Of a stretch of DNA of 64,000 bases, positions 1 to 64,000 are shown piece after piece. The DNA lies in the IMG/VR virus record IMGVR_UViG_3300046170_000148, positions 80,193 through 144,192 of that record. The stretch is one strand, 5' to 3'. Source of the DNA: a virus. Both the position numbers and the translations under genes were made by a program. Every line of letters starts with the position of its first letter. Within the stretch, counting starts at the first letter, position 1. The notes beneath the pieces were generated by a model. The model made no database searches and was not told the DNA's origin. It saw only the letters and a program-made list of their open reading frames with translations.

Positions 1-218
1 GATGTTCCTTACGCAGGGTCGAGGGAACACTCTCTGGTCTGTTTGGATTGTAGGGTGGTTTACCTTCGGGTAAACTGAATTCCAGAGTCTTGTCATACGC
101 GCCGCGACAGACATCTCGAATGGCAGGGATATTGTTTGCTTTTAAGCAATTTAATTTTATCGGCTCTGGTAGTTTGTTGCCCAAACTGTTCCAGAATTTC
201 GAATACTTCTAATTCCAT
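1..218 (-). CDS. Conserved T4-like hypothetical protein (DUF6433-like), 5' part; runs off window
   Basis: Manual translation MELEVFEILEQFG...YDKTLEFSLPEGKPPYNP, with one extra A near 140; absent from ORF track. Confidence 0.6.
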
Positions 219-233
219 TAGAATCCTCTTATA

Positions 234-470
234 TTATATAGGGTTTTCAATCTCTTCATGGTGCGATTTATGCACATAATTCATAAAATATTCACGCACA
301 CCAGACGAACTATAAGAGAAGCCTGGAATGGTATGAATACTTATATAGTCATCATTTACCACCCGAAAGATTTCAAACCAGTTCTTGTCAAATCCATCTC
401 CGTCAGGATAGTCGGAGCGGGTTAAAATGAAGTCGCCTATTCGGGCGACTTCGGTGTCAAAAGGTTTCAT
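234..470 (-). CDS. Hypothetical protein
   Basis: 78-aa ORF with ATGA overlap to upstream gene. Confidence 0.6.
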   Translation of the reverse strand: MKPFDTEVARIGDFILTRSDYPDGDGFDKNWFEIFRVVNDDYISIHTIPGFSYSSSGVREYFMNYVHKSHHEEIENPI

Positions 471-895
471 GCTGCAATGGCCTCCTCGCCGTTGTAGATG
501 TAACCTTTGTCAAACTTGCCTACATTGACGTTCACATAGTATGCAATGTCAAAGTAGTCAGTCATGATGTCGGTCTTGTTATACCACTCACCACGACTCG
601 TTTCACCTTTCATGGCGGTAACCAATTCGTTCAGAAAGTCAGCAGTCACTCCGCTATAGAACTTGTCAATGTGATATGTGTTGACTTGACTGTGATGACG
701 ACCATCAGTGGCAGTGTAAAAGATATCATTGCCACGAACATCTACACCTTCGAAGTTCAAAGGGCCTTCTTTCAAGGTTACAACCAAAGAACTGTGGTGA
801 TTGATGCTGATAGAACCTTTCATACCATACTTCTTGAGAACTGCCTTAATGCCAGGCGCTAACTCTTTTTTCATCTCTTGTGATACATAAGCCAT
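467..895 (-). CDS. Early hypothetical protein
   Basis: 142 aa; GAGAGAGGAAA RBS, directly behind a sigma70 promoter. Confidence 0.8.
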   Translation of the reverse strand: MAYVSQEMKKELAPGIKAVLKKYGMKGSISINHHSSLVVTLKEGPLNFEGVDVRGNDIFYTATDGRHHSQVNTYHIDKFYSGVTADFLNELVTAMKGETSRGEWYNKTDIMTDYFDIAYYVNVNVGKFDKGYIYNGEEAIAA

Positions 896-926
896 AGTTT
901 GTTTCCTCTCTCTTAACTATACTATT

Positions 927-955
927 ATATTACGACATCCCGCAAAGAATGTCAA
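927..955 (-). promoter_or_regulatory. Sigma70-type early promoter TTGACA-N17-TAATAT
   Basis: Read directly; -35 contains the TGA stop of the upstream gene. Confidence 0.8.
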
Positions 956-1194
956 GCAAAAAGTGCCAAATATTCAGGATTATTTGTTTCTAAAGTAACA
1001 AACGGCCCGAAGTATGATTCGAAGGCAACCAACAGGTGATTGTAGTCACCCGCCTGTAAGTCTTCCATGACTTCATCTTTATTGTAATCAAGTTCCCGAC
1101 ACAGATTAGATGCAGCACCTAGAAGGACAAACGCATTGCCTTCGGGGCCATCTAGGTTGAGAACATATCCAGTATCATTGTTTTGACGTATCAT
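952..1194 (-). CDS. Conserved phage hypothetical protein (LDGPEGNAF motif)
   Basis: Start reassigned to MIRQNN at 1194. Confidence 0.7.
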   Translation of the reverse strand: MIRQNNDTGYVLNLDGPEGNAFVLLGAASNLCRELDYNKDEVMEDLQAGDYNHLLVAFESYFGPFVTLETNNPEYLALFA

Positions 1195-1195
1195 A

Positions 1196-1472
1196 TTAAG
1201 CCTCTGCTTTCCAATTGTAAAGATTGATATCAAACTCTTCCATAAGAATACCAGCGATAATCTCACGGTCAACGGTGTCACCACCGCCCCACCGATGTTC
1301 GCCATCGATAAAGAACTCTTCATCGCCGCGCATCAGATAGATGTTGATGGCTTCCATGATTTGTTCACGATTCGCATGACCACTCTCACCATACAGCTTG
1401 ACCTTCACCGTAGAACATCTCACAGTAGTCTGCGAAGTTCTGTTTCTCTTTAAAAGTAATTTCCGTAATCAT
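1196..1472 (-). CDS. Early hypothetical protein (joined across a 1-nt insertion near 1400)
   Basis: MITEITFKEKQNFADYCEMFYGEG behind a GAAAGGA RBS continues into ORF 1196..1423 after removing one A. Confidence 0.6.
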
Positions 1473-1503
1473 TTCTAGTTCCTTTCAACTCAACTTATAC
1501 TTT

Positions 1504-1532
1504 ATATTACAACAAGTATCAGGAATTGTCAA
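1504..1532 (-). promoter_or_regulatory. Sigma70 early promoter TTGACA-N17-TAATAT
   Basis: Read directly; overlaps stop codon at 1529. Confidence 0.8.
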
Positions 1533-2491
1533 GCACTATTTTCAAATAAAATGTTTTTTTCTGCTTCCCAATAATCGTGGAAATCTCCCCGTTCTTCGGG
1601 TGTCATAATCCTTACGGTCTCAAGAAAGTCATCATCACCCATCAATTCAAACAGATTACTCATACTATCAGGGCCATCTGTATACATTGCATTGACCTCA
1701 TATCGTTTCATCTTGCGTATCGTTCTACGAACAAGCACCTTTACTCTATCACCATATAGTTTAGGTGACGGCGTTAAGAGATAAACCAATCTCTTTGAGT
1801 TCATCAGTGCGGGTAGGATACCTTTTTGTAGAATGTCACGGTGGTGGAGTGATGTGCTGAACCCAAACACCTCATCCTTTGGAAAGTCTTTCAGTCCAGA
1901 CAGAAGTTCTTGATGGGTGACATCTCCGAATTTAGGTTCGTCGGAATCCAGATTATAGTTCACTACGATTGCAATGTCCTCTTTATCGACCCGCCACGGT
2001 TGGATATCATCTGTCGGCATACCCCTGACACCCTCATACGATGAAGTGAACCCAGTCTTTCCAAGAGCCTCAAATGCTTTTCTCCAATACGGAAACAACT
2101 CATAATTTATGTCCTCATCATATATCGTATGTTGGACAAAGTGACGATTGGTGTTGAACTTGGTTGTCCAGTTGGTGATATTGTCAATGACCCTATCACT
2201 TCTCTTTACAAAATCATCTGCGCCATCATGCATGTATTCATCATTTGTAATATCCCAGAGAAAGTTGTCCCATATGAATAACGGTAGTCCCAGTTCAAGA
2301 CATGCGATATAGGATGCGATATACGATATACCATCAGCCGGAAGGTTGAGACATACGACATCACCCTTCTCCATACCCTTTGATAAAAAGAAACGTTTGT
2401 GTTGGTTGATAACAAGACACAGGTTCTCATAATCGACATCATCGATTAGAAGGTCTTTTCGAATAATCTCACGACTTATTATTGCGTTCAT
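1529..2491 (-). CDS. Degenerate adenylate-forming (AMP-binding) enzyme paralog
   Basis: GMEKGDVVCL/IACLELGL N-terminus similar to the upstream gene; lacks the TSGTTG loop. Confidence 0.55.
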   Translation of the reverse strand: MNAIISREIIRKDLLIDDVDYENLCLVINQHKRFFLSKGMEKGDVVCLNLPADGISYIASYIACLELGLPLFIWDNFLWDITNDEYMHDGADDFVKRSDRVIDNITNWTTKFNTNRHFVQHTIYDEDINYELFPYWRKAFEALGKTGFTSSYEGVRGMPTDDIQPWRVDKEDIAIVVNYNLDSDEPKFGDVTHQELLSGLKDFPKDEVFGFSTSLHHRDILQKGILPALMNSKRLVYLLTPSPKLYGDRVKVLVRRTIRKMKRYEVNAMYTDGPDSMSNLFELMGDDDFLETVRIMTPEERGDFHDYWEAEKNILFENSA

Positions 2492-3708
2492 TTAGATATC
2501 CGCGAAGTTGTTCAAAATTTATCTTTGTATCTTGAAAGAAAGGTTCGAGGTCAACATCATCTGGGACTTCAGGCAAGTCTCGTGGTTCGATAAAGAACTG
2601 ACCATCGAATGTCAAATCGTCCTCGATATATCTTGGTTCGTCCCAGAGTTCACACCGAACTTCTTTACCATCAAACTGATAAAAGTCATCTGCCAATACA
2701 CCTAGACCATTCTCTTTGACTACACTGTCCTTATCAACAAAATTTATCAATAGTGGGATTGCAGTATCGATAGACCCGTAGTGTGAATGAAACTTCACAT
2801 TATATTCTCGTGCGAAGTCTACAAACTGCTTCATCAAGGGCGAACCCACACATATTGATATTCAACGTTCTTGTAAAAGGTTCACTAAACATCTGTAAAA
2901 ATAGTTCTAAGGATTCTTTATTAGGAATCATAATATGAGAGGGGTTTGTCCACACAAATGTCGAAAACTGAATATAATGTATATACTCAGACTTCATCTC
3001 ACCTAATGCAAACGTAGTGTGATACTTTGCAATCATCAATGAGGGAATTAGAGATGTCAACATTGAGGATGCATGATGTAAGTTTCTGCTATGACCGATA
3101 GCTGAAGTTTCGTCGAAATCGAAAACATTTACGTTTCTTTTCGATATTTCCATAACCTCTCTATGTGAGAACACGATAGGTCTCGATGGTTTTGTAGTCC
3201 CACTTGTAGAACTTAGTAATAGTGGGTCGGTATCTTCCACTGTCCACCATGAGGGTTGAGTATCTACTACAACATTAACGTCCATATCAAGGATATCAAT
3301 TTGTTGACCACAGTATCGGTCTAGTAATTTTCCGTGTAACCCATCATAAGTTATTCTACCAGAATCTCCTTGAGAGATATACCACTGTGTTGGGCCATGT
3401 AATGCGACCTTCGTATATGGGAGAGACTCTTCTGTGGCGGGAGAATCCAATAGGAATAGAACAAGTCCAAGTTCCGCACATGCAATGATTGACGCGACAT
3501 GTAAATCATCAACTTGCATGAGGGAGATTGTAATCTTGTCTCCCTTTTCCACACCACTTTTGATAAGTTTGTTCTTTATGCGATTAACCTGTCTCACAAG
3601 ATAGTCTTTATCGTGTGTTCGATTTGGGTCAGTAACCCACTCTAGGCCATCTCTCAGAACATCACGATTTAAGATGTTTGGAATGGATTTTACAGCCGAT
3701 GAACTCAT
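2469..3708 (-). CDS. Adenylate-forming enzyme, acyl-CoA synthetase/AMP-binding family (joined across insertion near 2831)
   Basis: SSTSGTTKPSRP (A3-like) and HYGSID (A5-like) motifs; ORFs 2800..3708 and 2469..2849 join. Confidence 0.7.
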
Positions 3709-4068
3709 TGTAATAATCGTCTCTCAATAACACATCGTGTTCGAACTGGAGTTTTCGCCTCGTAGTAGGAACACTCACCTTTGGTATAACACAGGCGGAG
3801 TATCTCACGCTCAAAGGTTACACCCTTCTTCAATCAACAGTTGCACCTCTTTGGATGAACCGTAGTAGTCTCTCCAATCAGACTGAACGCGAGTTCTCAC
3901 TCTGCGTTTTCTTGTTTTGGTAACAGGAAGAATCTTCGGTTTCCAGAAGAATTTCTTACCGATATACTTCTTCCCGTTCTTCAAATTCACAATGCAGTAG
4001 ACGAACCCCTGATATTCTTCGAGGAGTTCGTCTTCTGGTTCAAATGGTTTACCTTGATACGTCCACAT
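3662..4068 (-). CDS. GIY-YIG nuclease, T4 endonuclease II (DenA)-like (joined across two insertions)
   Basis: GFVYCIVNLKNGKKYIGKK...DWRDYYGSS, continuing FEREILRLC...YYEAKLQF...YYNEFIG. Confidence 0.75.
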
Positions 4069-4082
4069 GGATGTATATAGGG

Positions 4083-4199
4083 TTAAGATAAAGCAGACCC
4101 ACACATGGGGCAGAACGAAGGTTCTTCTTCACTGTCGAAGACTAGAACTTCGGTTCGATGGTCACATACTTCACATTCAAGGTCATATGTCTCATCCAC
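4083..4199 (-). CDS. 38-aa zinc-ribbon microprotein
   Basis: GTG start overlapping nrdB stop; CEVC...CPMCG. Confidence 0.7.
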   Translation of the reverse strand: MDETYDLECEVCDHRTEVLVFDSEEEPSFCPMCGSALS

Positions 4200-5159
4200 T
4201 ATGCTACTTCGTCCCAGCCCCAGTCACCTTCCATACCATTCACGGAATATTCGGTAACACGTTTCTCGAAGAAGTTGTCATGTGATGCGCCATTTAGAAC
4301 CCAGTCCAACCACGGCAGTGGATTGTCCTTGACACCAAACTTTGCTTTCATACCAAGTTGTAACAGACGGCGGTCTGCAATGTGACGGATGTATTGTTTC
4401 ACATCTTCTTCGGTCAGACCTTCCATCTCCATACCATCAAATGCAAGTTTGATGAAACGGTCTTCAAGTTTGACCACATCTTTTGCCATTTGATAGATTT
4501 TAGATTTCAGTTCGTCATTGACGATACGAGGGTGTTCTTCACAGAACTCACGGAACAGTTTTGCATTACCTTGAACGTGTAGAGTCTCGTCACGAATAGA
4601 CCACTCAACGATTGTTCCCATACCCTTCATCTTACCATAGCGTTGGAAGTTCAACAGCATCACAAACGATGCGAACACTGACAGACCTTCGTTGAATACA
4701 GACTGTGCGAGGGCCCAATGCCAGACCCGTATGACTATTGATGTCACCCTGTTTCATGAAGTCAATCTTGTCGGACATCTCTTTGTATTCGAGGAACATA
4801 TGAAAGTCCTCATCAGGCAGACCGAGCGTGTCATTCAACAATGCATATGCACGTTGGTGAACGGCTTCACGTCCTGCAAACGATGATAACATGTTACGGA
4901 CTTCATTGTTCTTGAACTTTGGAATCAGAAGTTCGTGGTAGTTCTCACCAACCTGAACATCCGATTGTGTAAACAGACGGAGAACCTGTGTGATAAAGTT
5001 CTTCTCTGGTTCACTTAGTTTGGTTTTCCAGTCCTGAACGTCTTCGCTCAGTTCTGCTTCATCTTCTACCCAGTGAATTTCTTCATGTTTCTTTGACAGG
5101 TCTACTGCCCACGGGTAGAGAAATGGTCGATATGTTTTTGAAAAATCTAGTAGTGACAT
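4199..5159 (-). CDS. nrdB: Ribonucleotide reductase class I beta subunit (joined across extra G near 4712)
   Basis: EAVHQRAY, RDETLH di-iron ligands; NFFEKRVTEY tail. Confidence 0.95.
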
Positions 5160-5162
5160 TTG

Positions 5163-7151
5163 TTATCCTTCGCAAGCACGACATTCATCATCGTCTTCAT
5201 TTGTTTCTAGTGGTTGATTTAGGTGTTCCATAAGTTCATCATAACCCCCAATATATTCACCTTCGATGTAAATCTGTGGGACAGTTTTAACGTCTCGACC
5301 AGTCACTTCACGGGCAGTCTTGCCAATTTCCTTTAGGTCGATGTAGTCAAAAGGAATACCACGCAAGCGGAGTTCTTCCTTTGCCATAGAACAGAATGGA
5401 CAGTCTGATTTACCATACACGATAGTTCTCATGTCACCAGCAAGGGCAACACGTTCTACTTTCTCAGAGACGTTCTCTGCGCGTTGTTTGGCTTCGGTGC
5501 GTAGGTAGTAGAGACCTTTCAATCCTTTCGCCCATGCACTATAGTGAACCCTGTTTACATAAGACTTCTCCGCACCAGACGGGAAGAACAGGTTCACAGA
5601 CTGACCTTGACAGATAAACTCTTGACGTTCTGCGGCGTGTTGAACCACCCACATCTGGTCGAGTTCGTCTGCGGTCTTGTAGATTGCCTTCTCACCTTCG
5701 GTAAGGAAAGGCAAATGTTGAACAGAACCCTTCTTGGTAATAATAGATGTCCAAGTTGATTCGTTGTTCTCACCCTTCTCAGTCAGAAGTTCATCGAGGT
5801 ATTTGTTCTTTACCAAGAATGAACCCGCACGAGTTCGATGGGTGTATGCGTTTGCCTTCAATGGTTCGATAGAAGGACTTGTTGATAGAATTATTCCGCT
5901 GGAAGCGTTGGGCGCGATGGCAAGCAAGTGCGAGTTGCGTCTTCCAGACCCAATACCATCAGGATATTCGCCACGCTCTTCGGCAAGGAGTTCAGTCTCT
6001 GCAACTGCTTCTGACTTAATGTGGTCGAACACTGTTCGATTAATTTCTCTGGCTGCTTCTGATTCCCAGGCGACTCCGTGTTTTTGGAGGAGGCTGTGGA
6101 ATCCCATTGCTCCGAGTCCGATTGAGCGTTCTCGTTCTGCACTGTATTTGGCCCGTGAGATTGTGTCTGGTGCTTCGTCGATAAAGAACTGCAAGACATT
6201 ATCAAGCATCCGCACAATGTCACGAACAATAGTCGTATCTTTCCATTCATCGTAGTATTCTAAATTCAGAGATGATAAGCAACACACCGCAGTTCTGTCT
6301 GCGTCTGTTGGTAGATGAATCTCATTACACAGGTTTGACCCGTGAATCTTTAGTCCTTTATCTTTTAACGGTTGTGGCAACGCACTGTTTGCCGTATCTA
6401 TAAAGTTAAGATAAGGTTCACCTGTTCGGAAACGAATCTCAAGGAGACGTTCCCATAACTTACGGGCGTTGACCGTATCTTTTACTTCATTGTTTTTTGG
6501 GTCACGAAGGTCAAAGTCTTTGTCTTCTCTGACACACTCCATGAACTCATCAGTTATATTTATAGCGTTATGAAGGTTCAATGCCTTTCTTTGCACATCA
6601 CCTGTAGGAATTCTCATGTTCATAAATTCTACAACGTCAGGATGTGAAATGTCCATGTATGCTGCATACGAACCCTTGCGTGTCTTACCCTGACGGTAAG
6701 CAATCATATCCGCATCTACAGTATGCAGAAATGGGATAGGGCCTGGAGCGATGTCACTGACCGTTCGCACACTAGACCAATGTCCGCCAACACCGCCACC
6801 GTAAACAGAAAGCCAACGAAGCTCAGAAGAGTGGCTAATAAGACCCTCAAGAGTATCGGGGACATATGTAAGGAAACAAGAGATAGGCATCCCTTTGTCT
6901 TTTTTCTCTCCGTTGGGAGCGTTAGATAATACTGGAGAAGCAAACATAAAATACTTGTTGCTAACATAATCATAAAGACGTTGTGCGAGTGCATCGTCCA
7001 TGTCCTCTCTATAACGTGACCATGCTTTGGCAGCACGGGCAAATCCTTCTTGGGGGGTCTTCTCATAATCTAGTAGGTAGAAATCTTTAAGCATACCTAC
7101 TGCATATTCGGCGAGTAGGTCATCTTTCTTACGGTCAATTTTAACGGGCAT
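5163..7151 (-). CDS. nrdA: Ribonucleotide reductase class I alpha subunit with fused glutaredoxin domain
   Basis: SNLCNEI, IAPNASS, KGLYYLRT; then Grx domain (CPFC, TVPQI, IGGY) and C-terminal CRACEG. Confidence 0.95.
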   Translation of the reverse strand: MPVKIDRKKDDLLAEYAVGMLKDFYLLDYEKTPQEGFARAAKAWSRYREDMDDALAQRLYDYVSNKYFMFASPVLSNAPNGEKKDKGMPISCFLTYVPDTLEGLISHSSELRWLSVYGGGVGGHWSSVRTVSDIAPGPIPFLHTVDADMIAYRQGKTRKGSYAAYMDISHPDVVEFMNMRIPTGDVQRKALNLHNAINITDEFMECVREDKDFDLRDPKNNEVKDTVNARKLWERLLEIRFRTGEPYLNFIDTANSALPQPLKDKGLKIHGSNLCNEIHLPTDADRTAVCCLSSLNLEYYDEWKDTTIVRDIVRMLDNVLQFFIDEAPDTISRAKYSAERERSIGLGAMGFHSLLQKHGVAWESEAAREINRTVFDHIKSEAVAETELLAEERGEYPDGIGSGRRNSHLLAIAPNASSGIILSTSPSIEPLKANAYTHRTRAGSFLVKNKYLDELLTEKGENNESTWTSIITKKGSVQHLPFLTEGEKAIYKTADELDQMWVVQHAAERQEFICQGQSVNLFFPSGAEKSYVNRVHYSAWAKGLKGLYYLRTEAKQRAENVSEKVERVALAGDMRTIVYGKSDCPFCSMAKEELRLRGIPFDYIDLKEIGKTAREVTGRDVKTVPQIYIEGEYIGGYDELMEHLNQPLETNEDDDECRACEG

Positions 7152-7225
7152 AGGGGGTCTTCCATAGACGATTGTTTTTCTGGGGGTAGTTATATCTATA
7201 CCCAGAAGAGTTTTCAGATTGTAGT

Positions 7226-7254
7226 ATTATACCCCATTTAGGGGGTAATGTCAA
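7226..7254 (-). promoter_or_regulatory. Consensus sigma70 promoter TTGACA-N17-TATAAT for nrdAB
   Basis: Read directly. Confidence 0.9.
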
Positions 7255-7265
7255 TCACTTTTTTA

Positions 7266-7949
7266 TTAAAAATTGTAACCTAATGAAACATAGGTGACGC
7301 TGTATTCTTCCTCGGCATCATCACTGATATAGAGGTCATTGAGTGAGAACATCAGGTTCTTGCTGACATGGTAATCGATACTGAATTGGTTCTTACTCAA
7401 CTCATGATAGTCACCATTCTCCCACAGATACTTGTTGGTGATGCTGACAGGGGAGTCAGGATGCTTGTATCGAATCCAAGTAGAGTTACGCCAGACGAGT
7501 TCTGTGTAGTCCTCAGTCCCCATCTGTGTGACAGTGAACTCATGGGACATCTTCCATCTATCGTTACGGAAGAACTTCCAACCCCAGCCAACACCAGTGT
7601 GTGGACGGAATTCACCAATGAAACGATTGGCATTATAATTGAATCCAAAGTTTGCAATACCATAAACGGTTGGTGTGAAGTTGAGAATAAACTCATACTC
7701 ACCATCTGCACGGTCAGTCAAGTCTACACCAGAAACTTGTGTCTTATAGACATTCGTTTCGGTCTCAACCTGAAAGTCTTTATCTTCAGGCTCCCACACA
7801 AACTTTTGATGAAGATTAAAACTCTTGGTGTTACTGTCTTCTACTTTGTAACCGAGTTTGACGTAGTTAGCACCTTGTGCATTTAGAGGAAATGATACAA
7901 CACATGCCGACAATAATCCTGCCAACATTAATACAACTAATTTATTCAT
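7266..7949 (-). CDS. Outer-membrane beta-barrel protein (DUF481/YdiY-like)
   Basis: Signal peptide, alternating beta-strand pattern, C-terminal VSLGYNF beta-signal. Confidence 0.7.
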   Translation of the reverse strand: MNKLVVLMLAGLLSACVVSFPLNAQGANYVKLGYKVEDSNTKSFNLHQKFVWEPEDKDFQVETETNVYKTQVSGVDLTDRADGEYEFILNFTPTVYGIANFGFNYNANRFIGEFRPHTGVGWGWKFFRNDRWKMSHEFTVTQMGTEDYTELVWRNSTWIRYKHPDSPVSITNKYLWENGDYHELSKNQFSIDYHVSKNLMFSLNDLYISDDAEEEYSVTYVSLGYNF

Positions 7950-8407
7950 TTTTTACGACCCTTATCAATAGCGCGAGAACCAAACCAGAATGAGATGATT
8001 GCAGCAAAGATTGCCTTTGTATCATCGTCCCAGAGAATGTTGATTGCTTCAGAGAAGTCAGTTCCCTTCTCCATCGCTTCCATCAGAAGGGTAATTTCAA
8101 TAACAGCGAACAGTCCAAAGAATGCGTAAGTAATGACTGGTCGAACACTCTTCTGCAAACTGGCGACAAATCCAGTTCCCTTATTGATTGAAATATCATG
8201 TTCAACCAGTCTAGAATGTTCTGCGTCATCCGCTTTGGTCTCATACATTCGATACTCTTGGTCGAATCCAGCAGCCCTTAGTTCTGCCATCTTCTCCATT
8301 TTCGCGAGTTCAAATTTCTGTTCGTTCTTTGCTTTGAAATGGTCTGTGATTGCGGGAACGACTGAACCGCTAAATCCTAAGACACTACCTAATAATCCAC
8401 TTAACAT
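7946..8407 (-). CDS. Holin (GTA/3TM holin-like)
   Basis: SVRPVITY and IISFWFGSR motifs, hydrophobic segments, basic C-terminus. Confidence 0.65.
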   Translation of the reverse strand: MLSGLLGSVLGFSGSVVPAITDHFKAKNEQKFELAKMEKMAELRAAGFDQEYRMYETKADDAEHSRLVEHDISINKGTGFVASLQKSVRPVITYAFFGLFAVIEITLLMEAMEKGTDFSEAINILWDDDTKAIFAAIISFWFGSRAIDKGRKK

Positions 8408-8592
8408 TATCTACTCCACTTTTTTTGACTGTCCTCACGTTTATCTATAAATCGTTTAAGGACTTCGATATCTTTCTTGCGCTTCTTCTTCATGTGAACA
8501 GGGACAATCTTTTCAGGATTATCCCCTGCGCCTGCCACTGAAGCTGTTGATGTGCTTGGCACATCTTCCATGAATTTCTTAAAGTTCTTCAT
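8407..8592 (-). CDS. Small probable head-internal protein
   Basis: MKNFKKFMED N-terminus resembling the T4 capsid-targeting sequence. Confidence 0.6.
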   Translation of the reverse strand: MKNFKKFMEDVPSTSTASVAGAGDNPEKIVPVHMKKKRKKDIEVLKRFIDKREDSQKKWSR

Positions 8593-9188
8593 CGGGTAAT
8601 CTCCCCTGTGGTGAAATACACCCATTGTTTTGAATTCATGTGAATACCTTTGTATATATCGATACCAAGAATAGAATCAATAGGTTTGGCATCGGTCTCC
8701 ACAACTCTGATTTGGTCGCCCTTTCGAACAATCTCTTCACACTGAACGGTCATTCCATCATTCTTAATACGATAGACACCAGCGCCCAACTCCTTATCAT
8801 CAAGGACAAACCACTGTGAGTCTTCTGCAAGAACATCAAGGATGTCAATACCTGTTGCATCGTGTATCTGCATCATTTGTTTATCAGACAGTTCACCGTG
8901 TTCACGAATAAGTGCCAGTGCTGAACCATACCTTGCGATTGCAGATTGTCCGCCTGGCACTTTTGCCATGATTCTTTTTATATTCACAACAAGTCTAATG
9001 AACGGTGTGTAGTGTGTTCTCAATGCATCACGGTTGTCTGCAACGTTCTTGTCGAAGTCTTTGACTTTCTTACCATCTGCATCGATAATGCCAGCCTTAT
9101 ACGCCCCTAACTTGTCGAATGGTGTGACGAGAAGTTTAAGGAATCGAATCGTAAATACGAGGTCGGCTGCTGATTTTAAAATACCCAT
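8589..9188 (-). CDS. Conserved T4-like late hypothetical protein
   Basis: 199 aa, TATAAATA immediately upstream. Confidence 0.75.
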   Translation of the reverse strand: MGILKSAADLVFTIRFLKLLVTPFDKLGAYKAGIIDADGKKVKDFDKNVADNRDALRTHYTPFIRLVVNIKRIMAKVPGGQSAIARYGSALALIREHGELSDKQMMQIHDATGIDILDVLAEDSQWFVLDDKELGAGVYRIKNDGMTVQCEEIVRKGDQIRVVETDAKPIDSILGIDIYKGIHMNSKQWVYFTTGEITR

Positions 9189-9193
9189 AGTTC

Positions 9194-9201
9194 TATTTAT
9201 A
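9194..9201 (-). promoter_or_regulatory. T4 late promoter TATAAATA
   Basis: Exact gp55 consensus 5 nt before ATG. Confidence 0.75.
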
Positions 9202-9554
9202 TCTTTCTGAGTCTCTCAACGACTAATTTATCCATCTCAATGTTAGGTATATTCGGTATTTTTTATGGTCTTTAGAAAGATAAGGAACGGTTTGAGTGTT
9301 GACCAATGGTCGAGTTCGACTTTGAGTTCGAGGATATCTAGTCCTGCCTCATTTCCAAATACATTAAAAATTACTATGAGATGGTTCAGTATGAGTCTCT
9401 CAGATAACTCACCTGAAGTTTTGTATCGATTGAGGAGTCTCTTGATATACTTAAATCTCTTTAAGTCTTCAAAAAACTCCTCGCTATCAATACACTTTGG
9501 ATTGTAGTAATGCTTTGCTGCAAATACTATTAAGTTGTCTTTGGTCAGTTGCAT
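9197..9554 (-). CDS. Conserved T4-like protein (DUF7207-like; joined across insertion near 9246)
   Basis: YYNPKC..EEFFEDLKRFKYIKRL..RLILNH; C-terminus PNIEMDKLVVERLRKI in shifted frame. Confidence 0.7.
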
Positions 9555-9590
9555 TATAAAAAATCCAGATAAAGAGTAATATACCCTTAT

Positions 9591-9917
9591 CTAGTCTTTT
9601 AATAGACCTGTCATTTTCTCCACAAGAGTAGACTTTTTCTTTCTACGGTCAAGTTCTACGCCATGTTGGCGACCCAGTGCTTCGAGTTCTACCTTTGACA
9701 TCTCATCAAGTGACTTATCACCAACAGGTGCTTCGGTCAATGTTTGGACATTAACAGGAACTTCGACTTGTTCTACAACTGGTTTGACACCAAAGAACTC
9801 ATCGATTTGTTCTTGGGTGAAACCACCAGATGCATACAACTCACCAGTGTTAGGGTCTTCCCATCCACGGGCAGTAGGAATGGCGTTATCACACCATGCA
9901 GGGGCTTTGATAGACAT
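9591..9917 (-). CDS. Hypothetical protein with Rho-N/HeH-like C-terminal motif
   Basis: LDEMSKVELEALGRQHGVELDRRKKKSTLV. Confidence 0.6.
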   Translation of the reverse strand: MSIKAPAWCDNAIPTARGWEDPNTGELYASGGFTQEQIDEFFGVKPVVEQVEVPVNVQTLTEAPVGDKSLDEMSKVELEALGRQHGVELDRRKKKSTLVEKMTGLLKD

Positions 9918-10882
9918 TAGCAATCATCCTTTTTATCATATCCACGGCGTTTCGCCATGCGTTCCAGAAACTTCTTGGCTTCTGTAGTTCTTGCATCATG
10001 TGGGTTCTTTTCTTTTTGACCCAGTTCTTGTCTCAACTCACTCATTGTCTTACCAGACAAAACGTCACGAGCCATGTCAACCAGAGAGACTGAACCCGCT
10101 CTTGCATCCATATCAACATCTTCTTTGACAGGTGCTTCGGTTGACTTGACAACCTGTGTGTCACCAGTAGAATTGTCCTGTGGGCGTTTACCAGATTTTG
10201 CTTTGGTTGCTTGACCAGCTTTGGTAGTCTTGTCTTTAGCATCCTCAACATTGTCTTCGATTTTCTTGTCAGACTTCTTGTGAGCGTTTGCAAACTCTTT
10301 GGACTTAGGAGATTCCTTGTCCATGATTTCTTCTGGTTTGGTTGCATTTGATTTCTGTTGCTTCGCAGCAGTCTCAATCATGTTCAACAACTCATCTGTT
10401 GCTTCACCGATTTTGGAAATCTCTGCTGTTTTCTCACCGTCATTACCGACAACTTTTTTCTTTTTCTTATCGTCTTTTGCTGGCGCTTCTCCACCTTCTT
10501 CATCGTCCATTGCTTTACCGATTGCTTTACGGCGTTTGTGCAGGAACTTGTCAGATGAATCAACATCACCATCGTTGTCGATGTCTTTGTCTTTACGGTC
10601 TTTGAATTTCTTCTTAGCGGCTTTAGGGTCTGCTTTGTCAAGACCTTCGCCGTCATCTTCTTGGTCGTTAGAAGCATCTTCCTTTGCAAGTTTTGCTTCT
10701 TCTGTTTTCACATCATATTTTTTACCGGCAACAACGAATGCTGTTTCGCCTTTATCTTTGGCGGCTTGCAACGCTTTAGTAAACGCATTACCTTCTTCGG
10801 TCTTGGCTTCTTCTAGTTCTTCTTCTTTGGATGTTACGGATGCCCACGCTTCACCCAACTTTTTGATGTCTGATGTTTTCAT
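9917..10882 (-). CDS. Highly charged probable virion-internal protein
   Basis: K/E/D-rich; DIDNDGDVDSSDKFLHKRRKAI motif; LEE sites. Confidence 0.7.
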   Translation of the reverse strand: MKTSDIKKLGEAWASVTSKEEELEEAKTEEGNAFTKALQAAKDKGETAFVVAGKKYDVKTEEAKLAKEDASNDQEDDGEGLDKADPKAAKKKFKDRKDKDIDNDGDVDSSDKFLHKRRKAIGKAMDDEEGGEAPAKDDKKKKKVVGNDGEKTAEISKIGEATDELLNMIETAAKQQKSNATKPEEIMDKESPKSKEFANAHKKSDKKIEDNVEDAKDKTTKAGQATKAKSGKRPQDNSTGDTQVVKSTEAPVKEDVDMDARAGSVSLVDMARDVLSGKTMSELRQELGQKEKNPHDARTTEAKKFLERMAKRRGYDKKDDC

Positions 10883-10894
10883 TGTATTTCTCCG

Positions 10895-11209
10895 TTACAT
10901 CCACATAAATTTGACCAGTCCAGCAATCATTGCGGCACTGATAAGGTATACTACTTTGTTAATGATTGCGACAGTGTGGGCGTTCTCGTCCACCTTCTTC
11001 TCAATCTCGTCTAGTTTTTTAGAAAATTTATTCATACGCTCGAAATTATTTTGGTTATTACGTTCAACTGAAATGAGTTTTTCTTCTACACGGGCAACAG
11101 CAATCATCGCGTCAGCAAGTTTGTCAATCTTTTGTTCAAGACGGTCAAACCTTACTGCGGAATCTGCTTCAATCCGAGAAAGTCTCTCTAGTTGTGTTTC
11201 TTTAGCCAT
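10895..11209 (-). CDS. Coiled-coil protein with C-terminal TM helix
   Basis: Heptad pattern plus VVYLISAAMIAGLV; late promoter upstream. Confidence 0.7.
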   Translation of the reverse strand: MAKETQLERLSRIEADSAVRFDRLEQKIDKLADAMIAVARVEEKLISVERNNQNNFERMNKFSKKLDEIEKKVDENAHTVAIINKVVYLISAAMIAGLVKFMWM

Positions 11210-11219
11210 GTTTTTCCCA

Positions 11220-11930
11220 TTAAACTATAGTTCTATTTATAAGTTTTTTGTTGTTGACTCGATACTTATCGATTTTTAATATCCATTCATCTATCATGTA
11301 ATCGTCAAATTTTAAGTAATCTATCATGGTATAGAGAGTATTCTCCGACAATTCCTCATCACTATGGAACAAATCATGTGGGTCAATCTCAATATAACTG
11401 TGTCCCTCTGGAATAATATCCTTATATAGTTCGGTCAGTTCTTTACACGATTCCCACTGGTCGTTCCAAAAACTGTGAATATCAAACCCATTATTTATTA
11501 ACCAGTGTCCTTCTTGGTTACTAGGCCCCAAATTAAGTTTTGCGGCCGCTAGTTGGTCTATATACTTAACACTTTTTTCTGACTGTGGTTGTAGTAAAAT
11601 TGTTTTTGTTTCATCCCAGTCATTCCAAAGATAGTTTTTATAATACTCCTCATTAGAACTATCAAAAGTATCGGCACTATCATTAACATAAAAACCATAT
11701 CCGTGGTCTAGTCGTATATTCCAAAGAGCGTCATCCCAGTCCGTAGCAGATACGGGTTCACTACCATCTATATAATGTTGAGATAGTTCATCACTTCTTT
11801 CTAAGAACCATCTCTCAACCGACTCATCATATTCAACCTCCTTCGTAACAACATCACTGTGTTTCGTCAGAAGACTTCCCAGAAACTCACCTCCACCGCC
11901 ACCGCGATAGAGAACATTAATTAACTTCAT
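11220..11930 (-). CDS. Hypothetical protein, possibly sulfotransferase/P-loop-like
   Basis: N-terminal YRGGGGGEFL glycine loop; AT-rich accessory gene. Confidence 0.5.
   Translation of the reverse strand: MKLINVLYRGGGGGEFLGSLLTKHSDVVTKEVEYDESVERWFLERSDELSQHYIDGSEPVSATDWDDALWNIRLDHGYGFYVNDSADTFDSSNEEYYKNYLWNDWDETKTILLQPQSEKSVKYIDQLAAAKLNLGPSNQEGHWLINNGFDIHSFWNDQWESCKELTELYKDIIPEGHSYIEIDPHDLFHSDEELSENTLYTMIDYLKFDDYMIDEWILKIDKYRVNNKKLINRTIV
11234..11241 (-). promoter_or_regulatory. T4 late promoter TATAAATA
   Basis: Exact consensus upstream of 11209. Confidence 0.7.
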
Positions 11931-12195
11931 CCCAAATCTTCAGTCTCAAGTCTCCCTCACCTTTGATGATTCTATGATAGACCATCTTAGGTATGCGATA
12001 CAATTGACCTTTCTCCATAATCATAGGCAACTGATTATCTAGTTGCAGTTTCCAGTTATCACCATCGAGAACAGTAACCTCACGATTACAGGAGTCACGA
12101 TGCCATATCAAATCCATTTCACTAACATCTTCTCCAAAGGTTCTGACTCGTTCTGTTTTGTCAGGACTGAAGATGTCCTTATAGGGGTTTACCAA
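11917..12195 (-). CDS. Small cupin-fold protein
   Basis: WHRD...IPKMVYHRIIKG. Confidence 0.65.
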   Translation of the reverse strand: MVNPYKDIFSPDKTERVRTFGEDVSEMDLIWHRDSCNREVTVLDGDNWKLQLDNQLPMIMEKGQLYRIPKMVYHRIIKGEGDLRLKIWDEVN

Positions 12196-12722
12196 AAGAA
12201 GCTTCCGCCTCCAGACAGACCAAGTTGTTTCGCATATCTAGGCAAACGACATGCCCAGTATCCGGCCTTTGTCTTATCTGTTTTGTTTGCACAGTCGTGA
12301 CGGGCAGCGAATGACTTACGCGCCTTCGGGTCATTGAGTTTAACTTTCAGACCTGTTGTGTCACCCCAAGATACTTTCTTGATGTTACCACTTGATGGGT
12401 CTTTGACATACACATAGTATTTCTTTGGCCCACCAGCTTTTGGTTTATTGAGTTCTGGTTGTTTCTTCTCTTCTTCAAAGATGCAGTCCAGTGCAACATT
12501 CTCACCACGCCATTGTGCAAACTCACCAAGATTAGACTCGATGATATCCAAGTCTGCGGCATCCACTTCGAGATTACCAGCATGATATTGTTCCCGTGCC
12601 TCACGGAAGTATTCGTAATATCTTTCCGACCCGACACGATAAATGTTGTTTTCAATAAGAGACGAACAAGTGCCACAACACTCGTCAGTTCCGCAGTTTG
12701 TATGTTCGTCAAATCTTTTCAT
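12189..12722 (-). CDS. Conserved phage protein (DUF6321-like)
   Basis: GGPKKYYVYVK..VSWGD..ARKSFAARHDC..GYWAC. Confidence 0.7.
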   Translation of the reverse strand: MKRFDEHTNCGTDECCGTCSSLIENNIYRVGSERYYEYFREAREQYHAGNLEVDAADLDIIESNLGEFAQWRGENVALDCIFEEEKKQPELNKPKAGGPKKYYVYVKDPSSGNIKKVSWGDTTGLKVKLNDPKARKSFAARHDCANKTDKTKAGYWACRLPRYAKQLGLSGGGSFFW

Positions 12723-14332
12723 TTATCTACCTAATATTTTCTTGATGTCCGAAAGAGACCTGATGGACTTTTGGAATTTCTCTTTGTCATTAGGCCTTGC
12801 CAATGCATTAAAACGCGCCAGTGCTGCTTGCGCTTGAGCGCGAGAGACTTTTCCTTTTCCTCGTTCAAATTCAACTTCTGCTCCCGTTGGTAAGTCAGCC
12901 GCTTTACGCAACTGCATGATAATGTTTTTATTCGCTGCCTTACGGTCATCGTCCGTAGCAGATACATCTTTGTCTTTCTTGGTCGTTGCCATACCACGAG
13001 TTGCACTGCGAGACTTCATGCCTTTCATTGCATCACGATATGCACGAGACTCTTCGACAGACTCACCAAGAACACTAATCTTCTTCATGAAACTTCTGTC
13101 CTTTGCAAAAGCGGTTAGCAATGCCAAGTTGTTTCATTACTTTTGCGATTGCTTCTTTCTCGCTTCTTGCTTGAACAGTAGCACCGCCTTCGCCTTTGAT
13201 GTTGACTTTATATTTACCTTCTTTGATTTCAGGTTTCTCATGAGTATAACCCATCTTCTTCATACGTTCATGGTCTTCGGGTTTCTCTGCTTTGTAACCT
13301 TTACCAGTCTTCGGGTCATACATCATGTGTGGTTCAAAGTCATCCTCTTTCATCTTCTCTTTCTTTGAGATAGCGATAGCGGCTTGTTGTGCTGGAGAGA
13401 CTGCTTCTTTCAGAGGAGCGTATTGTTTCTTTGCTTTAACCTTTAACTTACTATCTTTATCGGTGAAGTTCAAAGTATAAACATTCCCACCTCTCAATCG
13501 ATTGACACTAACCCTTGCTCGTAATGCTTTTTACAATATCCCCTACAGGTCTATTGTAATGTTTCGACATTTTTTTAACATCTGGGTGCTTTTCCATTCC
13601 TTTCAAGAAGTCATCCATTTGAGCATCTGAGGCATATTTACCCTTTGCTTCTTTCACCAATAGTTTAGCATCAACAGACTTATCATTATTACCACCAAAG
13701 TTTACTTTGACATCACCATCACCGTAGTCCTTCACAACCTTGCCAGACTTCCTTATTGCGTCTCCATAACTTCTAGCAGTCTTTGGGTCGATGCCTTTCT
13801 TGAACTTGACCTTATCCCCAACCTTTACTGCTTCAACTTGCATCTTGTTTCTCTGGATTTTAGACATTGCAATGACGCCATCGGCATCATACTTGTCGAG
13901 AACTCTGTCTAACTCTTTACCTTTTGGCATCGCTCTAAGATGTGCGACTTGCTTGATTTTACCAATACCTGATTTTTTATAGACAACATATTTCGCAAGA
14001 CTTTTCGGAACAGTAAGGGGTTGACGAACCTCTTCGACTGATTCATTCACACCCAGTTCTCTACGATACTGGTCAATCTGTTTCTTCAGTGCCTTCTGCT
14101 TCGGTGAGCCTGGCATTGCTTTCATCGCTTTGGAATACAGACTTGCGAGTTTCGCCATGTCCTGTCGGCGAACTATCGCCTGATTTATCTTACCTTCTTC
14201 CATGTCTTCGCCTTTTGCTCTTTTTATTTGGTCTGGAGTCGGTGCGCCCTTGTCACCCTTTTTTCTCATCTTCTCACCTGAACCCTGTTTGATTCGTTGT
14301 CTCTTCTTATTGATGTTATCCCAGAGTGACAT
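12723..14332 (-). CDS. Large basic multi-module probable virion protein (three ORFs joined across two insertions)
   Basis: ORFs 13508..14332, 13075..13497 and 12723..13127 join after removing an extra A and an extra T; modules separated by xxE sites. Confidence 0.6.
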
Positions 14333-14565
14333 TATGCTAAATCCTTATCGTGGTTCAATCCACCTTTTTTCTTCTTCACGATGAATGCATTGACCCGTGC
14401 GTATCCCCACTGTGATGGAGTAGTGCCTGGCCTGTGTCCAGTTCTCCATGCGGCAACACCACGGTCATAGACCTTCTTTAGTGTTCCGTATGAGATACCA
14501 GACTTCTCTGCTTTCTTTGTGAGTGCTTTATCTGCCTCAGTGATGAATTGACTAAACTTAATCAT
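14332..14565 (-). CDS. Conserved phage protein (DUF5824-like)
   Basis: MIKFSQFITE start; LKKVYDRGVAAW..GHRPG..QWGYARVN. Confidence 0.7.
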   Translation of the reverse strand: MIKFSQFITEADKALTKKAEKSGISYGTLKKVYDRGVAAWRTGHRPGTTPSQWGYARVNAFIVKKKKGGLNHDKDLA

Positions 14566-16185
14566 TTTGTCTCTCTATTCTTTGCTTTTGCACGGGCGAT
14601 TCTTGCACGGTCGAGCATCGCATCATGTTTCTTTTTATCTTGTTCTTTTTCTCTATCAATGGCTGTTTTTGCCTGTTTGACAGCATCTTCTTTCTGAGCC
14701 CGAACACCACGAAAGTCTTGATTAGGGAAGACTGTTTTTGATTTACCTGTTCGTGGTTTATCAAGACCCAAATGTTTTGGTAATTTACCTTTTTTGATGA
14801 GGTCTTGCATGAAGTCGATAACGAGACGAGGACGTTCAACACCCGATACCACGCAAGAAATCAAATGCACCAGTTGAACCAGCCTTTGGATTCTTGCGTC
14901 TCCAGTTCAAATAACCTCGAACTGCTTTCTCGTATTTCTTTTTGTTATAGACCTTCTTGTCCATCCACTGGTCAAACGCTGGCATCAAAGTTCCACCATA
15001 GCCTTTGTCACCGAATGCACCAGTCTTACCAAAGAACTTCTCGTCTACACCTTCCATTGGTGTATCCTTCTTATACTTCTTGACGAGTTTGTCTGTGCCT
15101 TCTTCGCCAGCACCAGACTCACCATACATTGCCTTGAATGACCTAGTATACTTGGACGGTTTGGTTTTCGCACCCTTGTCGCCTGGCGCTGGTTTGTATG
15201 CAGACGGGTCATCATCGTCCTTTGCAGTGCCTTTCTTGAAGTGCGCGGCGCGTTTCTTCTTGGTCGCGACAGACATATCGTCACCTTCAGCGTCTTTCGC
15301 ATAATACTTCTTAGGTTGTGTCCCCTTGACATCCTTACCAATCTCAGAGTCTTGAGGTGCTTTCTTCTCAACCAGTTCTACTGCGTCCAACCACTTACGA
15401 AGTTTCTTGTCACCACATTCAACGATGACATAGTTCGCACCCAACACGGATACGATACCAACTTCATCGCTTTCTTTGACAACAACAGTATCACCAATTT
15501 CAAACAACTCACCAGAGACATATGCCTCACGAGTGTCATCCAGTTTACCTAAGTCGATGTGTCGTTTGAATGAACGTTCCTCTTTCAGACCCATGCCCTT
15601 GCGAACATCGTTGAAGAGTCTACGAGTGTCCTTGTCGGACATGGACTTTGGAATACCCTGTGAGAATACTTGATAGTCATTGTCTGACACAGCTTGACGC
15701 ATCTTACTTGCAGACATACCCTCAACACCTTCTGCATCAGGGTCGCGTCTACCAGCAGATACAACATCAATTGATTCGAAGTTATAGAATCCGTGACGCG
15801 CCTTCTTACCGTTGTATTTGTTCAACAGGACTTCAAAGGTTCTTAACTGGTCGCCACCGACAACCATTGTGATTCTCTTATAACCCATGTCATACAGTTT
15901 GGTGGCAATGTCGATTGCGTTTCTTGCAGTCTTATCTACGATGATGTTACGACCATTCTTTGGGAACATCTTGCGTAGGTGTTTAATTTTATCTGAGTAT
16001 GACAGGGGGTTTTTCTTTGCGTCTTGGGACTGCGACACATAAATCTTATAGTCAGCACCCTTAGACTTCTTGACCAAAGCGTCAATCAGTTTGCCATGAC
16101 CAATCGTTGGTGGATTCATCCGACCAAATGTAAAGAAGACTTCACGTTCTTCTTCTACCAAATATTGACTGAAATTCTTAATCAC
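14562..16185 (-). CDS. HIGH-motif nucleotidyltransferase (cytidylyltransferase-like) with C-terminal extension (joined across extra G near 14843)
   Basis: FGRMNPPTIGH, KNPL, MSASKMR; GTG start (M)IKNFSQYLVEEE. Confidence 0.8.
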
Positions 16186-16660
16186 TCTTCTTTGCGCCTC
16201 TTTTTCTTGCGAGCTCTGACTTACGAACCGTTGGAAGAAGTTTCTTCGCGATTCTGTCAATGCGTGAACCCATTTTACTTACACGCTTCTCAATCTCTGC
16301 GCGGCGAGCTACTGACAACTCAGACTTATCTATACCCTTAGTAATCTTCTTGACGATTGCTCCACGGGCCTGACGGCGAGCGCGTTTCTTTAACGTATCC
16401 ATATTCGCAACACGGCGTGCTGCAATCTTACGTCCTCGCGCAATCTTCGCTTTATTCTTCTTGAGATTTCTTGCCAGTTTACGGCGTTGTTGGACAGTGA
16501 GTGCTTCTGTCTCTATAGGCGCGTGGGTGGAAGAATACTCTGCATCCGTTCCTGCACCGATATCACGCTTACGTTTCTTTGCGTTATATGCCTGTTGAGG
16601 GTCACCCGTTTGGGTGTAGTCAACGTTGATAAAAGTCTTCAGGCTCATTGGTTTAGCCAT
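16178..16660 (-). CDS. Basic probable head-core/internal protein
   Basis: R/K-rich helix EALTVQQRRKLAR. Confidence 0.65.
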   Translation of the reverse strand: MAKPMSLKTFINVDYTQTGDPQQAYNAKKRKRDIGAGTDAEYSSTHAPIETEALTVQQRRKLARNLKKNKAKIARGRKIAARRVANMDTLKKRARRQARGAIVKKITKGIDKSELSVARRAEIEKRVSKMGSRIDRIAKKLLPTVRKSELARKRGAKKSD

Positions 16661-16664
16661 TTTA

Positions 16665-17901
16665 TTACCTCTTCGGTTTATCCCATCCCTTCAGTATGTC
16701 AGGACTGAAGTTATTATACGAAAATTCTAAAGCGGTCAACCAACTTGACCGCATCACCACCTAATTTATCAATAGCAACAAAACCCTCTGCGCCAGTGCG
16801 AACCTTATAACCTTTTTTGGTTTGCACAAATGCATCATAGTTTGCAATACTATTAAGTTTATTTATAAGTTTTAGTTTCGCTAATACAATATTTTTCTGT
16901 AAATCAAACATGTTTACAAGAGATTTTTTGTTCCGTGTAGAGAAGAACTTCATGATTTCATCCAACTTTGCTTGTTGAACCATGCGACCCTTCTCTGATT
17001 TACGTTTCTCCATCTCTTTTACAAACTTATTGTCAATCCATTTGATAAGACCTGTAACATGTTTGTTACTATTCGGAATGACCTGACCCTCACGCACGAA
17101 GGTGTTATTGTATTGTTCAATCAATCGTGCGAGTTCTTGGTTCTTTTCCAGTTCACGCAAGGTCGAACCCGCAATACTGTTGAAGAGTTTACCAGCCGTT
17201 GACAGATGCTTGGTCACCTCGGCGGTCTCTTTCTTGTTCATTGTCGCACCACCGACATCACGCAACATTGCGTCAGCAGAGTATACATTCTTAGAGGTCT
17301 TAAACTTTGATACATCAACACCGTAGGATGCCTTCATGCTTTCAAAGTCACTCCCTTTGTAGGTTGTGTGCCAGACGATTCCGATTTGCGCTTTGCGAAC
17401 TGATTCTGCCTGTTCGTATGGAACTGCGTATATGATTGTATTGGGGTGGAAGGTTGTATACTTCTGACCATCAATCGTTTCATTCTTTAGGTCTGCTTTT
17501 GAAAACAAGAAGTCACCCTGAACGACACCCTTGATGCCCAGTTCAGGTAGGTAACGAAGTGCAGCCTTCATCTTGTCTGCAAGGTCACCTGACATCTCTG
17601 CGTCAATCTCTGCGGCAGACTTATAGATTTTAGGATTCTTCGCAAAGATACCTTTCTTCGCAACAAAGAAGTTCCCGTCTGACGGGTCTTGTCCTGCGAA
17701 GATTGCAGGCGCACCATCCCACTTGACCGATAGTTTAGAACTGGTCTCACCCGCAAGCATGTCACGAAGTTCACGCAATGCATTGATTGCCTGACGAGTT
17801 CCGTTCACACCACCATAGAGAACCTTGTCCTCGATATGAGTCATGTGAGTATTCTTTTGCTCACGGAGAAAATCTGGGAAGTGAAGTATCGTGGTGGTCA
17901 T
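16665..17901 (-). CDS. DUF6267-like protein with ligase-type nucleotidyltransferase motifs (joined across insertion near 16730)
   Basis: KWDG (motif I), QGD, EGFV (IV), VKLVDRLEFS (V). Confidence 0.7.
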
Positions 17902-19200
17902 TACATTACCTTCAAATGGACTGCGGAGTCTTTGGTTTGGGATTTAGCAATACGGTAAAGATATTCGATTACCTGTTGTTCTCTACCTTCGATTGCGGTA
18001 AACAGTTCGGTTACCATATACTTAGACATCAACCAATCAACCTGTTTTCCCTCTAGTTTTTTGATGAACTGTTCTTTGGTCATCTTTGGATTATTGCTCA
18101 TCGAATAGTTCTGATAGAACTGAGTGTAGAACTTATCAGGACTTGATTTGAAAAGACGTTCAATCACCTTCTTATCAGTCAGAGGTCTACCGACTGCGAG
18201 TTTCATTGCCTCACTGATACCACCGTATGATACCTTACCATGCTTTGCTTTAGTAGCGACAATCTCACATTGGAAGGTTGGGAAGGTTCGGAACTGAATC
18301 TGACCTTTACCAGCAAAGTATAGATAACCATCTTTGGCAGCAAAGAACTCTCTCTTACCGTATGTCTTGGTTGTAAACTTCGGCGCTTTGAACGGCTTCT
18401 TATAGTTCACCTGAACCAGTTTCGGTTTCTTACCAATTTTCTTGAGAGAGATGCCCTATGATATCTCTCTCCGCATATGCCTTCAACAACTCGTTATTGA
18501 GTTCTGAGATACTCGATGCGTTGAGAATATTGTATTTGTTCTCTGCGCCTCTCGCAACTGCCCAGATATCTGCGGGAGTCCACTTGTTTACGTTCTTAAA
18601 TATTTTCTCTTGTCGATTAAGTTCTTTGAATTTGTTCTCAAGTGCATCAACCCACGAAGAACCACGATGCCATGTATACTGTTTGCGTTTGAGTGCCTTG
18701 TGTAATAGTCTTGCACCGTTGATAGATGATGCAATCCAACCGTCATCTGACAGAAGGATTTCATCTATCTTCGCGTCACTGTTTACCTTTGCGTATGCAG
18801 CCTTCAAGTCATCAGGGGAGAACTTTGTATTTGGATTGTCCCAGATTACTTGTGCATATACACATTGTGCGGATTCGGTTGCACGGGTCTGGTCTGCACC
18901 ACCACCCGAACCACGAGTTCCGCCACCGAACTCCTGAGACTTCTTGAGTTTACCGAATCCAAACTCTTCACCATCAGCCGTCACCAATGGTTTCGTAGAC
19001 AGACCTTTCTTATTTCCTGTGCGGATTGCTTTTTCAATGTCTGCGCTGTATTGAATAACAACCTTGTCACCACTCGTAAGTTCGAATGGTTCACCCATTT
19101 TCATCTTTTTGATGAAGAGGTCTGCCCGATATTCTCTGTCTGGACGGATTATTTCCGCAAACGAGAGAACACTTTCACTGAGTTCGTTAAGAGATAACAT
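17901..19200 (-). CDS. PD-(D/E)xK restriction-endonuclease-like protein (joined across extra G near 18453)
   Basis: TES..KWTPADIW..GISLKK after correction. Confidence 0.6.
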
Positions 19201-19234
19201 CGATTTCCCATTTATACAAATAGTATTATACCAC

Positions 19235-19242
19235 TATTTATA
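19235..19242 (-). promoter_or_regulatory. T4 late promoter TATAAATA
   Basis: Exact consensus heading the 8.4-19.2 kb block. Confidence 0.75.
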
Positions 19243-19918
19243 ATAAAATGGAAGTCGAATCTTGCTCTTCGTTATACTTTTTGATGGTGTCACGCAAAGA
19301 ATTTATCCAGTTATCACGATGTTCGACAAAGATTTGTGGTTTATCCATACCATCAACACTGATGATAGTCACCAACTGTGTGATAGGTTGTCCCGTGCGT
19401 TCTTCCCACATAATAGCATATGCGGCTTCCTGCATGAAGTAGTTGTTAATCCAACTCTTCTGTTTCTTCTTCATTGCAGTCTTGAAGTCGATGATAGACA
19501 GTTTACCATCAAACTCAGCAACACAGTCAACACGACCAGCAACACCCAAGTGTGTAGAGTAGAGCGGTGCTTCCTGTGCGTAGACAGTTCCAATCAAACC
19601 ATCAAGAATTGGTTTCATAACATTGAATGAGTGAATGATGTCTGGAGTATAACCGTCTTTGTAGTTCGGGTCATTGTCAATATACTTCTCAGTGATTTCG
19701 TGAACACGAGTTCCGCGACCTGATGCACGACCAGAGATTTTGTTTGCCTCTGCTTCACCAACACGTTTACGCCACTTTGCGATAGAGTCACGAGATAGAA
19801 TAGACAGGACAGTTGTGATAGATGGAAGGTCGATTCCTTCGGGGGTCTTATACTTACGTCCAGAGTCGGTTGTCACCGCATTCATTTCAGTTAGTTCTAC
19901 TTGTTCATGATTAAACAT
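19238..19918 (-). CDS. PD-(D/E)xK exonuclease (Cas4-like phage exonuclease)
   Basis: LPSITTVL, RGTRVH, AGRVDC, IIDFKT, Q..AY. Confidence 0.85.
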   Translation of the reverse strand: MFNHEQVELTEMNAVTTDSGRKYKTPEGIDLPSITTVLSILSRDSIAKWRKRVGEAEANKISGRASGRGTRVHEITEKYIDNDPNYKDGYTPDIIHSFNVMKPILDGLIGTVYAQEAPLYSTHLGVAGRVDCVAEFDGKLSIIDFKTAMKKKQKSWINNYFMQEAAYAIMWEERTGQPITQLVTIISVDGMDKPQIFVEHRDNWINSLRDTIKKYNEEQDSTSILL

Positions 19919-20504
19919 TTCGTATATTTTCCATTTTATTTCGTGCTGCTTTCCACTGAGTATATGTCAATGGTTGACGAGCCTTACCACATTTGAGTTT
20001 GCGTTTGGCGAACTCTTCCTTGAGTATCTTCTTGGCATCTGCACCGATGAATGCACCGACCAGTTCCAACAAGGCACGGCGGAAAGAACGACCATGATGC
20101 ATGTGACCCAAACAATGTGTCAACTCATGCAACAGAGTGTATTCGTCCAACCCTGCTTTACTATCTAGGACTACCGACCAACCGTCAGTCCAACCAGCAG
20201 TGCCACGACCCGTGTTGCGTTCTTTGAGAACAACTGCGGGTTGCTTCATGAGGTTACGGTCTGTGCGACCTTCTAGTTTCCAGACCTTCTGCCACTTCTT
20301 GGTCGCATAGATTTGCTTTGCACGTTTCTGTGCTTCTTTCAGATTTTCGAACTCTTTGACTTTGTATCGTCTCTGAAAGGCAAACTCTGCTTGATAGGTC
20401 TTAGACTTCTCTGAGTCCACTCGACCAGCAGCACCACGGTTTTGTTTGTGACTATGCTTTCGTTTATATTCAGCATACAACATTTTCAACGCATCTAGTT
20501 CCAT
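19911..20504 (-). CDS. SprT-like zinc metalloprotease
   Basis: LLHELTHC..HHGRSF. Confidence 0.7.
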   Translation of the reverse strand: MELDALKMLYAEYKRKHSHKQNRGAAGRVDSEKSKTYQAEFAFQRRYKVKEFENLKEAQKRAKQIYATKKWQKVWKLEGRTDRNLMKQPAVVLKERNTGRGTAGWTDGWSVVLDSKAGLDEYTLLHELTHCLGHMHHGRSFRRALLELVGAFIGADAKKILKEEFAKRKLKCGKARQPLTYTQWKAARNKMENIRNV

Positions 20505-20941
20505 TGTGCTAACATGTCCTTTGCTTCTTGTGATACCTGTGCTTCACGACCATACGCATCGATTTCCCACGGTTGGTCTTCATACTTTGTATTCGTATGA
20601 TACTCACCATCCCACTCGGCAACTTTAACCAGACAGTCGTTGACAATCTGAATACCGTGGTCATTCAACCGACCACTGGCAATCTGTTGAGCATGAATCA
20701 TCTCATGAGCAATGTTGACTTTGATAGTCTCAATATCAAGAGCCTCACCTTGAACGTGTGTAGCAATCTCGATATCGATGTCTTCGGCATCACCGTAACA
20801 ATAACCACCAGCATCACCATCACACTTCTTCATCAAGTCAATGCGAAGGTCACCCTCATGACTGTCAAGATTGAGAATCACAGCAACTGCGTTGATGTAA
20901 TCCTCAACCTCATAACCATTGTCTTCCAAATAAATATTCAT
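20495..20941 (-). CDS. HExxH zinc metallopeptidase
   Basis: IAHEMIHAQQ..YEDQPWEIDA. Confidence 0.75.
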   Translation of the reverse strand: MNIYLEDNGYEVEDYINAVAVILNLDSHEGDLRIDLMKKCDGDAGGYCYGDAEDIDIEIATHVQGEALDIETIKVNIAHEMIHAQQIASGRLNDHGIQIVNDCLVKVAEWDGEYHTNTKYEDQPWEIDAYGREAQVSQEAKDMLAQWN

Positions 20942-20968
20942 AACAACCTCTCTTCTCACTATACCTTT

Positions 20969-20997
20969 ATAGTATCAGCTTGGGCAGAAATTGTCAA
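20969..20997 (-). promoter_or_regulatory. Sigma70 early promoter TTGACA-N17-TACTAT
   Basis: Read directly. Confidence 0.8.
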
Positions 20998-21026
20998 GAA
21001 CTTTCTTTCATAACAATATCAATGGC

Positions 21027-21596
21027 TTAGACAGGAGCTCCAGTCACTTCGAGACTTTCCAGAACTTTTAGGACATTCTGTGGAGATGATTCGCCATATG
21101 GGTCTTCACCATGATTGTCCCCAAAGTCTGGTTCTGGTAAGAATGCCTCGACCACACCATTATCAACAATCATTGCATAACGCCATGAACGATACCCGAA
21201 ACCAAGATTTGCTTTGTCAACCAACATACCCATCTTGCGAGTAAACTCACCCGAACCATCAGGAACAACTTTCACATGTTCGAGGTTCTGGTCTTTTGCC
21301 CAACAGTTCATTACGAAACTGTCATTGACTGATACACAATAGACATCATCGATACCATACTTTGCAAACTCACCTTCAGCCATCAGACGCTCAAAGTCAG
21401 GCAACTGATATGTTGAACACGTTGGAGTAAATGCGCCTGGCAGTGAGAACACCACCACACGTTTATGTAAGTCTTTACCACCGAATAGAAACGAACTATT
21501 TACTTGTCGCCATTCAAATGGATTGTCTCCACCCAGTTCATCATTACGAACACGGGTTGGAAATGTTACTTGAGGTAATACAACACCTTTATTCAT
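21027..21596 (-). CDS. Peroxiredoxin (Prx5 type)
   Basis: SLPGAFTPTCS, VSVND.FVM, RSWRYAM. Confidence 0.9.
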   Translation of the reverse strand: MNKGVVLPQVTFPTRVRNDELGGDNPFEWRQVNSSFLFGGKDLHKRVVVFSLPGAFTPTCSTYQLPDFERLMAEGEFAKYGIDDVYCVSVNDSFVMNCWAKDQNLEHVKVVPDGSGEFTRKMGMLVDKANLGFGYRSWRYAMIVDNGVVEAFLPEPDFGDNHGEDPYGESSPQNVLKVLESLEVTGAPV

Positions 21597-21666
21597 CGTC
21601 TTTATTTTCCCTTATACGCCACGGACGAACATCTTCGCCCAGCGAATCTTCATAGTTTATATTGTA

Positions 21667-21693
21667 GTAGGCAGGATAAAAAATCCTACCCAC
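21667..21693 (-). terminator. Stem-loop downstream of the DUF932 gene
   Basis: GTGGGTAGGAT / ATCCTGCCTAC inverted repeat; no strong U tract. Confidence 0.45.
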
Positions 21694-21709
21694 CAGATTT
21701 CCAATCCAA

Positions 21710-22660
21710 TCAAGAAGCGAGAGCATATTCTACTGCTTTCTCGACTGCTTTGACTTTGCGTGATTGGTTTGCACCAAACCATGCAGAAGTCAAACGTGTG
21801 TCTGCCTCACGACCCATCTTGTGGTCAGTCAGGTAGGTCACGCTATTTAGTGCTTGCCACCATGTGCCTTCACCAAACTCTGCGCCAGGCTGAGTTTCCA
21901 GAACCTCATATGCTTTCTTCGCATTGGTGGTCAGGTCTTCGACAGACTGGACATTAACTTCACTCTTACCTTGATAGGTGCGAGGGAATACTTCGTTGTA
22001 ATACTCAACCAGTGAACCAACCGTGAAACGTTTGGACGAAAGAAACTCTGCGGTCTCTTTATACTGTTGGAACTTCTCATGAGCAATACCCAGAGTTTCT
22101 TTCACGGAGTCAGGATTGAATGCAGTGCGGTGGTTCAGAGATACCGAATTTGCAACCTTCTGACCAAGCGACAGTGACAGTGTGTTGTTGCACACTACAC
22201 GAATCGGAGTGAACCGAACATCGATGGACTTACCATACTGATGCGGGTTAGAGAACAAAAGGTATGAGTCAACTTGGTCACCACCAAGAATGTCAAAGGT
22301 GTCTTTTACTTTCGCAAGACCCCACACCATGTTACCATCTTTGAGTGAACCAGCGGTGTGCATTTCCATATCACCCGCAAGAACATACTCAGAGAAGAAC
22401 TCAAACGCTTCGCTGTTCTGAACTGGATTCCATCCTTTACCGATGACATCCAGAACTTTGTTGTCAGAGGAACGGACAAGCGCTTGTTTACCTTCTACTG
22501 TTGCACCAGACGATGTTACGAGGTCTTCCTTCTCAACTGTCCAGTCCAGACCAGCCTTCTCCATCATCTGACGGGGAGTCAGGTCATTTGATACAGGAAC
22601 ACCGAGACCGTGCCACGGAACTTCTCCTGCGTATGCCATTGTTTCTACTGCATGTGCCAT
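21710..22660 (-). CDS. DUF932/DUF945 family protein
   Basis: MAHAVETMAYAGEVPWHGLG, TAGSL, TPIRVVCNNTL. Confidence 0.85.
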   Translation of the reverse strand: MAHAVETMAYAGEVPWHGLGVPVSNDLTPRQMMEKAGLDWTVEKEDLVTSSGATVEGKQALVRSSDNKVLDVIGKGWNPVQNSEAFEFFSEYVLAGDMEMHTAGSLKDGNMVWGLAKVKDTFDILGGDQVDSYLLFSNPHQYGKSIDVRFTPIRVVCNNTLSLSLGQKVANSVSLNHRTAFNPDSVKETLGIAHEKFQQYKETAEFLSSKRFTVGSLVEYYNEVFPRTYQGKSEVNVQSVEDLTTNAKKAYEVLETQPGAEFGEGTWWQALNSVTYLTDHKMGREADTRLTSAWFGANQSRKVKAVEKAVEYALAS

Positions 22661-22694
22661 AATCAATCTCCTTCTATTTCTCGATTATGTTCTT

Positions 22695-22723
22695 ATAATA
22701 ACACAAACTTATAATAAAGTCAA
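22695..22723 (-). promoter_or_regulatory. Sigma70 early promoter TTGACT-N17-TATTAT
   Basis: Read directly. Confidence 0.75.
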
Positions 22724-22731
22724 GCGTTTTT

Positions 22732-24550
22732 TTACGCTCTAGGAGAAAAAATTTCAATCAATTCATCTTTACCCTTCACCTTGATATCACCAATCTTCTT
22801 GGTTGGCATATCAATCTGGTCATTCGTATAAGATGATATGATAGTCTTGTAATCTATGTAGTCGCCTCGTGCGGCAGTGGCTTCTAGTCTTGCTGCAAGG
22901 TTGACCGCATCTCCAATAACTGAGTAATCAAATCTGGATTCAGAACCCATGTTGCCAACAATACAGTCCCCAGTGTTAATTCCAGTCCCCACGTTGATAG
23001 GAGGGAGACCAGCTTCTTCATATTTTTTTCTAAGTTCATTGGTCTTTTCCTCAATCTGAATAGCAGACTTCACTGCCATCTCTGCGTGGTTAGGGCAAGG
23101 TAACGGTGCGTTCCAGAATGCCATGATACAATCACCCATATACTTATCTATAGTGCCGCCATTGTCTTGAATGATTTTAGTCATCTGATTCAGATAATCA
23201 TTGATAAGATGCACGAGCCCTTCAGGGGTCATCGTTGTTTTTGTAGTGTTCTGATATCGGGGTGAACCCACAGATATCCATAAACAGGAATGTCATCTCT
23301 TTGCGTTCACCACCCAACTTCATGAGACTTGGGTCTTTGGCAAGCATGTCAACCATGTCGGGTGATAGGTATGTCCCGAACTGACCCTTAATCATTTGTT
23401 TCGCCTTGAACTGCGTATAGAACTGCACAAACGAACCGTGTGCGAAGATTATAACAAATGTTATAACAGGGAAGATAGGGTCAAGGAGCATAAAGGTATT
23501 GTCGAATATCAGTGACGCACCATTCACGAAACTTGAACTGATGATGAGGAAAACTACCCCCGAAATCACGATAGAGAGTTTAGATAACATGAATAGTATC
23601 ACTATCGATACCACTATCGTTGCGAAAAGTTCATAAAACTTAAACTCTGGCATTCGTGTGATAGTCACACCGTCAATCATCGTCTTCAACAGGTTTGCCT
23701 GAATGTCGTGGGGATACATCGCACCAACAGGAGTTGATACAACAGATGTTCCCTTGAAGGTCGCACCCAGTATCGCAATGCTTCCTGCGGGTATCTGGTC
23801 TATCTCTGTGAAGGAATATCTCTTGAACTCGTTCCAGAATGCGATACGCACATTACTATTATCGTCTGTCTGCACCACATCAAACTTCGGTATGCGAACA
23901 AATCGTATTCCATAATCGTCTGTCTTGACTTGATAGGATACATCACCCGCAGCCACACGAAGGATATCCAATGCAAAGGCAGGATACATGCGACCCTCAA
24001 AATTCTCAATCAAGGGGACTCTGCGTGTGATACCATCAGTGTCTTGTGTAGATGACATTGTTCCATAACCGATTGCAGCGTCCATGATTTCAGGTCGCGC
24101 AAATAACATACCCTCAAGTTCAGGTCGGAACTCTACTGCGTCTCTTTCACCGAATGTTGCTACACCTACAGGTTTTGGTCGGGAGTCTATGTTCGTCTTA
24201 TCGTTTGGTGCAATGGATACTACTGCGTTCATATCAAACAACGCATCAGCAAGTGCGTCATCACCACCGAACCTGTCTGGTTCTGACAACAAGATATTGA
24301 TACCCAGTATCGAGTTATTGAGTTTTACCAACTCATCTGCCATCGTTTCGCGGGGAATAGGATACTGACCGAACTCCTCTAGAGTCAGCTCGTCAATATC
24401 AATAAGGACAATCTGTTCTGATTGTTTAGCGTCCTGTCCTCTTTGCATCGAGTCAAAGAAAGACAGTCTTGCACTTTCGAGTAGAAAGGGGTCAAGCAGT
24501 CTCAGGGTTACCATCAACCCCAGAGTAATAAGGACGTGCCACGTTTTCAT
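22732..24550 (-). CDS. CHASE2-domain class III adenylate cyclase (joined across extra C near 23224)
   Basis: CHASE2 (IDID..GQYP.PR, DGITRRVP), 3 TM helices, FMDICGFT, DKYMGDC, GDAVNLAARLE. Confidence 0.9.
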
Positions 24551-25654
24551 TGTTTGATATTTATAGTAGAACTACCACCACCGTTTACGGTGATAGGGTC
24601 AAACTCTCGGCCTTCGGTATCGAGGTTTATTGTTGTCTCTTCGTTATTCGATACAGATATCTCTACGATGTTCTGCACATTTCGAATCAAAGTGACTTTC
24701 TCACCATCGACAATCGTGTTGATTTGTGTATCTCCGTCAAACCCTTCTAGTGTCCCTTCTACAAGCGTTTCGCCTTTGTCTTCCTTTTCTTTCAACAACT
24801 CTGCGTCTAGGTCAGAGTATGTGTCAAGTAGATTTGTCAGGAAGTCCACATCCAGATAGTCAATGTCTAGTTCTGTAAACTCCAGATAATCACGTTCTAG
24901 TTCATCATCTTCGAGTAGTTGCTCATCGAGAAAATCGATATCAAGAGGATTGATATTCTGCCGACTATTTACTGACGTATAGAACTCTTGTTCTGTCATT
25001 CTCTCTTTAGGTGGATTGATAATCAAAATGTTATCCAGCATATCTAGAGTCAAGTCTAGAATAGCAGGATTGCTGGGAGGCATTTCACTCACAGAGGTTG
25101 TAGTGGATTGAAACGGTTTATTCAATACCACCTCACCAGTCATAGTTGCAACAATAATTTCACCCGATGATATCCCATTCACATCGGGTAACAGCACTAC
25201 AAGTGTGCGACCAAACTCGTCTACGGTCACAGTAAAGTCTGTGCCGCGAATACCGATTGAGGCAGTCGGTGTTCTCAATCTAATATTCTCTTTTTCAATC
25301 GTCCCAAGTTTGCCTGTAATGAAACGAGCAGTTCCCTGCGCGAATGTCATTGCAAGGTCAGACTTGCTTGGGTCATCATCAAACACCACATTGTCAATCA
25401 CAATGCGTGTGTGTTCGGTCATGCGAAGTTTCGAATCATCGACAAACTTCACCTGCATACGCCCCTCGCCTGTGCGAAGGTCGTCTTTTGATATTATATC
25501 GAACCCTTTTTCAGGTTCGAGTTCATTGGTATCTCTTACAACTTGTCTCCAGCCGACTGCGTCGGTCAATGAGACCTACATCCTTACTGACAGCCGGTAG
25601 CGGTGCCAGAATCAGACTGAGCGATGCATAGAGTATTATCCGTGGTAGCGTCAC
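24547..25654 (-). CDS. FecR-domain periplasmic protein with acidic tail (signal peptide recovered across insertion near 25563)
   Basis: D.LRTG, F.D.S, TPTASIGIRGTDF; upstream frame gives (M)TLPRIILYASLSLILAPLPA. Confidence 0.8.
24558..24565 (-). promoter_or_regulatory. T4 late promoter directly upstream of the cyclase
   Basis: TATAAATA 7 nt before ATG 24550. Confidence 0.6.
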
Positions 25655-26321
25655 CTGAGCCCTCAATTTGTATGTCTAATGTATCAGACTGCAACGTTGA
25701 CTCTTGTTTGATATCAATGTCCCAGTAGTTTGTTGTTCCAACGCCATCGATTGTCATAGAGTGACCATCATATCCGTCACCATCATAATCGATTGTTACA
25801 TTACTTCCTAAGAAGTCAATGCTGTTTGTTGCGTTGTTGATGTCAATATCAGCAGTTACGCTGTTATAGTCACCGTCAACAATCCAGTCAACATCTGCGC
25901 CCGTGGCTTGGTCGTTATTACCAACGCTCAAGTCCAGTGTGTTATTACCACCATCCAAATCGATTACTACATTACCGCTACCAGCACCATAGGTGTCAGT
26001 TCCGTCAATGTCGATTGTGACTGTGTTGGTGTCGCCATCGATGTCTAAATCAACATCGGTGTTGTCACCTATAATATCACCAAGAACTTTGTTGGTATCA
26101 CCAACGGTATCGATACTCAGATTGATGTTATCACCATCAACCTTCATTTTGGTTGTGTCACTAGCGTTATTACTAACTCTGTTGCCACTACCATCTTGAG
26201 TAACGTCAATATCTGCACCAGACCCTACTTGGTCGATGTAGACCGCATTATCAGCCCATGCGAGCGATGTCCCTGCGTTTACTAGGAACAACATCACAAA
26301 TATTCTTTGCAAAGTGTTCAT
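25584..26321 (-). CDS. Secreted curlin-like repeat protein
   Basis: Signal peptide; N.VYIDQVG..IDVTQDG.GN and ~22-aa G-x-x-N repeats; adjacent to csgG. Confidence 0.7.
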   Translation of the reverse strand: MNTLQRIFVMLFLVNAGTSLAWADNAVYIDQVGSGADIDVTQDGSGNRVSNNASDTTKMKVDGDNINLSIDTVGDTNKVLGDIIGDNTDVDLDIDGDTNTVTIDIDGTDTYGAGSGNVVIDLDGGNNTLDLSVGNNDQATGADVDWIVDGDYNSVTADIDINNATNSIDFLGSNVTIDYDGDGYDGHSMTIDGVGTTNYWDIDIKQESTLQSDTLDIQIEGSGDATTDNTLCIAQSDSGTATGCQ

Positions 26322-26322
26322 T

Positions 26323-27135
26323 TTACTCTCCTGTGAATGTCCAGAACTGTTTTCTGTTTCCAAGTTCTATCAGTTCTAAGACACCTGTTTCAATTGCACG
26401 TTGAGTGGCAATCGAAACGCTTTCGTTACGGGCAGTTCCAGACTCAATCTCAACGAGTCTAGTTCCCTGTTCTACATACCGAAATACATCTCCGCCAAAT
26501 GCGACAGATAGTATGGTCTTACTTGTTATGACATCAAGCAATACCTCACCAGTCGCAACACTTATCAACCTCATGTTGATTGTCACCGTGTCACGACTAA
26601 ACTCTCGTGAAGAACCGATGCCAAGATATCTTGCGCCCGAGCCTCCACTTTCGGTAGAGTGGTCATATCCCACAATACCGCCTGCAATAATCATACCAGC
26701 GAATGTCAACGCTGGTAGTTTCTTTGCGCCATCTCCGTCATAAGAACTTCGTGTCTGTCTTATGAGTTGTCTTTCTTTTGTCAACCAGTCCAATGCAGTC
26801 CTATCGACTACCTTGAAGAACCTGCCATTAGACGCACGAGTCAAAGCACGAATCAGATATACATCTGGTGCTTGAGTGACTGCGGTGCTGAATGATGTCC
26901 CACCGCTTGCGTTCTGTCTTTTCTGCCCTGTTTGGTCGGTGAACGAATAAATCGCTACCGTTGGCTTTCTTATCGGAGGTTCAATGTTCTGTAATTGTTC
27001 TGTAAGAAGATTTGATTGAACTTTGACTGGTTCTGGTTTCGCTGGTATATCCCAACTCGTTCCACCTAGAGTGGTGCAACTAGAAACCAAAATCGCCGAT
27101 AGGAATAACAATGACAGTTTGGCTACCATCTTCAT
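26323..27135 (-). CDS. csgG: Curli secretion channel lipoprotein CsgG
   Basis: LVSSC lipobox; VAIYSFTDQTGQ, FSTAVTQ, LTKERQLIRQTR, GGSGARYLGIG. Confidence 0.9.
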   Translation of the reverse strand: MKMVAKLSLLFLSAILVSSCTTLGGTSWDIPAKPEPVKVQSNLLTEQLQNIEPPIRKPTVAIYSFTDQTGQKRQNASGGTSFSTAVTQAPDVYLIRALTRASNGRFFKVVDRTALDWLTKERQLIRQTRSSYDGDGAKKLPALTFAGMIIAGGIVGYDHSTESGGSGARYLGIGSSREFSRDTVTINMRLISVATGEVLLDVITSKTILSVAFGGDVFRYVEQGTRLVEIESGTARNESVSIATQRAIETGVLELIELGNRKQFWTFTGE

Positions 27136-27613
27136 CAGTTACCGTTAACTCCACTTTGTTTTCTACATCATCTTTCACATATGAGATACCCGCACCTTCA
27201 ATTTCAAATTCACCTTGATTGGTTGGGTTCTCACCGAACATCTCTTCGACGAGTTGTCTGGACAGTGTAGAGTAAATTCGACTTTCTACGTTTCGTATAA
27301 ACTTAGCAAGTGTCGTATTCTTTGCGTCTCGTTCTAATTGTTTTTGTAAGTCTTCTAATTCTTGTTTTAATGCTTGTTTGCGTGATGTCTCTTGATTCTC
27401 AATCGTCAGATAGTGTGATGATTGATTGACACCATTGAATGATGGCGACTTGAAGTTGTGTTCGATTGGCGCGCCTATCGCATGACTTATAGCCAGACCC
27501 CAACAGATACCAACTGAAAACCACAATACTGGACTAAAGATTAACTCTGATTTAGTCTTTCCTGACTTGGCCAGCATCTCCCATGCAGTTTGTTCTCTAC
27601 TCGTTCTCTTCAT
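27080..27613 (-). CDS. csgF: Curli assembly protein CsgF (start uncertain)
   Basis: Signal peptide then HNFKSPSFNG; ESRIYSTLSRQL; adjacent to csgG. Confidence 0.75.
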   Translation of the reverse strand: MKRTSREQTAWEMLAKSGKTKSELIFSPVLWFSVGICWGLAISHAIGAPIEHNFKSPSFNGVNQSSHYLTIENQETSRKQALKQELEDLQKQLERDAKNTTLAKFIRNVESRIYSTLSRQLVEEMFGENPTNQGEFEIEGAGISYVKDDVENKVELTVTDEDGSQTVIVIPIGDFGF

Positions 27614-27848
27614 CGTCCTGCCTCTTCATCTCGATTGCAGTGTCTAACTTCTGCTGCAATCGTATAATGTCATTGTCAAGCATACGAATACGGTCAATCA
27701 GACCGATAAGAGTTGTATGGGTTTCACCCAGATACGCCTCAACCTTCTCCGTAATGGTCTTCCATACGAAGTAAATCATATACAGCATACCAACTGCTGC
27801 AACGATAGGGAATCCGAAATCTTTAATTGCTGTTACTATATCCATCAA
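27597..27848 (-). CDS. Small single-TM coiled-coil protein
   Basis: FGFPIVAA TM helix; paralog of the next gene. Confidence 0.7.
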   Translation of the reverse strand: MMDIVTAIKDFGFPIVAAVGMLYMIYFVWKTITEKVEAYLGETHTTLIGLIDRIRMLDNDIIRLQQKLDTAIEMKRQDDEENE

Positions 27849-28126
27849 TCACGTCTCGCATCGTTCTTACCATCTGCTCTGGATATGCGACCTAAGTCAG
27901 GCCGAATACCCAGAACAACACACATGGTAGTGTCGATGCGAATCATATCGTGATTCATAGTTTTAACCCTATTGTCCAAAGCACTTACAATTCCGTGGAT
28001 TGATTGAACCTGACCGATTACACCTTCCATAATGTATCGTAGTGTCAGGAACATAAAGAACCCACCGATGAGTGCTGCGGCAATAGGAAATCCCAGTTCT
28101 GCAATCAAACTGAATATTTCATTCAT
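27845..28126 (-). CDS. Small single-TM coiled-coil protein
   Basis: LGFPIAAA TM helix; LDNRVKTMNHDMIR mirrors the paralog's LIDRIRMLDNDIIR. Confidence 0.7.
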   Translation of the reverse strand: MNEIFSLIAELGFPIAAALIGGFFMFLTLRYIMEGVIGQVQSIHGIVSALDNRVKTMNHDMIRIDTTMCVVLGIRPDLGRISRADGKNDARRD

Positions 28127-28155
28127 ATCGCACACTTACCTCTTTATCTCATTCC

Positions 28156-28163
28156 TATTTATA
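28156..28163 (-). promoter_or_regulatory. T4 late promoter heading the csg/cyclase operon
   Basis: Exact TATAAATA. Confidence 0.75.
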
Positions 28164-28184
28164 AGGAAAAAGGTCTCTATGAAC

Positions 28185-28225
28185 AAAAAAATGAGACGCT
28201 AACCGTGGGCGTCTCGCGGGTCTAT
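28185..28225 (-). terminator. Intrinsic terminator
   Basis: GAGACGC-N9-GCGTCTC followed by ATTTTTTT. Confidence 0.7.
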
Positions 28226-28285
28226 TGCGCGACCAACCGTTGGGGATTACTCCGACCAGAGCAGAGTTTTGAGACATCATCGGGT

Positions 28286-28744
28286 CTATTCGACTATGTG
28301 AAGTAGAACTCTCTCCTCGTCGGTAAAGTTATACCCCGCATATAGTCTTTGAGATTGATAGGAGATACTTTCTCCAACAGCCCATTTCTTTATCTCACCG
28401 TCTTCAAATACCATTCCTGTCTCACCATTCGGCACTATCAGAGGAATGTGATGAACAATCGAGTCCGAATAGTATTTGATATGTGTATTCGGTGGGACAA
28501 ATGATTTTGGATATAGAACAATGAAATGAGCTGCTCGTATCCTATCATCTGAAATCAATTCTTGAGTTTCTGGTATTAGTTGACTGGCTTTCGAGTATCT
28601 TCCATATTTTAGAATTACTGTTCCCCAACCTTTACCAAAAGGATTCTGTTCTTTATGTGGTATTCTCCTCACATATTTCTTTACTGTTTGATAATCTCTT
28701 TCAAGAATATCAACATTAGATAGCAACTTTTCGACCAGACTCAT
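28286..28744 (-). CDS. Asp/Asn beta-hydroxylase-like protein, possibly degenerate
   Basis: HIPLIVP..W..GE..YN.TDEERVLL; iron-binding His positions appear substituted. Confidence 0.55.
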   Translation of the reverse strand: MSLVEKLLSNVDILERDYQTVKKYVRRIPHKEQNPFGKGWGTVILKYGRYSKASQLIPETQELISDDRIRAAHFIVLYPKSFVPPNTHIKYYSDSIVHHIPLIVPNGETGMVFEDGEIKKWAVGESISYQSQRLYAGYNFTDEERVLLHIVE

Positions 28745-29744
28745 ATTCTTCTCTTCGAATATTGTCAACCAACGCTAAGAATTCAGAACCATCCATCACG
28801 TTACCATCCACTGTATATTCGTCTTTGTGACCCTTGCCTGGATATAGTTTGTCCATATACGAGATATTACGCCACAACTTACGCATGTTACCATCCATTA
28901 TATCAGTTGGACGAGCGTGTAGAGTGATGTTCTGTTCCATATAAACAACCTGACCATCCTTCCAATCATGGGTGTAGATATATTCAGGACGATTGATTTT
29001 CTCCCACAGATAGTCCTTGAACTTCAGACTTTCTTCTTCGGTCATACCATCAAACTTATGGAAGAGTGTGCCAGGGAAGTGAATACCCTTTACACCAGAC
29101 GGTGTTGACTGTTGTAGTTTACACATCATACCATCAACAGGAACTTGATTGTATCTAACCATCTGTTTCTGTTCGTCAATCAGATTACCTGTAAAGTTTT
29201 CTCTGTTCCAACGATATACACTCTGGAGTTCATCAACCATCGTTCTGTCTTCGTGGTTCAGTTTGTTATATGCTTCTTTGGTGCATAGGAATGCGGTCTG
29301 TGACCCTTCGGTATGTTCAACCGACACTAGACCGATGATGCGGTCTCCGTCATTGAGAGCAACTTGGTCACTATGCCAGCCCAGTATACCATTTGCAAAA
29401 ACGCCCTTCGGTCTACCCTTTTTGTTTCTTTGATAGGTAACAACCGACATAGTGTTTCGATAGTCTGGTTCAATCTCTGATGAACCGTTGAGAATATTCA
29501 ATCGAAGACTATTCCAATGAATACCCTTCATTGTCCCTACGGATGTTGCAAGATGAACAATTGAGTGTGCGGGATTACCCCACTGCATCTGAACATCATA
29601 TGTTCGCTTCTGGTCTAGTTTCTGGTCTACCAGAACAACAGACTCATTCGCAACAAGTCTACCCAAATCTGCGATATGTTCGTCAGAATAGATATCAAAG
29701 TCATACGCTTCTACTGCGTTATTCTTTAGAGTTCTTACTTTCAT
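28716..29744 (-). CDS. TauD/TfdA family 2-oxoglutarate dioxygenase
   Basis: WHSD, GSQTAF, HDW..G..V..QNITLHAR..R.LWR. Confidence 0.8.
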   Translation of the reverse strand: MKVRTLKNNAVEAYDFDIYSDEHIADLGRLVANESVVLVDQKLDQKRTYDVQMQWGNPAHSIVHLATSVGTMKGIHWNSLRLNILNGSSEIEPDYRNTMSVVTYQRNKKGRPKGVFANGILGWHSDQVALNDGDRIIGLVSVEHTEGSQTAFLCTKEAYNKLNHEDRTMVDELQSVYRWNRENFTGNLIDEQKQMVRYNQVPVDGMMCKLQQSTPSGVKGIHFPGTLFHKFDGMTEEESLKFKDYLWEKINRPEYIYTHDWKDGQVVYMEQNITLHARPTDIMDGNMRKLWRNISYMDKLYPGKGHKDEYTVDGNVMDGSEFLALVDNIRREEYESGRKVAI

Positions 29745-29765
29745 ACAACTATATATCCAATTTAT

Positions 29766-29843
29766 TGGTCGGGGTTGGAAGATTCGAACTTCCGACCTCT
29801 CGCTCCCAAAGCGAGCGCACTACCAGGGCTGTGCTAAACCCCG
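29766..29843 (-). tRNA. tRNA-Pro(UGG)
   Basis: Cloverleaf; CTCGC-TTTGGGA-GCGAG anticodon arm, GTTCGAAT, encoded CCA. Confidence 0.95.
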
Positions 29844-30028
29844 TCGAAATATTTCTTAATAGTTTCAATCTTCTCATCAGCGGCTGCCATTTTCTCGACT
29901 TCTTTTTCGATAGTCTCGATAATATCGATGTGTTCCCCAATACCAACAGACTGGTTTAGATATACATCAACATTTGCTTTTGCCACGGCGATATCGCCTT
30001 CAAGTTTTTTAATCAGTGCTTCTAACAT
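29834..30028 (-). CDS. Small conserved hypothetical protein
   Basis: 64 aa; NVDVYL..SVGIGEH; AGGAG RBS. Confidence 0.75.
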   Translation of the reverse strand: MLEALIKKLEGDIAVAKANVDVYLNQSVGIGEHIDIIETIEKEVEKMAAADEKIETIKKYFDGV

Positions 30029-30047
30029 TTCATACTCCTAATAATTA

Positions 30048-30388
30048 GTGGGGACTTCTGTTGCTAGGCGTCCCCTGACCCCGAAAACTATGCGGCTAGC
30101 GCATAATCCTCATGTGCGTAATTATCGTTTGCACTTACGAGTTTGTTGCGCTCTTGCGGATGGGATTGCCCGTCCGTCTCACAGGTGGCTTCCGCACCTA
30201 TTCTCCACATTCCTAATCAATACCTGTCGAACCTGTTTCGCCCCCGAAACTTTAGTGTGAGGGGTTTCTGCTCCTCTGCTACAACCCCTCACGGAACTCA
30301 CAGATTGGGCCTCTCCTTGAGAGAGATTGGTGGAGGCGGTGGGTATCGCACCCACGTCCAGTATACCTTTTGGTTTGCTTCAACGAAT
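30048..30388 (-). ncRNA. ssrA: Circularly permuted two-piece tmRNA: acceptor piece ~30388-30328, intervening segment 30327-30246, coding piece 30245-~30048
   Basis: GGGGGCG/CGCCTCC-ACCA acceptor stem with G3.U70; T-arm GTGGG-TGCGATA-CCCAC; tag ORF 30132-30088 = ANDNYAHEDYALAA*. Confidence 0.92.
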
Positions 30389-30393
30389 ACCCT

Positions 30394-30401
30394 TATTTAT
30401 A
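30394..30401 (-). promoter_or_regulatory. T4 late promoter for tmRNA
   Basis: Exact TATAAATA just upstream of the acceptor piece. Confidence 0.75.
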
Positions 30402-30597
30402 CTCCAAGAATATTTCCTGCTTTTCCAATATCAAGAGTGCCACCATTCCGCATGTGTTCCTCTACTTGTTCAAAGTAGAATGCAGCGTCTTCGTGACCAT
30501 ACTCCTGAAGAACGTCCTTACACGCCTTGAAGAATAACATTGTCTTCATCAGATTACCGTCACCCATAGGTTTAGATTTTTTGCCAGACCGTTGCAT
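30397..30597 (-). CDS. Hypothetical protein
   Basis: 66 aa, TAATG-coupled to upstream gene. Confidence 0.65.
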   Translation of the reverse strand: MQRSGKKSKPMGDGNLMKTMLFFKACKDVLQEYGHEDAAFYFEQVEEHMRNGGTLDIGKAGNILGV

Positions 30598-30884
30598 TAG
30601 ATAACCTCGTCAACAACATTCATGACAGCAGCTTCTGAATGACCACCGATATTCCATGTGGTTACACTCTCAGGTGTTTGACCCTCTACCTTCCAGTCGT
30701 AGATAGTAGCAAGAGTTCCATCATTGAATTTGATTGTCCATTCTACTTGAATTTTACCATCAGTCTGTTCTGGTGTGAACCGAACAGGTTCTCCAAAGGT
30801 CTCTACAAGACGGTCATAGGAAGTGTCAATATGACCTTGAAGACAAGTTCCAATGACATCAAAATTTCCAGTTACATAATTCAT
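30597..30884 (-). CDS. Conserved early hypothetical protein
   Basis: GAAAGGA RBS; LQGHI..SYDRLVETFG, DGKIQVEW, ATIYDWK, WNIGG. Confidence 0.75.
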   Translation of the reverse strand: MNYVTGNFDVIGTCLQGHIDTSYDRLVETFGEPVRFTPEQTDGKIQVEWTIKFNDGTLATIYDWKVEGQTPESVTTWNIGGHSEAAVMNVVDEVI

Positions 30885-31017
30885 AAGCTTTCCTTTCTTA
30901 TAACGCATATTGTTAATAACATGCCAATACAAATACATCATGGGAAACACGAACCTCTACACTCTAATTCGAGAACTTTAACGTAGACCAACCAACCTCA
31001 ATTCCCATCATGTTTAT

Positions 31018-31046
31018 ACTATAACACAAGAAAACTAAGATGTCAA
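31018..31046 (-). promoter_or_regulatory. Sigma70 promoter TTGACA-N17-TATAGT
   Basis: Read directly; overlaps stop at 31043. Confidence 0.8.
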
Positions 31047-31279
31047 GAACTTTTTTCCATTTCAAGCATCTTTTTTTCGATGTCGTTTAGAGGTTCTTTC
31101 TCATTCTGCATATCAACCGCAACCTTACGGGCTTCGACAAGACGTGTGACCCTGCGTTTCACAGACTTAGGAACTGCACCACCATTAGAGTATTTTTCAC
31201 CCCACATAGCGAGTTCACCATCAATGTAGTTGACACCCTTGATTGCAGCGTCTGTTGTGCGTTGTAGTTTTCTATTCAT
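31043..31279 (-). CDS. Hypothetical protein
   Basis: 78 aa, coupled start. Confidence 0.65.
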   Translation of the reverse strand: MNRKLQRTTDAAIKGVNYIDGELAMWGEKYSNGGAVPKSVKRRVTRLVEARKVAVDMQNEKEPLNDIEKKMLEMEKSS

Positions 31280-31551
31280 TAGTCTCTTCCTTCTTTATCA
31301 TGAACATGTAATTGAATGAGTGCGTAGTGCAACACTTTGAGAATGTCTTTGCGATTGTAACCATCTTTGTTACCATATCGTTGTGCATACTTCATAATAT
31401 TACCAATACAGAAACCATCACCATGACCACCGTCGATAATAAACTCAGTTGCTTGAAACTTATTCTTAGAATAGTGTTCATCATATGTTGCATCAACATA
31501 TTCAGTCAACTCTTCGAGAGACAAGTTTTCATCATATTTGTATTCAATCAT
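31279..31551 (-). CDS. DUF3310 / T7 gp1.7-like protein
   Basis: HY..Q..EFI..GFCIGNIMKYAQRYG.KDG..DILKV.HY. Confidence 0.75.
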   Translation of the reverse strand: MIEYKYDENLSLEELTEYVDATYDEHYSKNKFQATEFIIDGGHGDGFCIGNIMKYAQRYGNKDGYNRKDILKVLHYALIQLHVHDKEGRD

Positions 31552-32147
31552 TACTTCCACCTATAAAATATATGTTCACCAATCTGACCTACCATGTGCA
31601 TACCCTTTGCAGTTGCCCAACGAGGACTTACATAGGTTGCATGGTAGTGTGTCGCACCTTCTGTTATACCACGAAACTCATCGTGTGTCAAGAACATTTT
31701 TGCGATATACTTAGATTTCTCCCACGCCTGGCCTGGCCGAGGGTCATCACTGCGTCCATCACAATACCACGAGAACTGACAACGATTGCGGCGTGGGTAT
31801 TGTTTACCATCACTACCTGTATATGTCTTTGCCTCGTAGACCACATCACAAACAGTATTCGGCCATCGAGGGTCGTTGACACGGTTCTGCGTCACATCTG
31901 CGACTGCATACAACCCTGCGTCAAGTTCATTCCTTGCCTCATGATACAGGTTCAGTGCCATACATAACATGTCTTCTTCTGTGTAAGACAGTTCTTCAAT
32001 AAGTAGTGTTTCGGGTGATTCTGATATGTGTTGGACAACAACTTCCTTGTCCTTCAACAACACCTCAACACCAAGATTAAAAACAGAGATGATGGATAAC
32101 GCCAGTAACAATACTAGGGCAATCCGTGTGATATTTTGATTTTCCAT
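31551..32147 (-). CDS. SleB-like cell wall hydrolase (Hydrolase_2) with N-terminal TM
   Basis: CMALNLYHEAR, NRV.DPRWPNTVC.VV, CQFSW, GATHYHA; start corrected to 32147. Confidence 0.9.
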   Translation of the reverse strand: MENQNITRIALVLLLALSIISVFNLGVEVLLKDKEVVVQHISESPETLLIEELSYTEEDMLCMALNLYHEARNELDAGLYAVADVTQNRVNDPRWPNTVCDVVYEAKTYTGSDGKQYPRRNRCQFSWYCDGRSDDPRPGQAWEKSKYIAKMFLTHDEFRGITEGATHYHATYVSPRWATAKGMHMVGQIGEHIFYRWK

Positions 32148-32153
32148 TCTAGT

Positions 32154-32182
32154 ATTATACCAAAAGACCTTAAATTTGTCAA
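32154..32182 (-). promoter_or_regulatory. Consensus sigma70 promoter TTGACA-N17-TATAAT
   Basis: Read directly; overlaps stop at 32179. Confidence 0.9.
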
Positions 32183-32841
32183 GCACTTTCTATCTCAAAT
32201 ATTAGGTCTTGTATCGCGTCATACGCTTGGTCATGTTTTTCTGTGAGGTCTCCATAGGGAAACTTAAACGCAAGAGTGAAACGGGGACATTCAGTCCACG
32301 CAGCGTGCCAACAGTGGTGTTCTTCTTCGTCTTTACGACCAAACCGATACCACCGAGCCTGCCATCCTTTGACATCTTCGTGTTTGACAAACTCATCATT
32401 CTTCTTATCATAATAAGTAAAGTATCCATCACCACTCTCACTCCATGTGAGAATGAGTTGATATCCAAAAGCATTCCAGTTTGTATGCCAACCGACAAAT
32501 CCTTTGGATGGATAGTATGATGTCAGAGAGTTATTGTTTGCACCGAAGATACGAACCAGTTCATTCTTAGTCCATAGTTTGAGTGGTTCGAATATTTCGG
32601 GTCTTTCCTTTGCACCATGTGACACCTGAAACCCGTATCCCTCTTCAGGAAATCCAATGTGGTCTCGTTCCATAACTTCCCACAGATGGTCGGGTTTACA
32701 ATACTGTTCACCCTCTCCGATTGGAGCAGGGCCAAGGTGCGAACTTAGTTCTACCATCGCATCGGTATGTGGTAGAAACTTATCAAGTGTGTCATCCAGA
32801 GTTTTGAGAAACTCTTTGTTACGGATTACAATCTCAGTCAT
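32179..32841 (-). CDS. 2OG-Fe(II) oxygenase-like/cupin protein
   Basis: YYP..GFVGWHTN..WHAA..RFTLA. Confidence 0.65.
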   Translation of the reverse strand: MTEIVIRNKEFLKTLDDTLDKFLPHTDAMVELSSHLGPAPIGEGEQYCKPDHLWEVMERDHIGFPEEGYGFQVSHGAKERPEIFEPLKLWTKNELVRIFGANNNSLTSYYPSKGFVGWHTNWNAFGYQLILTWSESGDGYFTYYDKKNDEFVKHEDVKGWQARWYRFGRKDEEEHHCWHAAWTECPRFTLAFKFPYGDLTEKHDQAYDAIQDLIFEIESA

Positions 32842-33487
32842 TCAATGCTTCTACGATGTCGGGAAAGTGAACACCGATAATCTCCCAACACTTGTCGGCA
32901 ATCAGTGCGTGTTCCTTCTGCGTTCCGTTACCACGGCGAAGTTCACAATAGTGAACCCAACTACGCAATGTGCCTGACATATACAATGTCGATTGGGTTA
33001 GTCCTTCGGGTAACAAGGCACGAGCCTGTTCCTTCGCAATACCCTTTGCAAGTGCGTCTTGATATGCGAGGTCTGCCTGACCCTGCACCTTCTTCTGTTG
33101 CATCTGCCACCACTCGTTCAGGTCACGGTCATCAGTCTCTACAGAGTTCTGACGGTTCTTCTCATCCTGTAGTCGTGCCTCACGAGTCTCAAACTCAGTC
33201 GCTACAGCATACCGTTGAGAGAACTCTTGGAACGAGAATGAACGGTGACGCAAAATCTGACGTGCGATGTCGCGTGTCGTTTTGATTTCCATAGTCATAT
33301 GCACCATCTCAAATGGTGACCAGTGTTGTTCTCGAATCAAGTAACGTAATAACTTAGGTGCGGTCTCAGTGTTATTCTGATTGGCAGGATTACTGACCCG
33401 TGCGGTATATGCAATCAGGTCAGCAGCAGTCTTACAATCTGTGATTGCAGACGGTTTACTCAATGCGATAAGATTAACTTCGCTCAT
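32834..33487 (-). CDS. thyX: Flavin-dependent thymidylate synthase
   Basis: HWSPFE, QILRHRSFSFQEFSQRY, EQARALLP. Confidence 0.95.
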   Translation of the reverse strand: MSEVNLIALSKPSAITDCKTAADLIAYTARVSNPANQNNTETAPKLLRYLIREQHWSPFEMVHMTMEIKTTRDIARQILRHRSFSFQEFSQRYAVATEFETREARLQDEKNRQNSVETDDRDLNEWWQMQQKKVQGQADLAYQDALAKGIAKEQARALLPEGLTQSTLYMSGTLRSWVHYCELRRGNGTQKEHALIADKCWEIIGVHFPDIVEALND

Positions 33488-33698
33488 TTCTTAGATACTC
33501 CGATGCTTCGTTGATATCATAGTCTGTGATATGTATATCGTGTTTACTACGCATATATTCCAGCGTTTGTTTCAATGCGATTGCAGAACCCTCCGCGAGT
33601 CCCTCGTCCAGTCCTCGTTGAAAACCACGAAAGAGACCGAACCAGAAAGAAAAGAATACTGTCGCAAGGACAATGATTGTGTGTAATAAGGCTTCCAC
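33474..33698 (-). CDS. Small membrane protein
   Basis: N-terminal TM helix. Confidence 0.6.
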   Translation of the reverse strand: MEALLHTIIVLATVFFSFWFGLFRGFQRGLDEGLAEGSAIALKQTLEYMRSKHDIHITDYDINEASEYLRNERS

Positions 33699-33700
33699 GT

Positions 33701-35071
33701 CTACTCCATCTTAAAATCTTTGAATCGTTCTGCGGCTTCTGACTTATCAAATGCAGGACGGTCATCGACCACGGGGTCATCTGCATCATCGTCATCAGTG
33801 AGTCGCATCTTAGCACGGTCAACCTTCAGAGTAAACCGTTGGTATTTGGTCGGGTCGTTATATCTATTCTTCAACTGTTTGACCATAATCTTACCCATCG
33901 CATTCAGTTCGTCGTTTGAGACGAGAGCGAACATGAGGTCTGCGGTAGCGGGTAGTCCAAAAGATTCGGACGTGTCTTCAAGCCCAACATCGTCATTAGA
34001 ATAACCAGAACGAGTCGTTTGCGTTGCAGACATAATCGGAACGTTGAACTCGACTGCGAGTCCTCTAAGTTCCTCTGCAATACTTTTAATGTATGAATAT
34101 GAGTTGATAGCACCGCCCATTCCTTTCATTCGTGATGACGCACAGATATTTAGATAGTCAATAAAGATGAGTTCAGGAACAAAGTTCTTCTTCAGTTTCA
34201 GTTCATTCAGCAACGCACGGAAGTGAGATGTGTTTGCCTGTCCCGTAGGATATTCTTTGATAATAAGTTTACCATTGGTCTTGGCAGATAGTGTAGACAC
34301 CTTGTCAGTGAACATATCCTTTGACAGGTTCTCCAACTGGTCAATCGGAACATTCAACAGGTTCGCATCAATACGTTCTGCGATACGTTCCTCTGCCATC
34401 TCCATAGTGATATACAATACATTACGACCCTGCGACAATGCAGATGCACCCACATGACACATGAACAATGACTTACCGACACCCGTTCCTGCGAGTGCAA
34501 TGTTCAGTGTCTTGTTGGGTAGACCACCTTTGGTAATCCTGTTGAACAAGTCAAGGTCAAACGGAACACGTTCTTCCTGTTGGTGATAGAAATCAAACCG
34601 TTCATCTACATTCTCCAGATAGTCGTGACCGATGTTGGTATCAAAGGTCACACCCAGAGCCTTACTCAGAACATCAGGTATTGCGTTCTTCTGTAGGTTT
34701 GCATGTTTGCCATCAATGATAGAGATACTCTCCATCACTGCGTTGAACACTGCACGGTCTTGACACCACTTCTCAGTGCGTTCAATCAACCACTCAAGGT
34801 TCTCAGGTTCGTGTGTAAAGATGTTAGGGAGCAGTTCAACTGCGATGCGATAGTCTTCTTCACTCAGACGGTTGTTCTGGTCTATCTCAATCTTGAATGC
34901 TTCGAGAGTCGGAAGTTTATTGTAATCCGAAACAAATTTCGCAATCTCTTTGAACAGACCTTTGTAAACACCTTCGAAATAATCCGGCGCAATGAACGGA
35001 AGAACTTTACGCATGTATTCTTCATTAGTCAGTAAATTCCTCAGAACTGTCTGTTCCAAATTGATGTTCAT
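33701..35071 (-). CDS. 41: Replicative DNA helicase (T4 gp41)
   Basis: AGTGVGKS, TMEM, IDYL, SESFGLPATAD, KQLKNRY. Confidence 0.95.
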   Translation of the reverse strand: MNINLEQTVLRNLLTNEEYMRKVLPFIAPDYFEGVYKGLFKEIAKFVSDYNKLPTLEAFKIEIDQNNRLSEEDYRIAVELLPNIFTHEPENLEWLIERTEKWCQDRAVFNAVMESISIIDGKHANLQKNAIPDVLSKALGVTFDTNIGHDYLENVDERFDFYHQQEERVPFDLDLFNRITKGGLPNKTLNIALAGTGVGKSLFMCHVGASALSQGRNVLYITMEMAEERIAERIDANLLNVPIDQLENLSKDMFTDKVSTLSAKTNGKLIIKEYPTGQANTSHFRALLNELKLKKNFVPELIFIDYLNICASSRMKGMGGAINSYSYIKSIAEELRGLAVEFNVPIMSATQTTRSGYSNDDVGLEDTSESFGLPATADLMFALVSNDELNAMGKIMVKQLKNRYNDPTKYQRFTLKVDRAKMRLTDDDDADDPVVDDRPAFDKSEAAERFKDFKME

Positions 35072-35432
35072 TCTCTAGTTCCTCTAACATATCTTCATGG
35101 ACAAGCACTTCGCCTGTCTTATCATCACGAGCAATCATACTACCATCAGTAAGAGATGTCTCGATTATTGAATTTAGTATTCTACCACAATATTCCTGTA
35201 ATGTCAAGTCTTCCATTGTCAGGTCAGGGTCAGGACTGAATACAACCTCAGAGTTGAAACTCAGATATCCGTTCTCATCTTCGGGGCCTTCACCCTCGAA
35301 CTTGATGTTCCCGAAACGAATAATCGTCTCAGGAAACTCTTCAAGTATGCGAACATCCCAGTTCTTCTCATCATCTTCCTGTGGAATAATCTGATAGTGA
35401 ATATCTTCACTCAGTTTGTCTAGGTCAATCAT
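35025..35432 (-). CDS. Acidic protein at the syntenic position of T4 gp40
   Basis: Lies between uvsX and 41. Confidence 0.55.
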   Translation of the reverse strand: MIDLDKLSEDIHYQIIPQEDDEKNWDVRILEEFPETIIRFGNIKFEGEGPEDENGYLSFNSEVVFSPDPDLTMEDLTLQEYCGRILNSIIETSLTDGSMIARDDKTGEVLVHEDMLEELENEHQFGTDSSEEFTD

Positions 35433-35503
35433 CGTCTCTCCAACCATACTGATACAACAATCACGAGACCGACAATGAAAACCAAACCTAAGAAATCATT
35501 CAA
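35429..35503 (-). CDS. 24-aa hydrophobic micropeptide
   Basis: TTG start; MNDFLGLVFIVGLVIVVSVWLERR; fills the gap with overlaps at both ends. Confidence 0.45.
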   Translation of the reverse strand: MNDFLGLVFIVGLVIVVSVWLERR

Positions 35504-36531
35504 CGGCATCGACAATCTCATCCATGTCTACTTTTTGCGCCAGTCCGATTGAGTATTGTGACTTGATGAACTCTGCGAAGTCTGTGTTCTCGAAGATGGG
35601 TGTCCAAAATTCCTTCGTGAGTGTTTCCTTCTGACGAACTTTCGCCTCGTCACCAGCGACACTATACCAACCATTAGATGGTTTAACAACATAACCGCCA
35701 GCCAAAGCAACATCAAGGAGACCACTAAACTGCTGGACGCCACCTTCCCAAGAAACAGAGATAGGGATTTTACTTTTCTCTTTAACATAGCGAGACTTCT
35801 CTACATTGATTACAAAGTGATAACCTTTGATTTCTGTGCCAACCTTGTCTTGTTGGCGACCCAGAATCCAGATGTTGTCAGCACTGTAGTAGATACCTGT
35901 GCCACCACCTACGATGTCTTTCGGGAAGAGACCAATCTCTTTGTATGTGTGGTTGACGGCCAGCATTGGAATGTTCTTCATAGTCAGGTATGGGGTTATC
36001 ATACGAAACAAACCTTTCAATGCTTTTAGCACGAGACATATCTGCAACCGACTTTTCATTGATTGCATCTTCGAGTTCTTTCTTAGATGCAAGGTTACCA
36101 ATGGAGTCGATGACAACGATGACATTATCTTCTCGTGTCAGTTCCTCAAGTTGACCAATAATGTCAAACTTGAGTTCCTCTACATTCGCAATCGGCGTAT
36201 GCAGAACTCGGCTAGTGTCAATCCCGAACTGCTCGAAGTAAGATTGGGGTGAACCAAACTCACTATCATAGAAAAGCAGAACTGCATCTTTCTTCTCTCT
36301 CAGATATGCACCTGCCATAAGCAGGGCAAAAGAGGTCTTAAAGTGCTTACTTGGGCCTGCAAGGACTGTAAGTCCTGGCGTGACACCACCGTCAATACTA
36401 CCAGATAGGGCAACGTTCACCATTGGAACATCTGTTTGCACCATATCTTTTTCAGTAAAGAATTTACTCTCAGACAGAATCTCCGTCGTTTTGATTTTCG
36501 AGTTCTTCTTCAGTTTGTCCATAATCGACAT
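35496..36531 (-). CDS. uvsX: RecA-like recombinase UvsX (joined across extra A near 36026)
   Basis: AGPSKHFKT, YDSEFG, IDSIGNLASKKE, GGTGIYYSAD. Confidence 0.95.
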
Positions 36532-37399
36532 TGTTTGATTCCTCACGTTCATCTAATTCATATTGTTTACGATATTGATTGTTAATACTAACACATTTGT
36601 CAAGTAATGTCAAGCCCTTATCAAACATTGTAAAAGCTTTTGTATCTTTGGGGAAACATGCGCCCCCGAATCCACGTTTACCATCATAGCCTGGCACACG
36701 AGTGTGTCCAACACCGATACGTTCATCTCTACCAATAGCGTTTGCAACTGTTGGGAAGTTGCAACCAAATTCTTGGATTGCATCATAAAGTTGATTGAAG
36801 AAGGTAACCTTCGTTGCGAGGAATGAGTTTACACCATACTTCACGAATGCAGCTTCAGGCCCAGACATCATAATAAATTCTTTGTTTGTGCATAGACTAT
36901 ACACATCATATAGATTAGCAATATTTCTAACCGATTCTGGATGTCCACCCAGAACATGATATTCTGCTTGAATGAACTGTTCCTTCGCATTTGATTCTGT
37001 CAGGAACTCTGGATTGATTACAAGACGTTTATAATCTTCATCAAACAAAGAGTTTAGAATACGAAGAACGATATCGGGAGTAATAGTCGATTTAATAATA
37101 ACAGAACCTTCTGTATGTTCCAGAAGTTTTAATGTCGCATCTTCAACTATACTCGCGTCTACAAGACCTTTACTGGTCATGGGAGTGGGCGCACAAATAA
37201 AACTCACATGTGGTTGCCAGTCTAATAGGTCATCGATAGTTGTATTATGTTTGGGGTCAACATAAAACTTCTCGATAAGTGGATGGGTAAAGGCATAATC
37301 AACCGCACCACCCACAAAACCATGGCCGACAATACCAATTTTCAAAGGATTATTGGTTGAGACCATATCCTCTTCACGCATTTCATTTTCTTCACTCAT
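36470..37399 (-). CDS. UDP-glucose/GDP-mannose 6-dehydrogenase family protein
   Basis: GIVGHGFVG, CAPTP, IKSTI, NPEFL, GFGGACFPKD. Confidence 0.85.
   Translation of the reverse strand: MSEENEMREEDMVSTNNPLKIGIVGHGFVGGAVDYAFTHPLIEKFYVDPKHNTTIDDLLDWQPHVSFICAPTPMTSKGLVDASIVEDATLKLLEHTEGSVIIKSTITPDIVLRILNSLFDEDYKRLVINPEFLTESNAKEQFIQAEYHVLGGHPESVRNIANLYDVYSLCTNKEFIMMSGPEAAFVKYGVNSFLATKVTFFNQLYDAIQEFGCNFPTVANAIGRDERIGVGHTRVPGYDGKRGFGGACFPKDTKAFTMFDKGLTLLDKCVSINNQYRKQYELDEREESNNVDYGQTEEELENQNDGDSV
36585..36613 (-). promoter_or_regulatory. Sigma70 promoter TTGACA-N17-TAGTAT for uvsX, inside the upstream gene
   Basis: Read directly. Confidence 0.6.
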
Positions 37400-38337
37400 T
37401 AATTCACTCCGTAATATTCTTTATACCAACGAACAAATGCCTCGACACCTTGTTCGATATTCACAACGGGTTCGTAACCCAACTTTTTTAATTTACCCGT
37501 ATCACTCCAAGTCTCTAGAGTGTCGGCGGGATGACGAGGCGCAAGTTTGATATCCGCCTCTCTTCCCAATTCTTTACTTATACACTTGATAAAGTGCATC
37601 AGTTCTACCTGTTTACCGCGACCAATGTTATAGATTTCATTAGTTGGTGTATCACCAAACAAGATTGTTTTAATACCACTCACGATATCACCGACATAGG
37701 TGAAGTCGCGTTTCATGTCACCATAGTTAAAAGCCTGAATCGTTTTACCCTTCACAATACTATCGGTGAACTGAAACAATGCCATGTCTGGGCGACCCCA
37801 CGGGCCATATACGGTAAAGAACCGAAGACCCACATTGTTCAAACCAGAAATTTTGAACTGACATTCGTTGGTATACTTAGTATATGCATATGGATTCAAC
37901 TGATGACCAGTCACTTGGTCTTCTACCCAACCTGTAGGTGGTATAGGTGTTCCCCCATATACAGAACTAGTTGAAGCATAGATGACCTTCTGCACATTAT
38001 ATAGTTTACACACCTCAATTAGGTTTTGTGTTCCGTCAATGTTATCTGCATGATACAAACGTTCTTTACCAACCGAATCTCTCACTCCAGCCCGTGCGGC
38101 AAGGTGGATAACGATATGAGGTTTGATTACATTAAACGCTTGGTCAAGGTCATCAAAGTCCTTGAGGTCACAATCATATACTTCGTGTCCAAAGTATTCC
38201 ACACGGTTCTTCTTGAGTGCAGGGTCATAGTATGTGTTATAGTTATCGAGTCCGACAACATCGAACCCGTCCTCCAAAAGGGAATCCGCAAGGTGACTCG
38301 CGATGAACCCAGCACCCCCTGTTATTAGTATTCTCAT
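37399..38337 (-). CDS. NAD-dependent epimerase (UDP-glucuronate 4-epimerase-like)
   Basis: TGGAGFI, HLAARAGVR, YAYTK, RFFTVYGPWGRPDMA, MKRDFTYV. Confidence 0.9.
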   Translation of the reverse strand: MRILITGGAGFIASHLADSLLEDGFDVVGLDNYNTYYDPALKKNRVEYFGHEVYDCDLKDFDDLDQAFNVIKPHIVIHLAARAGVRDSVGKERLYHADNIDGTQNLIEVCKLYNVQKVIYASTSSVYGGTPIPPTGWVEDQVTGHQLNPYAYTKYTNECQFKISGLNNVGLRFFTVYGPWGRPDMALFQFTDSIVKGKTIQAFNYGDMKRDFTYVGDIVSGIKTILFGDTPTNEIYNIGRGKQVELMHFIKCISKELGREADIKLAPRHPADTLETWSDTGKLKKLGYEPVVNIEQGVEAFVRWYKEYYGVN

Positions 38338-39269
38338 TATCCGTTCCTATAAATGTATTCGAGAGCTCTGTCTGCTTCTTTATCTAGTGGTCGGTTTTCA
38401 TACCAGTTGCCAGTCTCACGGTCTAACTCACCACACATCTCAGATATCTGTGAGGCAGTGATAGGATAACCTTTGGATACTGCGTTACCCGCAACCGCAA
38501 CCATAATCTGATACATCTTGTGATACCAACCAGTCCCAGCAATAGACCGATACTCCTGTTCTAACTTCTTAGGAAAGAACGGACAGTCGCGATATGATGT
38601 CCAACTATAGTCGGTGTTATCTAGGGAGTTCTTACGATGCTCCATAACTGCCTTCTGTAGTGCGGGTGGTAGTCTGTCCATAAAGGTCTTACCCTGCGTC
38701 TCAACATACGAGTGTTTGTCCATCAACATATCAGGGTCGAGTTTGACACCATCGTTGGTGAAGATGAAACTATGTGCGTTAGGATACTGGGCGGGAACAT
38801 AATACATACGCGACAGGTCTTTGGTCTGTTCGTCACCCAGACCTTTGAACTGTTTGTTCATTGCGAACCAGAAATGAGATAAGTCCTTTGACTCTACACA
38901 TCGAGTGAGGGGGAAGACGAGTCGAAACTTGGGGTGGGACTCTGTGGAAGATGCGGTTGAATAACATACATAATAATATTGTCCAAACATTCCTCTAAGG
39001 TCGGACTCCAAGTCCTGTCGAGGAATGTAAGCGTCAACATCAAGACAAGCCCAACCACCCCAATACTCAACGTTCTTATTAGACCTTGTTCCCTCAGTAA
39101 CATAACGAGCAGGACTAATGAGAGGAGAACTGTTACTACCACCTTTCTCACCTTTCTGATTTGACAAAGAATACAGTAATGACTCAAACTCATCCCATGT
39201 GTCGAACTCTTGGACACGATGAGTCTTGTTGTCAAACGTATTCTTGAATATAGTTAGAGAGTATTTCAT
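38337..39269 (-). CDS. AEP/primase-polymerase-like protein
   Basis: LDVD acidic motif, YST.S..HPKFRLVFPL, D.SRMYYVP. Confidence 0.65.
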   Translation of the reverse strand: MKYSLTIFKNTFDNKTHRVQEFDTWDEFESLLYSLSNQKGEKGGSNSSPLISPARYVTEGTRSNKNVEYWGGWACLDVDAYIPRQDLESDLRGMFGQYYYVCYSTASSTESHPKFRLVFPLTRCVESKDLSHFWFAMNKQFKGLGDEQTKDLSRMYYVPAQYPNAHSFIFTNDGVKLDPDMLMDKHSYVETQGKTFMDRLPPALQKAVMEHRKNSLDNTDYSWTSYRDCPFFPKKLEQEYRSIAGTGWYHKMYQIMVAVAGNAVSKGYPITASQISEMCGELDRETGNWYENRPLDKEADRALEYIYRNG

Positions 39270-39275
39270 TATGTA

Positions 39276-39304
39276 ATAATACCACAATCAAGCAATTTTG
39301 TCAA
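39276..39304 (-). promoter_or_regulatory. Sigma70 promoter TTGACA-N17-TATTAT
   Basis: Read directly. Confidence 0.8.
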
Positions 39305-39767
39305 GCATGAATACAACAATCACACAACGGTCTTGGTCAGTCAAGTCTGGCATATGTAACTCTTGACCATTATACCAGACAAATCGATTTTCTTTGAACT
39401 CCACAAGTTCACCGTTGTAATATGTCCCAGTGTTGCCCCATAGGTAAATGACACCGGCCCACGGATATGTATCCCTGTGTGGTGTCAGTGCCTGTTCTGC
39501 ATTTTGTTGTAACCACTCTTTCTCTTTTCCGTCTATACGATAGAAGTGGAGTCGGTCAACTATCTTGTCCGTTGTCTCTTCAATCTTGCGAGTCACTTCA
39601 GGATAATTTGTTTTGATATCAAGAGTGCGGAGACCTGTCCATCCCTCTTCAATATTCATCAAGAAGTTTGAAGAACTTAATGTCTGATATTGTAATTGTT
39701 CGGCTTGTCTACGGATATACCAGAAATTATCAAGAAAGTCATCGTGTATATTCAAATCATCAGTCAT
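39288..39767 (-). CDS. 2OG-Fe(II) oxygenase-like protein
   Basis: PHRD, AGVIYL, GT, NRFVWY..LH..R. Confidence 0.7.
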   Translation of the reverse strand: MTDDLNIHDDFLDNFWYIRRQAEQLQYQTLSSSNFLMNIEEGWTGLRTLDIKTNYPEVTRKIEETTDKIVDRLHFYRIDGKEKEWLQQNAEQALTPHRDTYPWAGVIYLWGNTGTYYNGELVEFKENRFVWYNGQELHMPDLTDQDRCVIVVFMLDKIA

Positions 39768-40287
39768 TATAGAATAATTCAAAGTCCCTTGCATATGCTT
39801 GTTCTACTAACGATTTTTCTGTGGTGGTCAGTTCTCTGGGGTGATACTTACCGACCATGTTTCGGCCTAGTTCCATACCAAAGTCCTTCTCCATCTCACT
39901 CAGGTTCTCAAATCGATATATCTTATCGACATCTATCTTACCGTTGCGAGTCACATAGTGTGCTTGGTCGTAGATTATGTATGGTGTTTTCTTTTTCTTA
40001 AAACCATACCCCTTCGGTTCGATGACGGTTCTCAGAAAGTCTTCGAGTGACTCAAACTTCTGTCCCTGTCTCTGTGCGTGATAGTAATAACTCTGTGCGC
40101 GAGAGTATGGATTACGAACCACCGCGAAACTGTGGGCATCTGATATGTCATTGAGATACCTCAGTTCATTGATTGACTCATGATGCAGACCCGACAGTCG
40201 ATTCCAGTTCTCATGTCCGTTTTCAACTAACCAGTTCCACACACTTGTTCCTGCTGTCTTGGGAATGTGAACAAACAGCAACTTCAT
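39760..40287 (-). CDS. Sulfotransferase family 2 protein
   Basis: FVHIPKTAGTS (5'-PSB), VRNPYSRAQS (3'-PB), Y..DFELF. Confidence 0.85.
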   Translation of the reverse strand: MKLLFVHIPKTAGTSVWNWLVENGHENWNRLSGLHHESINELRYLNDISDAHSFAVVRNPYSRAQSYYYHAQRQGQKFESLEDFLRTVIEPKGYGFKKKKTPYIIYDQAHYVTRNGKIDVDKIYRFENLSEMEKDFGMELGRNMVGKYHPRELTTTEKSLVEQAYARDFELFYND

Positions 40288-40862
40288 AGAGGATACCTGT
40301 CAGTCAGTATGTGAACCCTATCAACAGGACTTGCGTTTCTCACACCGTGTCTACCCACGATGTTATTGAGTTCGTATATCTTACCCTTTTCCAGATTCCA
40401 TGTTTCACCGCTGTGTCTGAACTTCACGTCAGGATGTGTAATCAAAGGAATGTGATACCTCTTGGTGCGTTGAAAGATTTTGAAGTCTGGTTTGTCGATG
40501 TGGTCTGGTATGATTTTACCTGACGGTAGGTTTACCAAGATACCTGTCACCATCTTGGCAGGGCCTTCTATCTCATCGAGGTATGCATATATTCTATCCA
40601 GTTCCTCTTTGTATTCTTCGTAAGGAGGAAATACTTTTATGTCATTGAACTCATCATCTTTGTCAGGGTCATACCCACTGATGTTATGACACCACTGAAA
40701 CGGGACAGCACGAGCATCTTTGTGAACACTCTTCTGTCGTTGTTTCCATTCATCCCACTCTTCGGGTGTAATGCGAGAGACCCGTTCTGCAAGTGCATCA
40801 ACGTTTATCTCACCCACTACACGGAGTGTCCAATCAGGTTTGGTTCTGTAAAGTTTAGGCAA
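40284..40862 (-). CDS. Asp/Asn beta-hydroxylase-like 2OG oxygenase
   Basis: [28 protein letters not shown]; start estimated. Confidence 0.8.
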
Positions 40863-43315
40863 AGAACATATCCAACTGTGCTTTAGGTTCGGCAGACCAA
40901 CCAACCGCATCGAGGATTGGTTCGAGTGGGTCAAGGAAGGTCTTCTCGAACATTGTCTTATAGTCAATGTATTTATCCAGTGACAGTTCGCGAGGCAAGT
41001 TCACAGGATAAGAGATGACATTCTCCTTGATAGGATTGGGAGTCTTGAGATAGACGAACTTAATCTTCTCACCATTCTTGATAGTCTCATACCGCATACC
41101 TTTGGTGTGGTGATTGAACAACAACGCACCCCGCACATGGATAGGTGTCCCCTTCATGTAGATAGAGTCACGGTCTTTCCACTTGTTAACCGCACTGACC
41201 CCACGAGGGAACGATACATCCTCGGCGGGTAAGGCTGTTGAACTCACTGCGGAAGTTAGAGATAAACTTCTGTGTATCAACCTCAGTCCCCTCGATAATC
41301 ACACGGAAGATTTCTTTGAACTTATCGCGCACGACCATCGGGGTCGATGACTTGACCGCTTCGATACCCATCATCTTGAGTTTGGGTTGTGCATACTGCA
41401 CACCCTCAGAGTTGTGAACATTGAGAATGTATCGTTTCTTTGCAACCCAGATAGCACGGTCAGCAATCACCTCACGACCCATCTCCATACGATTGATGTA
41501 TGCGTTGGTATACTGTGCGAGTTCATCATAAGACTTCTCAAGAACCTTCTCAAAATGTTCACGACAAATCTTGTCAAGAAACTTCACAGGTTCTTTGGGG
41601 TCAAACTTCTTGACCAGTTTAGACATATTGATATAGAGCGAGTCAGTGTCAATGGCAATTACATAGTCATCATCGGTAGAAAGGAGATTATTCATTTCCG
41701 TGTTGACTGCGCGTTCTGCCCATTTGATTGACAACTGACCCGCAAGTGTGATGGACTCCGCGACCCTTTGGTCAAAGTAACGAAACCATCGATTACCCAA
41801 CGCACCATAGAGACTGTTCATGAGGATTTTAATAGCCATCTGTTGGTTGTCGAGTTGAGAGATTTTATTGGAGAGAGACTTGGTAGGTGTCTGTTCGTAT
41901 TCCTGTTGTGCCTCAAGCATCTCCTTCTTGATGACACGGCGTTCACTGTAATACTGACGAATGATACTAGGGATGACACCTTCCTTGTCGTGACGGAAAC
42001 GCACACCCGAAGGGGCAAGTGCATAGTTCTGGTCACGGGGAGTCTGTTGACGCAACATGCGTTCAACCGATGTGTCAGACAGACCATCAACCACAGTCTC
42101 AGGTGACATGTTGTATTGCACAATGATGTTCGGATACAGAGAGTTCAGGTCAAAGGATGTGACCCACTCGTGCGACCCGACTTGGGGGTCTTTTACATAC
42201 CCACCTTCATAGTCACCTTTGGACTTCTCAACCTTCGGGGGAACTGCGACCTTCTGTTGGTTCAACAGACGATACAGGATTGTATCCCAGATAGTTGTAG
42301 TCCCAAGCACGTCCTCATAGTTCACACCACCACGATAGGCCATCGTGAATGCGAGAGTGATGATACCCAACTTCTCTTCCAACTTGTCCACCAGTTCAAC
42401 GTCCTTGATGTTGTAGTCAATAAACTTCTGGTGGTCTTGCTTATAGAGAGTGTGGAGATTACCATACTCTTCATACGATAGTTTGCTCTCACCCAGAACA
42501 ACATTCGCAATGTGGTCGAGTCGATAGGACTCTTGTTGTCCAAGCGTGTTGTAGGTGAACTTACGAAACAAATCAAAGTAGTCAAGTTGTGCGATACCCA
42601 TCAAGTCATAAGTGTCAACATCATTCATGCCAAACTTGTTTGCACGAATTTTACGAGGCGATACCACACCCCACGGAGAGAACTTCTTGACCGACTCCTC
42701 ACCAATCACCTTGCGTGTGCGGTTGACCAGATACGGAATATCAAACTGTTTACTGTTCCAACCAGTCACAACATCAGGTGTCCCGTGGTTAGACCAGTAG
42801 TTCAGGAATGTGAGAAACAAGTCGAGTTCAGACTCACACTTGTTGTAGATAGTATCCTCACGAGGCTCATAGTCACCCAGACCCCACACACGATAGAAGT
42901 CTTCCTTAGATGACTTGGTGCAGATAGAGATGACAGGATAGTCTGCCTTGTCAGGTTCGGGGAATCCCTCATCAGATGCAACCTCGATATCGATTGTGGT
43001 AATCACAATCTGGTTCTGGTCAAACTTGATGTCAGACGGGAAAGTCTCGGCAATGAACTGCGAGACGAAGTTGTTCATCCCATACACATTCACAGTGGGG
43101 ACATGTTGATATTGTTTGATGAAGTCTGTCGCATCGCGCATCGAGTCAAAGGTCATAGGCGCAACAGGTTTACCTTCGAGTGTTCTCCATTCACTCTGAC
43201 CGTTGACAAACAATGTAGGTTTGAAAGGGATGCGTTTCTTGATGCGTTCTGCACCATCGTAACCGCGATACAGAATAGAGTTGCCGTATCGTTCTACGGA
43301 TGTATAAAATTTCAT
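40855..43315 (-). CDS. 43: Family B DNA polymerase (T4 gp43; joined across extra C near 41233)
   Basis: [31 protein letters not shown]. Confidence 0.97.
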
Positions 43316-43340
43316 ATTGTAGTCCTCATGATATAATTAC

Positions 43341-43369
43341 ATTATACACGAGTGAACGGCATTTGTCAA
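43341..43369 (-). promoter_or_regulatory. Consensus sigma70 promoter TTGACA-N17-TATAAT for gp43
   Basis: Read directly; overlaps stop at 43366. Confidence 0.9.
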
Positions 43370-44151
43370 TCAATAATTTTGAAATAAGGACTTCTATGCC
43401 AAGGTTTTTTGTAGAGCGTCTTAGATTTTGAACCATAGGTATGTTCTTGTGTAATACCAACCGACTTACTAATAACTTGCGTTGACGGAATTGTAAAACC
43501 ACTTCTGTGTTTCCACACTTTACCTATTCGGTGGTCAGGTCTAAGACTATTGTATATCAAATTTAAGTCACGCGAAGTTGTCCCATAATCAACATTATTA
43601 GAGTGGCCATGTGTCATGAATCGATATCGTTTATCAGAGGGATATCTATCCATATATGTCTTAACCAATCTCTCAACACAACCGAAAGGCCCACCATTGA
43701 GAGGAAACCCTTTGTTCGTTAGTAGGTCATATATTCCTAACGATGCTTCTTTTGAAAACGAGTAACATGACATGAATAGACCAAGATTAGAATAATCTAA
43801 ATCATGTTCTATCGTAAAGTCTAACATCTCTTTGAATCGGTCTTCGTCTAAGAGATATGCATCATGTTCCATTACAAAGAAACGCTCATCGGACTCTGCA
43901 CGTTTTCGTATCATTTCCCAATGAGAGATATCACCAGCTCTTTCAGATGAGGTAGATTCACTACCTACTTGCATCATTGTAAGAAGGGATTTCCAATTAA
44001 ACTTTGATTCTAGTTCACCTATCGTATCAGGTGTATAACACTGAACAAGTTCAATATCAAAGATATTTGTATTTTCCCAAGACTCTAGTGCAATCTCTGT
44101 ATAATTCATAGAAACAGGATTGTTGAAGTCACATAACATATACGCTTTCAT
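43366..44151 (-). CDS. Glycosyltransferase family 25-like protein
   Basis: E.A..ISHW and VMEHDA motifs. Confidence 0.55.
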   Translation of the reverse strand: MKAYMLCDFNNPVSMNYTEIALESWENTNIFDIELVQCYTPDTIGELESKFNWKSLLTMMQVGSESTSSERAGDISHWEMIRKRAESDERFFVMEHDAYLLDEDRFKEMLDFTIEHDLDYSNLGLFMSCYSFSKEASLGIYDLLTNKGFPLNGGPFGCVERLVKTYMDRYPSDKRYRFMTHGHSNNVDYGTTSRDLNLIYNSLRPDHRIGKVWKHRSGFTIPSTQVISKSVGITQEHTYGSKSKTLYKKPWHRSPYFKIID

Positions 44152-44160
44152 ACAAATATA

Positions 44161-44184
44161 TAGGGGGCAGTTTCCCGCCCCCTA
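44161..44184 (-). terminator. Terminator-like hairpin
   Basis: TAGGGGGCGG-GAAA-CTGCCCCCTA then TATTTGT. Confidence 0.7.
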
Positions 44185-44222
44185 CCTGATTTTATAACCA
44201 CGCAATAGTGATTTGTAGCTGA

Positions 44223-44303
44223 TTAGACCAACGCTGAAAGAACGATGCCCATCTCAGCAAACGCCACGGCAAGAATGCCGTAGAGAAAGTTTGAATGTGT
44301 CAT
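44223..44303 (-). CDS. 26-aa hydrophobic micropeptide downstream of hsp20
   Basis: GAGGAA RBS; MTHSNFLYGILAVAFAEMGIVLSALV. Confidence 0.6.
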   Translation of the reverse strand: MTHSNFLYGILAVAFAEMGIVLSALV

Positions 44304-44318
44304 TTTGATTTCCTCGTA

Positions 44319-44735
44319 TTAATCGATATTGATTTGACGAGGCTGCTTCTCTTTAGGGATTTCTAGCTTCAGATTTACTGCGAGAATACCATCCGTAAGA
44401 GAGGCTCCAGTTACTTCGACATACTCTGAGAGACGGAACTGACGTTTGAAGTTACGGGTGGAAATACCACGATGAATAACTTCTCGTCCTTTACTCTCAT
44501 ACTCACCTGTGATAGTGAGAGAACGTTCCTTCTGTTCTACATGGATATGGTCTTGAGTGAATCCTGCAACAGCAACTTCAATAGTGAACTCGTCATCCGA
44601 CTCTTTAATAATATTATGAGGTGGATAGTGGTCATTAGCGTGTTTTGTTGCATACTCTAGTTCATTGAACAAGTGGTCAAAACCAATGAATGCAGATTTA
44701 GGGAATAGTTGTTTACCTACTTTTAAATTAGTCAT
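44319..44735 (-). CDS. Small heat shock protein (Hsp20/IbpA-like)
   Basis: IGFDHLF, YPPHNI, VAVAGF, HRGIS.R.F. Confidence 0.95.
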   Translation of the reverse strand: MTNLKVGKQLFPKSAFIGFDHLFNELEYATKHANDHYPPHNIIKESDDEFTIEVAVAGFTQDHIHVEQKERSLTITGEYESKGREVIHRGISTRNFKRQFRLSEYVEVTGASLTDGILAVNLKLEIPKEKQPRQINID

Positions 44736-44796
44736 GTCTGTTATCTCCTATTTAATTAGCAAGACATATAAGAAGACCCGTTATCGGCATCTTCAT
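44733..44796 (-). promoter_or_regulatory. ROSE-like RNA thermometer in the hsp20 5'UTR
   Basis: UCUUGCUA pairs with UAGGAGA (SD); upstream hairpin GAAGAUGCC/GGGUCUUC. Confidence 0.6.
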
Positions 44797-44839
44797 TACT
44801 ATATATAAGAACTCTGTCCCTGAATGTCAAGGGGTAGTC

Positions 44840-45430
44840 TTAAATAAATGTTGAGGGGTTGCAATCGGAGTCACTCTCAAAGCCAAATGAGAATGTGACT
44901 CGTGAAGCGACAGGTGTGAGTTGATGCCAAGTGTTTCTAGGAATCCAAACGGCATCGCCAGGTTTCATTATTCTGTCTTCATCATTTTCTGTTCGTTTTT
45001 CGGTATATCCAATGCGAATAGGTGTATCACCTATCACCTGAACAAGGAATACGTCCATACTATCCTTATGACGAGGATATGACCCTGTGTATTGACCAAA
45101 CCCACAGAAGGCAATGTTAGTAATCTGCGGCGGGCCTTTTTCATATTCAGATTGACTTTTGGTGGGCGCTCTAGATACGAAGAAGTCTTCCATATCCTTA
45201 AAAATATCTTTAGCGAATTGTGGCGCAGACGGTCTTCTATGAAACGAGTTCATACCAAGACGTTGTTTATCCCTGTTCCAATCATACTCATCATTAGGGT
45301 GAGTATCAACTAGGTGCATAATATCATTCCAAGAATACCTTTCGGTATCAACAGTTGTCCACCAATGACGTTTGTCACGAATTTTTTCAATGTGAGACTC
45401 GAAGTCTATTTGTTTCCATTGTTGTGTCAT
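44840..45430 (-). CDS. JmjC/cupin oxygenase
   Basis: HKDSMDVFLVQV.G, PGDAVWIP..TWH. Confidence 0.8.
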   Translation of the reverse strand: MTQQWKQIDFESHIEKIRDKRHWWTTVDTERYSWNDIMHLVDTHPNDEYDWNRDKQRLGMNSFHRRPSAPQFAKDIFKDMEDFFVSRAPTKSQSEYEKGPPQITNIAFCGFGQYTGSYPRHKDSMDVFLVQVIGDTPIRIGYTEKRTENDEDRIMKPGDAVWIPRNTWHQLTPVASRVTFSFGFESDSDCNPSTFI

Positions 45431-45439
45431 TTTATTTAA

Positions 45440-45934
45440 TCAGTGGTTACTCCTCAGAAACACGTTATCAGACCGATAGAAACTCATAGATAGTCTCTCA
45501 TCTGTTAGAGGATTTACTTTATGTGTTTTGAAAGCTGGAACATATAAAACATCACCAACATCAAGTTCGAATCGATTATTGCCTTCGATAATCCATTCAG
45601 TTTTTCCTACGAGATTAACACAACAAATTTCCATCGGGTCTGCATGTTCATGTAAACCAGTTCGGGTATAGTCATCCATTGATATGAAGACTGTCGCTTC
45701 TTCCATATTATAACGGTTCATCAATTCGTCAACTATATCAGGTCTATCTTCAGTCAGATTATACAAATAAGCAGAAATAACTTTTACCTTTCTATTGCCA
45801 GCAACATTACTAAGCTTAAAATCTCCCTTTGTTGATAAAATATCCTCGATATAATATTCAGGCAAATCAAGATGTTCGACAATAAAAGGTTCGTCTATTT
45901 GTTCCCGATGTTGTATTTGGGACAGAGTTCCCAT
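45440..45934 (-). CDS. JmjC/cupin oxygenase
   Basis: HADP..VNLVGKTEW, GDVLYVP..HKV..RLSMSF. Confidence 0.75.
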   Translation of the reverse strand: MGTLSQIQHREQIDEPFIVEHLDLPEYYIEDILSTKGDFKLSNVAGNRKVKVISAYLYNLTEDRPDIVDELMNRYNMEEATVFISMDDYTRTGLHEHADPMEICCVNLVGKTEWIIEGNNRFELDVGDVLYVPAFKTHKVNPLTDERLSMSFYRSDNVFLRSNH

Positions 45935-46306
45935 TGGTCTTTTTCCTTGTATCCGATAATCTTGATTTGACGTAACGGGGCGCAATCTTGTGCGACCTCG
46001 TTATTCTGAATCTCAACCAGACCCCAGTCTGATAACAGAGTTGCAATCGTATTGCGGCGTTCTACATCTGTTTGTTCGAGGTTGGCCTTTCTTACCGTCA
46101 AGCATGAACAACTCTTTGAAGTGAACGATATAGTATCGTCCTTGTTTATGCAGGATATGACATGATTGGAATAGTTTGTTTTCGCGTCTGGATGCGACAC
46201 CTATGCGTGTCAGGGTTTCGCGAACTTTGAGGAAGTCATCGGGTTCTGCCAGAGTAATCTCCAACATGTTCACAGGACTCCATGATACTAAGTTACTTTC
46301 TTCCAC
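45895..46306 (-). CDS. regA: Translational repressor RegA (joined across extra A near 46088)
   Basis: DDFLKVRETLTRIGVAS, QSCHILHKQGRYYIVHFKELF, KYNIG. Confidence 0.95.
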
Positions 46307-46661
46307 CTTTACTCACCTTTTCTTTTAATTTTTGTAGTTGAGTAGGTGAGAGGATGGCGAGAGCTTGTTGTGCTTTCTCATTACTGTATCCATAATACTC
46401 TTTCACCACATCAACGTCATTATGTGTTTCGGGTTTTGCCCATTTAGAGAAACGTTTCCGTTTCCTAACCATATTTATAAGAAATTGATATTGTAGACGG
46501 TTGTCTAGGTGGTGATACCGATTCATCTCATTTGCGAGAACAACGGTGTCAGAGAAGTAGGAAAGACTGCGATTGACCATAAAACCATTGTAGGTCTTCT
46601 CGTCTTCCATCACATCTTTCTTAGAGTAGTTTATAGAGGTTACATAATCAAAGGGGTTCAT
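46293..46661 (-). CDS. 62: Clamp loader small subunit (gp62)
   Basis: NRSLSY, RKRKRFSKW, KEYYGYS; synteny. Confidence 0.9.
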   Translation of the reverse strand: MNPFDYVTSINYSKKDVMEDEKTYNGFMVNRSLSYFSDTVVLANEMNRYHHLDNRLQYQFLINMVRKRKRFSKWAKPETHNDVDVVKEYYGYSNEKAQQALAILSPTQLQKLKEKVSKGGRK

Positions 46662-47102
46662 TCAAATCTCCAGTTGTTCAAGTAGTATATCACATTGTTT
46701 AAGGAAAGTCAATCCTTTGTTGTCTCGATATCCATGTCCGTATACAACTCTGGATATACCGGCTTGATAGATAAGTTTTGCACAGTGGATGCAAGGGGCG
46801 CATGTTGTGTAGAGCGTTGAACCCTCCGCCGACTCTGATGACTTCGCAACTTTTGCAATCGCATTTGTCTCCGCATGAAGAACCTCTTCTTTAGTTATAG
46901 GCATATTACCATACTCATCGGTGGTCTCACATTTGTTTGTCCAACCCGAAGGCATACCATTATACCCAATGGAAATTATTCGATTATCTTTTACTAATAC
47001 TGCTCCGACTTGGAGTCTTTTTGCGGAAGATAGTTTACCATATACTTCCGCGACCTTCATGTGTGATTTGTCCCACTTATCCAAAGAGTGTATCCTTTTC
47101 AT
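46662..47102 (-). CDS. dCMP deaminase
   Basis: GYNG, HAETNAI, PCIHC. Confidence 0.9.
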   Translation of the reverse strand: MKRIHSLDKWDKSHMKVAEVYGKLSSAKRLQVGAVLVKDNRIISIGYNGMPSGWTNKCETTDEYGNMPITKEEVLHAETNAIAKVAKSSESAEGSTLYTTCAPCIHCAKLIYQAGISRVVYGHGYRDNKGLTFLKQCDILLEQLEI

Positions 47103-47316
47103 AATCTTCGCGGAAATCAAATTCCATTTGAACTGGTATCCATTCACCATCTATGTTTACAACATTCATAATTTCATGTTGTGGTTCTTCTTTATATGGC
47201 GCAACTAATACAACAAAATCTCCAGTTTCTTTACAAATTCTGTTTCCGAAATCATCATATTCCCATGAACGTTCCTCTGGAATATGGTCGTGTTTGCCTG
47301 GCTTTATATATTTCAT
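47077..47316 (-). CDS. Hypothetical protein
   Basis: GGGGG RBS; 79 aa. Confidence 0.55.
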   Translation of the reverse strand: MKYIKPGKHDHIPEERSWEYDDFGNRICKETGDFVVLVAPYKEEPQHEIMNVVNIDGEWIPVQMEFDFREDYEKDTLFG

Positions 47317-47318
47317 AT

Positions 47319-47519
47319 TTACCCCCAATGTCTGATTACGCCTGCGATAATGAAAAAGCAAGTCAACCAATTGACTAACTGAAGCACTACCTTTATATAT
47401 AATCCTCGTCTCGCCTGCCGCATAGTTAGGACAGGAACTTTTGGTTCGTCTTCATCCGTCCTACCAATATGATAGTCAAGTGACCGAGCGAGTATCTTTT
47501 CCCAAGTCTTGTATTCCAT
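47319..47519 (-). CDS. Small membrane protein
   Basis: C-terminal TM ending IAGVIRHW. Confidence 0.65.
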   Translation of the reverse strand: MEYKTWEKILARSLDYHIGRTDEDEPKVPVLTMRQARRGLYIKVVLQLVNWLTCFFIIAGVIRHWG

Positions 47520-47878
47520 TACCTAACCCACTTCTGCCAAATCATCTTCAACGATGACTTGAGTGTTCTGTCACCATAGGTGCAAGTAATCTTTTTCATC
47601 GGAGAGCGTGTCATCCAAGACAATAGGAAGACAGGGAGAGTGAACCCACCGTCCCAGTGGTATGCGACATACGGGATTCTATGACTCATGTAACCACTCA
47701 CCAGACCCGCCGAGATGCATCCTATCTTGATGCCTTTGAACTTAGACCTACGATAATACGAGTTGAGATACCATCCCTGTTCACGCCATTTTGTTCTGAC
47801 GATACTACAGGGATGCACTTCATTATACTTACCTTTTGGTGTATGCTCAGAGGTAAAGAAGTAGTATCTCTCAATCAT
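47519..47878 (-). CDS. Hypothetical protein
   Basis: Coupled ORF starting MIERYY. Confidence 0.55.
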   Translation of the reverse strand: MIERYYFFTSEHTPKGKYNEVHPCSIVRTKWREQGWYLNSYYRRSKFKGIKIGCISAGLVSGYMSHRIPYVAYHWDGGFTLPVFLLSWMTRSPMKKITCTYGDRTLKSSLKMIWQKWVR

Positions 47879-47946
47879 TATTCGGAATCCATCCACAACC
47901 CAAACAACACTACAGAGAAGAAACCAATTACTACTAACCACCCCAT
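47878..47946 (-). CDS. 22-aa hydrophobic micropeptide
   Basis: MGWLVVIGFFSVVLFGLWMDSE; AGGA RBS; TAATG-coupled. Confidence 0.5.
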   Translation of the reverse strand: MGWLVVIGFFSVVLFGLWMDSE

Positions 47947-48005
47947 AACGAGATAATTCCTACACCGAAAAAGATTACCCAGAATGTTATTGCTTCTTTA
48001 TTCAT
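47934..48005 (-). CDS. 23-aa hydrophobic micropeptide
   Basis: MNKEAITFWVIFFGVGIISLWGG; overlaps upstream stop. Confidence 0.5.
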   Translation of the reverse strand: MNKEAITFWVIFFGVGIISLWGG

Positions 48006-48291
48006 GTTCACCATCCGTGCGGCCGCGCAAGTTAGTGAATGCATTAGGCGTTCTCTGAGCCTCTGCATAAGTGCCGACCGTAACAGCTAGTGCTGCTAAG
48101 ATTGCAATGTGACCAACAGCAGAAGCTAGAAAGCCAGTCCAACTACCAATCATAATACTGAAAGCGACGACCCACATCCATGCTAAGATTTGTAGAATCA
48201 TATGTCGTGTATTGACATCGGGGATATTTTTAAGTGGACTCATATCGTGACTAAAGATATAGTTCCAACTATCATGAATATACTTTTGCAT
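47998..48291 (-). CDS. Two-TM membrane protein
   Basis: PLKNIPD..RHMILQILAWMW; GGAGG RBS. Confidence 0.7.
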   Translation of the reverse strand: MQKYIHDSWNYIFSHDMSPLKNIPDVNTRHMILQILAWMWVVAFSIMIGSWTGFLASAVGHIAILAALAVTVGTYAEAQRTPNAFTNLRGRTDGEHE

Positions 48292-48539
48292 TATAGTTCC
48301 TCCACTTTCATCCATTCTTCGCCATCATCATGAGTTTCTTCGTCATAGATATCATATTCTAAATCGTCGAACATCTCACGGATAAGGTCATGTGTCTCAT
48401 TATCAACACCAAAGTCGGGGTCTTCGATAAACTTCAAAATCTGTTCAGCAGTTAGTTCCCACTCATCGAGAATCTCTTGACTGATATCAAACTCTTTTAC
48501 AACATATTCTTTTATAAATTCGGTTTTTCTAATTTGCAT
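48291..48539 (-). CDS. Acidic hypothetical protein
   Basis: Coupled ORF. Confidence 0.6.
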   Translation of the reverse strand: MQIRKTEFIKEYVVKEFDISQEILDEWELTAEQILKFIEDPDFGVDNETHDLIREMFDDLEYDIYDEETHDDGEEWMKVEEL

Positions 48540-49477
48540 TATACATACTCCACATTTGCCATACACTCTGTAAGGCAGGCTACTAAGTTCAGTTCGTGGT
48601 CTGCAACAAACGCATTCTTGTATTGGTAATCAGCAAGAATGAGAATGAGTTGCGGAACACTCTCTGGTTTCACATGACCTTCCACACTGTCATATACACC
48701 ACGGAAGATTGATGCGGGTTCAAGGTCGATATTGTTTACGACCCACTGACGCATCTTCTTGAAGTCTTTATCCTTCAAATGTTTATACAGGTCACTGTAT
48801 TTACTGTTGTCCTCAACGATAACCTCAGTAGTGATACTACCACCGATACTGCCTCGTTGCAGTTCGTTCAGTCCCCTACGAAAGTCAGGGAAGTGTTTCA
48901 TCACCAGATTAGCAACGACCTTACCATTGAACTCAACATCCTCTTTGACGAGGATGTCACGACACCGTTGGAAGAACTGTTGTCCCAGTGTCGCACGGTC
49001 TTGATTGGTTTTGACGTTGAACTCATACACACCGCACCGTGAGTGTAGGGGTTCGATGACACGGTTCTTGAAGTTACATGTCAGAATGAACCGACAGTTC
49101 TGTGAGAACTCTTCGATGAACCCACGCAGGGCTGGTTGTGTAGATTGGGGATTGAGGTAGTCTGCCTCGTCAAGGATAACAACTTTGTATCCACCTGACA
49201 GAGAGACAGATGATGCGAACTGTTTAATCTTACCACGCAGGGTGTCGATATTACCTTCTTCCGAACCATTGATTACAATATAATCCAGACCCAGTTCATT
49301 ACAGATTGCACGAGCAACCGTGGTCTTACCCAGACCAGCAGTCCCCGTGAATAACATGTTGGGTATCTCACCAGAGTCAACAATCTTCTGAAAGGTCTCT
49401 TTCAGTTCACTTGGTAGGATAGTTTCTTGGACGGTTTTAGGGCGATACTTCTCGACCCAGAGGAATTCATTACTCAT
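48539..49477 (-). CDS. 44: Clamp loader large subunit (gp44)
   Basis: LWVEKYRP, GTAGLGKTT, DEAD, SRC. Confidence 0.95.
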   Translation of the reverse strand: MSNEFLWVEKYRPKTVQETILPSELKETFQKIVDSGEIPNMLFTGTAGLGKTTVARAICNELGLDYIVINGSEEGNIDTLRGKIKQFASSVSLSGGYKVVILDEADYLNPQSTQPALRGFIEEFSQNCRFILTCNFKNRVIEPLHSRCGVYEFNVKTNQDRATLGQQFFQRCRDILVKEDVEFNGKVVANLVMKHFPDFRRGLNELQRGSIGGSITTEVIVEDNSKYSDLYKHLKDKDFKKMRQWVVNNIDLEPASIFRGVYDSVEGHVKPESVPQLILILADYQYKNAFVADHELNLVACLTECMANVEYV

Positions 49478-49499
49478 ACTTTCTCCATAATAAAAAACA

Positions 49500-49528
49500 A
49501 TAGTAACACATTATAATGTGTTTGTCAA
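49500..49528 (-). promoter_or_regulatory. Sigma70 promoter TTGACA-N17-TACTAT
   Basis: Read directly. Confidence 0.8.
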
Positions 49529-49529
49529 G

Positions 49530-49602
49530 AAAAAAGTGGAGTGAGCGGAAAGGAGACGCTCACTCCACCCCATAAGTCGGCGGAAAGGAGACGCCTAGAC
49601 TT
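49530..49602 (-). ncRNA. Candidate twin-hairpin RNA with identical UCUCCUUUC loops; distal hairpin doubles as terminator
   Basis: GCGGAAAGGAGACGC repeated at 49545-49559 and 49580-49594; 12-bp perfect stem followed by U6. Confidence 0.55.
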
Positions 49603-49828
49603 ATTCTTCGTCTTCATCCAAACTCTGAGAAGATTGATACTCCTCACAGATTTGAACGATTTGCACCGCTTGGTCACGCAACTGGCCAATGGTCGAAAGT
49701 TCTTCACCTTTGAAACCGCCGCGCTGAACGACAGTATCAACCACGGCGACAGTAGAACGAGCGACACGATTACCAAGTTCGTAAATTGCGGTATGGTCTT
49801 CTTGCGGTGTTTTATCTTTTGCCATCAT
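49601..49828 (-). CDS. Small conserved hypothetical protein
   Basis: RSTVAVVD..VQRGGFKGEELSTIGQLRD. Confidence 0.75.
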   Translation of the reverse strand: MMAKDKTPQEDHTAIYELGNRVARSTVAVVDTVVQRGGFKGEELSTIGQLRDQAVQIVQICEEYQSSQSLDEDEE

Positions 49829-50505
49829 TATGCTCCATATGTTGATGATTTTTCAAGTGCAATAAAGTATTCAGTCGGTGACTGTTTACTCGTGAATTTA
49901 GAGATTAGTTTAGATGAAACCTCAACATCATAGTCTTCGTTAATAACTTTTACATTACCAACATTCAGAACGAAGTTGAAGTCAACTCCTTCTGGATATG
50001 TCCCCTCTACTTCAATAGAGAAGGTATTGGAAGTTCTGTCTTCGGTGTCAGTGACAGTCAGACAGACCGCACCAGTTGCAGGGGTGACCGAGATATTCTC
50101 ATGACCCAGTGCAGCGGCGGCACGTTTTACTTTACTCAATGTGTCAGTATCTAGGGTGAATTTAACTTCCGCTTCTGGCATGTCAATGTTACGGCCTGGC
50201 GATGTCAACATCTCAGGGTCAGAGAAGAAATACTTCACCGATGAACGACCCGTAGAGTCACCGACCACAACGTAGTCAGTCTCAAACTTCAGACGGGGTT
50301 CGTCAACCAGAGACAGGACATTCAGAAACTCATTCAAGTCGTAGATGCCAAATGTCTGTGGGAAGGATTCGGTTGTCTCAGCAGAGGACAACACGTTACG
50401 CGCAACCGAAATAGTCTTCAGTGTGTTACCTTCAGTAATCACAATGTTCGGATTAATGGTTGCATAGTTTTTCAAAATGTTTAATGTAGTATCAGTTAGT
50501 TCCAT
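49828..50505 (-). CDS. 45: Sliding clamp (gp45)
   Basis: LKNYATINPN, FGIYDLNEFL, YFIALE. Confidence 0.95.
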   Translation of the reverse strand: MELTDTTLNILKNYATINPNIVITEGNTLKTISVARNVLSSAETTESFPQTFGIYDLNEFLNVLSLVDEPRLKFETDYVVVGDSTGRSSVKYFFSDPEMLTSPGRNIDMPEAEVKFTLDTDTLSKVKRAAAALGHENISVTPATGAVCLTVTDTEDRTSNTFSIEVEGTYPEGVDFNFVLNVGNVKVINEDYDVEVSSKLISKFTSKQSPTEYFIALEKSSTYGA

Positions 50506-50537
50506 AATAATAACCTTTCATGTTTCAGTGTGTTTAT

Positions 50538-50566
50538 ACTATAACATAGTTGACGTATAATGTCAA
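50538..50566 (-). promoter_or_regulatory. Sigma70 promoter TTGACA-N17-TATAGT
   Basis: Read directly. Confidence 0.8.
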
Positions 50567-52285
50567 GCAGCTTTTTAACTTCGAGAAGTTTTTTTCTTTG
50601 ACAAATTCTATCTTGCGTTGGAATGCTGCATCTTCCAACTCAGACTTGTGAGATATGACAAAGACATTGGTGTCTTCTGCGACAGTCGCAATAATCTTCA
50701 TCAGGTTCTCGATACCGTCCTCATCCAGTGATGAGTCGAAGGTTTCGTCCAACACCAGTAGGTTGGTTGCCACAGAGTTCTTCATCTTGGCAATCTGTCT
50801 CCATGTGAACAACAACGACAAGTCAATCCGTTGTTTCTCACCCTCAGAGAATGAGTCGTAGGAGAATGCGTCACGATGTCGTGACCGAATGGTTTCCTCA
50901 AATGCCTCATCCAAATTGAAGTGGACAAAGAAGTCAAGGATGTTGAGATACTCGTTGGTCAGTTTGTTGATGACAGGAATATACTGTTTGATAATCTTGG
51001 TCTTGATACCAGTGTCCTTCAACATCTCTGCACTGACCCGATAGTAGGAACTCTGTTCCGATAGTTTATACTTCTCGTCTTGCAGTCCCTCTTTCTCTAC
51101 ACGGAGTGTTTCCAGTTCAGTATTCGCTTCACTGAGGTCACCTCTCTCTTCAGACAATACAGTGAGTTCAGTGTTAATGACATCAATGGTTCGGTTAATT
51201 GACCCAATCTCTTGAGCATTTGCATTGACCTTTGATTGCCATTCCCGTATACTGTCCATCTTTGTTTGCAACTCTTCTTGTTGCGCGAGTAGAGTTTCTC
51301 TTTGGGCTTCACCCATGTCGAGTGCGTTTTTAATAGTCCCCGCTTTGGTTTTACATTTGTCAAGATGATAGTTCTTCGTTGTCTCATCAATATCTTGTTC
51401 GCATGTCGGACATGTATCGTTCTCTTGGAAAAACTTCGCCTGCTTGACAACTTCTTTTTGTTGTGTTTTGAACTGCGCCATGTATTGGTCAATGGAGGCA
51501 ATATCCTTAGATACCTTAGTTGTTCCTTCATTGACACTTGGGGTCTTCTCAGTGATTTCACTTGTCAGTTCCTCATTCGATTCGTTCAGGACACGAATGT
51601 CTTCCTGCAAAGATTTGATTGTGTCGAGTTTCTCTTTTTTCTGCTGTGCAGTTATTTCACTCAGGTCTCGAAGATACTTTTTCTGTGCGTTAATCTTCGT
51701 CTCTACCATACTCAGTTCATGAGCATTATCACTAATCTTGTCTTTCAGGATAGACATTCGCTCCTTCAACAACCCGTTCATCTTACTGAACACGTTGATA
51801 TCAAGTAGGTCTTCAATCACATCACGCCGAGCTTGAGAGGTAAGTTGCATGAAAGGCACGAAGGATGAAGACCCCAGAACCACAATTTGATGGAAGGACT
51901 TGTGGTTCAACTTGATAATGTTATTCTCTAGCATCGTTTGATATTCCCGTGCATGAGAATTCTGGTTCACCATATTACCATTGACCCATATCTCAAACTT
52001 TGCTGGTTTGATACCACGGACAACTTTGTAATTTTGTGAACCAATCCGAAACTCAACCTCAACCAACGTCCCCTTGTTGTTGATGGAGTTGACGAGTTGT
52101 GGTTTCGAAATCTTACGGTGCGGCTTACCAAATAAACCAAAGGAGAGAGCGTCTAACATGGTAGACTTACCCGCACCGTTTTGACCCACCACGAGTGTGG
52201 TAGGGGAAGTATCGAATTCAATCTCTGTAAAATTATTTCCCGTCGATAGGAAGTTCTTGAATCTCAGTTTCTCGAAATGTATCAT
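50563..52285 (-). CDS. 46: Recombination endonuclease ATPase subunit (gp46, Rad50-like)
   Basis: GQNGAGKS, CPTC hook, FSEGEK, LDE; removing one A at ~50573 gives an end of KLKAA* at 50563. Confidence 0.95.
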
Positions 52286-52400
52286 CTTCTGTAAGACCGC
52301 ACCAGTCGCACGGTGTCCCTTTCTCAAATCCCATTATGTCTTTCTGCACTTTACAATAGTGTTCCCAGAAAGCAAATCCATCACTAAATCCTAGACCCAT
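52233..52400 (-). CDS. 55-aa putative Zn-binding microprotein
   Basis: WEHYC..PCDWC; TAATG-coupled to gp47. Confidence 0.55.
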   Translation of the reverse strand: MGLGFSDGFAFWEHYCKVQKDIMGFEKGTPCDWCGLTEDDTFRETEIQELPIDGK

Positions 52401-53458
52401 TACACAATCTCCATTGTCTGTGCTTCCATCATAAGGTCAGATATCTCTTTCTTAATCCTACCCTTATCTAGGTCTGTATTAACAGCATCAATATAATTAT
52501 ACACGATTGTTTCAGTATCGTCAAGCGAAATCTCTTCGTCCCCGACATTTTCTCCGATGAACTCTTTGAAGTCCTCTTGAATTTTCAGTTCGTGTATCTT
52601 CTGAGCCTGCACACGGTCAATGAACCGTTCAAACTCATAGGGGTCACCCTTGTTGGTGACAATGACCTTGACGAACTTGTTGTCCAAATACTTGAGGTCT
52701 TTGAACTTGTTCATGTTCTCGTGGTCGTAGTAAATCTTCTCATAGATTGTGATTGGGTTACGCACCGCAGTCACTTCTCTTGTTTCCGTATCAAGAATGT
52801 GGAAATACTTGTCATCGTTGCAGTCGTTCCAGAAGAACTCCATCTGACTTCCCAGATAGTGAATGTTACCCTGTGATGACTTGGCATGGAAGTGACCAGA
52901 GAGAACTGACTCAAAACGGTCAAACAGTTTTGGAGACATACCATCTTGACATGGCATACCCTTCTGCATTTCAAACCCTTGTAGTTCTAGGTGTGCGCCA
53001 ATGAAGTCTACCTTACAAGTCTTAATGAACTCTACGGACTCCTTTTCATTATCAGGACAAATCCACGGAACAAGCCCAATCTTCAAACCATCATAGTCCA
53101 TGACCTTTGGTTTGAGAATAAGATTGACCTCATTCATATAGTGACCCTGTAACTCTTTGAGAGCATTCAGTTCAGTCGTGTTCTTATAATACATGTCATG
53201 GTTACCGATGATGATGTCCATCGTGATACCATATTGACGCAAAGGTTCTAGAAAGATTTTGCGATTGTGTTGCAGTGCCTTGAAGTTGATTGTCTTACGA
53301 TTGTCGTAGTAATCACCCAAGTGCAGAATGTGTTTGATATCGTTCTCTAACAGATAGGGAAAGAACACGTCCCGATAGAACTGTTCTTGGTAATCCATAA
53401 AGATGTCAGAGGAGTTGCGAATACCGCAGTGCGTATCATTAAGAATCGCTATCTGCAT
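52400..53458 (-). CDS. 47: Recombination endonuclease nuclease subunit (gp47, Mre11-like)
   Basis: DTH, HLGD, GNHD, SGHFH. Confidence 0.95.
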   Translation of the reverse strand: MQIAILNDTHCGIRNSSDIFMDYQEQFYRDVFFPYLLENDIKHILHLGDYYDNRKTINFKALQHNRKIFLEPLRQYGITMDIIIGNHDMYYKNTTELNALKELQGHYMNEVNLILKPKVMDYDGLKIGLVPWICPDNEKESVEFIKTCKVDFIGAHLELQGFEMQKGMPCQDGMSPKLFDRFESVLSGHFHAKSSQGNIHYLGSQMEFFWNDCNDDKYFHILDTETREVTAVRNPITIYEKIYYDHENMNKFKDLKYLDNKFVKVIVTNKGDPYEFERFIDRVQAQKIHELKIQEDFKEFIGENVGDEEISLDDTETIVYNYIDAVNTDLDKGRIKKEISDLMMEAQTMEIV

Positions 53459-53570
53459 TGCGAACTCTCCTAAGTGCTTCGGCCATGCTTAGTTTTACGG
53501 CACTACTATTCTGTAGTTTGATTGCCTTCTTACGTTCTTTACGAACTGTAACTCTCTTCTCTTTATCCAT
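53439..53570 (-). CDS. 43-aa basic hypothetical protein
   Basis: MDKEKRVTVRKERKKAIKLQ; coupled start. Confidence 0.5.
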   Translation of the reverse strand: MDKEKRVTVRKERKKAIKLQNSSAVKLSMAEALRRVRNADSDS

Positions 53571-53734
53571 CAGTAACTTAACCTCTCTGACTCAATGATT
53601 GTTCTACTCTCTTCTATCCACTCTTGGTAAGACTTATTGTCTTTATATAACTCACGTTTCTCAGGTGTGCCGAAATACTCGACAACCCATCGCGCTTGTT
53701 CTAGGGTCTTCCCGTGATAAGATAACTTTTTCAT
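53570..53734 (-). CDS. Hypothetical protein
   Basis: Start corrected to MKKLSY just behind the promoter (near-leaderless). Confidence 0.55.
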   Translation of the reverse strand: MKKLSYHGKTLEQARWVVEYFGTPEKRELYKDNKSYQEWIEESRTIIESERLSY

Positions 53735-53740
53735 TTTTAT

Positions 53741-53769
53741 ATTATACCAAATACGACATACAATGTCAA
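53741..53769 (-). promoter_or_regulatory. Consensus sigma70 promoter TTGACA-N17-TATAAT
   Basis: Read directly. Confidence 0.9.
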
Positions 53770-53779
53770 GTAAAAAGAT

Positions 53780-53855
53780 TGGCTCCACCTGCTGGGCTCG
53801 AACCAGCGACCTAATGATTAACAGTCATCCGCTCTACCAACTGAGCTAAGGTGGA
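53780..53855 (-). tRNA. tRNA-Asn(GUU)
   Basis: 76-nt cloverleaf, CT-GTT-AA loop, CCA. Confidence 0.95.
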
Positions 53856-53861
53856 ATAATG

Positions 53862-53951
53862 TGGCGGAGGGTGAGAGATTCGAACTCTCGAAGGGCGTGA
53901 ACCCTTGCTGGTTTTCAAGACCAGTGCTTTCAACCACTCAGCCAACCCTCC
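53862..53951 (-). tRNA. tRNA-Ser(UGA)
   Basis: Long variable arm, CT-TGA-AA loop, GCCA end. Confidence 0.95.
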
Positions 53952-54538
53952 TAATCTGAAATAAAATCACTCAAGTCAGAGTCAACTTTGACCGTGCGTT
54001 TCTTGCGTTCCTTCTTGACAACCTCTTTCCACTCAGAGTCTTTCTCTTTGATTTCATCAATCCGAATACGGAGTTGGTCAACAAATGCTTGTGCGACAGA
54101 GGCAGACTGAGCATCACCCAACTCATTATCAAGGAAGTTCTCAATACCAGACTGGTTAATATACTTCATCTTGATATCTTGTTGTTTCTTTTCTTTCTCG
54201 ATGCGGCGTAGAAAAGCATACCATGAAATCTGTGTGAAGTATGCAAACGCATTTGGTTTACCTGTGCGTGTTGCTTTATCAATGTCATAGTTCTCGATTG
54301 CTTTGAGACAGTTCTCAACAGCATCCATCACCATCTCTTCACGATAGGTGTATCGAACAAAGTTAGACTTATGAGACAGACCTTCAGAGATTTTCAGAAA
54401 ACATTGTGCAATGTAATCCGTAACCTTTGGTAAGTCTTTTTCTCGTTCTCTTGCATGTTTTACTTTAGTGCAATAGTCAACAACAGCCTGAGAAAACTCT
54501 GCGTTATTGACATAGTGTGGTCTATCTTTTGGTTTCAT
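53951..54538 (-). CDS. 55: Late-transcription sigma factor (gp55)
   Basis: HYVNN.EF, NFVRYTYREEMV.DAVENC, NAFAYFTQI. Confidence 0.95.
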   Translation of the reverse strand: MKPKDRPHYVNNAEFSQAVVDYCTKVKHAREREKDLPKVTDYIAQCFLKISEGLSHKSNFVRYTYREEMVMDAVENCLKAIENYDIDKATRTGKPNAFAYFTQISWYAFLRRIEKEKKQQDIKMKYINQSGIENFLDNELGDAQSASVAQAFVDQLRIRIDEIKEKDSEWKEVVKKERKKRTVKVDSDLSDFISD

Positions 54539-54559
54539 AATTTACTCCATTATGTAAAC

Positions 54560-54588
54560 ATTATACTACAATTTTCTCTTCATGTCAA
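54560..54588 (-). promoter_or_regulatory. Consensus sigma70 promoter for gp55
   Basis: TTGACA-N17-TATAAT. Confidence 0.9.
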
Positions 54589-54601
54589 CTAAAAAAAGTG
54601 C

Positions 54602-54630
54602 TTGACAAAACTTGTAATCCGTGTTATAAT
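54602..54630 (+). promoter_or_regulatory. Consensus sigma70 promoter pointing antisense into upstream genes
   Basis: TTGACA-N17-TATAAT on + strand, back-to-back with the gp55 promoter. Confidence 0.8.
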
Positions 54631-55214
54631 TAAGATGTCTTTTGGGAAGGGTTGGATACCACAGTTCCGGCGACACAATACCTGTGTCCTTCAAATTGTT
54701 TCGAAACTGTTTCGTGTATCATGTGACCTCTAAAAATAACAAGCATTCCATTCTCAACCTTTAATTCATAATCCATATTAGGAAAAATCAATCCTGAACA
54801 ATCTTCAGGAGGATTAATGTAATAAGTGAAAGCAAATGTTGCTGGCCAGTGGTCATGTGGCGTTGTAATTTCTCCACTATTATATCTTGTCCCCCACATC
54901 ACATTACAACTAAGGGTATCTATGTATGTATTATACCACCATTCATTATTGTAACGAAATACATGGTTAGGATGTTCAGTCTGTAAGTCATATGTAAAAT
55001 CTTGACAGGACTTGAGAACGAGTTGGGATAGTTTTTCGAATTCTGGATAAACCTCATGCATATTTCCTAATGTGCAATCAGCTTTCACATTAGTGGTATG
55101 ATTCATTGCATCACCCAACTCATCAATGCGATTCACTATTGATGAGTTCATATCTTCATCATCTAATGTCGTTACAAAGATATATTCATTATCATCATTA
55201 CGAAGAGTTAACAT
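54630..55214 (-). CDS. 2OG-Fe(II) oxygenase-like protein
   Basis: PHDHW..FTYY, GMLVIF..HMIHE..RYCVAG. Confidence 0.75.
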   Translation of the reverse strand: MLTLRNDDNEYIFVTTLDDEDMNSSIVNRIDELGDAMNHTTNVKADCTLGNMHEVYPEFEKLSQLVLKSCQDFTYDLQTEHPNHVFRYNNEWWYNTYIDTLSCNVMWGTRYNSGEITTPHDHWPATFAFTYYINPPEDCSGLIFPNMDYELKVENGMLVIFRGHMIHETVSKQFEGHRYCVAGTVVSNPSQKTS

Positions 55215-55703
55215 TTAGTGTAGAGTCCTCTTGGACGGGTCAAACTGTATAATATTATCATCGGAGTCACCCGAAATTTTTTCAACATACTCTTCAAGTT
55301 TACTGGCTTCTTCCAATACTTGTCGTGTCATCTTATTTACACTATCAATATCTTCGAAGGGTTCGTCTCCCCGACTCTGTAGATATTCTTTGTTGCGTTG
55401 TTCCCACATCTTTGCCATATCATCTACCGCTTCATCATACTGTGAGATAAGTGACACAGGCGGTTGTGCAATACCAATAACATGATTGCCATTGAGGACT
55501 AGAAGGTCATCAGGATTTTCTTGATAGACCATCCACGGACGGAACGAGTAGTAACGAACACCAGTCTCCATTTCGCCCATCACAAGTTTCATGGCCTTCC
55601 TCACGACAAGTTCTAGTTCTTCTTCGTTATTCCATTGAATTACTTCACAGACGATTTCTTCACCTGATGCGAGTTTGAACTGTCTTACTTCGTTTTCTGC
55701 CAT
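55215..55703 (-). CDS. Conserved T4-like protein (Sm-like fold)
   Basis: FKLASGEEIVCEV, RPWM; late promoter at 55726-55733. Confidence 0.7.
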   Translation of the reverse strand: MAENEVRQFKLASGEEIVCEVIQWNNEEELELVVRKAMKLVMGEMETGVRYYSFRPWMVYQENPDDLLVLNGNHVIGIAQPPVSLISQYDEAVDDMAKMWEQRNKEYLQSRGDEPFEDIDSVNKMTRQVLEEASKLEEYVEKISGDSDDNIIQFDPSKRTLH

Positions 55704-55724
55704 AGTTTTTCCTTCATTAAATAA

Positions 55725-57339
55725 TTATTTATACGAGAGTTTACTTCTTTTATATTCTTCTATAAATTCATCTCGTATTCGTAAATTAGCTCGTTTTTTT
55801 GCGGGTGATTTATAATAATCTTTAACACCACTTATATCACCATTTTTATATTCAGTCATCCAAGCATTAGCACCCTCAAAACAATATGTTGAATCTATTT
55901 TCTTCTCAGCTCTTTCACTGATGAAATCTCTACACCAATCAATAGCATCAACCCAACCATAATCACCACTAGGGTGAATCCAAGAATTCATATCAACTTG
56001 AAAATTATTATTCTGGTTTTGTTGTCTCTGTCTCTCCACCTCTTCTAATATAGCTTTGAGAGATGGAGTTAATGTATTATACGATGGGTTCTCTTCGAAT
56101 GTGTAACCTATGTTAACAAAATCATCTGTGATACTACCATCAAGTTTGTCGAGGCCCATCACCTGTTCCATACGCTTGTTGTAAAAATAATGGTAGATAT
56201 GCAACAGTATTATCTTTCCAATATGTATTTAACCACTCCTTACCATCATCTAGAGTTTCAAAAGACTCATGTGGAAGACCACAAATCATGGTCATAGAAC
56301 CTTCATAAAAATACGGACTTTTTTCCCAGAAGTAATCCTGAATCTCCAGAAGACCATCTTTCATCTTATCGGGATGCATACCCTTACCCATAGTCTTAGC
56401 CGACTCGTGATTGAAGGATTCTACACCATAACTATGTGAGGTAAATCCAGCATCAATCATATCGTCCCATGTCTCTTTACCATGATGGATAAGAAGGTCT
56501 GCTCGAGCGTAACCGTTAAGTTGAGGTTGGAAGTTCAATTTCCGAACAGCATCACCAACCATTTTCATTTTATCTTTACTATCGTTCACCGTATCGTCGG
56601 TGATATAGTAACTTTCAATTCCCCAACGTTCATAGTTTTCTTTTAATTCATCATGAACACTTTCCTCATCCCTCATCATATTGCCTTTAAGACCTAGTAG
56701 AGGAAAGCTACAATACTTACATTTGAAACGACAACCTCGACCCAATTCGATATTTAGAGTTTCGTATGGTTGAATGAAATCCCGTTCCTCGTAAGAAATA
56801 TTCGCATCTCTCTTTGGGTAACATGGATAGTCTTTTGTCGTATCAATAATCTTAGTTCCAAGTCGGTCGAGTGTAGTTTCTTTGGGTGGTTCTCCTTGAC
56901 CCATCAAATACTTCAATACAGCATCTATAGCATACTCACCATTACCGGCAATGAAATAATCTGCATTTACACATGTGATTGCATAGCCCTTCACACCACC
57001 AGAAATTACTTTAACCCACGGATATTTTTTTCTCACATAATCAAACAATTTATTAATGTTCTCAACTGCGTCTAGTTGAGCATAGAAAAGTAAACTTACA
57101 CCGATGAATACTGTATCCTTAGTAATTCTCTTATCGACATAATCAGTCAATTCATCATATGAAAATTTCCAAAGGTAATCAAGACATTCGATGTCCCATC
57201 CTTGTTTTCTTAGGTGAGTTGCGATTCTGTGATTTCCAAAAGAACGATAGTAATCGGGTTCTCCATAAACTCTTAGTCCAGTGCTATTTTGTTCGAAGAA
57301 AGAGGTGACCTTAAACCCACCAAATAATAGTCCATGCAT
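55725..57339 (-). CDS. B12-binding-type radical SAM protein (joined across extra T near 56184)
   Basis: GRGCRFKCKYC, DDTVN, GVES, ICGLPHE; N-terminal SGG..GNGE. Confidence 0.85.
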
Positions 57340-58820
57340 TATTTCAAGTCTACTTTATAAATCTTATGAGGGAACTGTTCTTTGGTATATATCTTAATTC
57401 TTTCTGCGCTGTGTCGTAGGGTAAAGTTCTTGTGTGACCTAATGTGTAAGTCATCTGCGATATCGTAGAGTTGTGTGACCGACCCGTCATCTGACTGACG
57501 CAAGCCCCGTCCTATCGATTGCAGAACCTTGACCTGAGACTTACTAGGACTAGCAAAGACAATGTTATGCAGATTCCTAATGTTGATGCCTGTGCTAAAA
57601 GTGCCAAGTGATGCGACGATGATAGCATTTTTCTGTTTCTCCACGATGCCGCGAATCTGTTCGCGGTCAGTTGCATCCACCTCACCCGACACATAGAAAA
57701 TCTTGCGACCTTCCTCTGCCTTGTCTCTCATCATGTCAAAGAGAATCTTACCATGTTTCTCTACGAACTGAAAGAGAACCAGAGTGTTACCTGTCTGGTC
57801 AAGTGCGAGATTGGTGATTAGTTTATTACGTTTCTCATTGCGAACAATGTAGTCAATCTCTTCCTGATAGGTTGCGTCCTTCAACATATGACATACATCA
57901 TTGTGATACCGCAACAACAGGACAGATATATTTAGTTTCGCAAGCGTTCCCTTCTCCTGTAAATCCCGTGTCATAGTGACACGTTTGGTTGGCCCGAACA
58001 GACCCTCCAATACCAGTTTGTTGGTTTCAGTGCCGTCAAGCGTGCCAGTGGTGCCGAAACGGTATTCTGCGTTGACACACTTGTTCATGATACCTGACAG
58101 GGACTTTGCCTTGAACAAATGCACCTCATCTCCAAATACGCAACCGAAGTTTTCGAACCATTCCTTCGGGAACTTGTAGATAGATTGCCACGTTGAGATG
58201 ACGATTTGTTTGTCGGTGGTCTTGTCCTTACCAGAATAAATCTTGTGACATAGGTCGGGGTCAAATCCGTAGTCGGCAAAGTCCTTGTGCATCTGTTCTA
58301 CCAGACTCGTTGTAGGAACAACAATAAGAATCTGTTTATCATAGTTGTCGATATACCAACGCATAAGATTATAGATGATGAATGACTTACCCGAACCTGT
58401 GGGCGACAGGAGAACCGCTCGTTTCTTTTCGATGCCGTGAGTGACCGCATCATACTGATAGTCACGCAACTCAAAGGGCATCTCTAGTTCACTCTGGAAC
58501 TTTACAAGGTTCTGGTGTTGGATATGGTTTGTTTGTGCGGGGTGTCCGTAGTCCGTCTCCTGTAGTTGGAGAGGATACATGCGGTCAGAACAAAACTTCT
58601 TCAGATGGTCATAGAGACCAACGTTCAGTTCGCGAGTGACCTGATTGAATAGTTTGATTTTACCGTCCCACTTGCGTGACTTATACATCGGCATAAACTT
58701 ATAGCCGGGGACGAAGAATGAAAAGTAGTCGCGTAGTTCTGGTAGTTGATGTGCTTCACAGTCAACCAACATCATAGAATGGTCTTTAAGACCGACAGTT
58801 ATAGTATTGGGAAGAGACAT
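57339..58820 (-). CDS. uvsW: UvsW SF2 helicase
   Basis: LRDYQ, SPTGSGKS, DEVH, QSIGRGLR. Confidence 0.95.
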   Translation of the reverse strand: MSLPNTITVGLKDHSMMLVDCEAHQLPELRDYFSFFVPGYKFMPMYKSRKWDGKIKLFNQVTRELNVGLYDHLKKFCSDRMYPLQLQETDYGHPAQTNHIQHQNLVKFQSELEMPFELRDYQYDAVTHGIEKKRAVLLSPTGSGKSFIIYNLMRWYIDNYDKQILIVVPTTSLVEQMHKDFADYGFDPDLCHKIYSGKDKTTDKQIVISTWQSIYKFPKEWFENFGCVFGDEVHLFKAKSLSGIMNKCVNAEYRFGTTGTLDGTETNKLVLEGLFGPTKRVTMTRDLQEKGTLAKLNISVLLLRYHNDVCHMLKDATYQEEIDYIVRNEKRNKLITNLALDQTGNTLVLFQFVEKHGKILFDMMRDKAEEGRKIFYVSGEVDATDREQIRGIVEKQKNAIIVASLGTFSTGINIRNLHNIVFASPSKSQVKVLQSIGRGLRQSDDGSVTQLYDIADDLHIRSHKNFTLRHSAERIKIYTKEQFPHKIYKVDLK

Positions 58821-59266
58821 TATGCTCCTGCTTCAAACTGTCTCCATCTAATCATGTTACCGATTGTCTGATGCCGCCAGTTTAGATTACTCACGATTTC
58901 TTCAAGAGTATCTATAATCGTTTTAAGATACTGGATTCTCATCTCTGAGTCCTGTATCTCTGGGTCACTATCATAGTAGTGTTCCATCTCACCTTTGAGT
59001 ATCTTGAGACCATTGAAGGGGTCAGGATTCCAACCCTTCTCCTTCAACTGTTCTTCATCCATCTTACCGTTGTAGTATAACCACTTGTCCTTGAGGAGTT
59101 CTTTCTGTTTGAACTCAGCCTTCTTCAGACGTAGTTTGGTAAGAGAGAGATACTCAAGATACTTCGAGTGTAACGCAGGGGTCACACGCGAAGTCTCGTC
59201 AAGTTGGTGTTTCGCAATCTGCGAATCTTCTTTCCACTCAGCGAGGATTGTTTCTAAATCAATCAT
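58820..59266 (-). CDS. uvsY: Recombination mediator UvsY
   Basis: W.EDS.I, LHSKY, KW.YY.GK, I.N.I.W.QF.AG. Confidence 0.9.
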   Translation of the reverse strand: MIDLETILAEWKEDSQIAKHQLDETSRVTPALHSKYLEYLSLTKLRLKKAEFKQKELLKDKWLYYNGKMDEEQLKEKGWNPDPFNGLKILKGEMEHYYDSDPEIQDSEMRIQYLKTIIDTLEEIVSNLNWRHQTIGNMIRWRQFEAGA

Positions 59267-59282
59267 CTTGGTATCCTGATAT

Positions 59283-59356
59283 TGGAGCGGACGGAGAGAA
59301 TCGAACTCCCGTCGATGGGTTGGAAACCCACTGCATTACCACTATGCTACATCCGC
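59283..59356 (-). tRNA. tRNA-Gly(UCC)
   Basis: 74-nt cloverleaf, TT-TCC-AA loop, TCCA end. Confidence 0.95.
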
Positions 59357-59367
59357 ATTGTGTTTAT

Positions 59368-59396
59368 ATATTAACACATTATAGGGTAAATGTCAA
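59368..59396 (-). promoter_or_regulatory. Sigma70 promoter TTGACA-N17-TAATAT for tRNA-Gly/uvsY
   Basis: Read directly; overlaps stop at 59393. Confidence 0.8.
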
Positions 59397-60403
59397 GCCG
59401 CTGCGTCAATGACATCCATTGTTTCGGTATCCAAACCAATAGAATGTAACAAACCATTCTTGTCTTTCAGGGCACGGGTTGCGATAAGGTAAGCGATACT
59501 ACCCCTTGCATTACCGGCCAATCGACCATGAATCAGTTGCGTTTGTTTAGGATTAACCGATGTGTATTTTTCGAGTGACTCGATAATCTCGTCTACTGAA
59601 TATGCTTGTTCCGCATCTTCATTTTTTTGAAGAAGATATGCCAATCCAGTCAGAAGATATCCAGATACAGTTTCGTCTTTGTAAACATCTCTGACAATTC
59701 GTGATGATTCAACAAAAAATTCATCTAAGATATTATCCTGCATAAAATAATTATTACGGAGTTCGACAAAACCACCAAAGAGGCGGCCGCCAGGGTTCAA
59801 ACCTTCGATATCGAGTTGACAATTTTTGATGAGTTTCAAAAGTTCTAAGGCCTTTGGGTCACCATAAACTACTTCCGACTTGAAGATTTCTTCTGCTTTC
59901 ATGCTCTCTTGGTCAGCGTTACGAGACTTAAAGTATCTCGCCTCTTGTTTCTGACACTCTGAAACACTAGAGTTCATAGGGTGAGTAAAAGTGGAGGCTT
60001 TGATATTCTTCAACCCACACAGTCCAGCCATAATGCAACGGCGAAGACCATCCCATACAAATTTTTCTTCTGATGGACGGACTGCAACATCAATTACGCC
60101 AGCTGAATACATATCAAATCCACTCAACTTCTTGAGTTTGTTAATCAACTTTTGAAGACGAATAATGCGTTGATAAGTCATGTCTACATAGAGTTCATCG
60201 AGATTTACAACACTAGTATCACTAGGGTTGTATGATGCATTGGTCTTCATATTAACCAATGTCTTTGTCTTCATGTTGTCAATTTGTTTGATTGTGTCGA
60301 TAATTTCTTGAACGGAAACGACACCCGTTAGATTTGCGAGAGCTCCAGACACTTCGCTGAACTTAGTGCTTTTGCTAATTGGGGTTGTGTTAAAGTTACT
60401 CAT
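59393..60403 (-). CDS. ParB/Srx-like domain protein
   Basis: LYVDMTYQR, VWDGLRR, EARYF..RN; AAGGAG RBS. Confidence 0.7.
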   Translation of the reverse strand: MSNFNTTPISKSTKFSEVSGALANLTGVVSVQEIIDTIKQIDNMKTKTLVNMKTNASYNPSDTSVVNLDELYVDMTYQRIIRLQKLINKLKKLSGFDMYSAGVIDVAVRPSEEKFVWDGLRRCIMAGLCGLKNIKASTFTHPMNSSVSECQKQEARYFKSRNADQESMKAEEIFKSEVVYGDPKALELLKLIKNCQLDIEGLNPGGRLFGGFVELRNNYFMQDNILDEFFVESSRIVRDVYKDETVSGYLLTGLAYLLQKNEDAEQAYSVDEIIESLEKYTSVNPKQTQLIHGRLAGNARGSIAYLIATRALKDKNGLLHSIGLDTETMDVIDAAA

Positions 60404-60474
60404 ATTAATCTCCTTGATTAATTTATATTTTGACATTCGGTATGAATGCCTTACACTGTTATATATAAGACTCT

Positions 60475-61602
60475 TTATCTTATAATATCAATTTCGTCTG
60501 CATTAACATTCCAAGACTCTACAACAGACCGCAGACGATTATCCTGTTTTAGAGTTTCATATCGAGTGGATGCCTTGTTGCGCCACCACTCTGTCACACC
60601 CTCAAGACTGAAACGGTCATAGTTTTCTTTCTTGACCAGTGTGTCAGTCTCAAGGTTGAGATACTGTTGCACATTCTCATACCCATAGGTTGAGTAGTAA
60701 GAACGTTTGCGTTCAGTCAATCCCTTTGCATCAATGAAGGTCTGACAGAACTTCTTATACGCAGACTCATCAACACTCTTGAGAGAGTTCTTAATGATTG
60801 CGACCATCTTTTGTTGCGTCTTCAGTTTACGAGATGAGGCGTCCGAAGGAACAAGAGGCACACCATCATTCCTATCAACGAACCAAGCACTAAGTCTGCG
60901 GTAGTTGTCATCGTTGATTAATGGTGCGAAGTTAGAGTCTGTCAGACCATTGTGTCTCAGGAACGGCTTCATACCGTCATACTGAGATGCAGACTTGGTT
61001 GACCCATACAGGGATGTGGTCTCAAACATACAGATGTTCGCATCGTATTTCTCATTGAGACGTTCCCGTGCCATATGGGAGCAACAGATAGCGGCAAGTA
61101 ACTTACCACCAAGATAGTTAAAACCAAACGGTTGGGTTGGAACGATATTGAAGCCCATGATGCACGAGTCATTGAAACGTTTCATCACTTCGGGGTTCAT
61201 TGTGTCTAGAGGTTTACCCAACCATTCATTGCGTGGTTTGGAGTTGATAGTCGGTGACCCGAAACGAATCATACCAACAACTAAACCTGTATTCTTTTCC
61301 TTTACGATAAAGTTAAGTTGTTTGCCTGGGATAGATGACTCGACGGGTGCAGATGTGGTAATCTCCATATACTGCATGAACTCATTGAGTTTGGGTTCGT
61401 AGATAACGAACTCCATATCTTTGGGGTGCATATCAAATTTATCGAAGATGTCTTCTTCGGGGCCCATGCCAGGCAGTGAGTTGAACCCACCCATGCGTTC
61501 TAGTTTGATTGTTCGCATGTAATCGTCGATACGTTCAAAGTTCTGGAAGAACTCCGTATAGACATTCGCAGCGTATAGTGCGTCTTCTTTATTTAAAATC
61601 AT
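60475..61602 (-). CDS. DUF4338 (DruA-like) protein
   Basis: SIPGK, PFGFNYLGGKLLA, TTSLYG, SQY. Confidence 0.7.
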   Translation of the reverse strand: MILNKEDALYAANVYTEFFQNFERIDDYMRTIKLERMGGFNSLPGMGPEEDIFDKFDMHPKDMEFVIYEPKLNEFMQYMEITTSAPVESSIPGKQLNFIVKEKNTGLVVGMIRFGSPTINSKPRNEWLGKPLDTMNPEVMKRFNDSCIMGFNIVPTQPFGFNYLGGKLLAAICCSHMARERLNEKYDANICMFETTSLYGSTKSASQYDGMKPFLRHNGLTDSNFAPLINDDNYRRLSAWFVDRNDGVPLVPSDASSRKLKTQQKMVAIIKNSLKSVDESAYKKFCQTFIDAKGLTERKRSYYSTYGYENVQQYLNLETDTLVKKENYDRFSLEGVTEWWRNKASTRYETLKQDNRLRSVVESWNVNADEIDIIR

Positions 61603-61624
61603 AGTTTGCCTCATCTTAACCCTT

Positions 61625-61653
61625 ATTATACTCTATATAGCATTGAAAGTCAA
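61625..61653 (-). promoter_or_regulatory. Sigma70 promoter TTGACT-N17-TATAAT
   Basis: Read directly. Confidence 0.8.
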
Positions 61654-61665
61654 GGGGAAAAGTCG

Positions 61666-61673
61666 TATAAATA
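61666..61673 (+). promoter_or_regulatory. T4 late promoter TATAAATA for gp3
   Basis: Exact consensus upstream of a GAGGA RBS. Confidence 0.85.
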
Positions 61674-61696
61674 GAGGTATAGATTAAGAGGATATC

Positions 61697-62224
61697 ATGC
61701 CAGTTGATTCACAAGTTCAACTCCTAGACGAAGAACTAACGAGCAATCTCAATTACCTTACACCCACAGGGTTTCGTATCGTAATTGATAGAGCGCGTTA
61801 TCCAAACTTGGAATACTTCTGTCAGACCGTAACACATCCAGGCGCAACACTCAATCCTGTTGAGTTACCTACTCGTCGCATTACATCTGTTCCACTGGCT
61901 GGTGACAAGATACAATTCACTGATGTGACCTTCACAATTATTCTTGACGAAGACATGACATCATACACAGAGATGTATAACTGGATGCTTCGTAATCTGA
62001 ATGAAGGTCAGGTATCACCAAGTGAAAGACTTACCAAAGTCCCTACCTATTCCGACATCACCCTACACGTCCTGTCAAGTCATAACAATACGACCAAGAA
62101 GATTAGATACCTAGATTGTATCCCAACCAACTTAGGTCAGGTAACCTTCCAGTCTACCACAGGTGATGTTCAATACCTCACCTATGATGCGACCTTTAGA
62201 TTTTCTCAGTTTGAAATCGTCTAA
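61697..62224 (+). CDS. 3: Tail completion / sheath stabilizer (gp3-like)
   Basis: NYLTPTGF, YFCQ..PG, GDK..F, DEDM.SY.E.YNW; near gp23. Confidence 0.85.
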   Translation: MPVDSQVQLLDEELTSNLNYLTPTGFRIVIDRARYPNLEYFCQTVTHPGATLNPVELPTRRITSVPLAGDKIQFTDVTFTIILDEDMTSYTEMYNWMLRNLNEGQVSPSERLTKVPTYSDITLHVLSSHNNTTKKIRYLDCIPTNLGQVTFQSTTGDVQYLTYDATFRFSQFEIV

Positions 62225-62346
62225 TTCTTATCGATATTCTGTGCTAACTTAGCAGCGACTTCCAACCAGTATTCTTGAGCCCAATCAGACTTTGCATTCT
62301 CGTATGCCTTCATGGCATTACAGAGAAGGCGGGTATAATCAAACAT
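62221..62346 (-). CDS. Small early hypothetical protein
   Basis: MFDYTRLLCNAMKAYENAKSDWAQEYW. Confidence 0.55.
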   Translation of the reverse strand: MFDYTRLLCNAMKAYENAKSDWAQEYWLEVAAKLAQNIDKN

Positions 62347-62557
62347 CGACTTTACCCGAAGAGATACGGTGTCCAGTGACTTCGAATGTCTTATCAGCAT
62401 CCATTTGCTTTGCAAACTTGGATGTAGCGACCAACTCACGAACTTTACTGATTGCTTGATTCTGAACGATGTCTAAAGACACACCCTCAAAACGTTTAGC
62501 TCCAGTAGAACCATCACCATAACGAACTTCCAAATCAGCGTAATACATATGTGTCAT
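62339..62557 (-). CDS. Small early hypothetical protein
   Basis: GGAG RBS, 72 aa. Confidence 0.6.
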   Translation of the reverse strand: MTHMYYADLEVRYGDGSTGAKRFEGVSLDIVQNQAISKVRELVATSKFAKQMDADKTFEVTGHRISSGKVDV

Positions 62558-62721
62558 TGTTTATCTCCAATCGCATTAATAACTTCAACACCAAACTCTT
62601 TGACCAGTGTCTCTACACGGGCATCGCGGTCTACTTTGTAGGGGAAGAAGTATCCTACGATTTCTTCTCCAGTTACAGAGGTATCAACCTCTACCCAAAA
62701 TTTTCCAAGACTATTAAGCAT
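62554..62721 (-). CDS. Small early hypothetical protein (55 aa, not in ORF track)
   Basis: MLNSLGKFWVEVDTSVTGEE; AGGAG RBS; overlaps at both ends. Confidence 0.6.
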   Translation of the reverse strand: MLNSLGKFWVEVDTSVTGEEIVGYFFPYKVDRDARVETLVKEFGVEVINAIGDKQ

Positions 62722-62899
62722 TGATTACGGCTCCTTTACCAACCCAAGTGATTTCTTCGAACTTCTCTTCGTAAGTCCGACCATCCACAGTGAACCCAAC
62801 ATCGTGCAGTTCAGTGAGAACAAACTTTACTGCTTCTTTTGCAGTATCAAAGACAACGGTGTCTTTTGCTTTACCAGTGATATTTACTTCATATTTCAT
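62714..62899 (-). CDS. Small early hypothetical protein
   Basis: GAGAGAGGAAA RBS behind a promoter. Confidence 0.7.
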   Translation of the reverse strand: MKYEVNITGKAKDTVVFDTAKEAVKFVLTELHDVGFTVDGRTYEEKFEEITWVGKGAVINA

Positions 62900-62928
62900 A
62901 ACTAATTTCCTCTCTCAAGTTATATCTT

Positions 62929-62957
62929 ACATTACCAAATTAAACAGATAATGTCAA
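62929..62957 (-). promoter_or_regulatory. Sigma70 promoter TTGACA-N17-TAATGT
   Basis: Read directly. Confidence 0.7.
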
Positions 62958-62966
62958 GCACTTTTT

Positions 62967-63122
62967 TTACTCAACTTCATATTCTTCAATAACAGTTGCT
63001 TCAACAAAACCCTTCTCAACGAAATAGGCAGCAGCACCCTGTGCCTCTTGTTCAGTCTCTAGTGCTTCAAACATACCAGCCAGAACCCGTCCAGTAGCAG
63101 CGTCTTTAACCAAGTAGTTCAT
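62967..63122 (-). CDS. Small early hypothetical protein
   Basis: Start corrected to MNYLVKD after an AAGGAA RBS. Confidence 0.65.
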   Translation of the reverse strand: MNYLVKDAATGRVLAGMFEALETEQEAQGAAAYFVEKGFVEATVIEEYEVE

Positions 63123-63152
63123 AACGTTTCCTTTTCTCTCAACTACATATAC

Positions 63153-63181
63153 ACCATACGACATTTATCAGAGAATGTCAA
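63153..63181 (-). promoter_or_regulatory. Sigma70 promoter TTGACA-N17-TATGGT
   Basis: Read directly. Confidence 0.75.
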
Positions 63182-63203
63182 GCACTTTTTTCAAAAAAAA
63201 AAG

Positions 63204-63234
63204 CAAAAAAAGGGAGAGACCGAAGTCTCTCCCC
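63204..63234 (-). terminator. Intrinsic terminator after gp23
   Basis: GGGGAGAGAC-TTCG-GTCTCTCCCT plus U tract. Confidence 0.9.
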
Positions 63235-63275
63235 AAAATAGTGGTAGGTAAACCCTACTCTTATTTTTAGTATCT

Positions 63276-64000
63276 TTACGTCAGGATGTTCGTGACTTTG
63301 AAGATACGGTAGTATTGGTTGGTTTTAACAGTAGCCAGACCGTCACTTGGCGTAGAACCTACGAATGGGTTTGAAGCCATACCGTAACGTGTCTTAAAGC
63401 CAATTTTCGGTTGGAAGTCGTTTTCGCCAACAGCCTTGACCATTTGCAGTGGAACGTATGGGCAATAGAATACGCCGCTGTCATATGGGTTTTGACCTTT
63501 ATAACCAACGGTGATGTAATCGGTGTTGGCATATGGGTCAATGTATACACGCACACGACCATTCAGGACACCAGCGAAGGTGTTGCCTGTGTCGTCTACT
63601 TGCAGGTTGTTGCTAATTGCTGGAGAATAATCCAAAGAACCAGCAGCGGCAAGAGCGGTTGCAACATCTGAAGAACAGATGACTACGTTACCTTTACCAC
63701 GACGAGTTTCTTTAGCAATTACATTGGCTTCACGGTCGATTTGAACCGTCAGACCTTTGAATTTCTCAGCAGACCAACGACCATCGGCATCTGAACTCAG
63801 ATTGAAGATACCATTTGAGGTTACGTTTGCTTGTTGAGCACCAGTTTTAGCTTGGCTGTTAACCGTTCTGATAACTTCACGGTTGATTTCTGCCAGAATC
63901 TCAGCAGACAAAATGTTTGCCAACTCAGTTTCGGCATCCAGACCATGAATAGCTTTCAGGTCTTGTGCGAGTTCCAAGCTGTATTCTGCTTTCAGCGCAC
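63276..64000 (-). CDS. 23: Major capsid protein (gp23), 3' part
   Basis: ELAQDLKAIHGLDAETELANILS.EI.AEINRE, FYCPYVPL, FQPKIGFKTRYG. Confidence 0.97.
   Translation of the reverse strand, partial: ALKAEYSLELAQDLKAIHGLDAETELANILSAEILAEINREVIRTVNSQAKTGAQQANVTSNGIFNLSSDADGRWSAEKFKGLTVQIDREANVIAKETRRGKGNVVICSSDVATALAAAGSLDYSPAISNNLQVDDTGNTFAGVLNGRVRVYIDPYANTDYITVGYKGQNPYDSGVFYCPYVPLQMVKAVGENDFQPKIGFKTRYGMASNPFVGSTPSDGLATVKTNQYYRIFKVTNILT

Follow-up and report, generated by a model that had tools for sequence, protein, structure and literature searches.

A T8SS (curli) module that includes FecR and an adenylate cyclase has been described in pelagiphages (PMC9599517; mSystems 2022), following earlier partial reports (PMC7029224, PMC9004378). 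Its published order runs from two small proteins through CsgF, CsgG, a curli-repeat protein and FecR to the adenylate cyclase, with a second curli-repeat protein given in brackets between the last two. The same study assigned the module an alphaproteobacterial origin, reported its transcripts in ocean metatranscriptomes and its transfer between phage families, and estimated that it accounts for ~0.1% of assembled viral proteins. In ocean viromes the cassette is very common, and the hosts of its cultured carriers are SAR11 and OM43.

The locus described here holds the same genes in the same order, except that the second curli-repeat protein is missing from its clade. It belongs to a cassette that is already known and was published in 2022, and the initial annotation of this DNA, which credited phages with reported csgG and csgF only, was out of date, since FecR and the cyclase form part of the published cassette. 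New here are the CHASE2 domain, which PMC9599517 does not mention, the pairing of FecR with CHASE2 in bacteria, the conservation of a late promoter, the fast evolution of the curlin-like gene and the finding that a 'histidine kinase' label for the two small proteins is unsupported. We propose that the cassette is one late unit in which a curli-export module and an envelope-sensor module work together, a reading to which we give about an even chance.

Gene layout, late promoter and one-base insertions

The window, by which we mean the whole 64,000-nt stretch analysed (positions 80,193 to 144,192 of the 144-kb IMG/VR record IMGVR_UViG_3300046170_000148), probably derives from an uncultured marine T4-like (Kyanoviridae-type) myophage. 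All seven genes were confirmed on its minus strand, at 22732-28163, with the following features:

28185..28215, minus strand: terminator-like hairpin (GAGACGC / GCGTCTC stem, then a T-run), ending the upstream gene
28156..28163, minus strand: T4-type late promoter motif TATAAATA, ~20-30 nt upstream of tmA
27845-28126/28135, minus strand: tmA (phrog_18771, 1e-31), starting at GTG 28135 or ATG 28126
27597-27848, minus strand: tmB, a paralogue of tmA (phrog_18771, 2.5e-25)
27080-27613, minus strand: CsgF homologue (Pfam PF10614, 5.9e-13)
26323-27135, minus strand: CsgG homologue (Pfam PF03783, 5.5e-45)
25584-26321, minus strand: curlin-like secreted protein (Curlin_rpt, E 0.0017, below cut-off)
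24547..25654, minus strand: FecR-domain periplasmic protein (main ORF 24547-25569, Pfam PF04773, ~1e-11; signal peptide 25562-25654)
22732..24550, minus strand: predicted TM-CHASE2-3TM class III adenylate cyclase (CHASE2 ORF 23222-24550; cyclase domain 22732-23271)

The promoter motif TATAAATA occurs 11 times in the window against 2.07 expected, a count reached in none of 100 shuffles, and 35 of 37 distinct relatives also have it ahead of tmA, an enrichment and conservation from which late expression of the cassette seems likely. The hairpin was read directly in the sequence: our scan covered loops of 3-8 nt only and missed it because its loop, which holds an extra base at 28209, is 9 nt long in this record.

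Although the seven genes predicted behind TATAAATA are all present, FecR and the cyclase are each interrupted in this record by a one-base insertion. The cyclase breaks at 23224 into ORFs of 442 and 179 aa, and the insertion at 25561 leaves the FecR signal peptide in a different frame from the main ORF. Both insertions are almost certainly sequence errors, because relatives lack them and the cyclase of a near-identical assembly is unbroken at 605 aa; that protein matches the window's pieces at 442/442 and 163/164 positions. Programmed +1 frameshifting at CCC_UGA in the cyclase was considered and rejected, since every relative examined is in frame there; the intact protein also disfavours it, as do further unique one-base insertions in the record, including that in the terminator loop.

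Parts of the export and sensor modules

The CsgF homologue scores 49.6 bits against a cut-off of 25.8 and covers profile positions 9-132 of 132; its gene lies directly upstream of csgG and overlaps it. CsgG scores 153.7 bits (cut-off 20.8), aligns over residues 12-267 with residues 8-254 of Escherichia coli CsgG (3x2r; 2.7e-38) and carries a Cys after its signal sequence, as a member of an outer-membrane lipoprotein channel family. Both elements of a curli/T8SS pore, a CsgG-family lipoprotein and an adjoining CsgF, are thus encoded. CsgE and CsgC gave no match anywhere in the 144-kb record, extending their reported absence from the window, and alphaproteobacterial curli loci are likewise without CsgE, CsgC and CsgD (PMC9599517).

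The assignment of the third export component as a curlin is softer. The protein is acidic and has a signal peptide; a curlin-type repeat is conserved in its N-terminal part and two Cys residues are invariant in its C-terminal part, but the Curlin_rpt profile finds one repeat only, at 18.6 bits, under the cut-off of 20.7. An AF2 model predicts a beta-solenoid (pLDDT 75.6), for which a wide VIA search returned Pontibacter CsgA (8c50_A) as the best structural match (Z 18.0, rmsd 8.9, 204 aligned residues, 21% identity), with unrelated beta-helices scoring nearly as well (Z 17); Foldseek found nothing in the PDB at E <= 0.001. At a mean identity of 57%, the curlin-like gene is the fastest-evolving of the cassette, compared with 72-76% for the other genes and 85% for the cyclase domain, the slowest, which would fit a surface-exposed part.

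The two small proteins at the head of the cassette are named histidine kinases in PMC9599517. They are 83-96 aa long, the 69 family members share no invariant His, and neither Pfam, even at E <= 10, nor NCBIfam yielded a HisKA or HATPase match, so we do not retain this label. The single hydrophobic segment of tmA is N-terminal, and its helical tail has a conserved L-D-x-R...D-x-I-R motif; a protein atlas search with tmA returned viral hypothetical clusters only. No lysin is encoded adjacent to tmA and tmB at the locus.

The FecR protein consists of a FecR domain only, behind a cleavable-type signal peptide. With no other domain present, and neither a sigma factor nor a transducer among its annotated neighbours, it does not qualify as a FecR/PupR-type anti-sigma regulator, and the Pfam, domain and neighbour evidence at the locus gave no support for an iron-regulator role. 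Its weak similarities are to Leptospira FecR-domain lipoproteins; the AF2 model (pLDDT 38.5) was unusable.

In the last gene, CHASE2 (PF05226, 1.8e-31) spans residues 11-317, and the sequence is hydrophobic at about residues 5-20 and again at 311-385, which gives the TM-CHASE2-3TM arrangement. The domain at its C-terminal end (PF00211, 5e-17) has both metal-binding Asp residues, the Lys, the Asn and the Arg, as first noted from the letters of the window, and these hold among orthologues: all 32 have D, K, D and R, and 31 have N and S. Domain and catalytic residues together identify a putative class III adenylate cyclase, and the closest solved relatives are adenylate cyclases, with Pseudomonas aeruginosa CyaB at 3.4e-33. 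PADLOC PycC models also match (best 1.3e-24), as is expected for any class III cyclase domain; we did not accept membership of Pycsar, since the Lys and Ser pair is of the purine/ATP type and the record holds no effector or cNMP-binding gene.

Linkage in phages and readings of the cassette

IMG/VR contains more than 586 stretches that encode CsgG. Wherever the contig reaches far enough, phage CsgG loci contain FecR (92/92; 42/42 and 50/50) and phage FecR loci contain the cyclase (53/53; 34/34 and 19/19), and the cyclase stays in the cassette even where gene order is permuted (loci L262 and L272). Megablast of the region against GenBank phages gave no match and relatives were found at the protein level, among them the cultured HTVC008M and Melnitz, which carry the same cassette at 33-50% identity to that of the window. 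The cassette is real and strictly conserved in marine T4-like phages. Gene-order conservation, proposed initially as a check on the link between its halves, is therefore complete in phages, but no bacterial locus joins CsgG/F to FecR and CHASE2: CsgG/F occurred near none of 80 bacterial CHASE2 cyclases, and FecR, the cyclase and tmA/tmB lay within 10 kb of alphaproteobacterial csgF-csgG at none of seven loci.

In the model that we favour, csgF-csgG and the curlin-like substrate form a first module, whose most likely role is to provide the outer membrane of the infected cell with a CsgG-CsgF pore and to bring the acidic curlin-like protein to the surface. FecR and the TM-CHASE2-3TM cyclase would be a second module, an envelope sensor pair of bacterial type that responds, most likely, to a periplasmic or surface state by producing cAMP inside the infected cell. 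The two may cooperate, with the sensor reading the state of pore, fibre or envelope and the cAMP acting on host effectors. We observed directly what the parts are, how strictly phages inherit them together, that the catalytic residues are intact and that the late promoter is conserved; as no bacterial locus examined joins the modules, it is phage synteny that argues for their coupling. The chain from antenna through relay to cAMP suggested by the initial annotation is plausible from the sequence, but we are doubtful of its most explicit form, in which a curlin-like antenna at CsgG-CsgF senses contact, superinfection or damage and signals through FecR, so that cAMP from the CHASE2 cyclase retunes the cell or the timing of lysis. 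Other observations also run against the coupled model: no cNMP-binding protein is encoded in the phage record, which is 87% complete, the curlin assignment is soft, and the FecR-domain protein SMc02177 of Sinorhizobium meliloti is dispensable for signal perception and acts as a downstream Clr target (PMC5498481).

A complete curli (T8SS) system building amyloid-like fibres on infected cells, with FecR and the cyclase as accessory regulators of secretion, has been put forward in PMC9599517 and PMC7029224; its purposes would be aggregation ('sibling capture') or a shield against superinfection. This is a possible account, if on balance a rather unlikely one. It is favoured by the presence and conservation of CsgG, CsgF and a signal-peptide-bearing, curlin-like beta-solenoid, and by the order csgF-csgG(-curlin), which alphaproteobacteria have natively. 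In viral modules FecR is universal while the cyclase is only frequent, and podophage versions carry the cyclase less often (PMC9599517); FecR may therefore act for the secretion system and not for the cyclase, a point that also weighs against our coupled model. Set against this, bacteria also have FecR-CHASE2 pairs where no T8SS is present, and no clumping was found by Buchholz et al. in Melnitz infections (PMC9004378). With one late promoter and no phage cNMP-binding regulator, it is also hard to see how cAMP would control expression of the cassette itself.

Phage synteny could instead reflect the co-transfer of two independent cargo modules, the cyclase and FecR raising cAMP for host metabolic takeover and CsgG/F being unrelated. 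Each half is a self-sufficient bacterial unit, and the modules are apart in every bacterial locus examined. Yet the linkage of FecR and cyclase holds at every informative phage locus, across lineages only 33-50% identical, and survives both permutation of gene order and, as reported in PMC9599517, movement from one phage family to another, which makes unrelated cargo an unlikely explanation. Very unlikely is a lysis or envelope-permeability device, an idea found in PMC9004378 and in the initial annotation, in which the late CsgG/F pore and holin- or spanin-like tmA/tmB would decide when the outer membrane is breached or the cell lyses, and cAMP would feed into that timing: the late promoter, the outer-membrane lipoprotein CsgG, the one membrane segment and helical tail of both tmA and tmB and a weak match of tmB to the holin family phrog_4898 (6.5e-4) would suit it, but that match is marginal and tmA has none, nothing ties cAMP to lysis in T4-like phages, and the curlin-like substrate and FecR are left without a role.

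Relation to bacterial sensor pairs, curli loci and cyclases

If the sensor cyclase of our coupled model is active, infected cells of some of the most abundant bacteria in the ocean would gain a new second-messenger input late in infection. Recognising the FecR-cyclase half as a standard bacterial CHASE2 sensor pair, rather than a regulator of iron or curli, would turn a vague annotation into a specifically testable one, and the cassette could offer a tractable model for the CHASE2 domain, which is still ligand-less.

Bacterial CHASE2 cyclases, too, can have a FecR-domain gene for a neighbour: FecR lies within 10 kb of 28 of the 80, and 15 of the 30 FecR domain matches there are <=1.5 kb from the cyclase. 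Published examples agree: the Burkholderia BiofilmReg operon pairs a FecR-domain protein with a CHASE2 sensor (PMC5192318), and S. meliloti has the FecR-domain gene smc02177 and cyaD1 (SMc02176) at consecutive locus tags (PMC5498481). As in the phage, these pairs encode a secreted FecR-domain protein beside a TM-CHASE2-3TM sensor; unlike the phage, they have no CsgG/F or curlin neighbours, and their output may be a histidine kinase.

Alphaproteobacterial curli loci resemble the other half of the cassette, with csgF directly upstream of csgG, no csgE, csgC or csgD, and a CsgG 39-44% identical to that of the phage. Curlin-like genes lie nearby in two of the seven loci, whereas the FecR, cyclase and tmA/tmB neighbours of the phage genes have no counterpart there. 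The catalytic domain of the predicted phage cyclase aligns end to end with those of P. aeruginosa CyaB and cyanobacterial class III cyclases (3r5g, 2w01, 1wc0; 3.4e-33 to 2.6e-24); CyaB has a sensor module of its own, in place of which the phage-borne enzyme has a periplasmic CHASE2 domain.

Composition and promoter of the cassette

Seven close-packed genes follow a TATAAATA motif, as the initial annotation had described. They lie on the minus strand, the motif is of the T4 late-promoter type and a hairpin precedes it; domain or family matches cover CsgF, CsgG, tmA, tmB, FecR and the cyclase:

28185-28215, minus: terminator-like hairpin, preceding the cassette
28156-28163, minus: TATAAATA motif, between hairpin and tmA
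27845-28135, minus: tmA (PHROG 18771), single hydrophobic segment plus helical tail
27597-27848, minus: tmB (PHROG 18771), single hydrophobic segment plus helical tail
27080-27613, minus: CsgF (Pfam 5.9e-13)
26323-27135, minus: CsgG (Pfam 5.5e-45; E. coli CsgG match 2.7e-38)
25584-26321, minus: curlin-like protein, secreted, acidic
24547-25654, minus: FecR-domain protein
22732-24550, minus: TM-CHASE2-3TM class III cyclase

The motif stands upstream of tmA in 35 of 37 distinct relatives, which makes late transcription of the cassette as a single unit likely. A second exact TATAAATA (24558-24565, minus), 8-15 nt ahead of the cyclase start codon and within the end of FecR, might serve as an internal late promoter or simply arise by chance from the coding sequence; the motif occurs inside the FecR ORF, anywhere in the gene, in eight cases among 43 related loci.

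Two of the genes are interrupted in this record. An extra base at 23224 (GACCCCTGAAGG in the window vs GACCCCGAAGG or GACCCTGAAGG in relatives) leaves the cyclase in two ORFs of 442 and 179 aa, another at 25561 puts the FecR signal peptide (25562-25654) out of frame, and a third insertion unique to the record falls in the terminator loop (28209). Because these are the sole indels in 5.5 kb against a 97%-identical relative, and because an intact 605-aa cyclase in the protein collection is identical to the window's pieces at 442/442 and 163/164 positions, we read the insertions as sequence errors, and rejected a pseudogene or programmed frameshift on the same grounds. Further one-base insertions unique to the record relative to several relatives occur at 28263, 29828 and 30309, and the record seems to carry such errors systematically. 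On a related 108-kb contig (L056:5407-8366), FecR is in two pieces and the cyclase in three, which means either genuine gene decay or further errors of assembly.

The paralogues tmA and tmB lack kinase domains and an invariant His, and a kinase label was rejected. The FecR protein carries the FecR domain alone behind its signal peptide, with no anti-sigma domain found. The AF2 model of the curlin-like protein, whose Pfam repeat score is under the cut-off, is a beta-solenoid (pLDDT 75.6) with CsgA 8c50_A as top structural match (Z 18.0, rmsd 8.9, 204 aligned, 21% identity); other beta-helices reach Z 17. The cyclase domain aligns to CyaB of P. aeruginosa and to adenylate cyclases from cyanobacteria. 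Across 32 orthologues the residues noted initially are indeed kept, without exception for the two metal Asp, Lys and Arg and in 31 for Asn; the Ser that partners Lys is likewise kept in 31. By sequence this is an ATP-type signature. Mean pairwise identity is lowest for the curlin-like gene (57% vs 72-76% for others) and highest for the cyclase domain (85%), a contrast that fits outward exposure of the former and constraint on the latter as the catalytic core.

Linkage in phages and separation in bacteria

The identity of the parts, among which the curlin assignment is the soft one, and their linkage are shown by the data. Across two viral contig sets, retrieved near the CsgG of the window and of HTVC008M, FecR was present at 42/42 and 50/50 CsgG loci with at least 2.5 kb downstream, and the cyclase at 34/34 and 19/19 FecR loci with at least 3.5 kb downstream. 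Order is permuted in some HTVC008M-like contigs (L262:8442-15762; L272:5343-12874; L215-L219, L221) with all parts still clustered: the cyclase stays in the cluster (L262, L272), where it either adjoins tmA-tmB or stands upstream of all the other genes, and in some contigs tmA lies between csgF and csgG. The cultured phages HTVC008M and Melnitz, and relatives (L097:5127-6461; L098:5279-6307; many of L196-L275), carry this cassette with a second curlin-like gene in the FecR-cyclase interval. The window's clade is without it; six of its contigs (L050-L052, L057, L074, L087) have a gap of ~0.4-0.9 kb in its place.

The window belongs to a 144-kb IMG/VR virus record, 87% complete, whose DNA polymerase and gp46-like protein are nearest to Kyanoviridae, with Phage C48C1 top (59-64% identity), then cyanomyophages and Melnitz (~47%). 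No tblastn match to CsgG or CHASE2 queries was found in C48C1 (OQ984149.1; L195), the closest complete GenBank phage (DNA polymerase 64% aa, gp46 59%), which means that not every member of that lineage carries the cassette. Flanking it are a peroxiredoxin-like gene (21027-21596, minus; phrog_2281, 3.9e-57) and a TauD-type dioxygenase-like gene (28716-29744, minus; phrog_24590, 1.3e-13), both auxiliary genes typical of marine myophages.

Gene-order conservation, proposed initially as a check, holds in phages but not in bacteria. Of the cyclase's 80 top-ranking bacterial relatives (mostly Alphaproteobacteria, 27-35% identity), 28 have a FecR-domain gene within 10 kb, 15 of the 30 FecR matches there being within 1.5 kb; CsgG, CsgF, curlin-like, tmA and tmB were found within 10 kb at none. 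Conversely, a close CsgG occurs in 7 of 401 sampled alphaproteobacterial genomes, with csgF adjacent in all seven and curlin-like genes in two, and FecR or cyclase within 10 kb in none. The phage cassette therefore unites two modules kept apart in bacteria.

Two side observations concern CHASE2 cyclases elsewhere. A marine alphaproteobacterial single-cell genome of 1.4 Mb (L106; G001:C4, about 105124-109440) has one between two cNMP-binding-domain ORFs, an arrangement that looks like a compact bacterial cAMP circuit, and two short contigs binned as Candidatus Woesearchaeota (L149, L157) hold CHASE2-cyclase relatives at 32% identity, possibly through misbinning or transfer.

Proposed signalling model and known systems

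The initial model, from surface antenna through periplasmic relay to cAMP, is a reasonable but hypothetical refinement of the published cassette; module coupling and cAMP output are what we infer. In the reading we favour, a late-expressed envelope module would export the curlin-like protein through CsgG-CsgF, FecR and the CHASE2 cyclase would convert envelope state into cAMP, and cAMP would act on host effectors. Three less likely rivals are conceivable: the cassette may chiefly make fibres, its regulators being accessory; the modules may be independent cargo that travels together; or the whole may be a lysis device. Counting against a simple FecR relay are the phage's lack of an encoded cAMP receptor (no cNMP-binding protein was found in the whole record), the two modules never being joined in the bacteria examined, a cyclase reportedly less constant in podophages (PMC9599517) and the dispensability of SMc02177 for signal perception in S. 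meliloti (PMC5498481). The record also has no CsgE or CsgC, whose absence from the window was noted initially.

The cassette is genuine as well as conserved and common, though it had been published before. CsgG/F in pelagimyophages go back to a 2020 report (PMC7029224), and a 2022 paper discusses them for Melnitz (PMC9004378); cyclase and FecR are unmentioned in both. The observation was already known, since PMC9599517 (2022) describes the whole module ("HK", CsgF, CsgG, CsgA/B, FecR, a second CsgA/B, adenylate cyclase) in pelagiphage Podoviridae and Myoviridae, with transcripts in the ocean, FecR, HK and AC missing from bacterial T8SS operons, and an inferred alphaproteobacterial origin with transfer between phage families. 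No paper in the literature searched pairs CHASE2 with CsgG, and among the listed papers that mention CHASE2 and phage together none concerns a cyclase encoded by a phage. FecR-CHASE2 pairing is known from the Burkholderia BiofilmReg operon and its P. aeruginosa PAO1 counterpart (PMC5192318), and S. meliloti has a FecR-domain gene, smc02177, a single locus tag away from cyaD1 (SMc02176; PMC5498481). Added here are the CHASE2 sensor domain in the phage cyclase, rejection of the kinase label, late-promoter conservation, the between-gene rate contrast, the finding that bacteria keep the two modules separate, and the bacterial FecR-CHASE2 pairing, which recasts FecR and cyclase as a sensor pair and not as a regulator of iron or curli.

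Follow-up and report, generated by a model that had tools for sequence, protein, structure and literature searches.

Genomic setting of the element

The window analyzed here is the whole stretch of 64 000 nucleotides that spans positions 80 193–144 192 of a 144 kb IMG/VR viral record (IMGVR_UViG_3300046170_000148; estimated completeness 87%). The phage is of the T4 type and has been sighted in many seawater metagenomes; its nearest named relative is Phage C48C1, for which a literature search found no paper. On the minus strand the gene order is gp46, gp45, an open reading frame of 75 amino acids (orf75), two adjacent hairpins and gp44. The sliding-clamp gene gp45 (225 amino acids; 49828–50505, minus strand) is orthologous to a region of Phage C48C1 that is annotated 'DNA polymerase processivity factor', and its stop codon is overlapped by the start of orf75 (49601–49828, minus strand; TAATGATG). 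The clamp-loader gene gp44 occupies 49477–48539 on the same strand. Two σ70-type promoters were recognized, both on the minus strand: TTGACA-17-TATAGT at 50538–50566, with 11 of 12 consensus matches and a TG extension, which serves the gp45–orf75 operon, and TTGACA-17-TACTAT at 49500–49528, which serves gp44. A comparable −10 box is present upstream of gp45 in relatives. The gp44 promoter follows directly downstream of the U6 tract that ends the hairpins; it is a neighbor of the twin-hairpin element and lies outside the element proper.

Further features surround these promoters and start sites. The spacer of the gp44 promoter is filled by a perfect 16 bp palindrome (ACACATTATAATGTGT, 49506–49521), and other inverted repeats, such as GTTTCATA...TATGAAAC, lie around the −10 boxes of relatives; these are possible operators. 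A mini-ORF that is not conserved (AUG GAG AAA GUA UGA, 49474–49488, minus strand) overlaps the Shine–Dalgarno (SD) sequence and start codon of gp44 (AUGA). A UAUUAUG or UUAUUAUUAUG box adjoins the SD sequences of gp44 and gp45 (49481–49495 and 50503–50512) in nearly all relatives, independently of the CU-rich loop described below, and resembles the RegA operators of T4 and RB69. RegA is itself present in this phage genome: matches to PF01818 at about 45904–46267 (minus strand) fall in two overlapping frames that cover profile positions 1–60 and 55–122, which could reflect a frameshift, an assembly error or a split gene. The Rfam matches in the window, all on the minus strand, are an alphaproteobacterial-type permuted tmRNA and four tRNAs (30047–30438, 29769–29843, 53783–53951 and 59286–59356). 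Since the tmRNA is of this type, the host of the phage is probably alphaproteobacterial.

The product of orf75 is a small acidic protein with more than 587 homologous relatives in viral contigs. Its AlphaFold model (pLDDT 87) is a two-helix hairpin (residues 13–35 and 42–74) with an acidic tail. It has no Pfam match at E values up to 0.1 and no match among PDB sequences or in a Foldseek fold search, and its single weak PHROG match is to a family of unknown function; its identification as a known RNA-binding protein was rejected on these grounds. It is not a DUF1127 protein. Among named phages, orf75 was found only in C48C1 and in Agrobacterium phage Atu_ph07. Downstream of orf75, C48C1 has a different, larger structure than the twin hairpin, and Atu_ph07 has no intergenic element.

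Structure of the twin hairpin

The stop codon of orf75 (UAA, 49603–49601) opens the stem of hairpin 1 (UAAGUC..GACUUA; 49573–49603, minus strand), which presents the loop UCUCCUUUC at 49591–49583. Hairpin 2 (49536–49571, minus strand) consists of a 5′ arm at 49571–49557, the same loop UCUCCUUUC at 49556–49548 and a 3′ arm at 49547–49536, and is followed directly by the U6 tract (49530–49535, minus strand). A GC-rich stem that runs straight into a U tract is the hallmark of an intrinsic terminator, and hairpin 2, whose stem of 12–15 bp leads into U6, is classed as one on this sequence pattern. Both apices read GCG-UCUCCUUUC-CGC. A preliminary description of this DNA had reported twin hairpins with identical apices of this form, in the 3′ UTR of a 75-amino-acid gene and ending in U6, and all of these features were confirmed on the minus strand.

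The fold of 93 nt has a ΔG of −36.1 kcal/mol (z = −4.7), and none of 200 shuffled sequences folds as well. The 15-mer GCGTCTCCTTTCCGC occurs at exactly two sites in the window and in the whole 144 kb record, even at two to three mismatches. No further copy beyond the locus was found by searching for the 15-mer with mismatches, by a hairpin-loop scan or by running the covariance model of the element (R1) on five phage records; each of the five, including a complete one of 149 kb, has a single copy, always at this locus. A genome scan for hairpins with a U tract showed that the other terminators of the phage have ordinary loops, such as UUCG. No Rfam family matches the element at its gathering score, with only sub-threshold noise at E values up to 10.

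In relatives, the element is 19–31 nt from the −35 box of gp44, and it keeps its place after orf75 even if a methylase-like or other gene comes next or the promoter is absent (L034, L040 and L044). This attachment to orf75 and the variable spacing to gp44 identify the element as the 3′ end of the gp45–orf75 transcript, for which a separate promoter lies upstream of gp45. Like 3′ UTR-derived sRNAs, it lies in a 3′ UTR, shares its terminator with the mRNA and has a conserved candidate seed. Parts of the locus were found in four seawater metatranscriptome runs, as contigs covering 49618–50051, 49616–49946, 49580–49821 and 49414–49605. The last of these spans both hairpins, the U tract and the promoter and continues into gp44, which is compatible with some read-through, the contigs being devoid of ends, strand and abundance and DNA carry-over being possible. 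RNAs of about 70 nt are lost from standard libraries. RNA contigs from separate studies commonly break at 49605–49618, near the stop codon, which is at most a weak hint.

Conservation and covariation in relatives

Three queries retrieved 240 orf75 loci, and 142 distinct sequences 3′ of the stop codon were compared. Picking relatives solely by protein homology and by the stop–hairpin–promoter layout gave 42 distinct sequences, 35 of which have a terminator hairpin whose loop contains UCCUUU(C). Among these 35, at least four unrelated families of stem can be told apart (GGUGGAGUGAGCG, GGGGGUGGG.GAG, GGGUGGGGCAAC and GAGAGGGUGGAUG). In the remaining seven the whole top of the hairpin has been replaced, and the terminator is short and plain, its loop reading AUAAAA or UUAAUU, for example; a point-mutated loop motif was found in none of the 42 sequences.

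Fitch changes were counted on a gene tree built from the 3′ portion of gp45 together with orf75, with the 35 motif-bearing sequences as leaves (length 3.32 substitutions per site). The seven UCCUUUC positions of the loop have undergone 0 changes per site, and although six of them helped to define the motif class, this is not a product of the definition, since in the seven sequences without the motif it is the entire loop that has been exchanged and none of them is a point variant. The loop position immediately before UCCUUUC shows five changes, the two stem arms 2.75 and 3.17 changes per site with pairing kept, the promoter spacer 5.94, third codon positions 5.7 and second codon positions 0.75. 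Conservation of the loop against covariation of the stems, a check named in the preliminary description, thus comes out strongly in favor of a functional RNA. These counts show purifying selection on the loop and support the CU-rich loops as the functional part of the element; an invariant loop on stems that have been turned over is among the clearest functional signs that can be obtained from sequence alone.

On this tree the loop must have been lost independently at least four times, and the losses in L015, L021/L023, L027, L039 and L042 took hairpin 1 away as well. Hairpin 1 with a CU-rich loop is limited to 15 distinct sequences of one superclade, and its stem varies little within this narrower clade; elsewhere the loop of hairpin 1 is small and mostly pyrimidine, or hairpin 1 is absent. 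Most relatives carry the motif in one loop only. In a more distant clade a related run of pyrimidines, YUCUUUNCC, was seen, which bears less resemblance to the anti-SD sequence. In all, the element was found in dozens of distinct marine viral contigs.

Because a plain MAFFT alignment misregistered the bulged stems, loop-anchored indexing and a covariance-model alignment of hairpin 2 (31 distinct sequences) were used instead. In this alignment 93.2% of cells pair, compared with 76.9% in shuffles, and none of 500 shuffles reaches the observed value. Compensatory changes on both sides occur in eight of the ten modeled pairs of hairpin 2, the covariation score is 0.450 versus 0.207, and shifting the 3′ partner by one to three columns lowers pairing to 48–71%. 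The transcribed strand is indicated by the G·U pairs, of which there are 91 in the sense folds and seven in the antisense folds, and by the fold energies, which favor the sense fold in 31 of 36 sequences (mean −30.9 kcal/mol, antisense −26.0 kcal/mol). Both measures place the selected structure in RNA of the gene-sense strand, which is the minus strand of the window. The twin hairpin is very probably genuine, a phage RNA element under strong selection that had not been described before. It defines a new RNA family, for which viromes can be searched with the covariance model R1.

Other elements were observed in this genome and its relatives. A second twin-hairpin terminator module, with the loop GCNCAAUA in hairpin 1, the loop CAYGGUUA followed by a U run in hairpin 2, and covarying stems, is located at 28185–28240 (minus strand) of the window, just upstream of a TATAAATA late promoter, and after the orf75 homolog in L146–L163. 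In one clade this module replaces the CU-loop module after orf75, where it abuts the ribosome-binding site of gp44 with no promoter. The sister module can likewise be searched for in viromes. In the C48C1-like clade (L164–L211; L001:3443–3560), orf75 is followed by a hairpin of 11–16 bp and a U run, the hairpin enclosing 35–60 nt that contain a pyrimidine motif (CUUCUCUUUCACC, UGUCUUUGCCC or UUUCUUUACCU) and a UAUUAUGA box. An inner hairpin, GCGGUG/CACCGC, overlaps the long stem and competes with it, which looks like a switch between alternative structures. The next gene in this clade encodes a small membrane protein (MKLYDPLIAKE...) that was missed by the C48C1 annotation.

Anti-Shine–Dalgarno character of the loop and proposed pairing with the gp45 leader

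The loop UCUCCUUUC is identical to the anti-SD sequence CCUCCUUUC at eight of nine positions, and the loop of clade B (UCCUCCUUUC) includes the entire 9-mer. The 3′ tail of 16S rRNA reads GAUCACCUCCUUUCU in many bacteria (PMC6288834), and the Sinorhizobium (S. meliloti) 16S 3′-end substrate carries this sequence too (PMC6943124). Over 207 start regions of the phage, the duplex energies of the loop follow those of the true anti-SD sequence (r = 0.93). Judged by these comparisons, the loop is a generic anti-SD copy rather than a tailored seed.

One complementary site lies on the same transcript. The SD sequence of gp45, GAAAGG (50514–50519, minus strand; leader AUGAAAGGUUAUUAUUAUG), is the exact complement of the loop core CCUUUC, and gp45 is the first gene of the mRNA that ends in the loops. 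The predicted duplex in the window itself is six AU-rich base pairs with −6.2 kcal/mol, rank 51 of the 207 start regions. In each of the 33 motif lineages compared, the loop finds a complement in the gp45 SD (mean −7.6 kcal/mol), whether the SD reads GAAAGGA, GAGAGGAA, AAAGGA or GGAGA; the predicted pairing is 7–8 bp in clade B, and in the complete relative G001 the gp45 start region ranks second of 202. Six of the seven loop-less sequences have weaker gp45 leaders (−4.7 to −5.7 kcal/mol). The association of loop loss with a weak gp45 SD comprises about four independent losses, in one of which (L037) a strong SD is kept, and outgroup clades without the loop have strong gp45 SDs as well. Pairs of loop and leader from the same lineage are slightly stronger than swapped pairs, by 0.2 kcal/mol (p ≃ 0.02 with kinship ignored). 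Complementarity to gp45 alone is weak evidence, because any SD sequence complements an anti-SD-like loop. In four loop-less lineages (L015, L027, L039 and L042) the gp45 leaders are of a GAGAGAA type without GG, possibly a compensatory weakening of the SD.

The best single hypothesis for how the element works, held tentatively and not established, is pairing of the loops with the gp45 leader. The bicistronic gp45–orf75 mRNA is served by the promoter at 50566–50538 and bears its terminator at 49571–49530, the twin hairpin being its 3′ end. The loop of hairpin 2, and in this clade also that of hairpin 1, displays the near-copy of CCUCCUUUC and would base-pair with SD-type purine tracts, the main partner being the gp45 SD (50519–50514) of the same transcript. 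Contact could be made in cis, between the 5′ and 3′ UTRs as in Staphylococcus aureus icaR, or in trans through 3′ fragments that accumulate. By competing with the ribosome, the pairing would exert negative feedback on the synthesis of the sliding clamp. The complementarity is directly visible in the leaders; that pairing occurs and lowers gp45 translation is what we infer. A mode of action of this kind, centered on the gp45 operon, is plausible, although we stop short of calling it probable.

To our knowledge, the list of regulatory RNAs in lytic T4-type phages is short, and it includes next to none from the marine members, which are abundant and uncultured. In T4, the dosage of the sliding-clamp operon is controlled by the RegA protein. 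Pairing of the loop with the gp45 leader, if it takes place, would put an RNA-only feedback layer on replisome stoichiometry and make the locus a phage example of communication between 5′ and 3′ UTRs.

Alternative explanations

Action wholly in trans is a possible but unlikely alternative, in which a stable twin-hairpin RNA of about 75 nt is released from the 3′ UTR and its anti-SD loops occlude the SD sequences of many phage or host mRNAs, in the manner of the cuckoo/CcsR or AbcR sRNAs. Conserved anti-SD-like loops on variable stems would suit such an sRNA, as would a layout that parallels the cuckoo/CcsR RNAs (adjacent hairpins, a common anti-SD-like loop motif and the 3′ UTR of a gene of about 70 amino acids) and an alphaproteobacterial-type tmRNA that suggests a host with such sRNAs. 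The share of sites that pair with the loop at −7 kcal/mol or better is about 18% for phage start regions and 4% for intragenic windows, and the RNA contig breaks near the stop codon add a weak hint. However, no phage start region was found to be complementary to the full 9-mer loop, GAAAGGA is not enriched in this genome (eight occurrences observed, 12.3 expected), and the loop has been lost at least four times. Predicted targets are furthermore not conserved between this genome and G001 (loop UUCCUUUC): across 127 ortholog pairs the energies show no correlation (r = 0.10), and the top two targets of this genome fall from rank 1 to 25 and from rank 2 to 116. The start region of gp44 was rejected as a target, its rank dropping from 20 to 126 in G001 and its UAUUAUGGAGA box being identical in lineages with and without the loop. 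Taken together, the results at phage start regions speak against gp44 as a target and against a trans regulon of phage genes that is conserved.

The preliminary description had gone further and proposed a 3′ UTR-derived sRNA that represses early translation, an RNA analog of RegB. A selected 3′ UTR RNA with apparently functional CU-rich loops stands from this proposal. The RegB-like global repression is not supported: the ribosome-binding motifs that it named are present as described (GAAAGGA at 1480–1486 and 30891–30897, minus strand; AAGGAGA before the starts at 22660 and 60403) but occur at chance frequency, the top targets are not shared with the relative, the loop has been lost repeatedly and its energies at start regions simply track those of the real anti-SD sequence.

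It is similarly doubtful that the loop is a protein-binding site, at which ribosomal protein S1, a cold-shock protein, Hfq or the orf75 product would set the balance between termination and read-through into gp44, or the stability of the 3′ end. The all-or-none conservation of the loop would fit a protein site, and the second, unrelated twin-hairpin module with its own conserved loops suggests loops as recognition tags. A distant clade has GUCUUUG-like motifs, which we take to resemble the heptamer preferences of cold-shock proteins, and the less anti-SD-like YUCUUUNCC fits protein recognition equally. An RNA contig that spans the terminator into gp44, and a U tract that begins 3–4 nt past the stem in clade B, would be in keeping with adjustable termination. 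Cold-shock proteins have been linked to anti-termination (PMC1636342), and terminator loops that are active without detectable pairing have been reported (PMC11979758). On the other hand, orf75 has no RNA-binding signature, no candidate protein was found, with no phage-encoded cold-shock (CSD) protein in two phage genomes, and the near-identity of the loop to the 16S tail would have to be a coincidence. Hfq and ProQ, moreover, usually read the U tail and the base of the stem and not the loop.

That the locus is an ordinary terminator with a 3′ stabilizer hairpin, its loop kept for a reason unrelated to RNA, such as a DNA site for a factor acting at the gp44 promoter, is improbable. Hairpin 2 with U6 is indeed a canonical intrinsic terminator, the element lies 19–31 nt upstream of the −35 box in most relatives, and the loop-less lineages do well with a simple terminator. 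Terminator loops are normally free to vary, however, whereas this one has changed far less than the stems or the spacer next to the −35 box and has no equivalent in any other terminator of the genome, and the G·U bias indicates selection at the RNA level. The variable distance to the −35 box, and the retention of the element without the promoter (L040) or with other downstream genes (L034 and L044), make a DNA-level site for the gp44 promoter unlikely.

A mimic of the 16S 3′ tail on a very stable scaffold, acting as a decoy for partners that recognize the tail, is an improbable reading. The partners captured would be host mRNAs with an SD sequence, or a host factor by which the anti-SD sequence is bound or cleaved (such as a toxin nuclease or a 16S 3′-end processing enzyme). 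If this were true, twin-hairpin terminators, the second module included, would serve phages generally as a means of displaying short RNA 'epitopes'; acting in trans or as a decoy, the element would be a phage-made competitor of the anti-SD sequence of the ribosome. Finally, an antisense transcript serving as a CsrA/RsmA sponge, corresponding to the CsrA-type sites that the preliminary description had placed on the opposite strand, can be dismissed as having a negligible chance of being correct, since its two GGA loops do read GAAAGGAGA, 35 nt apart, but the 91 sense G·U pairs would turn into A·C mismatches in a plus-strand RNA, 31 of 36 relatives have their weaker fold in the antisense direction, the promoter calls include none nearby on the plus strand, and placement of the structure in the sense strand removes this reading.

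Comparison with known systems

Protein-based control of the same kind of site is familiar from T4, in which RegB is a nuclease that cuts GGAG and RegA is a translational repressor of genes 44, 45 and others. The proposed pairing of the loops with the gp45 leader shares with these the post-transcriptional control at SD and start regions of early and replication genes in a T4-type phage, and differs in that the agent is RNA. Since RegA is present in this genome, the RNA would add to the protein-based control and not replace it.

In form, the closest analog is the cuckoo/CcsR family of Alphaproteobacteria, which has adjacent hairpins, each with an identical anti-SD-like pyrimidine motif of 9 nt in its loop, and which in Rhodobacter (R. 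sphaeroides) is located in the 3′ UTR of a small protein gene (71 amino acids) and processed by RNase E (PMC4615179, PMC8034643). The likeness extends to two adjacent hairpins of similar size, where the family has two to four, to hypervariable stems with compensatory changes in which the loop alone is conserved (here that of hairpin 2), to the 3′ UTR of a small protein gene, and to the host, which is here probably alphaproteobacterial. However, the loop motif of cuckoo is CCUCCUCCC in each hairpin (PMC4615179), whereas the loop word here is UCUCCUUUC with the core UCCUUUC; one of the hairpins is itself the terminator, most relatives carry the motif in a single loop, and the neighbor is not the DUF1127 (CcaF1) gene that typically accompanies the family in alphaproteobacterial chromosomes, the element being situated in a phage replication operon between gp45 and gp44. 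Owing to the different loop word and gene neighborhood and to the lack of an Rfam match, the element is not a member of cuckoo/CcsR.

As regards mechanism, in icaR of S. aureus a UCCCC motif in the 3′ UTR pairs with the SD sequence of its own mRNA, and the long duplex is cleaved by RNase III (PMC3868564); hbs of Bacillus subtilis is a related case (PMC5737220). The phage element may be comparable in that the anti-SD-like pyrimidine motif in its 3′ UTR can be matched to the 5′ SD of the same mRNA, but only 6–8 bp are predicted, in hairpin loops (a kissing-type contact) of a bicistronic mRNA, unlike the long 3′ UTR and longer duplex of icaR. Terminator loops are regulatory in SdsR, RseX and ArrS, and in OxyS the terminator loop and a second loop kiss the start region of fhlA (PMC11979758). 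An intrinsic-terminator loop together with a second loop is also the regulatory surface proposed here; these Escherichia coli RNAs are, however, free-standing sRNAs with specific targets, whereas the phage hairpins are the end of an mRNA and present a generic anti-SD copy. By analogy, the best-fitting precedents for the proposed action of the twin hairpin on gp45 would thus be the 5′–3′ UTR pairing of icaR and the terminator-loop kissing complex of OxyS.
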